Shown: positions 1 through 28,047 of the stretch, piece by piece
How positions within the stretch are numbered: position 1 is the first letter of the stretch
How the letters are laid out: each line of letters begins with the position of its first letter
Assembly (NCBI GenBank): GCA_965242925.1
Contig: CBDEUM010000020.1
Coordinates: forward strand, 1 to 28,047
Length of the DNA: 28,047 nucleotides
Direction of reading: 5' to 3'
Source of the DNA: Roseibacillus sp.
GTDB lineage: Bacteria; Verrucomicrobiota; Verrucomicrobiia; Verrucomicrobiales; Akkermansiaceae
Translations under genes and position numbers: made by a program
The notes under the pieces: generated by a model
Seen by the model: only the letters and a program-made list of their open reading frames with translations
What the model was told of the DNA's origin: nothing
Databases searched by the model: none

Positions 1-2
1 GA

Positions 3-98
3 CGTGATGCAAGGCTGCTGCGTGACGAGATCGCCATCGGAATGGACACGATTTCATCGACAAACTCCGGAGCCGGAAGTTTAGCCACCACCGGGTGA
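3..98 (+). CDS. 3' end of an upstream CDS truncated by the window edge; product unknown
   Basis: Frame open from base 3 (RDARLLRDEIAIGMDTISSTNSGAGSLATTG) to TGA at 96-98; too short to identify. Confidence 0.35.
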   Translation, partial: RDARLLRDEIAIGMDTISSTNSGAGSLATTG

Positions 99-365
99 AT
101 GACCTGGTCCGCAGCAAAGATTTTCTCAAGTGCCGATGGAACGGGGGGGCCCACCAGAGGCACGTCCTGGGAATTCAGCGGACCCACTCCAACACCCGAA
201 AATACAGCTCCCACGGTCAACACCCCCATCCAATTAGGCCACATGCCCCACTGTTCCCGCCAGCAGCGAGTTCTCAAGAAAAAGTATTCGGGAAAATTGG
301 AATTTTGGCCAATGTCTGATTCAAGACACTTGAAATATTCCCTTTAAAACTCGAAACTCCTGCCG

Positions 366-1175
366 ATGAAACTCGGCCTGATAGGATGCGGAAAGATGGG
401 AAAAGCCCTCACGATCGGGGCCATTGATGCCGGTGCTGTTGCCTCCACGGACGTGGTAGCTTTCGATATATTTTCAACCGCCCTGGATTCCCTTGTCACT
501 GAACGAGGAGTCCGCACTGCCGATTCCATCGCAGCGGTTGCCACTGCAGTCGACATTCTCTTCCTTGCCGTGAAGCCGCACGATGTGCCTGAGGCTCTCC
601 AACAGATACGGAATTCCGGCAGCGATACGGAGAGCCTCCTGGTGATTTCGGTGGCTGCCGGCCTTACCCTTGCCCGACTCGAACAGGAAGTCGGCGAGGG
701 TGCACGCGTCATCCGTTCCATGCCGAACACCCCCGCACTGATAGGCAAGGGTGCCGCCGCCTTCACCCGTGGAAGCAACGCCACCAAAGGCGATGCCGCA
801 ACCGCGCGGAGACTCCTTGGCGCCGTCGGCGTGGTAGTTGAAGTGAAGGAATCCCTCATGAATGCGGTCACTGGACTCTCCGGCAGCGGTCCCGCCTACG
901 TTTATCTCTTCATCGAGGCCCTTGCCGATGGCGCCGTACAAAACGGTCTGCCCCGCGATCAGGCCCGCGAACTCGCCGCTCAGACAGTCCTCGGGGCTGC
1001 TGCCATGGTGCAGTCGACGGGAGAGCACCCCGCCGTTCTCAAGGATATGGTGACCTCTCCCGGCGGCACCACCATTGCTGCTCTCAAGACCCTCGAAGCA
1101 CACGCCTTCCGCGCAGCCTGCATCGACGCCGTCAACACCGCTACCGCCCGCGCCCGCGAAATGGGAGAGGAATAG
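366..1175 (+). CDS. proC: Pyrroline-5-carboxylate reductase
   Basis: N-terminal GxGxMG NAD(P)-binding motif (LIGCGKMG), LAVKP, RSMPNTPA, GLSGSGPAY and VTSPGGTT motifs typical of ProC; 269 aa. Confidence 0.97.
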   Translation: MKLGLIGCGKMGKALTIGAIDAGAVASTDVVAFDIFSTALDSLVTERGVRTADSIAAVATAVDILFLAVKPHDVPEALQQIRNSGSDTESLLVISVAAGLTLARLEQEVGEGARVIRSMPNTPALIGKGAAAFTRGSNATKGDAATARRLLGAVGVVVEVKESLMNAVTGLSGSGPAYVYLFIEALADGAVQNGLPRDQARELAAQTVLGAAAMVQSTGEHPAVLKDMVTSPGGTTIAALKTLEAHAFRAACIDAVNTATARAREMGEE

Positions 1176-1308
1176 ACAGGGACAGCGGCCCTGGTGCAGC
1201 CTCGATCCACAGGGCCAGGGTTCTAACTAATCACATGGTTTGTTTGCTTTCCTTAGGGGCTGCAAAATCGCGATTGGATTTTCAAGAAGGGCGAATAGAG
1301 TTCGTCTT

Positions 1309-2256
1309 ATGATCGGTCTTCGCCGTGTCCTTATCCATCCTGGTTGGTGCTTTTGCCTTCTGGCCTCCTGTGCCAGCACACCAGAGTCCGAGCTCACCAT
1401 CGCCGGCACTCACCATGGTTCCGACCGCGATGCGCAGATCCTCTACGCCCGAGCCCAGGCCGCCGATCAATCCGGCAAGAGCAAGAAAGCAATCAGCCTC
1501 TACGAGAATACCGCAACCAAGAATCCTCATTCCCCGGTTGCCCCCGCCGCACGCTTCCGCCAGGCAGAACTCCTTGAACAGCGAGCCAAACCGGATGAGG
1601 CCTTTGAGGCCTACCAGATGGTGATCACCCTCTACCAGGCTTCTTCGCTCTACGCCAAGGCGCGCGACCGCCAGGCAAGGCTCGCTCATGCAGTAGCAGA
1701 TGGACAGATCTCCGACAAACTCCTGTGGTTCAAAACCGCTCCCGATATCAAGAAGATCGTCTCAATGCTTGAAACCGTACGCGATAACGCCCCGCGGGCT
1801 CCTTCCGCAGCCAAAGCCCAGCATGCCATTGGAAGAACCTACGAAAGCAAGAAATCGAAGGTTAACCAAGCGATCACCGCCTATCAGGACGTGGTCGACA
1901 ACTACCCACACTCCCTCTACGCCCCCGAAGCCCAGTACAAGATCGGCCAACTCCTCCTGATGGGAGCGAGCAAGGGCAACCAGGATAACTCCAACCTTGA
2001 TCGCGCCCAGCACGCCTTCGAGGATTTGCGCCAGTCCTACCCAAAATCCAAACGTGCCGCCGATGCCGCGACCAAAATCGCTGAAATTCGCTCCCGCGAA
2101 ATTCAGCGCAACTTTGATATCGCCGAGTTCTACTTCAGGAAGGAACAAAACAGCTCTGCCACCGTCTATTACCGGGAAGTCGTTCGTAAAACCACCGGAG
2201 GATCCCTCCACGATCGCGCGAAGGCCCGCCTTCAGAGCATCGGAACCTCGGAGTGA
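1309..2256 (+). CDS. bamD: Outer membrane protein assembly factor BamD-like TPR lipoprotein
   Basis: Lipobox-like LLASC after a hydrophobic stretch; TPR helices with YPxS..A..A motifs (NYPHSLYAPEAQYKIG, SYPKSKRAADA); IAEFY near the C-terminus. ATG at 1309 preferred over the ORF-track start at 1240. Confidence 0.8.
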   Translation: MIGLRRVLIHPGWCFCLLASCASTPESELTIAGTHHGSDRDAQILYARAQAADQSGKSKKAISLYENTATKNPHSPVAPAARFRQAELLEQRAKPDEAFEAYQMVITLYQASSLYAKARDRQARLAHAVADGQISDKLLWFKTAPDIKKIVSMLETVRDNAPRAPSAAKAQHAIGRTYESKKSKVNQAITAYQDVVDNYPHSLYAPEAQYKIGQLLLMGASKGNQDNSNLDRAQHAFEDLRQSYPKSKRAADAATKIAEIRSREIQRNFDIAEFYFRKEQNSSATVYYREVVRKTTGGSLHDRAKARLQSIGTSE

Positions 2257-2260
2257 CATC

Positions 2261-2809
2261 ATGCCTGGCCTGCCGCGCTCAAATTCCCCAGCCTCTCTCC
2301 TCCTTGGTTTTATCGTCGTGTCGGTATTCTCCCTGAGTTGCAGCAGTTGTGCAGGTTACAAGTGGGGTGACGCCAAGCCAAGGCACCTTGCCACGGTGCA
2401 TAATCTCAACGTGGCAATGGTGGAGAATGACACTCAGATTCCCCGTGCGGCTGCCCTCGCCACCAATTGCCTCATCGACGCCATCACCCGGGACGGCACT
2501 TACCGCATTTCCAGGATCGATACCGCTGACGCCTGTCTCCTCACCACTCTCAAAAAAATCGAGCACAGGCAGGCACGTTCAACCCGGGAAGACATTCTGC
2601 GCTCGGAGGAACTGGAAATGGAAGCTCACCTTAGCTGGTCTCTGGTTGACGCCCGCAATCCCGCCAGGGTTCTGGCGAGTGGAACCTCTCGAGGCAGCAC
2701 CCGCTTCTTCGTGGACCCTAACCTGCAGACCGCTCGCCAGACCGCACTCGTCGACGCCGTCAGACGTGCCGCCGAAGGAGCGGTCGCCCGCTTCTCGGAG
2801 GGGTTTTAG
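2261..2809 (+). CDS. LptE-like (LPS assembly) lipoprotein
   Basis: ATG 5 nt after the bamD stop; hydrophobic signal ending SSC-AGY; about 182 aa with the LptE-like pattern (VENDT...P, DAxL, final amphipathic helix). The ORF-track start at 1997 is an overextension. Confidence 0.7.
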   Translation: MPGLPRSNSPASLLLGFIVVSVFSLSCSSCAGYKWGDAKPRHLATVHNLNVAMVENDTQIPRAAALATNCLIDAITRDGTYRISRIDTADACLLTTLKKIEHRQARSTREDILRSEELEMEAHLSWSLVDARNPARVLASGTSRGSTRFFVDPNLQTARQTALVDAVRRAAEGAVARFSEGF

Positions 2810-2986
2810 CGATTAGTCGCATCTCCATGCCTGGCATGGCCATCACCCCGAAGACGCAATATGGCTGGAGCGCCTGGAACTCTGCTCGACTCCTCCCAAC
2901 CGCCTTCTTGAGCCAGCACCACCTGCAACACAACCCTCTGCCTTTCTGACCTTCCGGAGGCCGAGCGCTTACTCTATAGATCTTCC

Positions 2987-3685
2987 ATGCCCGACCAGCG
3001 TCCCGACCCTCTTGTCACCTTTGTGCCCACGCCCATAGGCAACCTCGCGGACATCACCCTGCGCGGATTGGAAACCCTCCGGGCGGTTGATCTAATCGCC
3101 TGCGAGGACACGAGGCATTCCCGCAAACTGCTGAATCACTACAATATCGAAAAAAAACTGCTCTCACTCCACGATCACAACGAGAAGCGCCGCATTCCAG
3201 AAATCCTCAGGAAGACCCGGGAAGGACAGCGCATCGCTGTCATTTCAGATGCTGGCACGCCATGTCTGTCAGACCCCGGACATCGACTGCTCCGCGCATG
3301 CCAGGAAGAGGACGTGCCCTACGAAGTGCTTCCTGGCGCCAGCGCCATCACCACCGCTCTTGTTGCCTCCGGACTTCCTCCCCTGCCTTTCACCTTTGGA
3401 GGATTCCTCCCTTATAAGAAGGGCAAACGGGAACGGGAACTGCAGGCCGCCCTCGATCGCGATCATACTTCCCTCTATTTCGAATCGCCCCACCGTCTAG
3501 TTTCAACACTCGAAATATTAACAAATATAAATCCTCTTGTTCGCATTAGCATTACTAAAGAATTAACTAAAAAATTTGAAAACATATATGGAGGTCAAAC
3601 CCTGAAATTGCTAGAGAGGTTTAATGATCGCCCGCCACGAGGCGAATTCGTCTTGGCGATCGATCCAACCAGCCTCAGTCAATGA
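2987..3685 (+). CDS. rsmI: 16S rRNA (cytidine1402-2'-O)-methyltransferase
   Basis: VPTPIGNLADITLR, ACEDTR, SDAGTPCLSDPG, PGASA, FESPHR, ELTKKFE and RGEFVL motifs. Confidence 0.96.
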   Translation: MPDQRPDPLVTFVPTPIGNLADITLRGLETLRAVDLIACEDTRHSRKLLNHYNIEKKLLSLHDHNEKRRIPEILRKTREGQRIAVISDAGTPCLSDPGHRLLRACQEEDVPYEVLPGASAITTALVASGLPPLPFTFGGFLPYKKGKRERELQAALDRDHTSLYFESPHRLVSTLEILTNINPLVRISITKELTKKFENIYGGQTLKLLERFNDRPPRGEFVLAIDPTSLSQ

Positions 3686-4071
3686 CCCCTACCACTCACG
3701 CCTCTCAACCCACGGGACAGTCCGCTCGCACCAGACTTCCTCTGATCCTGATTACAAACCTCTGTGTAGCTGTCTTCCTCCTCCTTGCAGTCCCCGTGAT
3801 TCACAAGGGCCAGCAGGGCTTCATCCTGCACGCAGCGGCCAACAACGACTACGTCGAAGCCGTAATCGGAAGCGGCGAGGCAGACTTCATGCAAAACGCA
3901 CTTCGCACCACCGAGAACGCCCGTGCAATGGCATACGATGATCACGTTGCCACCATGGCCGTCATGCAATTGACCGTCGCTTTCCTCGCCTTCCTGTTCT
4001 TTTTTAACAGTCTTTACCTCTTTCGCCTTCACCGTCGATCGCAACAGATCCCGATCGTTCCCGGGAGTTGA
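3682..4071 (+). CDS. Hypothetical membrane protein with two predicted TM helices
   Basis: ATGA overlap with the rsmI stop; two hydrophobic segments (LILITNLCVAVFLLLAVPVI; VMQLTVAFLAFLFFFNSLYLF); ends TGA-TGA. Confidence 0.65.
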   Translation: MTPTTHASQPTGQSARTRLPLILITNLCVAVFLLLAVPVIHKGQQGFILHAAANNDYVEAVIGSGEADFMQNALRTTENARAMAYDDHVATMAVMQLTVAFLAFLFFFNSLYLFRLHRRSQQIPIVPGS

Positions 4072-4357
4072 TGACACCAACTACGGCGCCCTGGGCCCGA
4101 TCTGCAGGAGGGGCAGATCACCAATGATCCCAGAGCGCAACCTCCCACAATGCGCGGGAAACTCCTGTCAGGAAAATAACTCTGACAGAAGGCCCCGATC
4201 CTCGGCCAGAATGTTCGACTCCGGATTGAAATCCGGGCTCGGTCTCCTACGAAAGTCCACGCATCCGGAGTCACCCCAATCACGCAATATCCTTGAAACT
4301 TTGGTAGCGGAAATCTGCCGAAATCCTCTAATATCCCCCTAGACGATCCCTCTCCAC

Positions 4358-5335
4358 ATGCTTGCGTTTTCCACCTGCTGGAACAATTCCCGCCACTCGG
4401 ACGGCGAGGCCATGATCGAGGAAATCCTCTCATTAGGCGTCAATCACATTGAGCTCAGTCATGGAATGACGATCGCCAAACTTCCGGGAATCCGCCGGGC
4501 ATTCGAAGGCGACTCCTTCCACTGCTGTGGCGTCCACAATTACTTCCCTTCCCCAACGGAGGTAATAATCGATGCTCCCGACGCCTACGAGTTCACCTCT
4601 CATCGTCCCCATGATCGCACCCGTGCACTGGAGATGACTTTCCGGTCGCTCGAATTCGCGGCGGAATTCAAGGCCCGCTACATGGTCCTTCACATGGGTT
4701 CGGTGCCTCTCATGCCGCACCACAAATGGACTGGCCGACTCACTCAGATGCTCAAGGAAGGCCGGCAACTCGACCCGAAATACGACAAACTCAAATTGAA
4801 GTGCGTCAAGAAGCGCAGCAAGACCGGCGGTCTTTACTTCGCTCGCGCCCTTGAGACCCTTGAAAAACTTGTTGAAAAAGCCGCCGAGTATCAGGTGAAA
4901 CTCGCCATCGAATCCCGCTCCAGATACGAGGATGTTCCTGCAGAAGAGGAAATGGTGGCGCTACAGCAGCACTTTTCGGATAACGAATGGATTGGTTACT
5001 GGCACGACTTCGGTCACGTTCAACTCAAGCATAACCTGGGATTACTTGAACATGATCAGTGGCTGGGCGAGATGGAGCCCTACCTGATCGGCGCTCACGT
5101 GCACGATGTGGTCTGGCCTCATCGCGACCATCGGGTCCCCTTCACCGGCACACTTGATTACGATGTTCTGCTCAAGCACTTCCAACCTGAATTGCCCCAT
5201 GTGTGGGAACTCTCGCCCCGTCGCAAGGAGGAAGAAATCCGACTGGCACTCGAGTGCTGGAGGGAAAAGTTTCCGGACACCGTGACGAAAATCGGAACGA
5301 CGCCCCTCCAGGAACTCCCGGCGACCCCCTCCTGA
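4358..5335 (+). CDS. Sugar phosphate isomerase/epimerase family (AP endonuclease 2-like TIM barrel)
   Basis: Metal-binding pattern: IELS, VHNY, VLHMG, LAIE, WHDFGH, HVHD and DHRVPFTG. Confidence 0.85.
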   Translation: MLAFSTCWNNSRHSDGEAMIEEILSLGVNHIELSHGMTIAKLPGIRRAFEGDSFHCCGVHNYFPSPTEVIIDAPDAYEFTSHRPHDRTRALEMTFRSLEFAAEFKARYMVLHMGSVPLMPHHKWTGRLTQMLKEGRQLDPKYDKLKLKCVKKRSKTGGLYFARALETLEKLVEKAAEYQVKLAIESRSRYEDVPAEEEMVALQQHFSDNEWIGYWHDFGHVQLKHNLGLLEHDQWLGEMEPYLIGAHVHDVVWPHRDHRVPFTGTLDYDVLLKHFQPELPHVWELSPRRKEEEIRLALECWREKFPDTVTKIGTTPLQELPATPS

Positions 5336-5365
5336 CAAGGGAAGTTACGCTAAAAGGAACGAGCC

Positions 5366-6310
5366 ATGATCGACGTCCGTTCAATCAGGCCCTCCCTCGA
5401 ACGCCTCGCCAATTGCGGCGTCTTCCTGGGCACCTCGTCATGGAAGTATCCCGGATGGCTGGGACAGTTATACACCGCCAGATCCTACGAATACCGGGGC
5501 AGGATGTCCAAGTCGCGCTTTGAGAAGCACTGCCTTGAGGAATATGCCCGGGTCTTCCCGAGCGTATGCGTGGACGCCTCCTTCTACCGCTTCCCCGGGG
5601 AGAGGTATCTGGAAGATCTTGCCGACCAGGCACCGTCCGGCTTTCGCTTCTCCCACAAGGTGACCGACACCATCACCATCAAGCACTTTCCTAGGTATGA
5701 ACGACATGGTGAACTCGCCGGCAAGGACAACCCCTGCTACCTGGATGCGGACCTCTTTCTCCAATCCTTCCTCAGACCCCTCCAATCACACCGTGAAAAA
5801 ACAGGCCTCATCATATTCCAGTTCTCTCACTTTTACTCGCGGGATTACGAATACGGACGGGACTTTGTCGACGATCTGGATTCTTTTCTTTCCAAGCTTC
5901 CAACCGATGAGTGGGACTTCGGAGTGGAGATCCGCAATTCCAACTTTCTCAAGAAGCCCTACTTCGAAACTCTGGCACGCCACGGCGTAGGTCACGTCTA
6001 TAATCAGTGGCAACGCATGCCTTCTCTTCCCCGCCAACTCCAACTCAATGCTCCCGACCGGAATGCCGCACCAGTGGGGTGCCGTCTGCTCCTCAAGTGC
6101 GGGCGTCACTACAAAAGCGCGGTGGAATCCTTCGAACCTTACGACCGGATACGGGACGAGCAACGCGAAGTGCGGACAGCTTCAGCCGGTCTCGTCAGAC
6201 ACCTTCTTGAGAACCCCGGGGGCAGGCGCAGCTACCTCTACGTAAACAACCGTCTTGAAGGCAACGCCCTCGCGACGATCAGCGCCATCCTCGCAATGGT
6301 TGAGGCGTAG
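5366..6310 (+). CDS. DUF72 family protein
   Basis: LGTSSWKYPGW, YARVFPSVCVDASFYRFP, FRFSHKV, FQF, VEIRN and YVNN motifs characteristic of DUF72. Confidence 0.9.
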   Translation: MIDVRSIRPSLERLANCGVFLGTSSWKYPGWLGQLYTARSYEYRGRMSKSRFEKHCLEEYARVFPSVCVDASFYRFPGERYLEDLADQAPSGFRFSHKVTDTITIKHFPRYERHGELAGKDNPCYLDADLFLQSFLRPLQSHREKTGLIIFQFSHFYSRDYEYGRDFVDDLDSFLSKLPTDEWDFGVEIRNSNFLKKPYFETLARHGVGHVYNQWQRMPSLPRQLQLNAPDRNAAPVGCRLLLKCGRHYKSAVESFEPYDRIRDEQREVRTASAGLVRHLLENPGGRRSYLYVNNRLEGNALATISAILAMVEA

Positions 6311-6559
6311 AATCCGCTCATCTACTGATTCCAAGTAGTAGTCCGGTCCAATTGAGCTCATTCCCCGGACCACAAGAGCACTTGTTGTTTAAATGTCGAT
6401 TTTTGCGTATAAGGAGAGAGCGAATAAGGAGATTCCCTTTATTTTTTCCAATTTTCTGATCTTATTTATTCGCATTATGGCTAACTTTGGGTTTTGAGGC
6501 CAACTTTTGACTCGACTTGTGCCCTCACAGGTTGATTTTGAAGAAAGAAAGGCAATTTT

Positions 6560-8287
6560 ATGGATAACAGTAAGCTGGATGGAGCTCAAGCTCTTCTCAA
6601 GACCCTCGATGAATTGGGAATCGAGTATATCTTCGGATATTCAGGTGGGGCAGCTCTCCCAATCTTCGACGCGCTGGAGACCGTCAAAACGAAGATGAAG
6701 TTCGTTCTGGTTCGACACGAGCAGGGCGCCGTGCACATGGCCGATGGATATGCCCGGGCCACCGGCAGACCCGCCGCTGTGCTTGTCACCTCCGGCCCAG
6801 GGGCAGGTAACACAGTGTCCGGTCTCATGACCGCCCAGATGGACTCCGTGCCCATGATCGTCCTGACAGGACAGCAGGTCCTCTGGATGCTGGGTAAGGA
6901 TGCCTTTCAGGAAGCGGACACCTTCAGCATCACGATGCCGGTGGTTAAGCACAACTTTCTTGTCAAGAACACCAACGACCTGCCCCGCATCGCGCGGGAG
7001 GCTCATCATATCGCCACCACGGGACGGCCTGGCCCTGTCCTGGTGGACATCCCAAAGAATGTCTCGCAGGATCCCTTCAACGGCGACCTCGATCCGGAGG
7101 TCAACCTGCCGGGGTATCACCCGGAGCACGCCTTCGAAATAGACGAGAGCGCCGTCGAGAATGCCGTCAGACTCATCCACCAAAGCCGCCGTCCCATCAT
7201 CCTCGCCGGGCAGGGCTGCATGATCGCACGGGCAGGCGACGAACTACTCAAACTGTCCCGCACGCTTGGCTGTCCAGTTACAACCACCCTCCTGGGCAAG
7301 GGCATCTATCCTGAAACGGACGACCACGCGCTGGGGATGCTGGGGATGCACGGCACCGCTTATGCAAACAAGGCTATTGTCGAGGCGGATCTCATTCTCA
7401 ACGTGGGCTCACGCTTCGATGACCGCATCATCGGCCAGACCGAGAAGTTCGGCAAGAATGCCAGCATCATTCATATCGATATCGACCCGTCCGAAATGAA
7501 CAAGATGATCGTGCCCGATGTGCAAATCCTCGGCGACGCCAGGGCAGCCCTGGTCGAACTCAACAAGCGGGTTGAAAAACTCGACACCGGGGAGTGGCTC
7601 AAGCACCTCGCAGGATACAAAAAGAAGTATCCCCTTCACTATAAGAAGCAGGGCGGCCTGCGTATGCAGCAGGTCATCGACGAACTCTATATTCTGACCA
7701 GGGGTGAAGCCATCATCGCTACTGATGTGGGACAACATCAGATGTGGGCAGCCCAATTCTACAAGTGCAACGCCCCCCACCGCTGGCTCTCCTCGGGCGG
7801 GGCGGGCACCATGGGATTCGGATTTCCGGCCGCCATCGGTGCGCAGTTTGCCTGCCCTGACGAACTGGTGGTCGCCATCGTGGGCGATGGTGGATTCCAG
7901 ATGACTCTTTTCGAATTAGCCACCGCGGCCCTCCACAAATTACCTCTCAAGATTCTCGTTCTCAACAACCACTACCTGGGAATGGTTCGGCAATGGCAGG
8001 AACTCTTCTTCGACGACCGGAAGAGTGGAGTGGACCTGGAAGGCAATCCGGACTTTGTCAAACTGGCCGCCGCCTACGGCATTGAGGGTTTCAACATCAA
8101 ACGTCCTGCCGACGTGAGTCGCATCCTTCAAAAGGCCCTCGACTACAACGAGGGACCCTGTCTCATCCACGCCGAGTGCTGCAAGACAGACAATGTCTTT
8201 CCCATGATCCCAGCGGGCGCTCCGCTTGAGGACATGCTCATAGAGCCCCCCAAGCAGAAAATGGCCAAACCGGTTGGATCCACCTAG
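6560..8287 (+). CDS. ilvB: Acetolactate synthase large subunit (biosynthetic)
   Basis: FGYSGGA, RHEQGA.HMADGYAR, TSGPGA, DAFQE, GMLGMHG, RFDDR, TDVGQHQMW and the TPP motif GDGGFQM...NN; followed by the small subunit. Confidence 0.97.
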   Translation: MDNSKLDGAQALLKTLDELGIEYIFGYSGGAALPIFDALETVKTKMKFVLVRHEQGAVHMADGYARATGRPAAVLVTSGPGAGNTVSGLMTAQMDSVPMIVLTGQQVLWMLGKDAFQEADTFSITMPVVKHNFLVKNTNDLPRIAREAHHIATTGRPGPVLVDIPKNVSQDPFNGDLDPEVNLPGYHPEHAFEIDESAVENAVRLIHQSRRPIILAGQGCMIARAGDELLKLSRTLGCPVTTTLLGKGIYPETDDHALGMLGMHGTAYANKAIVEADLILNVGSRFDDRIIGQTEKFGKNASIIHIDIDPSEMNKMIVPDVQILGDARAALVELNKRVEKLDTGEWLKHLAGYKKKYPLHYKKQGGLRMQQVIDELYILTRGEAIIATDVGQHQMWAAQFYKCNAPHRWLSSGGAGTMGFGFPAAIGAQFACPDELVVAIVGDGGFQMTLFELATAALHKLPLKILVLNNHYLGMVRQWQELFFDDRKSGVDLEGNPDFVKLAAAYGIEGFNIKRPADVSRILQKALDYNEGPCLIHAECCKTDNVFPMIPAGAPLEDMLIEPPKQKMAKPVGST

Positions 8288-8346
8288 CACTGAATCACTT
8301 AGTAATTCGTTAAGATTATCAGGGAAATCCAAACCCAGCGCAGGTC

Positions 8347-8889
8347 ATGGCCAGAACTACCACCACTTCCGATACTCCGGGGACTGCGAATCCCGGCGCC
8401 GTCATCCATACTCTCTCCATCTTCGTCAACAACAAGGCCGGAGTCCTCATGAGAATCTGCCAGGTCTTCGCCCGGCGAGGTTACAACATCGAATCCCTGG
8501 TGGTCTCCCAGGGTCGCGATCCTCACTTCAGCCGGATGACCATCGGCCTCAAGGGTGCCCCCGAAGGTCTGGAGCAGATTATCAAGCAGGTGAGCAAACT
8601 CATCGACGTCATTCACTGCTATGAACACACCTCCGCCAACGCCGTGGTGAGAGAGATGCTGCTCATCAAGTTTCTTGTGGAAGACGGTCAGCAACGCACC
8701 GATGCCCTGCAGATCATCGAGCACTTCAACGGCAAGACCGTGGATCTCACCCCCTCCTCCTTGGTGGCAATGATTACCGGTGACTCACCCAAGGTGGACG
8801 CTGCGGTCGGCATGCTCAGCCAGTTCGATATCATTGAGACTGTGCGTACCGGAAAAGTAGTCATGGCTCGCGGTGAACAGCCGACCTAG
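8347..8889 (+). CDS. ilvN: Acetolactate synthase small regulatory subunit
   Basis: ACT domain (HTLSIFVNNKAGVL..F.RRGYNIESL), EQIIKQ..KLIDV, C-terminal ETVRTG...RG. Confidence 0.95.
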   Translation: MARTTTTSDTPGTANPGAVIHTLSIFVNNKAGVLMRICQVFARRGYNIESLVVSQGRDPHFSRMTIGLKGAPEGLEQIIKQVSKLIDVIHCYEHTSANAVVREMLLIKFLVEDGQQRTDALQIIEHFNGKTVDLTPSSLVAMITGDSPKVDAAVGMLSQFDIIETVRTGKVVMARGEQPT

Positions 8890-9071
8890 GTTCAATTGAG
8901 TCTCCGGCGCCCCTGAAGCCTCCCGTTCCCGATAGCCCCCGAGCTAGATTGGATAGAACAGGGTTCCCGATCGAAAGGCCCCTGCCACGACTATCAAGGT
9001 TCCTCTGCACTTCGCCTGCGAGAAATCCGGACAGGCTTCCTGTTGCCAGGGTCCTTGGATGACGCGTTCAT

Positions 9072-10256
9072 TCATTGCGGGAATAACCGTGGCGTTTTAT
9101 CCCCATCCGGAAGGGACTCGAACGCTGCTCGCAGGGGGATGTCCCGGGATTGTCTCTGAACAGGGTTGTAGCGCGGATAGATCCCCTCAAATACTCCTCG
9201 TAAGGACAAGGGTCCGGGATTTGATTCACTGTAGGTGAGAACGACTTCGAGTTCACCACCGTAGGTAAAGTCGCCTGGACCCTCGTCGGTCAGGCGCACC
9301 TTCCCGCGGAGCAGAGCATAGCGCATTTTTCCATCTGAACCCGCTGGTTTTATTGTCAGGTCGCCCTCGATTCTGTCGATCTGGTAGACCTTTTTGGTTT
9401 GCTGACTCGTGCGCTCCATTACTCCCGGCGGGTAGACCTGGGAGAGCCATTTTGTCAGAGCAGCAGCTTCTACCCTGCGCTTTTTGTGCGGATAATTAAG
9501 CGTCTTCCAGTCTTTTTTGTTGAGCGCAACAACCTCAACAACCGGCGCGCGGTAGGCGATCATGCGTTCTTCCAGCAGGCGCACGAAAATACGAATACCT
9601 GACTGTTCCAGATCCGGTAGTTTTAAGGGATGCTCTGCGGTTGGTGCGTGGGAAAGGTCCAGAGCAGGGATCGCCTGCTTTAGTCCTCTAACGGTATAGT
9701 CCCCGAGGGATTCGTGCTTTTGTCCTTGTCCTCCATCCGGGACCCGCCGGGGCCCCATCCGGCGAAAAGCGTCAAACCAGTGTACCAGGTTGCCTTCCGA
9801 GTCGAGAATGGCCAGATCCACGTTGCTTTGCTTTCCACCGAAACCCCGTCCCCTGAATTTCCTCTGCCAGACCTCTCTTACCGGGTCAGGAATATTCGGG
9901 TCATTGCGATGCCCGTGCCAGGAAGCAGCAATGAAAGGTCGCAACATGCGAACCACCTTCGGGTCTATGAGCGAGGCCCCCCGGACCTGCGTGGCGGTCG
10001 CTCAGCAGTGCCCGGAGGAGAGATCCCCGTATTGGGCATGGATGATCACCAGAAATACAGGGCGCTTTTCGCGAAGCGCCCTTTTCTGAGCCTCCTGCAG
10101 CGAGGAGGCCCAGTCGATCTGGTACATGGCAAGATCGTCTTTTCCGGGACGAAAGGCCTTGTAACGATCAAGAACGGCTCCTACTTCCGGGACTTGGGCC
10201 GGAGCGATGGCCACAGGCATCAATAATAATGCAAACACAATGCAGAGGCCTCTCAT
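9072..10256 (-). CDS. Candidate secreted selenoprotein with a thioredoxin-like fold and Cys-Sec motif (GHCU), SelN-like; 394 aa with TGA at codon 85 read as Sec
   Basis: ORFs 10002-10547 and 9072-9956 are in the same frame, separated only by TGA at 10004-10002. Read-through gives ...DWASSLQEAQKRALREKRPVFLVIIHAQYGDLSSGHC-U-ATATQVRGASLIDPKVVRMLRPFIAASW..., a continuous Trx-like pattern. Signal peptide MRGLCIVFALLLMPVAIAPA starts at ATG 10256, and a hairpin lies directly 3' of the TGA. Confidence 0.8.
9968..10004 (-). promoter_or_regulatory. Putative bacterial SECIS hairpin of the SelN-like gene
   Basis: Minus strand TGAGCGA-CCGCCACGCAGGTCCGGGGGGCC-TCGCTCA: a perfect 7-bp inverted repeat that includes the UGA. 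The inner segment can form a bulged stem with a CAGGUC loop, or alternatively AGGUCC/GGGCCU. Folded by eye. Confidence 0.6.
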
Positions 10257-10440
10257 GGCGTATTTGTCCATTCGTTCCGGGCGCGCAAGATGTCGTCCTA
10301 CAACCCTGTGCCTATTCCCTGAATAATTGAATAGAGCACCCAACTTCACCCTCGCAACGGAGAGCCTGGCCAGAGTCCCGCAGATACCGGGGCAGGCAGG
10401 CTGGCAATAATCCCTGCTGGGACTCATCCCCTGAAGCGTT

Positions 10441-13400
10441 CTACGGCGCCGCCGCGATAACTCTGACGTCATCAATGGATAATCCACTGAAAGAATCCAC
10501 GCTACCGTCACTGACGAAGTTCCATTCCACGAGAATCGTCTCTCCAAGAGCCCCGGCCGCGACGGGAATGGTGATGGTGAGATAGTCCGTGTCGAACACG
10601 CTCATGTCGATGGCGACATCCACTCCAAGCTGCACGTTGTCGACAGCACGAAGGAAACGCACCACCGCTGTGTCCCCGAAGCCATCCGCATCCCGGAAAG
10701 CGGCGAAGGAAAGCTCCGCGCCACTCACTCCAGTCAGGTCGATTGCAGGAGAACGAAGGGAGATATCAGAGTCGGAGAAATAGTCACCTAGGCCGGTGCA
10801 CCAGGCATTGGCAGATCCATCGGCCCCTTCGATCGGACCGGTGGAGCCATTAGGTGTCCCAAACTCCCACTGCGTATTCCCGTTGGCATCGTTCACCACC
10901 GTGGTCCACCCCCCCGTCCCTGACTCGAGATCGTCAAAGAAAAGAGGGGGAGCATTCTTCTCCCGGATTGCAACGAATCCCTTGCCCGGGAATGGCAGGG
11001 CGATGTCCAGCGTATTGGTGCCTGAGAGATCCGCGGGAATATTCTGCGCGTCCGCCAGACCGTCCCATGACTCCCTTGGCGAGGAAAGGTCCGCGTTGAT
11101 CAGAACGTCATAGACCTTCCCCGGCGTACTCGCCCAGGTGAGACGAAGCATGGTGGAGTCGAGCGGAGAATGGTCGACAGCCAGCTTGAGTTCGTCCCCG
11201 CCACTCCCGGAGGACACCTCAATCGAAAAGCCATAGGTCCGGGGAAGGTTGGCATGCCCGAAGCTGTCGAGGGTGTTTCCGATTACACCCGCCTCGTCAA
11301 CGTTGCCGCTGTTGGCATGGTCGGTAATACCGAAGCTGGTGTTGGTAATAATGCTGTTGGTCACTCCGAGAGCGTTGGTATTCTGAATTCCCGCCGCCAC
11401 TGTCGCTCCACCTTCCGGAATAGTGAAGACCGCCTCTTCCCCTCCGAAGGGAACCGCCCACTGAATGCCCGGTTCGGTGTCAATCGTCTCACCCACTGCC
11501 ACCACTGTGTGATTGGCAGGACCGTTCATAATGGTGAGGAAAGGAAAGACCGGCTGCGTAACACCGGCCATACCAGAGTCCGGAGCCGCATTGTAATTCC
11601 AGCTCCTGGCCTGGTAGGTCCCGGCCTCCAGAAACACCGTATCGGTGATATTGATGTTCTGCCGCATTTGGTTGTTACCGTTGGACTGGGTGTCCGTAAC
11701 CCCGGTCAGTTCCGGTCCGTAACCAATTGTGATGTAGCCGGGGCTGTTCGGGTCATTCGGATTGCTGCCCGATGCCACTTCGTCACCGTCCGGACGTCCG
11801 TCGCCGTCACTATCCGGATTCAGAGGATCCGTGCCGAGGGTGTCCTCCATCCCGTCAGAGAGGCCGTCATCGTCGCTGTCCGGATTGCCCGGATCGGTTC
11901 CGTTTGCAATCTCATCCGGGTCACTGATGCCATCATCATCGGAATCAGCCTCGGTGGGGTTGGTCCCGGCATTGTATTCCTCCAGGTCGGTGAGCCCGTC
12001 GTCATCGAAGTCGCCGGGGCCGAGCTGGCTCAGGTCCCCGGGGAAGTACTGCTCCTCGTAGCCGTCGGGGATGCTGTCGCCGTCACTGTCGATATTGGGA
12101 TCGAAGCTGTCGAGGTAGGCCCCCCAGCTCTGGCCGGCGCCGTCGGCGTCAAAGACCGCGGGAGCTCCGCTGCTGATTCCGAAGGCGCCGGCATAGCCGA
12201 TGCCGCCGAAGTCGGCGGTGTTGGAGGAGTTGCCATTGAAGTAGCCAAATCCGATGTCAGCGGCGGACTGGGCGCCGCCCCCGTCCTCGCTGAGCCAGAT
12301 ATCAACGTTGAACCAGCCGCCCCCGCCGAAATTGAAGTTGGCAAAAGTGCGGGCGTTCCAGCTCACATCGGTGTGCTGGGCGGACGCGCCGGTGGCATTC
12401 AGGTTACCGGAGCCGCCGATCGGGGTGGCTACGATCTTGACGCGATCGTCGTAGTTCTCGGTGAAGGAGAAAGTGCCGTCAGCATCATAGAACTGGAAGA
12501 TGAAGGCGAGGTCGTGGTTGTCCCCGGTGAGGTCGATGCCCCCGTTGCCCGGTTCCCGGTCCACATCAAGGGCGGAGATGAGACTGGAGTCGGGGTCGTC
12601 CGGATCCCCGAAGGGGGCGGCCTGATCGGCATTTTCGGGCAACGCCCCGGTGAAATCCGCTCCGGGCAGATTGTCGGTGCGGCGGTAGAGAATCCTTTCC
12701 GGATTGTGGGATGCCAGATCGATCTCCGGACGGGAATTGGGATCGGTGGGATCGAATCCGCCTGCAACCTCGATCCCGTCAGGGATCAAATCGTCGTCAC
12801 TGTCGGGGTCCAGGGGATCGGTGCCGGTGTTGTTGGCGTCAACGAATACACCGGTGCCAGTTTCCACTCCGTCAAGCAGGCCGTCGCCGTCGCTGTCAGG
12901 GTTGCCCGGTTCTGTGCCACCGGCGACTTCCGATCCATCGTTCACACCGTCTCCATCACTATCAGGGTCTTGTGGGTCAGTATCGCGCTCGAACTCCTCC
13001 GCATTGTTCAACCCGTCACTGTCGGGATCTCCGAGGGCTCCGTTAGGCCCGTCCCCGGCACCCGGAGCACTCTCTCCCGCTGTCCCGTCATCGTTATCGT
13101 CCAGGCCATTACCATCTTCCCAGTTGGCGGGAAGGCCGTCCCCGTCCTCGTCGGCCACAACCGCATCCTCCACCTCAATCGCGAAAGCGTAGGTGCGGGG
13201 AAGGTTGGCGTGGCCGAAGCTGTCGAGGGTGTTTCCGACTCCGCCCGCCTCGTCAAAGTTGCCGCTGTTGGCGTGGTCGGTAATACCGAAACTCGTATCG
13301 GTAAGGATGCTGTTCTGGACGCCGGTGGCATTGGTGTTCTGGACACCTGCCGCCACTGTCGCTCCCCCTATTGGAATAGTGAAGGTGTCGTCCGCCCCTC

Positions 13401-13755
13401 CAAAGGGCACCTCGGTCTGCACGCCGGGCTCCGTATCAATGGTATCACCGAAGGCCAGGACCGTGTGATTGGCCGGGCCATTGACGATCGTGAGAAAGGG
13501 GAAGACCGGTTGCGTCACACCCTGTGTAGCCGAGTCCGGAGCCGCATTGTATTCCCAGCTCGCGGCACGGTAGGTCCCCTCCGGAAGGAAGACCGTATCG
13601 GTGATGTTGATGTTCTGGCGCATCTGGTTGTTACCGTTGGACTGGGTGTCCTGGACGCCGTTGAGCGCGGTTCCGAAGCCTATCTTGATCGCGCCCGCGT
13701 CGCTCACTAGTGCGACGACGAGACAGGTGGTGAGGAGGGATTGTTTCTTAGACAT
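10441..13755 (-). CDS. Large secreted surface/adhesin-like protein (1104 aa): signal peptide, unknown domain copy 1, DxDxDG Ca-binding (bacterial TSP3-like) repeats, PA14-like domain, more repeats, unknown domain copy 2, C-terminal beta-rich domains
   Basis: Signal peptide MSKKQSLLTTCLVVALVSDAGA; many DSDxDG..D..E...GTDP repeats; internally repeated domain; C-terminal FFDDLESG..GW...W..G.P...SL.SP.IDL...GL.IDDV pattern seen in secreted proteins. Confidence 0.88.
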   Translation of the reverse strand: MSKKQSLLTTCLVVALVSDAGAIKIGFGTALNGVQDTQSNGNNQMRQNINITDTVFLPEGTYRAASWEYNAAPDSATQGVTQPVFPFLTIVNGPANHTVLAFGDTIDTEPGVQTEVPFGGADDTFTIPIGGATVAAGVQNTNATGVQNSILTDTSFGITDHANSGNFDEAGGVGNTLDSFGHANLPRTYAFAIEVEDAVVADEDGDGLPANWEDGNGLDDNDDGTAGESAPGAGDGPNGALGDPDSDGLNNAEEFERDTDPQDPDSDGDGVNDGSEVAGGTEPGNPDSDGDGLLDGVETGTGVFVDANNTGTDPLDPDSDDDLIPDGIEVAGGFDPTDPNSRPEIDLASHNPERILYRRTDNLPGADFTGALPENADQAAPFGDPDDPDSSLISALDVDREPGNGGIDLTGDNHDLAFIFQFYDADGTFSFTENYDDRVKIVATPIGGSGNLNATGASAQHTDVSWNARTFANFNFGGGGWFNVDIWLSEDGGGAQSAADIGFGYFNGNSSNTADFGGIGYAGAFGISSGAPAVFDADGAGQSWGAYLDSFDPNIDSDGDSIPDGYEEQYFPGDLSQLGPGDFDDDGLTDLEEYNAGTNPTEADSDDDGISDPDEIANGTDPGNPDSDDDGLSDGMEDTLGTDPLNPDSDGDGRPDGDEVASGSNPNDPNSPGYITIGYGPELTGVTDTQSNGNNQMRQNINITDTVFLEAGTYQARSWNYNAAPDSGMAGVTQPVFPFLTIMNGPANHTVVAVGETIDTEPGIQWAVPFGGEEAVFTIPEGGATVAAGIQNTNALGVTNSIITNTSFGITDHANSGNVDEAGVIGNTLDSFGHANLPRTYGFSIEVSSGSGGDELKLAVDHSPLDSTMLRLTWASTPGKVYDVLINADLSSPRESWDGLADAQNIPADLSGTNTLDIALPFPGKGFVAIREKNAPPLFFDDLESGTGGWTTVVNDANGNTQWEFGTPNGSTGPIEGADGSANAWCTGLGDYFSDSDISLRSPAIDLTGVSGAELSFAAFRDADGFGDTAVVRFLRAVDNVQLGVDVAIDMSVFDTDYLTITIPVAAGALGETILVEWNFVSDGSVDSFSGLSIDDVRVIAAAP
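11212..11735 (-). repeat. Second copy of the repeated domain in the large protein
   Basis: ITIGYGPELTGVTDTQSNGNNQMRQNINITDTV...FGHANLPRTYGFSIEV; boundaries approximate. Confidence 0.9.
13165..13690 (-). repeat. Copy of the ~170-aa repeated domain (N-terminal copy in the large protein)
   Basis: IKIGFGTALNGVQDTQSNGNNQMRQNINITDTV...FGHANLPRTYAFAIEV matches copies at ~11212-11735 and ~13960-14477; boundaries approximate. Confidence 0.9.
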
Positions 13756-13814
13756 GGAGCAATAAGGTCATCACAGAAAGCGCTGGCAAAACCGGATTTC
13801 TGACAGGTTGAATG

Positions 13815-13846
13815 AAAAAGGGGCGACCACTGATCTGGCCACCCCT
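13815..13846 (-). terminator. Rho-independent terminator downstream of the PEP-CTERM gene
   Basis: Minus strand AGGGGTGGCCA-GATCAG-TGGTCGCCCCT-TTTT: 11-bp stem (two G-U pairs), 6-nt loop and short U tract, about 40 nt after the stop at 13887. Confidence 0.7.
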
Positions 13847-13886
13847 GGAATGAAATCGATGTTGTTTCCTGTGCGATCGCCGACTT

Positions 13887-14540
13887 TTACCGGCGGCGGC
13901 GCAGCAGGAAGAATCCACTGAAACCGAGGAGCGCAAGACCGGAAGGCTCGGGGATCAAGTCAACCTCGACCGAAAAGGCATAGGTGCGGGGAAGGTTGGC
14001 GTGCCCGAAGCTATCGAGAGTGTTTCCGACTCCGCCCGCCTCGTCAAAGTTGCCGCTGTTGGCGTGGTCGGTAATACCGAAGCTCGTATCGGTCAGGATG
14101 CTGTTCTGGACGCCGGTCGCATTGGTGTTCTGGACTCCTGCCGCAATCGTTGTTGCCTGGGTGAGGGTGAAGACATTGTTCGCCCCACCAAAGGCCACCC
14201 CACTCTGGATGCCCGGCTCGGTATCGATCGTCGACCCGTATGCAAGCACCGTGTGATTAGCAGGACCGTTCACGGCGGTAAGGAAGGGGAAGACCGGTTG
14301 CGTGACGCTACCATTCCCGGAGTCTGCCCCGGCAAGGTAATCCCATGACGTAGCCTGATAGGTTCCAGGCTGAAGCACTACCGTGTTGGTAATGTTGATG
14401 TTCTGGCGCATCTGGTTGTTGCCGTTGGATTGGGTGTCCTGGACGCCGTTCAATCCGGTTCCGAAACCGATCGTAACAGCTCCAGCGCTCCCAGCGAGAA
14501 CGACGGTAAAACAAGTGCTGAGCAGGGTATGAATTCTCAT
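13887..14540 (-). CDS. PEP-CTERM sorting domain protein made of one copy of the repeated domain
   Basis: Signal peptide MRIHTLLSTCFTVVLAGSAGA; C-terminal IPEPSGLALLGFSGFFLLRRRR is a canonical PEP-CTERM (exosortase target) signal. Confidence 0.95.
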   Translation of the reverse strand: MRIHTLLSTCFTVVLAGSAGAVTIGFGTGLNGVQDTQSNGNNQMRQNINITNTVVLQPGTYQATSWDYLAGADSGNGSVTQPVFPFLTAVNGPANHTVLAYGSTIDTEPGIQSGVAFGGANNVFTLTQATTIAAGVQNTNATGVQNSILTDTSFGITDHANSGNFDEAGGVGNTLDSFGHANLPRTYAFSVEVDLIPEPSGLALLGFSGFFLLRRRR

Positions 14541-14670
14541 AAAAGTAACGGGTGCTTCCTCTGAAAAAAAACCAGTTTAAAGACCCAGGGTAAAGCATTT
14601 TCTTCGTGCAAAAGATCCCTGCATCCCGCCATAACTGCCTCCACGTTCCGATTTTTGCCCTTCCTCCGGG

Positions 14671-17600
14671 ATGAACCGATTTGCCCCCACTGCCCTCGCC
14701 CTGCCCCTCTTGCTCTCCGCATGCCGGGATTCAGGGCAGAATACGGCCTCCCCCGTGCAAAACGGCGCCCCCGACGAGCTGCTTCAAGTCATTGTTCATC
14801 CGACCATCCGGCCCGAGCGACCGTCACTCATGCAAACTTCGGCGCTCCTGACAAAAAATACTTCGGAACTGCCTATTACTAAGGCAACCGCCCGGCACAC
14901 CGCTGCCGACCGGGAAGCGGCCAATTTGAGTGCCGAGGCAGCCGGATGGCACTCCGAGACCCGCGCCAGCCTTGCAATGCGACAATTGGGCAAACTGGCT
15001 GACAGCACGACCGAAGGCGCCCTCGCGACCCTGCTCGCGACTGACTTCTCGTGCCCCTCCCTGATCCCCGCCGATCTTGAAGAGATCACACTGCCCGGTG
15101 GAATCCGCATCATCAGGGGCACCAACTTCCAAGCAACGGCAGAGGGCCTCTTCTCCGAACTCTCCCGACTGCGTAAGCGCATCAGCAGTGGAGATCAGTC
15201 GGCGCTCCGCTTCAAACCGGTGGGGATTGAAACCGATGCTACCGGAGAGAACTTCACCACCGAAGTCCTGGTCGAAGTGGTGGCCCTGGAGAGTGCGTCC
15301 CAGATCGATGCCTCCTGGCGTTGTTCATGGACTGGGGAGGAAGAACCAAGGCTGACCAACCTCACCGTGACCGGGTTCCGCGAGGTGCACGCGCCGAATC
15401 CTCTCTTCGCGGATGCCACCCGGAGCGCCTTTCGCCAAACTCCCTCTTTCGCGCAGCAGATGATGTCCGGGATCGGATCCTGGTCTCAGCACCTGACGAG
15501 GGTTGATGACATGGCGCTCACCGGCCACCATGGAGTGGCGGTGGGCGACATCAACGGGGATGGCCGCGACGACCTCTATGCCTGCGACGGTGGCGGCCTG
15601 CCCAATCGCCTCTATGTTCAGCAGGCCGACGGCACCGTCCGCGACCGCTCCGCAGAAGCGCAGGTCGACTTCCTGGAAGACACCCGCAGTGCACTGATCA
15701 TCGATCTGGACAACGATGGTGACCAGGACCTGGTCGTGGGCACCGTTGCCCTGGTTCTCTTCCTGGAAAATGACGGCACAGGAGTGTTTGCCCTGCGCGG
15801 GGGCCACCCGGGCTCGCCCGGTCCCTACTCCATGGCGGCTGCCGACTACGACAATGACGGTGACCTCGACGTCTACGTGACCGGTTACGGCCAGCACCGT
15901 GATGGCGGGGGAGGCCGGGGCTTCGAGGCCAGCGCTCCCATCCCCTACCACGACGCCAACAACGGCGGACGCAACCTCCTCCTCGCCAATCATGGACAGT
16001 TTCGTTTCTCCGACGTGACTGCCCGGACCGGGCTCGATCAAAACAACACCCGCTGGTCCTTCGCCGCGGCCTGGGAGGACTATGATCGCGATGGGGACAG
16101 TGATCTCTACGTGGTCAATGACTTCGGGAGAAACAACCTTTACCGCAACGAGGGTGGCACCTTCCGCGACATCGCAGCCGAGGCAGGGGTGGAAGATATG
16201 GCGGGAGGAATGTCGGCGGGTTGGGGCGACGCCAACGGAGATGGCAAACCGGATCTCTACGTCGGCAACATGTTCTCGGCGGCCGGCAACCGCGTCACCT
16301 ACCAGCGCCGCTTCCAGGATGCTCGCACTGCTGGTGACAGCACCGCCCTGCAACGCATGGCCCGGGGAAACAGTCTCTTCCATCAGGAAGCGGACGGGAC
16401 CTTCCGGGACGTCAGCGAGGACTCCGGGGTCACCATGGGGCGCTGGGCGTGGAGCTCCGGATTTGTCGATCTGAACAATGACGGCTGGCAGGATCTGGTA
16501 GTCAGCAACGGCTACCTTTCCAGCCCCAGCACCGAAGATCTCTGAAGTTTCTTCTGGCGGCAGGTCGTGTCGCCCTCCCCGGTCAACGCACAGGACCAAA
16601 AGAGTATTGAACGCTACACCGCCTCCTGGGCCGCCCTCATGCAGCAGGTCCGCAGGGGAGCCTCCTGGAGTGGATACGAACGCAACTGCTCCTTCCTCAA
16701 CACCGGCGGCAGGTTTGTGGGTGCCTCGCATGTGAGTGGCCTCGATTTCCCGGATGACGGACGCGGACTGGCCGTCACGGACTGGGACCAGGACGGCGAC
16801 CTGGACCTCTGGTTCAGCAATCGCACCGCTCCACGCCTGCGCCTCATGCTCAATCAATCCTCCCGGCAACGCCCCGCGCAGCATATCGCCTTCCGGCTCG
16901 TGGGAAGCGAGTGCAACCGCGATGCGATTGGAGCGGTGGTCGAACTACACCTGGAGGACTCGGGGGGACCGGCCCCGCGTCTGGTGCGTTCCGTCCGTGC
17001 CGGAGACCTCTTCCTCTCGCAGTCGAGCAAGTGGATTCATTTCGGAGTGCCCGAAAACGCCACCGTGGCGTCCGTTTCGGTCCTCTGGCCCGGTGGGTCG
17101 CGCAGCAGCTGTTCCGATATCACCGTCGGTCAGCGATATCTCCTTTGCCAGGGAGAGCCTTCCGCTCTACAGGAATCCGGCCGTCATCCCCGCCGGGTGA
17201 GCCTGGATACCGCCCCGCTGGCCACTGTCAACACATCCCCCGGGCAGGTCTCGCTGGTCCTGCCCGCCCCCATCCGGTTGCCCCTCTCCTCCTACCACCA
17301 CTCCAGTGGTTCCGAAGTTGCCCTCCCTCTCGCGGAAACAGCCCGCCTCATCCTCTTCTGGTCAGCCCACTGTCCTCACTGCCACGAGGAACTCAAACGC
17401 CTGGCCGCGAATCCTCCCGGGGTGAACGTCCTGGCCCTCTGTGTCGACGGTAGGACCAAGCCCGCTCGCGAGGTCGCCCGGTCGACCCTTTCCGGGGTCG
17501 GCTACACCGCTTCGTGGGGAATGGTGGGAGCTGCCGAACTCGAACGCTTGCACCTTCTTCAGGAGTCCCTCTTCGATTCCACTCCCCCTTTTGCCGTTCC

Positions 17601-18165
17601 CTTCTCACTCCTAGTCCGGTCGGACAACCAGATCGTGGCGATCTACCGTGGCGCCCTTTCGCTCCCGGTTCTTGCCCACGACACCCGGTATGTGGTCCCC
17701 GCCCCGGACCAGCAACTGCGGAATCTCGCCCCTCCTTTCCCCGGTCGCTGGTTCACCAACCCCGTCGGCCCCACCTTCCTTCCCCTTCTCGTTGCCCGGC
17801 GCAACCTGGCCCGCTATCCGGAAGAAGCCCTCCTCTATCTCCAGCAGGCCGCGGAAGATTCAGTCGAGAGCGAGAGGTCCGATCTCATGACCGAGCTGGG
17901 ACGTCGGCACTACCTCCTGGCCGCCGAATTCGCAACCAGTCAACTTTTTGAGAAGTCAGACTACCACTATCAGAAATCTCTGGCCGCCGTTCCCCACAAC
18001 CCATCCGTGCACAACGACTTCGGCGCGTCCCTGGCACAAAGGGGAAAACTGCGGGAAGGCGCACAGCATTTCCGGGAAGCGCTCCGCCTGAAACCTGACT
18101 TCCCCCTCGCCAGAGAGAATCTATCCAAGGTGGAAGAACTGCTGAAACAAGCGGGTGAACGATGA
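14671..18165 (+). CDS. Candidate selenoprotein: lipoprotein with FG-GAP/VCBS repeats, ASPIC-UnbV domain (CRTAC1-like), TlpA-like CPHC redoxin domain and TPRs; 1164 aa with TGA at codon 625 read as Sec
   Basis: Lipobox LLLSAC; DxxxDGxxDL repeats continue on both sides of the in-frame TGA at 16543-16545 (...SSPSTEDL-U-SFFWRQVVSPSP...DWDQDGDLDL). These are followed by NRDAIGAVV...FLSQSS..IHFG...V.WP.G (ASPIC/UnbV), FWSAHCPHCHEEL and a TPR tail (HNDFGASLAQRGK..E...HFREALRLKPDF..ARENL). Confidence 0.8.
16543..16574 (+). promoter_or_regulatory. Putative bacterial SECIS hairpin of the FG-GAP/ASPIC gene
   Basis: TGA + 10 nt (AGTTTCTTCT) + GGCGGCA-GGTCG-TGTCGCC (16556-16574): 7-bp stem with one G-U pair and a G-starting apical loop, at the spacing expected for a bacterial SECIS. 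Confidence 0.7.
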
Positions 18166-18390
18166 GAACGTCAGGGTTTTGTGATGAACACCCGCCAGAA
18201 CACAGAGGCGGACATTCTGAGCAGGAAACAACGGATCCTGCTGCCCCGGTTGCAGCCCCTTAAAAATGACAGGAACCCTGTCCCGTCTTCAGGAAACTCC
18301 ACCCCGGTTCCCACCGGGAAATCACTATTGATCGGGCGAACTATCGCGTAGCGTCATTACGCTCCAGCCCACTCACCATCCTCTCGAACA

Positions 18391-19644
18391 ATGAAGATCG
18401 CTCTCATCGTCCTGCCTGTTCTCGTTCTTGCCAGTTCAAACCCTGTGCCCGCCCGCGAAGCCAAGGAACTGGACAACGACATTAACTACGACGACCGAAA
18501 AACCCCGCACTACGACCTGCCTCCTCTTCTCGTCACTACGCAGGGCCGGAAAATAACCACTGCCGAGGAGTGGCGCAGCGTCCGCCGTCCCGAGATTCTT
18601 TCCCTCTTCAGCAACCTGGTCTATGGGAGAATTCCCCAGCCCTCCACTCCCCTGAAGATCGAATTTGAAGTGTCCAGAACCGACTCCGGTTTCATGAAGG
18701 GCCGCGCCACGCGGAAAGACATCAGGATTCATCTCAGCAACAAGAACGGGCGCATGTCGATGCATGTGCTCGTATTCACACCCAACAAGTCGCCCCGACC
18801 CGTTCCATGCTTCCTCAAGCACAGCTTCCAGAACACCCGGGAAGACGATTTTGACGCTGCAATTCTCCGTCCCGGCAAACTGAAGAATGGCTGGCCCCTG
18901 GGAGAGTTCCTTGATCGTGGTTACGGCTTTTGTGCGGTGTATCACGAGGACCTCATCCGCCACAACGAAGTCGAGTTTCTCCACAGCATCCACAAGCTCT
19001 TCTACCCTGCGGGCCAGAGCTTCCCCAAGGCGCATGAGTGGGGTGTCATTTCCACCTGCGCATGGGGGGCTATGCGTGCAATGGACTATCTCGAAACCGA
19101 TCAGGACATCGACCACACCCGCGTGGCGGTGATGGGCCACTCCAAGATGGGAAAGACCGCTCTCTGGACTGCGGCCCAGGATGAACGTTTCGCCCTGGCA
19201 ATATCCGCCCAGTCAGGTTGTGCGGGAGCGGCCCTCTGGCGCCGCAAGTCAGGTGAAACACTCAAGAAGATGGTCACCCGCTTCCCCTACTGGCTCTGCC
19301 GCAACGCGTGGAAGTTCGTCGACCAGGAAGACGATCTTCCCGTGGACCAGCATATGCTCCTGGCCTGCATCGCACCCCGTCCCGTCTACGTGCACAGCAG
19401 CGTGAAAGACACCTGGGCCGACCCCCGGGGCGAATACCTCTCCGCCTACCACGCGGGTGAAGTGTACCGTCTCCTGGGCCAGAAGACGCTCCTGATGGAA
19501 GAACGCTCTCCGCCCGTAGGCAAAGCCTTCATAGAAAGCCAAGTCGGCTACCACCTCCGGGACGGCGGCCATTCCATCGAAAAATACGATTGGGAGCGCT
19601 TCCTGGAATTCGCGGATTTCCATCTGAAGCCAAAGGATCCGTGA
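18391..19644 (+). CDS. Secreted carbohydrate esterase family 15 (glucuronoyl esterase-like) alpha/beta hydrolase
   Basis: Signal peptide; W...RRPEI..F...VYG, WG.I..AWG..RA.DYLE, nucleophile elbow GHSKMGK, SGC.GAAL.RR..GE, LPVDQH.L.A.IAPRP, D.WADP.GE and GGH motifs. Confidence 0.85.
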   Translation: MKIALIVLPVLVLASSNPVPAREAKELDNDINYDDRKTPHYDLPPLLVTTQGRKITTAEEWRSVRRPEILSLFSNLVYGRIPQPSTPLKIEFEVSRTDSGFMKGRATRKDIRIHLSNKNGRMSMHVLVFTPNKSPRPVPCFLKHSFQNTREDDFDAAILRPGKLKNGWPLGEFLDRGYGFCAVYHEDLIRHNEVEFLHSIHKLFYPAGQSFPKAHEWGVISTCAWGAMRAMDYLETDQDIDHTRVAVMGHSKMGKTALWTAAQDERFALAISAQSGCAGAALWRRKSGETLKKMVTRFPYWLCRNAWKFVDQEDDLPVDQHMLLACIAPRPVYVHSSVKDTWADPRGEYLSAYHAGEVYRLLGQKTLLMEERSPPVGKAFIESQVGYHLRDGGHSIEKYDWERFLEFADFHLKPKDP

Positions 19645-19990
19645 GCCCGGACGGAGTCGAGAAATCCCACCACGAACCCCGGTCCCCCGGCAACCATCCC
19701 ATGCCCAGGACACAGGCTCCTCGCTCCGTCCAGCTACAGCAGCCAATCCCAGATGGTTCAATCTGGAGAAAGCCAGCTGCTGAAGGATCATTTCTTCTGG
19801 TCCCGGAGAGGCCCCACCCCTGCAGTCTGCAGACTACGATGGTGCGCAGGGTGCTAAACCCTCTTATTCACATCTCCTGATGGATATTGCCACGCTCGAT
19901 GCGCAATGGGAGCAGTCGAATGAATCTTCTTTCAATAAGCCAGATAATCCTTGCCATTAGCCGACATTGCCCGACCATCCGCGGCGCCGA

Positions 19991-21130
19991 ATGGATGCTA
20001 TTTTGGCTTTGGAAGACGGGCGCGTATTTCGCGGCGAGGGATTCGGTCACTCCGGCACTTCGACGGGCGAGGCATGCTTCAACACCTCCATGACCGGCTA
20101 CCAGGAGATCCTCACCGATCCAAGCTACCGGGGACAGATCGTGGCCATGACGTATCCCCTCATCGGGAATTACGGAGTCAACCCGGAGGACTCCGAATCA
20201 CGACAACCCCATGTGAGAGGCTTCGTGGTGGGAGAACTCTGTCGCACGCCCTCCAATTTCCGCTCCCAGCAGACACTCCAGGATTACCTGAGTGAGCATG
20301 AGATCATCGGTATCGAGGGCATCGACACCCGTGCCTTCACCAAACACCTGCGCTCTGCCGGCGCGATGCGGGCCTGCCTCACAACCGAACTGGAGAAGGA
20401 CGAAGCGATCGAAGCCGCCAAGGCCTCGCCCCCCATGACAGGATCAGACTTTGTCAAGGAAGTCACCACCTCCAAGCCCTTCACCTGGGCGGAAGAATCC
20501 CGCAGGTGGACTGTCCCTAATCCCTCCCATGGGCAGGACGACCACTACCTCCAACTTCCGGAACCGCTTCGCCGCATCGTCGCCTACGACTTCGGAGTGA
20601 AATACAACATCCTTCGGCAACTCCGTCAGCACGGTTTTGAAGTTCAGGTGGTGAGTGCTGGCACCTCCGCCAGCGAGGTTCTCAAACTTAACCCGGATGG
20701 AATCTTCCTGTCCAACGGACCCGGCGACCCGGAAGCGCTCGACTATATCCATGCCGAGGTCAGGGAGCTCATTGGAAAAAAACCGATCTTCGGCATTTGT
20801 CTCGGCCACCAGATCCTTACCCACGCCTTTGGCGGAAAGACATTCAAACTGAAATTCGGGCATCGCGGTGGAAACCAGCCAGTCAAGGATCTCCGCAGCG
20901 GAAGGGTTTCCATCACCTCACAGAACCACGGCTTTGCTACTGATGGGGAATCTCTCCCCTCCTCCGTTGAAATCACCCATGTCAATCTCAACGACGAGAC
21001 CGTGGAAGGCATTCGCTCTACCACCGATCCCGTCTTCTCCGTACAGTATCACCCCGAGGCTGCTCCCGGCCCGCATGACGCCTCCTACTTCTTTCAGGAG
21101 TTCGCCGACCTCATCGACGCGACGAAGTGA
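19991..21130 (+). CDS. carA: Carbamoyl-phosphate synthase small subunit
   Basis: [50 protein letters not shown] and QYHPEA.PGP motifs. ATG at 19991 preferred over TTG 19967. Confidence 0.97.
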
Positions 21131-21191
21131 ACGACCCCGGATTCAGTTGCCAGGAGTCCTCCACTGATAACGGAAAAACGACAACTCATTC

Positions 21192-22460
21192 ATGAATACG
21201 ATCGTTAACGGGCTCCAATGGGGTGACGAAGGCAAAGGCAAGATTGTTGACTACCTGACAGAGAGTGCCGACTTCGTTGTCCGCGGCCAGGGCGGCAACA
21301 ATGCCGGACACACCGTCATTGTCGGCGAGAACAAATACATCCTCCACCTTGTCCCTTCCGGCATTCTCTGGCCCGGCAAACAGAATGTGATTGGTAATGG
21401 GGTGGTCCTCGATCCCCTCGGCCTGATACAGGAGATCGCTACCCTGGAAGGTCAGGGTGTCACCATCAGTCCGGACAACCTCCTCATCTCCGACCGGGCC
21501 CATGTCGTCCTGCCTTATCACTGCGATCTTGATGCCGCCCAGGAACAGGCCCGGGGCAAGTTCGCGATCGGAACCACCCGTCGCGGGATCGGTCCAGCCT
21601 ACTCCGACAAGGCGACCCGCAATGGCCTCCGCCTCGCCGATCTCCTCGATCCCGAGATGGCTCGTGAACTCGTCTCCGTGCGCCTGGAGGATGCCAATCA
21701 GTTCCTCGGCCTGCACAATATGGATTCGCACGACCCGGCGGCGATCCTGACAGCGGTGGAAGGCGCGCTGGAGCGCCTGCGTCCACATGTCACCAACACC
21801 ATTCCAATCCTTCACCAGGCCTGGAAGACGGGCCAAAACATCGTCTTCGAGGGTGCACAGGGAACATTCCTCGACGTCGACTTCGGCACCTATCCCTTCG
21901 TTACTTCCTCCAACACCACTTCGGGCGGGGCCTGCACCGGAAGCGGCCTCCCGCCTGTGGCTATCGACCGGGTGGTCGGGGTGTGCAAGGCCTATACAAC
22001 CCGGGTGGGCGAAGGCGCCCATATCACCGAGAACCAGGAATTTTCCGATTACCTCCACGGGCTGGGCCGTGAGTTCGGAGCCACTACCGGACGCAAGCGC
22101 CGTTGCGGCTGGTTGGACTGCGTTCTCCTGCGGTTCGCCTGCATGGTGAATGGAGTCACCGACCTCGCCGTCACCAACCTGGACGGACTGGACGAACGGG
22201 AGGAGATCAGGGTCTGCACGGCTTACGATCTCGACGGTATTGAGCACTCCTATCCGCCGGCGCAACGCGACGCCTGGGAGCGGGCCAAGCCGATCTACGA
22301 ATCCCATCCCGGCTGGATGTCTGACACATCCGGTTGCCGGAGCTGGGAGGACCTCCCCGGGAACGCCCGGAATTACCTGGACCGCCTATCCGAGTTGGCT
22401 GGCGCGCCAGTCAGGTATGTCGGCATCGGACCGGACCGGGAACAGACCATTCTCCTCTAG
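21192..22460 (+). CDS. purA: Adenylosuccinate synthetase
   Basis: QWGDEGKGKIVD, QGGNNAGHT, IGTT.RGIGPAY.DK, EGAQG..LD.DFGTYPFVTSS, KAYTTRVG.G and EFGATTGR.RRCGWLD motifs. Confidence 0.98.
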   Translation: MNTIVNGLQWGDEGKGKIVDYLTESADFVVRGQGGNNAGHTVIVGENKYILHLVPSGILWPGKQNVIGNGVVLDPLGLIQEIATLEGQGVTISPDNLLISDRAHVVLPYHCDLDAAQEQARGKFAIGTTRRGIGPAYSDKATRNGLRLADLLDPEMARELVSVRLEDANQFLGLHNMDSHDPAAILTAVEGALERLRPHVTNTIPILHQAWKTGQNIVFEGAQGTFLDVDFGTYPFVTSSNTTSGGACTGSGLPPVAIDRVVGVCKAYTTRVGEGAHITENQEFSDYLHGLGREFGATTGRKRRCGWLDCVLLRFACMVNGVTDLAVTNLDGLDEREEIRVCTAYDLDGIEHSYPPAQRDAWERAKPIYESHPGWMSDTSGCRSWEDLPGNARNYLDRLSELAGAPVRYVGIGPDREQTILL

Positions 22461-22545
22461 CAAATTCCCGGCATCTCATGGAGAGTTCGTCCGGCGCCCG
22501 AGAGAATGCGCACACCCTTTCGGGCCAGACCGACGTTCTGTCATC

Positions 22546-23259
22546 ATGCCAGAGATGAACTCCCACGTTCCGCAGCATGTTGCCATCATCATGGATGGCA
22601 ACGGTCGCTGGGCCAGCGAAAGAGGCCTGCCCCGTCGCGAGGGACACCGCGCCGGAGCAGAATCCGTCCGCGAGGTGGTGGAAACCTGCAAGGAACTGGG
22701 AATCAAGTTTCTCACCCTCTACGCGTTCTCCTCTGAGAACTGGAACCGACCCAGGACGGAGATCAAGGCCCTCATGTCACTGCTCAAGGGATTCCTCAGG
22801 AGGAAGACTCCGGAGATGCAGAAGCAGGGAGTACGACTCCATGCCATTGGACGTCTGGAGGAACTGCCGGACGATTGCCGGGCTGAACTCGAAAAGGCTA
22901 TTGAGCATACTTCCTCCAACACGGACCTCGATCTCGTCCTGGCGCTCTCCTACGGTGCTCGCGAGGAGATCGTTGACGCCTGCCGGCAACTGGCCCGCGA
23001 GGCGGCAACTGGCGACCTCGACCCCGAGAGCATCGACAACGACGCCATCACACAACGCCTTTACACGGCAGGGATACCCGATCCCGACCTCCTCATCCGC
23101 ACTTCCGGTGAATGCCGCATCTCCAACTTTCTGCTCTGGCAGATCAGCTACGCCGAGATCGTCATCACCCGCAAGTACTGGCCGGACTTCAGGGAAGCCG
23201 ACCTTCACCAGGCGATAGCCGAATATGCTCGCCGCCATCGACGGTTTGGTGCTATTTGA
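22546..23259 (+). CDS. uppS: Isoprenyl transferase (undecaprenyl diphosphate synthase)
   Basis: PQHVAIIMDGNGRWA, GH..G, YAFSSENWNRP, ALSYGAR.EI, DPDLLIRTSGE.RISNFLLWQ..YAE and RRFG motifs. Start is ATG 22546 or 22555. Confidence 0.97.
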   Translation: MPEMNSHVPQHVAIIMDGNGRWASERGLPRREGHRAGAESVREVVETCKELGIKFLTLYAFSSENWNRPRTEIKALMSLLKGFLRRKTPEMQKQGVRLHAIGRLEELPDDCRAELEKAIEHTSSNTDLDLVLALSYGAREEIVDACRQLAREAATGDLDPESIDNDAITQRLYTAGIPDPDLLIRTSGECRISNFLLWQISYAEIVITRKYWPDFREADLHQAIAEYARRHRRFGAI

Positions 23260-23294
23260 TCCGCCCTTGGCCCCGGCCTCAACGATAATCACTC

Positions 23295-24680
23295 ATGGCC
23301 ACAGCCACCAAGGAGCAGACCATTCTGCTGATCGACGAAGACCTCGACTTCCTCGACTGGGCCACCAAACATCTGGAAGCCAAGGGTCTTCAAATTCTTC
23401 GCTGTGACAACAGCGAAAACGCAGTCAAGATCGCTGATCAAACCGACCTTGATCTGGTGATTTCGGACATCCAGATCCAGCCCTTTGACGGCCTTGAACT
23501 CCTCTCCCGGATTCGGTCGAAGAACAGTAACGCGGTCGTGGTGCTAACCGCGGGATTCCCCACCACCTCCCAGATCATCGAGGCGACCCGACGGGGGGCG
23601 CGGGATGTGCTTCGCAAGGAATCCCTCCCTTTCGAGCTGCGTCCTGTGGTTGAGGCCGCCCTTCAGAGCTCGGAGCAACGAAAACAGGCCCAGGACAGCA
23701 TTCCCAGCCTCCCCGCTACTGACGGCCCCGTGAAAATGATCGGGATTTCCCGTCCGCTCCAGGACGTCTTCAAGATCGTGGGGCGGGTATCCCAGACCGA
23801 CGCTCCCGTCCTCATTACGGGAGAAAGTGGAACCGGTAAGGAACTGGTCGCGCGTGCCGTGCACGAATACAACCCACGCCGCCAGGGGGACTTGGTCGCC
23901 ATCAACTGTGGTGCCATCCCCGAGAACCTTCTTGAGAGCGAACTCTTCGGCCACGAGAAGGGGGCCTTCACCGGAGCAGTGGCAAGGCGCATGGGGCGTT
24001 TCGAGCAATGTGATGGCGGAACCCTCTTCCTGGATGAGATCGGCGACATGCCTGCCTCCGTTCAGGTGAAACTCCTCCGCATCCTGCAGGAGGGCACGTT
24101 TTCGAGAGTAGGGAGCAACGAGACCCTCAGTAGCGATGTCCGGATTGTGGCAGCCACCAACAAGGACCTTGCGGTAGAAGTTTCTCAGGGCAACTTCCGG
24201 GAGGACCTCTACTATCGTCTTAACGTGGTCGAAATCAACCTGCCTCCCCTTCGCGATCGACCGGAGGACATTCCCCTTCTGGCGGAATTTTTCCTGCAAC
24301 GACTGGCGCGCAAACAGGGCATGGCCCGCATGCGCTTGAGCGGTGAAGCGGTGGAGACTCTTCAAAAGCACCACTGGCCGGGCAATGTGAGGGAACTGGA
24401 AAACACCGTCGCGCGTGCCTGCGCCCTCTCTACCAGTGATCTTCTTCTCCCGGAAGACATGCCCTTTGCCCGTAGCCCCTTTTCTCGCAACGAAAAGCTT
24501 AACTCCGCTTTCGACGTAATCCTTTCACTGGTCCCTCACCCGGACGAGAGCCTGCTCCCATGGTTCAGGGCCGAATTTTGCCGACGCGTCTTCGAGCAGA
24601 GCGGCAGTGACCTGAAAGAGTGCGCACGCCGCCTCGGAGTCACCCAGCCCGAACTCCGGGATATCCTCGGCACAGAGTAA
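23295..24680 (+). CDS. Sigma-54-dependent (NtrC/AtoC-type) response regulator
   Basis: Receiver domain (LLIDED...SDIQI), Walker A GESGTGKE, ESELFGHEKGAFTGA, Walker B LFLDEIG, FREDLYYRLNV, WPGNVREL, C-terminal HTH-like (ARRLGV). Confidence 0.95.
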   Translation: MATATKEQTILLIDEDLDFLDWATKHLEAKGLQILRCDNSENAVKIADQTDLDLVISDIQIQPFDGLELLSRIRSKNSNAVVVLTAGFPTTSQIIEATRRGARDVLRKESLPFELRPVVEAALQSSEQRKQAQDSIPSLPATDGPVKMIGISRPLQDVFKIVGRVSQTDAPVLITGESGTGKELVARAVHEYNPRRQGDLVAINCGAIPENLLESELFGHEKGAFTGAVARRMGRFEQCDGGTLFLDEIGDMPASVQVKLLRILQEGTFSRVGSNETLSSDVRIVAATNKDLAVEVSQGNFREDLYYRLNVVEINLPPLRDRPEDIPLLAEFFLQRLARKQGMARMRLSGEAVETLQKHHWPGNVRELENTVARACALSTSDLLLPEDMPFARSPFSRNEKLNSAFDVILSLVPHPDESLLPWFRAEFCRRVFEQSGSDLKECARRLGVTQPELRDILGTE

Positions 24681-24704
24681 CAACCCACGATCTCACTCCA
24701 CCTC

Positions 24705-25322
24705 GTGACCGTCCTGGACCACCCTCTCATCGCCGACCGAGTGACCCGTCTGCGGGACAAGGATTGCAGCTGTGAGCAATTCCGTCTCCTGCTCCACAAT
24801 ATCGCCTACCTGATGGTTCCCCAGGTCACTGCCCATCTGGACACCATCTCCACTTCCGTCCAAACGCCCCTCGAGGACACAGAAGGCCGGCGCCTCCTCC
24901 GTCCTCTCATAATCGTTCCGGTTCTCCGGGCCGGCCTCAGCCTGGCAGAGGGTTTTCTCGAACTCATTCCCGAGGCGATCGTGGCCCATATCGGATTGCG
25001 CCGAAACCACGAAACCCTTGAGCCGGAGGTCTACTATCCCAATGCCCCGGTTGATTTTTCTAACTCCGACACGATCGTCCTCGATCCCATGCTGGCCACG
25101 GGTGGAAGCGCTATCGAAGCGGTGCGCCTTCTCAAGGAACAGGGCGCTTCCCGCCTGCGCTTCGCCTGCGTGATCGCAGCACCCGAAGGAGGGAAAGCCT
25201 TCCGATCCGTCCATCCTGATGTGCCCGTCTACACGGCATCCCTCGATCGATGTCTCAACGAGCAAGGCTATATCTGCCCCGGCCTGGGTGATGCAGGTGA
25301 CCGCTCGTTCGGCACGGTCTGA
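24705..25322 (+). CDS. upp: Uracil phosphoribosyltransferase
   Basis: HPLI, VPVLRAG, PRPP-binding LDPMLATGGS, APEG and GYI.PGLGDAGDR.FGT motifs. Confidence 0.96.
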   Translation: MTVLDHPLIADRVTRLRDKDCSCEQFRLLLHNIAYLMVPQVTAHLDTISTSVQTPLEDTEGRRLLRPLIIVPVLRAGLSLAEGFLELIPEAIVAHIGLRRNHETLEPEVYYPNAPVDFSNSDTIVLDPMLATGGSAIEAVRLLKEQGASRLRFACVIAAPEGGKAFRSVHPDVPVYTASLDRCLNEQGYICPGLGDAGDRSFGTV

Positions 25323-25345
25323 TCAGCTCTGGCAATCGGCGGCCG

Positions 25346-27944
25346 ATGCACTATACTGCTGCCGTGCCCCGTTCCGCCGTCCTGTTCCTTGCGCTCGCCT
25401 TGTGTCCACCCTTGCTCCCGGCCCAAGCGGACACCGACCTGCGGGAGAACGCATCCTTCCGGAAAGGTCTCGCGGCCCTGGCGGATCACCTTCCCGACCT
25501 GGCCGTGGCCCCCCTTGAAACCGCCCTCCGCGAGTTCGCCGACAATGCCGCCGCACGGAATACCATCCAAATCAAACTTGGCGAAGCTCTGGTGCGAGCC
25601 GGCAGGCTGGAAAAGGAAGCAGCCGCCTCCCATGACCGCGGCACAGTCGCCCTGGAACACCTTGAGAGAGCCGCCGGATCCGGACATGAACAGGCCCTCT
25701 TCTGGTCGGCCCAGGCCCGAATCCTGCGCGCCGAACTCGGTCAGGCAGCCACGTTGTTTGCGCACCTGGAGAAGGCCAGGGACTCCGAACTGCGCAACCG
25801 CAGCCTTGTCTCCCGTGCCCATATCCTCGTAGCACTCGGCGAACCGGCACAGGCAAGCGCTCTTCTCGACACCTTTCAGCCCGCAGATCAGAGCCTTCTC
25901 TCGCAGGAAGCGCGTCTTCTGCGTGCCACGGTTCTCATCGCTCAGGACGAACTTTCGGAGGCAGGCGATCTCCTGACCGGGGACCCCGAGCCCTCCGACC
26001 GACCGCAGCAGATCCACATGCGCTACCTTCGCGCCCAGCTCATCGCGCGAAACGACAAGGAGAAGGCCGTCCCGTTATTCAGGACTATCGTGGAAGACCC
26101 GAATCCCGTCCCATCCCTTCTTCGGCACAGCGCCCGAGTCTCCCTGGCCGGGTGCCTGCATGAAACCGGGAAATCCGAGGATGCCATTGAAACCCTTATC
26201 ACCCTTCTCGACACGCACCCGCGCACAGCTCTCCTTGAGGCAGCCTTCCATCGCCTTCTTGACTGGTCCTCCACCGAGTCACTCAGGAAGCGTGTTGATG
26301 AACAACTCCTCTCATGGGTCAGTTTCTCCGCACCAGGCGACACTCCGCCCGAACCTGGTGGAGGCGAAATCATCGTCTCTCCGGCAACCGCGACCCGGAC
26401 CGGATTTGCACTCTACTATCACGCCCTCTCTCTCGCCCGGAAGAACGACACGGAATCCAACAAACGGGCCGAGAGCCTCCTCGCATGGCTTGGAGCCAAC
26501 ATGCCCCGGCATCCATTCTGTTCACGCGCTCTCCTGGAAACTGCCAAGCTTCAAATTGCCGGCCAACGCAAGGAGGAGGCCATTCTCACTCTTGCGCAGT
26601 TGGAGAAATCCGCCTCCTCAGCCCGCCTCCGGGAAGAAGCCGGACGACTGGCGGCCAGACTAAATTTCGAAAAAGGCGACTTCGGATTCCGCGGCCGCTG
26701 CTTTTCTCCGTGTCAGTTCATCCCTCCCGCCCCCCGAAGAGGATGTGAATGCGATCAATGCCGGAATCAGCCTGCTGCGGGCTGGCGACGGGACCGGATT
26801 CAGGAACCTGGTTGAATCCCTCGACGCCTCGGAGACGCGCACAACCCTCCTCCTCGAACGCGCTCTTCACCAGGTTGCCCGGGAATCCGGAGACGCCCGC
26901 CCGAGCCTGGAACGCTTCCTGCGGGACCGCCCGGAACACCCACGGGTAGCGGAGGCACGCCTCGCCATCGCCGAAGAGTGCCTGCGCCTGGAGCCCTCCA
27001 GCGCTTCCGCCCACCGCCAGATCATGGCAGAACTCAATTCCCTGCAGGCGATTCCCCTGAGCTTCCAACTTGATCTGCGTCGACTGCTTGTGCACCTGCG
27101 GGCAGCCAGCCTGACCAGCAAATGGGACCCCGCCATCACTGCCTCCAGAGAATTCCTGCGCAAGCACAAGTCGAACCGCATGAGCACGCCCGTCCGGCTC
27201 AAATTGGCGGAGGCCTATTACCATAATGGCAACCTGAGTGATGCTCAGGCCAGGTTTCAGGAAATCGCCGCCGCCGCCGTCGACCCCGTGATTGCGGAAA
27301 CCGCACTCTATTACGCTGCGCGTGCTGCCCTGAAGCTCAATGCGGGCAACTCCGACCAGGAAGCGGAAAACCTGCTGCGGCAGGTGATTGATGGCGGGGG
27401 GAGTCTCGCCACTGATGCCCGGCTTCTCCTTGCCTACAGCCAGATTGACGGACGACCCAGGGAAACCATTTCCAACCTGCAAATTCTCCTCGAAACCGAA
27501 AACCCGGCCCAACTTGATGCCCGGATGCTCACCGCCGACGCTTACCGGGAATTGGGTGAATCCGGGGACCTGCAGGCCGCTCTCAGGATCTATGACCAGA
27601 TTCTCGCCCAACCCGACCTGGCTTACCCTCTCAGCAATCGCCTTTTCTGGCTCAAGGGACAGGTATACGAAGAACTTGGCGAATCGCGCCCTGCACTCGA
27701 TGCCTACTACCACGTCGTTCGACGGGACAACCTACCCGATGGCAAGGAACCCACCGAGTGGTATTACTTTTCGCGATGTGCCTTTGACGCGGTCGAGATC
27801 CTCGAACAAGGCTCCCTTCCCCGGTGGGCCGCCTCGGCGGCAATCCTCCGCATAGTTGAGGATAGCGGCAGTCCCTGGCGGAAGGAAGCAGGCCGCCGCC
27901 GGGCCGAAATCCAGCTTGAGCACCAACTCTACCAGGGCGAGTGA
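25346..27944 (+). pseudogene. Exported TPR-repeat protein (~865 aa) broken by a +1 frameshift near 26684; true pseudogene or sequence error
   Basis: ORF 25346-26815 (signal peptide, TPRs) turns Cys/Pro-rich after FEKGDF. Removing one G from TTC-G-GAT at 26684/26685 gives KGDFDSAAAAFLRV..., in frame with TPR ORF 26745-27944. Confidence 0.75.
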
Positions 27945-28010
27945 CCTTGCCTGGCCTGATGCGCTATAAACGCCCTCGACAGCGCCCCCTTGGAGGCAAA
28001 TTTCACCCGC

Positions 28011-28047
28011 ATGCTGAAGCCAAAACTGTTCATTCCCGGGCCGGTCG
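28011..28047 (+). CDS. 5' fragment of a probable class V PLP aminotransferase (alanine-glyoxylate/serine-pyruvate type)
   Basis: ATG 28011 gives MLKPKLFIPGPV; LxxPGP is the typical N-terminal motif of the family. Only 12 codons are visible. Confidence 0.55.
   Translation, partial: MLKPKLFIPGPV

Follow-up and report, generated by a model that had tools for sequence, protein, structure and literature searches.

On the minus strand of the window, by which we mean the whole stretch of 28,047 nucleotides of Roseibacillus sp. that was analyzed, two open reading frames (ORFs) called with translation table 11 lie in the same frame, 10002..10547(-) and 9072..9956(-). The locus raises the question of whether the TGA between them is a true stop codon or is decoded as selenocysteine (Sec) within a single gene that gene callers divide. 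The preliminary description of this DNA had proposed the second reading and had likened the product, a secreted protein with adjacent Cys and Sec, to eukaryotic selenoprotein N (SELENON).

Gene model and conservation of the Cys-TGA site

The initial observation that the two same-frame ORFs are joined by one TGA right after a Cys was correct (10002-10007, minus strand). Read-through translation gives 394 residues with a sole internal TGA, directly 3' of a TGC (Table 1). Because the TGA at 9072-9074 ends the same gene, TGA also serves as a stop codon there.

Table 1. Features of the selenoprotein gene, in window coordinates
Feature	Coordinates	Strand	Basis and remarks
Selenoprotein CDS, 394 residues	9075..10256	-	Opens with ATG at 10256; single internal TGA decoded as Sec; translation and homology across the TGA
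Terminal stop codon TGA	9072..9074	-	Orthologues end at the aligned position, with varied stops and unrelated sequence beyond
Cys84 codon TGC	10005..10007	-	Only Cys of the mature protein and proposed resolving residue; TGC or TGT wherever the site is present (48 loci)
Sec85 codon, in-frame TGA	10002..10004	-	Aligns with the first Cys of CxxC in PDB 3ira; N-terminus of helix 86-95 (model)
Putative signal peptide, residues 1-20, MRGLCIVFALLLMPVAIAPA	10197..10256	-	Read from the sequence; cleavage probably after A-P-A
Candidate bSECIS apical hairpin, AGGUCC-GGG-GGGCCU	9974..9988	-	Stem from 13 nt and loop ~20-22 nt past the UGA
Thioredoxin-fold domain, residues ~38-203	9648..10145	-	Active-site loop Y-G-D-L-S-S-G-H-C-U
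C-terminal beta-rich domain, residues ~218-384	9105..9605	-	Conserved motifs YPPGVMERT, LTDEG, and G.YPR

Scanning contigs from a set with one genome for each species, we recovered 50 related loci. In 48 of these, a frequency well beyond chance, a Cys codon and TGA lie inside the invariant motif G-H-C-U-A, and protein homology flanks the TGA on either side. Of the remaining two, L077 lies on a contig that stops short of the site, and L073, from a Kuenenia MAG, is a degraded, frameshifted copy without this segment. Neither Cys nor any other residue was found at the Sec position among the 50 loci, though one of the two seed patterns explicitly scanned for was the Cys-Cys form GHCCATAT. Homology that spans the TGA, with either TGA or Cys at the site in homologues, had been named as a check on the Sec reading, and the form that we recovered was TGA in 48 of 50 loci, with no Cys orthologue. 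The loci span Verrucomicrobiota, Planctomycetota, and Kiritimatiellia, with representatives in Roseibacillus (86% identity), other Verrucomicrobiales, Mariniblastus, Blastopirellula, Pirellulales, and Brocadiia. One 4-kb locus contig was binned as Gammaproteobacteria.

Searches of other collections gave the following distribution. A six-frame search reading through stops recovered the whole protein, with a single TGA at the same position, in five further genomes of the genus. In a sample of 401 genomes from the phylum, TGA-containing matches were found only in this genome, itself among the 401, and 22 others had weak, stop-free thioredoxin-like matches of at most ~31 bits. A protein collection clustered at 90% held 175 relatives. 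The 120 of these that were listed are downstream pieces of 224 to 346 residues, named only "hypothetical protein" where they are named at all, and come from Verrucomicrobiota and Planctomycetota, including MAGs of Akkermansiaceae and Pirellulaceae. For each of the 120, coverage of the read-through product is 74% or less, which bears out the proposal that gene callers split a hidden selenoprotein.

Finally, four sequencing runs were examined, two of DNA from other studies and two of metatranscriptomes, and in all four, contigs bridge the TGA at 10002-10004 without difference, which speaks against the read error that had been raised as a concern. In one DNA strain, the Cys codon is TGT instead of TGC, a synonymous difference, and the adjoining TGA is intact. 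It is important to note that RNA libraries can contain DNA, so these bridging contigs show presence and not translation.

Selenocysteine machinery and the reading of the TGA

The genome assembly (42 contigs, 89.9% complete) contains a tRNA-Sec with anticodon TCA, selB (287.5 bits versus a cut-off of 242), and selD (366.6 bits), the last with its own in-frame TGA. The expectation that the genome would hold the sel genes was thus borne out for selB, selC, and selD and not for selA, for which neither TIGR00474 nor PF03841 gave a match in the 89.9% complete, 42-contig assembly. Elsewhere in the genus, 18 of 19 genomes carry selA (475 to 504 bits), the exception being a 70% complete assembly. We read the gap in the present genome as probable missing assembly, although it counts against the Sec reading.

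These data bear on two alternatives to Sec. If the TGA were a true stop, the locus would be a pseudogene, or else it would encode an 84-residue peptide and a separate protein of 291 to 294 residues, and table-11 gene calls do yield exactly these two pieces. However, the 15 codons from the TGA to the first possible restart (ATATQVRGASLIDPK) are in frame and form the best conserved part of the protein, the modeled fold (see below) continues across the site, and across 45 species amino acids are conserved while synonymous change is free on both sides of a TGA that never varies. We regard a true stop as very improbable. The chance that the TGA arose from faulty assembly or sequencing, or that it specifies Trp or Gly under another genetic code, is smaller still and close to negligible: independent runs bridge the TGA, it recurs in 48 assemblies, the same gene is terminated by TGA, and a tRNA-Sec with the matching anticodon is present. 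The internal TGA therefore almost certainly encodes selenocysteine, and we hold the gene model together with the Sec reading with very high confidence.

Candidate RNA signal downstream of the UGA

We measured synonymous codon entropy at 106 conserved codons in 45 homologues, leaving out L051, L064, and L075 because they are truncated or broken and L028 because it nearly duplicates the window. Only two of the 106 codons were frozen, Q90 (CAG in 44 of 44; relative entropy, 0.0) and G93 (GGG in 43 of 45; relative entropy, 0.13). R92 was nearly always CGG or CGT, and the relative entropy of the remaining conserved codons ranged from 0.44 to 1.0. Synonymous choice is thus frozen solely at 15 to 26 nt past the TGA, the site of a candidate 6-bp hairpin. 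The frozen bases form AGGUCC-G(G/U)G-GGACCU, beginning 13 nt past the UGA, and the helix is paired in 91.8% of cells. At least five of the six stem pairs can form in 39 of 47 distinct sequences, and the helix is part of the minimum-energy fold of 19 of the 47. Where the stem does change, through Thr>Ala and Thr>Ile, U-A and G-C pairs become wobble pairs.

The evidence for this hairpin is conservation and not covariation, as there is little compensatory change. The sole covarying pair belongs to a rival pairing with AGGUCC in the loop (12 double changes, a number reached in none of 500 shuffles). A third hairpin register, paired in 72.3%, had no covariation and was rejected. RNAalifold on 49 sequences gave an uninformative consensus that recovered neither pairing, no Rfam SECIS family matched, and the fold energy of the window's own sequence was unremarkable (z = -0.41). 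Further, a divergent clade (L063, L065, L068-L070, and L072) has a different sequence at the hairpin position.

The 9-mer CGCAGGUCC is common to this gene, 10 nt past the UGA, and to the selD of the same genome, 28 nt past the UGA. By a rough estimate, the chance of such sharing within two 40-nt windows is ~0.3%. The Escherichia coli fdhF element also contains GCAGGUC. Genome wide, CAGGTCC followed an open-frame TGA in 80 of 1,234 occurrences, compared with 31 to 109 for eight control 7-mers. Because it is not enriched, CAGGTCC is unusable as a finder of Sec genes.

Putative export signal, fold, and domains

The N-terminus has a basic start, a hydrophobic run, and A-x-A/AQ, the pattern of a Sec-type signal peptide as judged by eye, and the same pattern is visible in the 41 orthologues listed. 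Residues 1 to 20 also have low pLDDT in the structure model. From this sequence pattern, the protein is predicted to be exported, either periplasmic or secreted.

An AlphaFold2 model built from 42 sequences (mean pLDDT, 88.3; pTM, 0.86) places residues ~38 to 203 in a thioredoxin fold of the DsbH/DsbD-gamma/AGR type, to which Foldseek adds ERp19. A profile of this domain matches the DUF255 structure PDB 3ira (E = 5.6e-5), with Sec85 on the first Cys of C-H-W-C, and in the model Sec85 directly precedes the first helix of the fold, the classic position of the nucleophile. Model and profile alignment therefore agree with the suggestion that the ORFs break where a thioredoxin fold has its redox site. 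The residue at position +3 from Sec is Ala, so the protein has no CxxC or UxxC motif, and the partner Cys is at -1. With Cys84 as the only Cys of the mature protein, the vicinal Cys-Sec pair is the sole possible intramolecular redox couple.

The unrecognized C-terminal domain, sized earlier at ~200 amino acids, comes to ~170 residues. It consists of long antiparallel strands, reaches a pLDDT of 91.5 when modeled alone, and has no structural match above the aligner's stated background. Sequence searches with the protein were likewise empty: no Pfam family matched at E <= 1, NCBIfam (June 2026 release) gave no match, and a PDB sequence search with the read-through product returned nothing. Matches to Thioredoxin_7 stayed below threshold, at 13.7 to 14.4 bits for orthologues and 18 bits for paralogue L026, versus a cut-off of 27.

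A wider superfamily

Distant paralogues have the signal peptide, domain order, and TGA column in common with this protein and carry the motifs R-C-U-G-G, G-C-U-A-A, R-C-U-G-F, C-T-U-N-N, and R-T-U-G-A-C. In an alignment of 20 sequences, Sec and an Arg at +7 are invariant. Superfamily members occur in Planctomycetes, Verrucomicrobia, and related groups. A second family member, of the C-T-U type, is found on contig 9 of this genome and seems disrupted further downstream.

A profile search of 1.84 billion representatives gave 1,761 matches at E <= 1e-3. Among the best 150 of the 1,761, 67 have as their last residue the Cys that precedes Sec, 20 begin right after it, and 61 span the site. In the superfamily, the Sec position is Cys in 31 of 64 stretches that span the site, and the residue pairs there include Cys-Cys (11), Thr-Cys (7), Ser-Cys (6), and Cys-Gly (7), among others. 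Several of the 16 sequences that we read from the best 150 of the 1,761 matches have an ECF sigma factor, a FecR domain, or a Ser/Thr kinase fused to the two-domain module, and no eukaryote-like protein was recognized among these 16. The 20 longer relatives returned in a search for named ones were unnamed or "hypothetical," with no selenoprotein N among them. In Planctomycetes, sigma-factor and kinase fusions draw their outer sensor module from this superfamily.

Comparison with known families

The sequence is weakly related to the Thioredoxin_7, Thioredox_DsbH (DUF255), DsbD-gamma, AGR2-AGR3-ERp19, and UAS domains. Many members of the Thioredoxin_7-type group likewise work outside the cytoplasm. 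In contrast to that group, Sec here replaces the first Cys, Ala stands at +3, and the partner Cys directly precedes Sec; a long active-site loop and the added C-terminal beta domain are further differences.

SELENON is described in PMC12839072 and PMC10298544 as a reductase of the ER lumen with an SCUG motif, and the former likens SCUG to the GCUG of thioredoxin reductase. Like SELENON, the present protein has Sec right after Cys, a thioredoxin-like region, and a probable place of action in an oxidizing, noncytosolic compartment. Some paralogues, though not this protein, have R-C-U-G with L-R at +6/+7, which fits the SELENON pattern given in the preliminary description. On the other hand, the motif here is G-H-C-U-A-T and not SCUG, a signal peptide stands in place of the type II anchor, and Pfam finds no EF-hand. 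Unlike in SELENON, the fold is preceded by no more than a signal peptide that looks cleavable and a single helix and is followed by a domain of ~170 residues, and the Sec signal is of the bacterial kind, inside the coding sequence. No solved SELENON chain was among the structure matches of the protein. While the Cys-Sec domain of the superfamily could be a true homologue of the SELENON catalytic domain, and possibly its source, the likeness is a functional one that reaches the level of the motif for the R-C-U-G paralogues, and we consider such homology doubtful. If the link were true, a bacterial, exported, Sec-only protein could offer an accessible system in which to study the poorly understood chemistry of a protein linked to human disease, and the vicinal Cys-Sec pair in a thioredoxin fold would be an ancient reduction device for oxidizing compartments.

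The VPGUxxT family (NF041382/NF041383, "OS_HP5") is similar in length and also has an exported thioredoxin-like N-terminal domain with Sec at the first CxxC position. NF041382 was the only curated selenoprotein family with any signal, and this came solely from paralogues L019 and L020 (E = 2.7e-4 and 0.011), at ~15 to 20 bits versus a cut-off of 350. Neither NF041382 nor NF041383 matched this genome at E <= 0.001. The motif of that family, VPG-U/C-x-x-C/T, lacks the preceding Cys, its Cys relatives read VPGCxxC, and the C-terminal half of those relatives looks MsrA-like by eye (CFWxGE-type motif). The vicinal Cys-Sec pair itself is like that of the GCUG center of mammalian thioredoxin reductase, which forms an eight-membered selenenylsulfide ring. 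There, the pair sits on the flexible C-terminal tail of a flavoenzyme, whereas here it sits at the N-terminus of a helix in a protein with no flavin domain.

Among the 119 prokaryotic selenoprotein families of a 2026 review (PMC13188914), no entry in Table 1 matches both motif and architecture, and none of the six terms searched for in the main text of deep-Sep (PMC12013277) occurs there. No description of the family was found in main-text literature on selenoprotein N and the UAS domain, SelN-like proteins, VPGUxxT, and periplasmic selenenylsulfide proteins. The guess that the family was undescribed therefore holds for Pfam, NCBIfam, and that 119-family table. We conclude that the protein is a real Sec-only selenoprotein with a thioredoxin fold, exported as judged from its signal peptide and previously uncatalogued. 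Thioredoxin-fold selenoproteins are known; what is unusual here is a partner residue adjacent to Sec inside the thioredoxin active site, combined with export and an unrecognized C-terminal domain.

Proposed mechanism and alternatives

Most likely, the protein is exported and acts as an oxidoreductase, cycling a selenenylsulfide between the vicinal Cys84 and Sec85. SelB and tRNA-Sec would decode the UGA at codon 85, with the short hairpin that starts 13 nt downstream possibly aiding decoding. Removal of the signal peptide would leave the thioredoxin-fold domain and the beta-rich domain of ~170 residues. Sec85, at the beginning of the first helix, would stand in for the nucleophilic Cys of CxxC, whose resolving Cys at +3 is absent here, and would attack an oxidized substrate (a disulfide, sulfenate, or similar). 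Cys84 would then resolve the adduct, giving the vicinal selenenylsulfide, in the chemistry ascribed to the GCUG of thioredoxin reductase and the SCUG of selenoprotein N, and a separate reductant would reopen the eight-membered ring. The direction of catalysis would be that of a reductase, and the C-terminal domain most likely binds the substrate. No Cys-containing orthologue, which would indicate that a thiol suffices, was found in any search, so the function may truly depend on selenium. We consider the whole explanation, an exported, Sec-decoded, two-domain redox protein with a vicinal Cys-Sec cycle, to be probable; toward the vicinal selenenylsulfide as the redox mechanism we lean with a confidence somewhat above even.

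Other functions can be assigned to a real, exported selenoprotein. The Cys-Sec pair might, with histidines, bind a soft metal or metalloid (Hg, Cu, As, or Se) for trafficking or detoxification. His73, His83, His114, and His116 are invariant or nearly so in the ortholog family around C84-U85, several families with a CU motif in Table 1 of PMC13188914 (SaoL, HgcA, MbdU, and a CopZ-family form) are metal or organometal proteins, and a MerC gene adjoins locus L048. Against this, conservation of the histidines does not extend to the paralogous CU subfamilies, Sec occupies the catalytic position of a thioredoxin fold, and MerC was found at 1 of 41 flank-scanned loci; we consider metal binding unlikely. 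A noncatalytic binding or sensor module would be in keeping with the relatives in which the same two-domain module follows a membrane segment in sigma-70-type, FecR, and protein kinase fusions, many of which show Gly, Leu, Ser, Asn, or Asp in place of Sec. Yet the present protein is free-standing with a signal peptide, and all 48 loci in which the site is present keep the costly Sec codon, with no replacement, which argues for chemistry at residue 85. We regard such a noncatalytic role as improbable, well below metal binding, and retain the redox cycle at Cys84-Sec85 as the preferred reading.

Gene context and occurrence

The window is an ordinary piece of chromosome with proC, ilvB/ilvN, carA, purA, uppS, upp, and a sigma-54 activator. 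The immediate neighbors are a convergent ilvN and, upstream on the same strand, a gene for a 1,104-residue TSP3-repeat protein, and this arrangement recurs within the genus. To characterize the flanks of 41 loci, we ran Pfam on 81 of 139 picked flanking ORFs plus 2 sulfatase ORFs, and found no shared partner, no conserved reductase, and no DsbD/CcdA-like gene. Sulfatase genes occur within 4 kb in 13 of 49 loci. Phyla of the Verrucomicrobiota/Planctomycetota type are rich in sulfatases, and this proximity is therefore a weak lead.

Because annotation splits the gene into two "hypothetical proteins," the selenoproteomes of marine Verrucomicrobiota and Planctomycetota are undercounted. The stretch was present in 20 public runs from 14 studies, all of them marine and 6 of the runs being RNA libraries, and the gene is widespread in seawater data.

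Selenocysteine machinery and a second superfamily member in the same genome

The selD gene of this genome is itself a selenoprotein gene, with the motif C-A-G-U-A-S-K at its selenocysteine (Sec) site. It shares the 9-mer CGCAGGUCC with the selenoprotein gene under study, lying 28 nt after the UGA in selD and starting 10 nt after the UGA in the studied gene. No selA gene was found in the assembly of this genome, which is 89.9% complete, and selA was present in 18 of the 19 other genomes of the genus. The genome also carries a second member of the superfamily (L101), which matched the domain profile with an E value of 2.9e-34 and has its TGA within the motif L-G-C-T-U-N-N-G. Because the reading frame of L101 appears to be broken ∼270 residues in, this locus may be frameshifted or a pseudogene.

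Locations of features in the genome that the window comes from (G000) and in a related locus
Feature	Location	Strand	Context
selD (L011)	G000:C14:573853-574776	+	
Second superfamily member (L101)	G000:C9:2245-2733	+	
Secreted protein with bacterial TSP3 repeats, 1104 residues	window 10441-13755	-	Directly upstream of the selenoprotein gene, same strand
Open frame, 373 codons	window 21186-22307	-	Antisense to the gene for adenylosuccinate synthetase (21192-22460, +)
Degraded copy (L073, Kuenenia MAG)	4001-4779		

Module architecture and gene neighborhood

The module formed by the thioredoxin-like and beta domains also occurs as the outer part of fusions with ECF sigma factors, FecR, and Ser/Thr kinases (P0127, P0128, P0139, P0169, and P0178). 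In these proteins the Sec position is occupied by Gly, Ser, or Cys, which suggests that Planctomycetes have a family of sensor domains in the periplasm.

The TSP3-repeat neighbor is also found beside the selenoprotein gene in the two closest genomes, and it apparently contains two copies of a module with the start ...SNGNNQMRQNINITDTVFL.... Of 49 loci, 13 (L030 to L035, L047, L054, L056, L059, L060, L062, and L075) have sulfatase genes no farther than ∼4 kb from the selenoprotein gene, in many cases on its strand, a proximity that may reflect chance in sulfatase-rich genomes.

The degraded Kuenenia copy lacks ∼60 residues, including the Cys-Sec loop, and its C-terminal part lies in a different frame. 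The sole non-PVC record (L049), on a 4.2-kb contig of very low coverage binned as Gammaproteobacteria, may be there because of misbinning and not because of a transfer. Elsewhere in the window, whose DNA is GC-rich, the antisense open frame had no family match and probably represents a shadow ORF.

Follow-up and report, generated by a model that had tools for sequence, protein, structure and literature searches.

The window analysed, a stretch of 28,047 nucleotides of Roseibacillus sp. (contig CBDEUM010000020.1), contains two genes that are each interrupted by an in-frame TGA. On the plus strand, a gene of 1164 codons (14671..18165) carries a TGA at codon 625 (16543..16545), within the motif DL-U-SFFWRQVV in which U denotes the predicted selenocysteine (Sec); under translation table 11 it is read as two open reading frames (14671..16545 and 16567..18165). 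Its product is an exported CRTAC1-like protein of the ASPIC-UnbV type. Indeed, FG-GAP repeats (FG-GAP_3, 135.8 bits, cut-off 26.9) are followed by an UnbV_ASPIC domain (49.6 bits, cut-off 23.4), each above its Pfam cut-off, the UnbV_ASPIC domain being encoded downstream of the TGA, and the translation also includes thioredoxin-like (CPHC) and TPR parts. On the minus strand, a gene of 394 codons (9072..10256; an alternative start is possible at 10271) encodes an unannotated exported protein with a signal peptide, in which the TGA is codon 85 (10004..10002), the U of the motif SGHC-U-ATATQVRG; table 11 again yields two open reading frames (10002..10547 and 9072..9956). This protein has no match in Pfam or NCBIfam.

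Judging from conservation and gene content, both TGAs are very probably Sec codons, as the sequence-only reading had proposed: the TGA is retained in every orthologue and paralogue examined, the frame and the conserved sequence continue past it in both genes, a conserved hairpin lies 3' of each, and part of the Sec machinery is encoded in the source genome, namely a tRNA-Sec (anticodon tca), SelB (287.5 bits, cut-off 242; GTP_EFTU, SelB beta-barrel, SelB-wing_2 and SelB-wing_3) and SelD (366.6 bits), which has an in-frame TGA of its own. In the plus-gene family, the corresponding column holds TGA in 41/67 HSPs, the other 26 being secondary alignments of low identity with paralogues or further repeats, and exactly one TGA occurs in each of the 150 matches listed out of 562 in 61 related genomes. 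In the minus-gene family, the TGA is present in each of the 16 distinct orthologue sequences, the most distant of which has 48% protein identity. It is barely credible, in the light of these counts, that the TGAs are real stops, with split genes, pseudogenes or termination followed by restart at the two loci and hairpins that are irrelevant or act otherwise. Such a situation would agree with the public annotation (two genes at both loci, database entries that are fragments) and with the lack of SelA, which was not found in the source assembly (89.9% complete) and is above cut-off in 18/19 other genomes of the genus. Against it stand the frame kept across the TGA, the Pfam domain and conserved sequence that continue beyond it, the presence of the remaining Sec machinery, and the N-terminal fragments of the minus family, which end in GHC and would be signal-peptide stubs of 84 residues.

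A candidate SECIS hairpin is located downstream of the plus-strand TGA (16556..16574, plus strand). It is composed of a 5' arm GGCGGCA (16556-16562), a loop GGUCG (16563-16567) and a 3' arm UGUCGCC (16568-16574), that is, a stem of 6-7 bp closed by GCA/UGU and a loop of 5 nt, with a UGA-to-loop spacing of 17 nt. Its folding energy is -10.6 kcal/mol and RNAalifold returns the same stem. Across alignment A3 (29 sequences of the plus family), 87.7% of the cells are paired, four pair types occur at the stem pair of columns 18-28 (GU 18, AU 6, CG 2, UG 1) and the covariation score was reached by 1/500 shuffles; the two misfits are a register-shifted subfamily with its own perfect stems, and the loop is GGUCG, with AGUCG in 1/29. 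At DNA level, GGTC occupies the loop columns in 38/40 distinct Sec-type sequences. The 6-bp stem is fully paired in 33/40 of these, versus 0/60 distinct soil homologues without TGA, and the mean minimum free energy is -10.3 kcal/mol in Sec-type versus -5.3 kcal/mol in non-Sec sequences (Mann-Whitney p = 2e-16). Covariation, and conservation of the hairpin in homologues with the TGA, had both been named as checks on the initial proposal, and both were observed for this gene.

A conserved hairpin, which is a probable SECIS, also follows the minus-strand TGA (9974..9988, minus strand). According to the RNAalifold consensus of 16 orthologues, it comprises a 5' arm AGGUCC (9988-9983), a triloop GGG (9982-9980) and a 3' arm GGGCCU (9979-9974), the consensus being AGGUCC-G(G/U)G-GG(A/G)CCU; most orthologues have GUG as their triloop, and 5/16 sequences have a U-free GGG. 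The 3-nt loop is carried by a 6-bp stem and lies 19 nt from the UGA. This hairpin is 95.8% paired across the orthologues, with one both-sided compensatory change (CG to GC), a result equalled by 35/500 shuffles. Folding energies are -6.8 kcal/mol for the 6-bp form, -7.4 kcal/mol for most orthologues and -8.3 or -8.9 kcal/mol when the stem is lengthened by 2 bp past a bulged C, this extension being only partly conserved; the assignment as a probable SECIS is supported mostly by conservation. Two folds that place CAGGUC in the loop were rejected: the minimum-energy fold, with a long stem starting in the UGA, is 73.1% paired and has several pairs broken in 11-14/16 orthologues, and a stem CCACG/CGUGG, of -0.5 kcal/mol in the window copy, is 81.3% paired, shows no covariation and is equalled by 500/500 shuffles. 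The expectation of a conserved hairpin stood for this gene, but with another fold than the one exposing the heptamer in the loop, and covariation is confined to the single compensatory change.

The two hairpins, and the heptamer GCAGGTC that they share, might instead be the footprint of conserved Gln-Val protein motifs, a coincidence at RNA level with no role in recoding. In favour of this, the SFFWRQVV motif, which includes WRQVV, is retained in the 60 distinct soil homologues whose residue at the site is Ser, Ala or Gly, the motif SGHC-U-ATATQVRG is invariant in 13/13 minus-gene orthologues, the heptamer recurs often as an in-frame codon pair, and the single-sequence folds do not exceed dinucleotide shuffles in stability (z = 0.07, -0.17, -0.29 and 0.17). 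Such a coincidence is nevertheless highly improbable, because synonymous sites are frozen only in the TGA genes, the Val codon being GTC in 40/40 Sec-type sequences against 20/60 non-Sec homologues, and because the full pairing and the four pair types described above point to selection on the stem. The minus gene agrees with this: the first four codons past the TGA vary freely at third positions, whereas those inside the hairpin are fixed (GTC and GGG are each kept in 15/16 orthologues).

The heptamer itself had been singled out by the sequence-only reading as a candidate SECIS signature. Its positions are exact: on the minus strand it occupies 9990..9984 after an 11-nt gap from the TGA, and on the plus strand 16560..16566 after a 14-nt gap. 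In both genes it stands in the same frame (NG-CAG-GTC) and encodes Gln-Val, in proteins that are indeed unrelated (best BLASTP E value between them 0.31). The statement that E. coli fdhF has this word at a comparable distance was also correct, since in NC_000913 an identical GCAGGTC comes after a gap of 15 nt from the TGA. Within the window, the heptamer occurs 12 times versus 4.6 expected, a number reached in 0/100 shuffles; at least seven of these 12 copies are in the Gln-Val frame, four of them within the plus gene alone, and the heptamer is a common Gln-Val codon pair. Genome-wide, it starts 9-16 nt past a TGA triplet in 179/141,279 cases (0.13%), and at the same distance past the TGA stops of long open reading frames in 2/1,057 (0.19%). 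This rarity after ordinary TGA stops, which had been suggested as a control, makes sharing by two unrelated in-frame TGAs unlikely as chance, an estimate that is qualified by the post hoc choice of the heptamer. Among the triplets found upstream of the heptamer, TGA (179) is not enriched relative to TGG (215) and TGC (183).

As for structure, single-sequence folds place the heptamer at or in the apical loop in both genes. This apical position holds for the plus gene, with its conserved stem, where the heptamer provides the last three stem bases and the GGUC of the loop; it does not hold for the minus gene, in which the orthologues place GGUC in the 5' arm and the heptamer overlaps that arm. 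The idea that the word has the same role in both genes is accordingly not supported. An Rfam scan of positions 9000-17500 with E values up to 10 gave five chance-level matches and no SECIS family.

The source genome has 22 or more selenoprotein genes, the majority of which belong to one exported family, and the hairpins of its selenoprotein families fit the published bacterial SECIS consensus, with the folding energy of the minus-gene hairpin close to the limit. These families bear on whether GCAGGUC is itself the SelB-recognition word of the lineage, placed at the apex in both genes and usable as a signature of Sec sites. Such a role would be consistent with the identical fdhF word at a similar distance, with the low frequency past ordinary TGAs, and with the presence of the heptamer within 35 nt of the TGA in three of about ten unrelated selenoprotein families of the genome, against a background of 0.4-0.6%. 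Furthermore, the heptamer lies at the hairpin apex not only in the plus gene but also in SelD, 29 nt past its TGA, a recurrence by which a genuine preference for the word keeps some plausibility. A recognition word is nonetheless unlikely: the minus-gene fold exposing it is broken in orthologues, and apart from the two defining genes it is found in only 1/8 families, for a chance expectation of about 4.5%. FdhA carries GCCGGUC in its place, five other selenoprotein families have AGUU loops, and the Prx, Trx_8 (three genes), AhpD-like, second FG-GAP and GTTUGSC genes are without the heptamer and have AGUU or GGA loops. Even among distinct Sec-type ASPIC sequences, the exact word is present in 21/40 and absent from 19/40, which have the variants ACAGGTC, TCAGGTC, CCAGGTC, GCAAGTC and CACGGTC; a lineage signature is therefore not upheld. 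As a key for mining selenoproteins the heptamer also proved weak: 22 of the 179 genome matches have at least 40 open codons on both sides, and the real sites among them are only the top six (five ASPIC paralogues and the minus gene).

In brief, other searches of the genome gave the following results. In-frame TGAs were ranked with a dicodon score in place of a codon-usage score, which performed poorly with antisense frames dominating. When 7,036 open-frame TGAs were scanned with a generic bSECIS model, 155 hairpins were returned, 42 of them with a coding score; most were plainly false, and no new family was added. In a Pfam check of 20 candidate sites, L080, L087, L088, L089 and L091 turned out to be adjacent genes and not Sec sites.

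The reading preferred here, to which a probability of about three in four can be given, is that both TGAs are Sec codons, each recoded by an ordinary bacterial SECIS element, and that the heptamer caps the hairpin of the plus gene, forms only the 5' arm in the minus gene and is no lineage-wide recognition word. In each gene, the small hairpin that closely follows the UGA within the coding sequence would act as the SECIS; SelB-GTP with Sec-tRNA(Sec) would bind it and bring Sec to the ribosome, and it may be inferred that SelB binding and actual Sec insertion take place at both sites. The plus gene would use an fdhF-like element, with the 6-7 bp GCA/UGU-closed stem and the GGUCG loop 17 nt past the UGA, so that the heptamer corresponds to the stem top and the loop. 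The minus gene would use the 6-bp stem AGGUCC/GG(A/G)CCU with the G(G/U)G triloop 19 nt past the UGA, to which the heptamer contributes the 5' arm only. The sharing of the heptamer would then be a by-product with two sources: the conserved protein motifs WRQVV and TQVRG, in each of which Gln-Val is written with a very common codon pair, and selection at RNA level, which freezes those codons.

The element of the plus gene resembles that of E. coli fdhF in several respects: the hairpin is within the open reading frame directly 3' of the UGA, the GGUC loop is closed by GCA/UGC-type pairs, the same heptamer is found (15 nt past the TGA in fdhF versus 14 nt here), and the SelB of the source genome has SECIS-binding winged-helix domains. 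The fdhF SECIS has a bulged U, whereas the plus-gene stem is without a bulged base and its loop has 5 nt (GGUCG). The minus-gene hairpin differs further, with GGUC in the arm and a G-rich triloop; the fdhF-type apex, with GGUC exposed in the loop, is present in the plus gene and absent from the minus gene. The bSECISearch consensus, as given in the accessible part of a 2026 review (PMC13188914), asks for 3-9 nt in the loop, 4-16 bp in the stem, a UGA-to-loop distance of 16-37 nt, G at one of the first two loop positions with G or U after it, and a folding energy of -7.5 kcal/mol or lower. Both hairpins lie in the coding sequence directly 3' of the UGA and are within these limits for loop, stem, G(G/U) and spacing (17 and 19 nt); for energy, the plus hairpin is within the limit (-10.6) and the 6-bp form of the minus hairpin is just short of it (-6.8).

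The ASPIC domain family has already been listed among selenoprotein candidates annotated as two genes (2016, PMC4807772, Table S9), with an in-frame TGA that aligns to a non-Cys residue (Gly) in an acidobacterial match and with a positive bSECISearch result for 3/4 candidates. Compared with that table, the present analysis counts 13 TGA sites belonging to this family in the source genome alone, that of a verrucomicrobial bacterium, and supports the SECIS by covariation and by a control without TGA, which the table does not give. Nothing relevant on selenocysteine in FG-GAP, UnbV or CRTAC1 proteins was found in the literature under those names, and the accessible parts of the BSepDB paper and of one supplementary file contain no FG-GAP, ASPIC, VCBS or CRTAC, nor, in that file, Thioredoxin_7 or DUF255. 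At the Sec position, most non-Sec homologues of the plus gene do not have Cys, which was seen in 2/11 sampled full-length homologues and, by motif scan, in 4/91; the residue in the others is Ser, Asn, Ala or Gly.

The minus-gene family looks uncatalogued, and all of its database entries seen are divided at the TGA. These homologues end at profile position 84 or before, or begin at position 90 or after, and among the best 150 of 238 library representatives the Sec position is never spanned and no Cys-form was found; the classical Sec/Cys pair is therefore missing for this family. The product shares with thioredoxin-fold selenoproteins (UxxC/CxxU; Trx_8, Prx and AhpD-like in the source genome) its export, the position of Sec after the beta-strand-like PVFLVIIHAQYGD and a weakly Thioredoxin_7-like context. 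It differs from them by a vicinal Cys-Sec pair (HCU) that lacks a further Cys at a distance of three residues, and by having neither a significant Pfam model nor a Cys-form found. For the N-terminal domain, no thioredoxin-fold family matched significantly (Thioredoxin_7 weakly in 4/13 orthologues, best E value 0.044), and a PDB profile search with the protein gave nothing significant (3ira_A, E value 0.21). The neighbourhood of the minus gene, between a TSP3-repeat gene and ilvN, recurs in none but its two closest relatives (three locus records, of which two are the same DNA), and there is therefore no conserved operon. A slight preference can be given to the view that this gene founds an uncatalogued, obligately Sec-containing exported family of marine Verrucomicrobiota and Planctomycetota, with a vicinal Cys-Sec centre, no Cys-form in a library of 1.84 billion proteins and a SECIS with a G-rich triloop instead of GGUC or AGUU; given the lack of a Cys-form in that library, all database entries of the family would then be fragments cut at the UGA.

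In summary, four database open reading frames become two selenoprotein genes, and a simple shared word is shown to be an unreliable pointer to bacterial SECIS elements. A tested descriptor is now available for CRTAC1-like selenoproteins (DL-U-S..WRQVV, with a stem of 6-7 bp and, 17 nt past the UGA, the loop GGUCG), which could serve to re-annotate mis-split genes of this family, for which the 61 related genomes alone gave 562 matches. The organism appears to be an aerobic marine heterotroph with a large set of selenoprotein genes, while selenoprotein-rich bacteria are mostly anaerobes according to the accessible part of the 2026 review (PMC13188914). Finally, the minus-gene family, with its Cys-Sec pair and no Cys-form, would, if real, be an unusual case for understanding why selenium is indispensable at some sites.

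The heptamer GCAGGTC follows both in-frame TGA codons, as the sequence-only reading had located it: in the minus-strand gene, 11 nt separate the TGA (10004..10002, -) from the heptamer (9990..9984), and in the plus-strand gene the spacer between the TGA (16543..16545, +) and the heptamer (16560..16566) is 14 nt long. In both genes the heptamer encodes Gln-Val in the frame G-CAG-GTC and the two proteins are unrelated (best BLASTP E value between them, 0.31). The likeness to fdhF of Escherichia coli stated in that reading was also correct, since the Sec TGA of this gene (NC_000913) is followed by 15 nt and then by GCAGGTC. The heptamer is a common codon pair in this DNA: the window contains 12 copies versus 4.6 expected, of which at least 7 are in the Gln-Val frame of genes, with 4 in the plus-strand gene alone. 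Across the genome, 179 of 141,279 TGA triplets (0.13%) have the heptamer beginning 9-16 nt further on, as do 2 of the 1,057 TGA codons that end long ORFs (0.19%); TGA (179) is not favoured among the upstream triplets (TGG, 215; TGC, 183). Single-sequence hairpins predicted with RNAfold showed no extra stability compared with shuffled sequences (z from -0.29 to 0.17). As the stability of these folds resembles that of shuffles and the heptamer is common, the bare observation is only suggestive, and the weight must come from sequence comparison.

Most of the machinery for Sec decoding is encoded in the Roseibacillus sp. assembly (4.58 Mb, 60% G+C, 42 contigs, 89.9% complete), of which the window represents one whole contig, C20 (28,047 bases). 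The assembly contains one tRNA-Sec with anticodon tca (ARAGORN), a SelB exceeding the curated cut-off, with GTP_EFTU, SelB beta-barrel and winged-helix SelB-wing_2 and SelB-wing_3 domains, and a SelD, which itself carries an in-frame TGA (SSCAG-U-ASKLG). SelA was not matched in this 89.9%-complete assembly with TIGR00474 or PF03841; of the 19 further genomes in this genus, 18 have SelA above the cut-off, and its absence here is likely an assembly gap. Identical stretches in opposite orientation (C25:10374 / C37:56626; C25:10563 / C37:56437; C25:12061 / C37:54939) mark a region that is duplicated or was assembled redundantly.

Across the genome, in-frame TGAs flanked on either side by coding potential were listed, and 20 of them were checked with Pfam. 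A domain spans the TGA in one peroxiredoxin (C14:407258), three Thioredoxin_8 proteins (C22:23539; C14:613464; C14:614227), an AhpD-like protein (C14:245880; 22.7 bits, just below the 23-bit cut-off) and FdhA (C22:63568). A second FG-GAP protein (C34:29322; STUCSTFC) has domains matched both before and after its TGA; the SelD TGA (C14:573883) sits in the canonical active-site motif, upstream of the AIRS domain. Further sites were found at C12:64342 and C9:2407; the motifs GTTUGSC and GCTUNNG are probable Sec sites. Five of the 20 checked sites turned out to be merely adjacent genes. Counting the domain-supported genes, the 13 ASPIC-family sites and the minus-strand gene, the genome is predicted to encode at least 22 selenoproteins.

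The plus-strand gene (14671..18165, +) results from two ORFs (14671..16545 and 16567..18165) joined by TGA read-through, and comprises 1164 codons with the TGA at codon 625. Its product is CRTAC1-like and contains FG-GAP_3 repeats, an UnbV_ASPIC domain located after the TGA and TPR, according to Pfam, as well as a thioredoxin-like segment with a CPHC motif. Thirteen members of this family are encoded in the genome, and their TGAs share one alignment column, within the motif DL-U-S..W(R/Q)..VV. The 12 genes outside the window are located at C12:51079, C12:89967, C13:132387, C13:146637, C17:49805, C22:99699, C28:4493, C29:2749, C30:153375, C30:361056, C34:106360 and C37:896. The C12:51079 and C17:49805 copies are identical across the stretch read, which may reflect assembly redundancy. 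The family is present in 36 of 61 related genomes, and exactly one TGA occurs in each of the 150 matches listed (562 in total, 412 further). In a crude motif scan of 91 database homologues of the protein (P0003-P0122), 3 of the 4 forms with Cys at the Sec position had a CxxC downstream; of the 87 forms with S, N, A, G or another residue there, 2 had one. This pairing hints at a redox relay from Sec/Cys to CxxC, which would have been lost in most soil homologues.

In a TGA-anchored alignment of this family (29 sequences: the window and 28 loci), columns 14/15-20 pair with columns 26-31/32 around a GGUCG loop; RNAalifold returned the same stem, and 87.7% of the stem cells are paired. The pair 18-28, which couples position 3 of an Arg codon with position 1 of a Ser or Ala codon, covaries (GU 18, AU 6, CG 2, UG 1), and among 500 column shuffles only one matched the covariation score. 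Two rows do not fit; they come from a WRTVV subfamily whose own stems, shifted by one register, pair perfectly (GCGCAC/GUGCG and GAGCAC/GUGCUC) and enclose a GGUC loop. Homologues devoid of the TGA, taken from 80 soil-metagenome loci (73 with the motif; 60 distinct sequences), served as a control and were compared with 40 distinct Sec-type sequences. In the 73 loci the Sec site is occupied by Ser (54), Ala (14) or Gly (5), and the protein motif SFFWRQV is kept in all of them, so that this motif accounts for the presence of CAG-GT. The 6-bp stem is fully paired in 0/60 no-TGA versus 33/40 Sec-type sequences, the Val codon is GTC in 20/60 versus 40/40, GGTCG occupies the loop columns in 12/60 versus 37/40, the exact heptamer is found in 5/60 versus 21/40, and the mean minimum free energy is -5.3 versus -10.3 kcal/mol (Mann-Whitney, p = 2e-16). 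The stem and the frozen synonymous sites are thus confined to TGA-bearing genes, which is the behaviour expected of a SECIS element. On the basis of this comparison, the plus-gene hairpin is a predicted SECIS of the fdhF-like type.

The minus-strand gene (9072..10256, -) joins the ORFs 10002..10547 and 9072..9956 by TGA read-through. Translation likely begins with the Met at 10256; the protein then carries a signal peptide and has Sec as residue 85, like 10 of the 13 orthologues. The product has no match among Pfam or NCBIfam families. TGA-bearing orthologues were found in 5 further genomes of the genus as well as in MAGs of Verrucomicrobiales and Planctomycetota, the nearest relatives of the gene coming from Verrucomicrobiales, Roseibacillus sp. 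and marine Planctomycetota MAGs, and SGHC-U-ATATQVRG is invariant across the 13 aligned orthologues. In a word-indexed search, the 120 of 175 matches listed (224-346 residues, 43-73% query cover) all start after the TGA. A HMMER profile search of 1.84 billion representatives gave 238 matches; among the best 150 of them, each single-domain match either stops by profile position 84 or starts no earlier than position 90, and none spans residue 85. All five N-terminal fragments inspected end in ...GHC. No Cys-form was present among the listed word-indexed matches or the best 150 of the 238 profile matches. Two giant repeat proteins, P0248 (4728 aa) and P0366 (1656 aa), match an internal segment only: about 35 residues of the C-terminal domain (profile ~297-339) are matched 42 and 14 times, respectively, which indicates that this segment resembles a repeat unit used elsewhere. 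Thioredoxin_7 weakly matches the N-terminal domain in 4 of 13 orthologues (best E value 0.044) and 3ira_A does so at 0.21; these are only weak hints of a possible thioredoxin-like fold. A protein encoded at C9:2407 (KPIFLWEMDGHPLGCT-U-NNG) is similar to the N-terminal portion of the minus-gene product. Between both selenoprotein genes lie a gene for a 1104-residue protein with bacterial TSP3 repeats (10441-13755, -), which adjoins the minus-strand gene only in the two closest relatives, and a 217-residue ORF without family (13887-14540, -).

Among 16 distinct nucleotide sequences of minus-gene orthologues, third positions vary freely in the four codons that follow the TGA, while GTC and GGG are each kept in 15. 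RNAalifold paired A17-U31 through C22-G26 around a three-base G(G/U)G loop; this hairpin, 19 nt after the UGA, has 95.8% of its cells paired, with one-sided changes in two pairs and a single swap of CG to GC. It folds at -6.8 kcal/mol in the window and at -7.4 in most orthologues; adding a 2-bp extension, which is partly conserved, and a bulged C brings this to -8.3 or -8.9 kcal/mol. Two folds with a CAGGUC loop were rejected, namely the single-sequence minimum free energy fold (73.1% of cells paired; pairs broken in 11 and 14 of the 16 sequences) and a CCACG/CGUGG stem (81.3% paired; 500 of 500 shuffles do as well).

The expectation that both TGAs are Sec sites followed by hairpins was supported by the machinery, the TGA-bearing orthologues and the conserved stems. 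The placement of the heptamer at the hairpin apex stands for the plus-strand gene (GGUCG loop) but not for the minus-strand gene, where the conserved hairpin puts it in the 5' arm. Comparison among homologues revealed covariation in the plus-gene stem, whereas the minus-gene stem is supported by conservation rather than covariation, and its assignment is for this reason held less confidently.

The proposal that the heptamer is a SECIS signature, usable for mining selenoproteins, was not upheld. Among the roughly 10 unrelated families of selenoproteins in the genome, 3 carry the heptamer in its exact form, or 1 of 8 when the two defining genes are left out; used as a search key it gave 179 matches, 22 of them with open frames on both sides, of which the top 6 are real. 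Judged from these comparisons, the heptamer appears to be a by-product rather than a signature. In this single-SelB genome, at least two loop classes are present, plus G-rich triloops: (i) GGUC-type loops in the ASPIC family, in SelD (UCGCGCA[GGUCC]UGCGCGG, 32 nt, with the exact heptamer) and in FdhA (GUCGCC[GGUCU]GGCGGC), (ii) AGUU-type loops in the Thioredoxin_8 genes, the AhpD-like gene, the second FG-GAP gene and GTTUGSC, and (iii) G-rich triloops in the minus-strand gene (GGG) and the peroxiredoxin (GGA). The bacterial SECIS consensus, as given in a 2026 review (PMC13188914), is a small loop starting with G and then G/U, 16-37 nt from the UGA, and the best hairpins of all three groups alike fit it. 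The domain family of the plus-strand gene is already listed in Table S9 of Kim et al. (2016, PMC4807772), annotated there as two genes; its TGA aligns with Gly rather than Cys in an acidobacterial match, and 3 of the 4 candidates scored positive with bSECISearch. FG-GAP, ASPIC, Verrucomicrobia, Planctomycetes and VCBS are unmentioned in the main text of the 2026 review; FG-GAP, ASPIC, Verrucomicrobia, Planctomycetes and CRTAC are absent from the main text of the BSepDB paper, as are FG-GAP, ASPIC, VCBS and CRTAC from the consulted portion of its supplementary file.

In summary, the predicted SECIS elements of both genes are of an ordinary, known type, and the more interesting residue of the analysis is the minus-gene family, which is apparently obligate-Sec and uncatalogued.

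Follow-up and report, generated by a model that had tools for sequence, protein, structure and literature searches.

The window, i.e. the whole analysed stretch of 28,047 nt from a Roseibacillus sp. genome (assembly GCA_965242925.1), contains two open reading frames that share one frame on the forward (+) strand, on which all features described below are located. The first extends from 14671 to 16545 and encodes 624 aa, the second extends from 16567 to 18165 and encodes 532 aa with a GTG start. Both result from translation with Table 11, and as the first-pass annotation had stated with the same coordinates and frame, they are separated only by the TGA at 16543-16545 and by seven stop-free codons (SFFWRQV) that are in frame with both. 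If this TGA is read through, the gene at 14671..18165 is a single frame of 1164 codons that contains one internal TGA in frame and ends with a TGA stop, and the resulting 1164 residues are modelled by AlphaFold as one confident chain (pLDDT 90.8, pTM 0.91). Neighbouring genes in the window encode ilvB/ilvN-like proteins, a TSP3-repeat protein, a glucuronyl-esterase-like protein and carA, and no tRNA genes were found in the window.

The continuous translation can be divided into a series of domains. At the N-terminus, a signal peptide with the lipobox L-S-A-C (14671..14724) suggests an exported lipoprotein. The sequence LLLSAC with Cys18 was read by eye from the translation, residues 1-34 of the model have a low pLDDT, and the Cys18 column contains Cys in 32 of the 58 Sec-type homologues that align there. 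A predicted alpha/beta domain follows (residues ~78-271, 14902..15483), which is defined by the secondary structure of the model at pLDDT >84; Pfam gave no family for residues 1-280. Residues ~285-745 (15523..16905) form the FG-GAP beta-propeller, with a Pfam FG-GAP_3 score of 136.7 bits (cut-off 26.9) in five stretches and a further match to FG-GAP, and the propeller is followed by a UnbV_ASPIC domain at residues 752-823 (16924..17139; 48.2 bits, cut-off 23.4). The CRTAC1-like fold that had been proposed from the sequence was recovered by Foldseek, which ranked murine CRTAC1 (PDB 9etn, chain A; E 1.4e-22, TM 0.70 on target) first among the fold matches of the full-length model. The two proteins also match in sequence (E 1.1e-13) and have the FG-GAP propeller and the ASPIC/UnbV domain in common, but they are only 16% identical, and as far as our searches go, murine CRTAC1 is not known to contain Sec and lacks a fused thioredoxin-fold or TPR domain. 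The CRTAC1 literature, as far as it was covered by our search, offered no clue to the function of the bacterial proteins.

The next domain, at residues ~860-1008 (17248..17694), has a ResA/TlpA/CcmG-like thioredoxin fold with a CxxC motif at the N-terminus of its first helix, and its activity is predicted from this fold. The model of this domain has a pLDDT of 92.6, and Foldseek matched it to ResA (1st9_A, E 3.2e-8, TM 0.77 on target) as well as to TlpA (4txv and 1jfu) and CcmG (1kng), the E-values ranging from 3.2e-8 to 6e-6, which agrees with the fused TlpA-like CPHC domain of the first-pass annotation. In Pfam, the domain remained below the cut-offs of AhpC-TSA (15.8 bits, cut-off 26) and Redoxin (12.4 bits, cut-off 26.6); precomputed matches to PF00578 or PF08534 are present in many homologues. 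The CPHC motif comprises residues 901-904 (17371..17382) at the start of helix 902-913, and like in ResA, TlpA and CcmG, a nearly invariant proline (Pro977) precedes strand 3. The main difference to these proteins is that they are separate membrane-anchored proteins, whereas the domain described here is fused to a propeller; in addition, among the structure matches the CPHC motif occurs only in the engineered ResA variant 3c71. TPR-like helical repeats at the C-terminus (residues ~1036-1163, 17776..18159) are seen as helices in the model and were matched by phmmer against the PDB to the TPR region of OGT (E 2.7e-16), with Pfam TPR_11 and TPR_2 below cut-off.

In this architecture, residue 625, which is encoded by the TGA, is positioned within the propeller. 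The FG-GAP-type repeats that had been noticed on both sides of the TGA are indeed present in the translation, with DLNNDG before and DWDQDGD after it, and strands of a further propeller blade come after the TGA position in the AlphaFold model. The earlier placement of the residue on a propeller loop did not hold, as in the model helix 625-633 starts with residue 625. The first residue of a helix is a typical place for a reactive Cys or Sec. A CxxU motif is absent, as had been noted: the nearest Cys is residue 673, and the CxxC motif, which retains both cysteines, lies 276 residues downstream in another domain.

Could the two frames simply be two genes? In such a case, the UGA would terminate a 624-aa fragment, and the downstream hairpin would serve for coupling or for re-initiation at the GTG at 16567, yielding a 532-aa protein. 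The Table 11 translation with a GTG 22 nt after the TGA would permit this, and a footnote to the S9 Table of Kim et al. 2016 (PLoS One, PMC4807772) mentions that such candidates are annotated as two genes. However, the break would lie inside one propeller whose strands and DxDxDG repeat continue beyond it, in a protein that is modelled confidently at full length. Uninterrupted homologues have a sense codon at the TGA column and are read straight through, the SFFWRQV peptide between the frames is the most conserved peptide of the region, and the second part has no signal peptide of its own, as noted before, although the protein is predicted to be exported. Moreover, the stop is always TGA and never TAA or TAG in 97 distinct TGA sites. 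Two genes or a programmed termination are therefore very improbable.

A second possibility would be that a Cys codon (TGC or TGT) recently changed to TGA by a nonsense mutation or an assembly error, leaving a pseudogene. The closest uninterrupted homologues (~57% identity) are among the 9 of 118 uninterrupted database homologues that have Cys at the site, and Cys codons are only one base change away from TGA. But the TGA is not a peculiarity of this assembly: of 91 related loci from four phyla (Verrucomicrobiota, Planctomycetota, Acidobacteriota and one Myxococcales record), 90 have a TGA in the same column, which rules out a DNA error or a broken gene. In addition, the remaining frame is intact, and contigs of runs from other studies carry the same TGA without any listed difference at 16543-16545. 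None of these contigs bridges the TGA with 31 letters on both sides, because they end at a shared repeat around 16572, and the contigs from RNA libraries showed no transcript across the TGA. It is the conservation of the TGA column that refutes the pseudogene, for which the probability is now negligible.

The TGA is followed by a SECIS-type hairpin at 16556..16574 with a 7-bp stem (GGCGGCA/TGTCGCC) and a 5-nt loop (GGTCG), which starts 10 nt after the TGA, exactly where the first reading of the sequence had placed it. The folding energy does not set this hairpin apart from shuffled sequence (z = 0.26; an equal or better fold in 112 of 200 shuffles) and was dropped as evidence; the significance of the hairpin comes from the comparison with relatives. 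In their alignment, 90.3% of 651 stem cells can pair, and the middle pair 18-28 occurs as GU (41), AU (29), CG (17), GC (2) and UG (1). The covariation score of 0.171, compared to 0.077 in shuffles, was reached by none of 500 shuffles. Judged from genes that encode the identical peptide WRQVV, synonymous sites at the hairpin are constrained in TGA genes and not in TGA-less relatives: the 76 TGA genes use GTC in 74 and GTG in all 76 cases, whereas the 12 TGA-less genes use GTG (5), GTC (3), GTT (3) and GTA (1), and a hairpin of -6 kcal/mol or better is found in 75/76 of the former and 4/12 of the latter. The covariance model R1 had 9 matches in the 4.58-Mb genome, all of them at TGA sites of the CRTAC1-like selenoprotein family. 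No SECIS family of Rfam was matched; the sole Rfam match, with 12.8 bits, was considered a chance match. Two TGA-less relatives, L120 with Ser and L127 with Glu at the site, retain the hairpin sequence, and this sequence alone is therefore no proof of function.

The genome encodes components that would be needed for selenocysteine insertion. A tRNA-Sec was detected with 59 bits and is called SeC with anticodon tca by ARAGORN, SelB is present, and SelD is present with an in-frame TGA of its own, i.e. in a Sec-containing form. SelA was not found with PF03841 or TIGR00474 in this assembly, which is 89.9% complete; the other genomes of the genus have SelA in 18 of 19 cases. As to whether TGA-type homologues occur in genomes that lack the Sec machinery, a sample of Acidobacteriota contained SelA in 17 of the 18 genomes with a TGA-type gene, and the one exception, G144, has SelB and tRNA-Sec. 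SelA as a discriminator is uninformative in this phylum, as 83 of the 101 sampled genomes have it anyway.

These data also bear on a recoding of the UGA to a residue other than Sec, which could be achieved by a suppressor or near-cognate tRNA (Trp, Cys or Gly) aided by the hairpin, or by a general reassignment. That SelA was not found in this assembly would be compatible with this idea, and Sec is the predicted residue, but TGA is the ordinary stop in three of the seven neighbouring genes as well as in the selenoprotein gene itself, and the neighbours have no internal stops. Among the matches listed, each family member has exactly one TGA, which was found in 29 of 61 related genomes; in the Acidobacteriota sample, 23 of 30 matches have one TGA, and one more has one TGA and one TAG. 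As, in addition, tRNA-Sec, SelB and SelD are encoded in the genome and the closest uninterrupted homologues have Cys, a recoding to another residue appears as improbable as two separate genes.

The in-frame TGA at 16543..16545 is thus very probably read as selenocysteine (residue 625), within one gene, as the first-pass annotation had suggested. This selenoprotein reading is supported by the conserved TGA, the covarying SECIS-type hairpin and the Sec machinery in the genome, together with Cys in homologues, and it would give rise to an exported and probably lipid-anchored selenoprotein of ~125 kDa. During translation, SelB in complex with Sec-tRNA(Sec) would bind the mRNA hairpin at 16556-16574, with its 7-bp stem and GGUCG loop 10 nt past the UGA, and selenocysteine would then be inserted at the UGA at 16543-16545, while the TGA at 18163, which has no such hairpin, would result in termination. 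In the product, the N-terminal alpha/beta domain would be followed by the CRTAC1-like FG-GAP propeller with UnbV/ASPIC, the ResA/TlpA-like CPHC domain and the TPR repeats, and Sec625 would be the first residue of a helix that is inserted in the propeller.

Such an arrangement is well known from the fdhF-type SECIS of E. coli, in which an in-frame UGA is followed, after ~10-11 nt, by a short hairpin within the coding sequence that acts in a SelB-dependent manner. The apical loop of the hairpin described here contains G and U and presumably resembles the fdhF loop, and tRNA-Sec, SelB and SelD are likewise present. The differences to fdhF are that the host gene is unrelated, that the stem has 7 bp with a 5-nt GGUCG loop, and that SelB binding is predicted.

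The family was not named in the selenoprotein catalogues that we searched; it is contained as unanalysed candidates in one supplementary table from 2016, i.e. the S9 Table of PMC4807772. There, four rows list Planctomycetes candidates of the same domain family, each annotated as two genes on either side of an in-frame UGA, with a SECIS predicted for three of the four and Gly given as residue of the closest match, and these rows come without alignment, structure or distribution. In comparison to these entries, the gene described here is from a marine member of the Verrucomicrobiota, and its analysis covered the site, the covariation of the hairpin, the fold and the expansion into paralogues. 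The same table also contains selenoprotein candidates described as ‘thiol-disulfide isomerase-like thioredoxin’ and as peroxiredoxin. As far as the table entries go, these thioredoxin-fold selenoproteins likewise are exported redox proteins whose Sec has Cys homologues, but in them Sec stands in place of a cysteine of the CxxC or peroxidatic motif, whereas in our case Sec is in another domain and the CxxC is intact.

What could be the role of a Sec at this position? Asn is found at the site in 56 of the 118 uninterrupted homologues, and most of those without Cys have Asn, Ser or Ala. As the majority of the uninterrupted homologues thus have neither Cys nor Sec at this position, the residue must be dispensable for the fold and for the role of those forms. 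A prevalence of Asn, Ser and Ala is unusual for the site of a catalytic Sec.

It is possible, though somewhat less than evenly probable, that an extracytoplasmic redox site has Sec625 as its reactive centre and that the protein's own CxxC domain recycles this residue, while the propeller and the TPR repeats would hold the substrate. In such a mechanism, Sec625 would come into contact with Cys901, a Sec625-Cys901 selenenylsulfide would be formed, and Cys904 would resolve it. The more specific idea of a self-contained extracytoplasmic selenol-dithiol redox machine, in which the helix-capping Sec on the propeller is catalytic and the ResA/TlpA-like CxxC domain recycles it, is more doubtful and can be proposed only tentatively. 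Slightly more probable than either, yet still just short of an even chance, is that the Sec is real and functions apart from the CxxC, be it as metal ligand, as sensor of peroxides or electrophiles, or in a selenenylsulfide with Cys673, and that the ResA/TlpA-like domain serves other substrates.

The distribution of the cysteines is relevant for both possibilities. Cys901 is present in all 79 Sec forms, in 4 of 6 Cys forms, in none of 50 Asn forms and in 15 of 48 other forms, which argues against a Sec that functions independently of the CxxC. Under phylogenetic control, however, the association of Sec with Cys901 was not significant (7 independent contrasts, median p 0.125), although the CxxC changed in the same way in about 3.5 of the 7 contrasts and never in the opposite way. 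In favour of a separate function, a CxxC is also found where the site has neither Sec nor Cys, namely in 4/4 His forms, 2/2 Tyr forms, 6 of 13 Ser forms with a thioredoxin match, and also in Gly forms, and the second Cys of the motif is kept in 31 of 50 Asn forms. The partner suggested by this alternative, Cys673, is enriched together with the site (46/79 Sec forms, 7/7 Cys forms, 0/54 Asn forms), but it is missing in 33 of the 79 Sec forms. Also speaking against a recycling by the CxxC domain, the CxxC dipeptide varies widely within the Sec forms (CPHC 21, CGTC 5, CEHC 5, CAPC 4, and others). A column-wise analysis of mutual information with the Sec/Cys state was rejected, as the clade signal dominates it; its top columns were K182, 420, C901 and 597. 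As a further point against the recycling, a recurring redox partner was not found among 79 flanking ORFs of related loci, which included DUF1501 four times, DUF1552 twice, a paralogue twice and a redoxin once.

Irrespective of the redox mechanism, the gene almost certainly belongs to a selenoprotein family that is widespread in bacteria and whose members are annotated as two genes each. As gene callers cut such genes in two, the protein databases contain their halves, and searches are dominated by the uninterrupted Asn, Ser and Cys forms. A correct reading of the UGA restores a large family with more than 10 copies in some genomes; the Roseibacillus sp. genome contains at least 11 paralogues with TGA, and marine Verrucomicrobiota and Planctomycetota show an expansion to more than 10 paralogues per genome. 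The number of selenoproteins counted for common marine Verrucomicrobiota, Planctomycetota and Acidobacteriota would multiply, and if this holds true, selenium acquires a function on the surface of aerobic heterotrophic cells. In this family Sec would occur, as is rarely the case, outside a CxxU-type motif, within a propeller that is usually seen as adhesin-like and next to a fused thiol-disulfide oxidoreductase domain, and a concrete redox function of bacterial CRTAC1-like proteins becomes testable. Should the selenol-dithiol redox machine be confirmed, the soil Asn forms would be derivatives in which Sec and the attacking cysteine were lost together, and the single-family selenoproteomes of these marine aerobic heterotrophs would be among the largest known, with the redox chemistry at their cell surface depending on selenium.

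The two open reading frames called at 14671-16545 (624 aa) and 16567-18165 (532 aa, with a GTG start) lie in the same frame, and between them there is nothing but the TGA at 16543-16545 and seven stop-free codons. The two thus form one frame across the TGA, as the first-pass annotation had claimed. If the TGA is translated as a residue, the product has 1164 residues, the site is residue 625 (...STEDL-U-SFFWRQVV...), and the full-length frame is terminated by a second TGA. A general reassignment of TGA can be excluded, because TGA is the normal stop of three of the seven Pfam-supported neighbour genes and of the gene itself, and none of these seven neighbours has an internal stop. The TGA at 16543-16545 is very probably a genuine selenocysteine codon within what is predicted to be one large exported lipoprotein gene, a reading that is supported by the conservation of the TGA in one column, by a covarying hairpin, and by the presence of tRNA-Sec, SelB and SelD in the genome.

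With residues 431-900 as query and a threshold of E <= 1e-40, matches were found in 29 of 61 related genomes (within the genus, in 18 of the 19 besides this one), and every match listed from these 29 genomes contains exactly one in-frame TGA, with 63 more matches beyond those listed. At 90 of 91 motif-matched sites, taken from loci of these genomes and from public genome contigs, the TGA stands in the same column (DL-TGA-SFFWRQVV), and the remaining site has TCG (Ser). According to their record titles, the 91 loci come from Roseibacillus, Akkermansiaceae and other Verrucomicrobiota, from Pirellulales and other Planctomycetota, from Acidobacteriota and Thermoanaerobaculia, and from one Myxococcales MAG; the nearest relative (93% identity) is titled Akkermansiaceae MAG. 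The same TGA is also found in contigs of runs from other studies, with no difference listed at 16543-16545. The TGA is therefore not unique to this assembly, and the conserved column together with these contigs rules out both a mistake of assembly and a nonsense mutation private to this genome. In a sample of Acidobacteriota, 24 of 101 genomes had matches, and among the 30 matches (a tally to which G112 and G087, both flagged as unpublished genomes, contribute) 23 have one TGA, one has a TGA and a TAG, and six have neither. The genome under study (G000) itself encodes at least 11 TGA-bearing paralogues, ten recognized by the peptide motif and an eleventh that the RNA model described below added, and a separate tally gave 13 matches to the residues 431-900 query.

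Judged by these homologues, the gene is a member of a family of predicted selenoproteins that is widespread, has expanded and is barely documented. A full-text literature search for selenoprotein or selenocysteine together with FG-GAP, ASPIC, VCBS or UnbV gave nothing relevant. Kim et al. 2016 (PMC4807772) list candidates of the family in a table, three of them with a predicted SECIS, and analyse them no further. The terms FG-GAP, ASPIC, CRTAC, VCBS and propeller are all absent from the main text of a review on the selenoproteome of prokaryotes published in 2026 (PMC13188914) and from the main text and one supplementary file of the BSepDB paper (PMC13326102); both may carry the family under a different name.

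Two TGA-type paralogues of the genome lie on opposite strands less than 14 kb apart (G000:C13:132387 and C13:146637), and comparable pairs occur in relatives, e.g. on G002:C19 and G014:C20. In metagenome contigs of several studies, the summed depth rises about 10-30-fold in the block 16518-16591 only (in X2 from 5 to 178); in many contigs the match starts at the TGA and runs for only about 30-42 nt, and the organism's own contigs stop near 16572. The block of TGA and hairpin is a short repeat common to many paralogues and other organisms.

The hairpin noted 10 nt past the TGA is present at 16556-16574 (GGCGGCA-GGTCG-TGTCGCC), though its folding energy is ordinary (z = 0.26; an equal or better fold in 112 of 200 shuffles), and comparative evidence was therefore required. 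Synonymous sites were compared between 97 distinct TGA sites and 13 TGA-less ones, restricted to genes encoding an identical WRQVV (76 versus 12). The first Val codon is GTC in 74/76 TGA genes, whereas the 12 TGA-less genes use GTG (5), GTC (3), GTT (3) and GTA (1); the second is GTG in 76/76, versus GTG (9), GTC (2) and GTT (1). A hairpin of -6 kcal/mol or better is formed in 75/76 TGA genes and in 4/12 TGA-less ones. In an ungapped alignment around the TGA and hairpin (97 rows, of which 93 are distinct; row L128 is from an unpublished genome), 90.3% of the 651 cells of the 7-bp helix are paired, and pairing drops to 27-73% if the 3' side is shifted by 1-3 columns. The middle pair occurs as GU (41), AU (29), CG (17), GC (2) and UG (1), the CG version demanding a Ser-to-Ala change in the protein, and the covariation score of 0.171, versus 0.077 in shuffles, was reached by none of 500 shuffles. 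A covariance model built from this alignment, which also carries coding-sequence conservation and has the window's own sequence among its rows, has nine hits at E <= 0.01 across the 4.58-Mb genome, each of them at a TGA site of the family. No Rfam family matches the hairpin; its GGUC loop presumably resembles that of the E. coli fdhF SECIS.

Two TGA-less loci, L120:4233 (Ser TCG) and L127:2913 (Glu GAG), retain the hairpin sequence CAGGTCGTG with the flanking stem and look like recent losses of Sec, so the hairpin sequence alone proves nothing. An acidobacterial subgroup (L133-L141, L150, L153) has the motif DT-TGA-S[LIF]FWRHVVA, and because its hairpin is built from other letters (GGCGCCAC GTG GTGGC...), its loop is not GGUCG.

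The genome contains a tRNA-Sec (59 bits versus a cut-off of 47; called SeC with anticodon tca by ARAGORN), SelB, and a selD at G000:C14:573853-574776 (locus L010; 366.6 bits to TIGR00476) with one in-frame TGA, so that SelD is probably a selenoprotein as well. SelA (PF03841, TIGR00474) was not found in the assembly of 42 contigs, which is 89.9% complete; since 18 of the genus's 19 other genomes carry SelA, the miss is probably due to incompleteness. The predicted recoding follows the standard bacterial mechanism. Among the sampled Acidobacteriota, SelA accompanies a TGA-type gene in 17 of 18 genomes, and in the exception (G144, no SelA match) both SelB (293.9 bits) and tRNA-Sec (76.2 bits) were detected. 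As SelA occurs in 83 of the 101 sampled genomes anyway, the 17/18 agrees with the Sec reading but does not discriminate. In one acidobacterial genome (G084:C1:1154370-1158321, L134 and downstream), a TGA-type member is followed, 479 nt downstream and in the same orientation, by selA (1156960-1158321).

The FG-GAP and UnbV_ASPIC content is borne out by Pfam (FG-GAP_3 with 136.7 bits in five stretches, FG-GAP, and UnbV_ASPIC at residues 752-823). A full-length AlphaFold model (68-row alignment, site modelled as Cys; mean pLDDT 90.8, pTM 0.91) shows a disordered stretch of signal and linker (residues 1-34; lipobox LLLSAC read off the sequence), an N-terminal alpha/beta domain of no Pfam family, the propeller with the ASPIC domain, a thioredoxin-fold domain, and TPR-like helices, TPR models being below the Pfam cut-off. 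The propeller and ASPIC domain resemble murine CRTAC1 (9etn_A), their best solved match (Foldseek E 1.4e-22, TM 0.70 on the target; phmmer E 1.1e-13). The first-pass annotation was right about the CRTAC1-like propeller but not about a loop position of the Sec: residue 625 comes after strand 620-623 and opens helix 625-633, and is therefore a helix cap. A Sec at such a modelled helix cap, outside any CxxU motif, is unusual. The proposed TlpA-like redoxin domain was recovered by fold, its sequence being below Pfam cut-offs; folded alone (83 rows, pLDDT 92.6), it best matches the solved structures of ResA (1st9_A; Foldseek E 3.2e-8, TM 0.77 on the target), TlpA and CcmG.

The gene stands alone among housekeeping genes and genes for unrelated secreted proteins, and no recurring partner was found among 79 ORFs flanking related loci. 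It is flanked by a gene whose 1104-aa product carries bacterial TSP3 repeats (10441-13755, minus strand) and by one matching a fungal glucuronyl-esterase family (18391-19644, plus strand); both products are likely secreted.

Among the best 120 uninterrupted homologues from the database, 118 aligned across the site, and residue x in DL-x-SFFWRQVV is Asn in 56, Ser in 14, Ala in 10, Cys in 9, Asp in 8, His and Glu in 5 each, Gly in 4, Gln and Tyr in 2 each, and Arg, Met and Ile in 1 each; protein databases are skewed to such forms, since a TGA form is stored as two halves, which lie outside the length limits of the search. The nearest uninterrupted homologues (~57% identity) carry Cys (DLCSFFWRQVV), which provides the Sec/Cys pairing that a selenoprotein should have. 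In large clades, this alignment indicates, the site is replaceable by non-redox residues.

In a 190-row alignment grouped by the residue at the site, the first Cys of the CPHC motif (Cys901) is present in 79/79 Sec, 4/6 Cys, 0/50 Asn and 15/48 other forms, and the second (Cys904) in 76/79, 4/7, 31/50 and 33/48, respectively. Most Asn forms have SxxC in place of CxxC, and CxxC is also found in His, Tyr, Ser and Gly forms. Only seven supported independent contrasts came from a 208-row FastTree tree, for which the site was masked and unpublished genomes were excluded; in these, CxxC shifts the same way in about 3.5, stays unchanged in about 3.5 and never shifts the opposite way (median p 0.125). 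A coupling of Sec and CxxC is therefore suggestive but undemonstrated. Cys673 (ERNC; 16687-16689) also tracks the Sec/Cys state (46/79 Sec, 7/7 Cys, 0/54 Asn and 11/50 other forms) and may be a local partner of the Sec. The strongest association with this state is shown by the column of Lys182 in the N-terminal domain (15214-15216), with Lys in 76 of 86 Sec or Cys forms and Gln (58) or Glu (26) in most of the 104 others, which may be a clade signal only. A partnership of the Sec with the fused ResA/TlpA-like CxxC domain is thus put forward tentatively, as somewhat doubtful; if true, this putative partnership would be the most interesting part of the finding.
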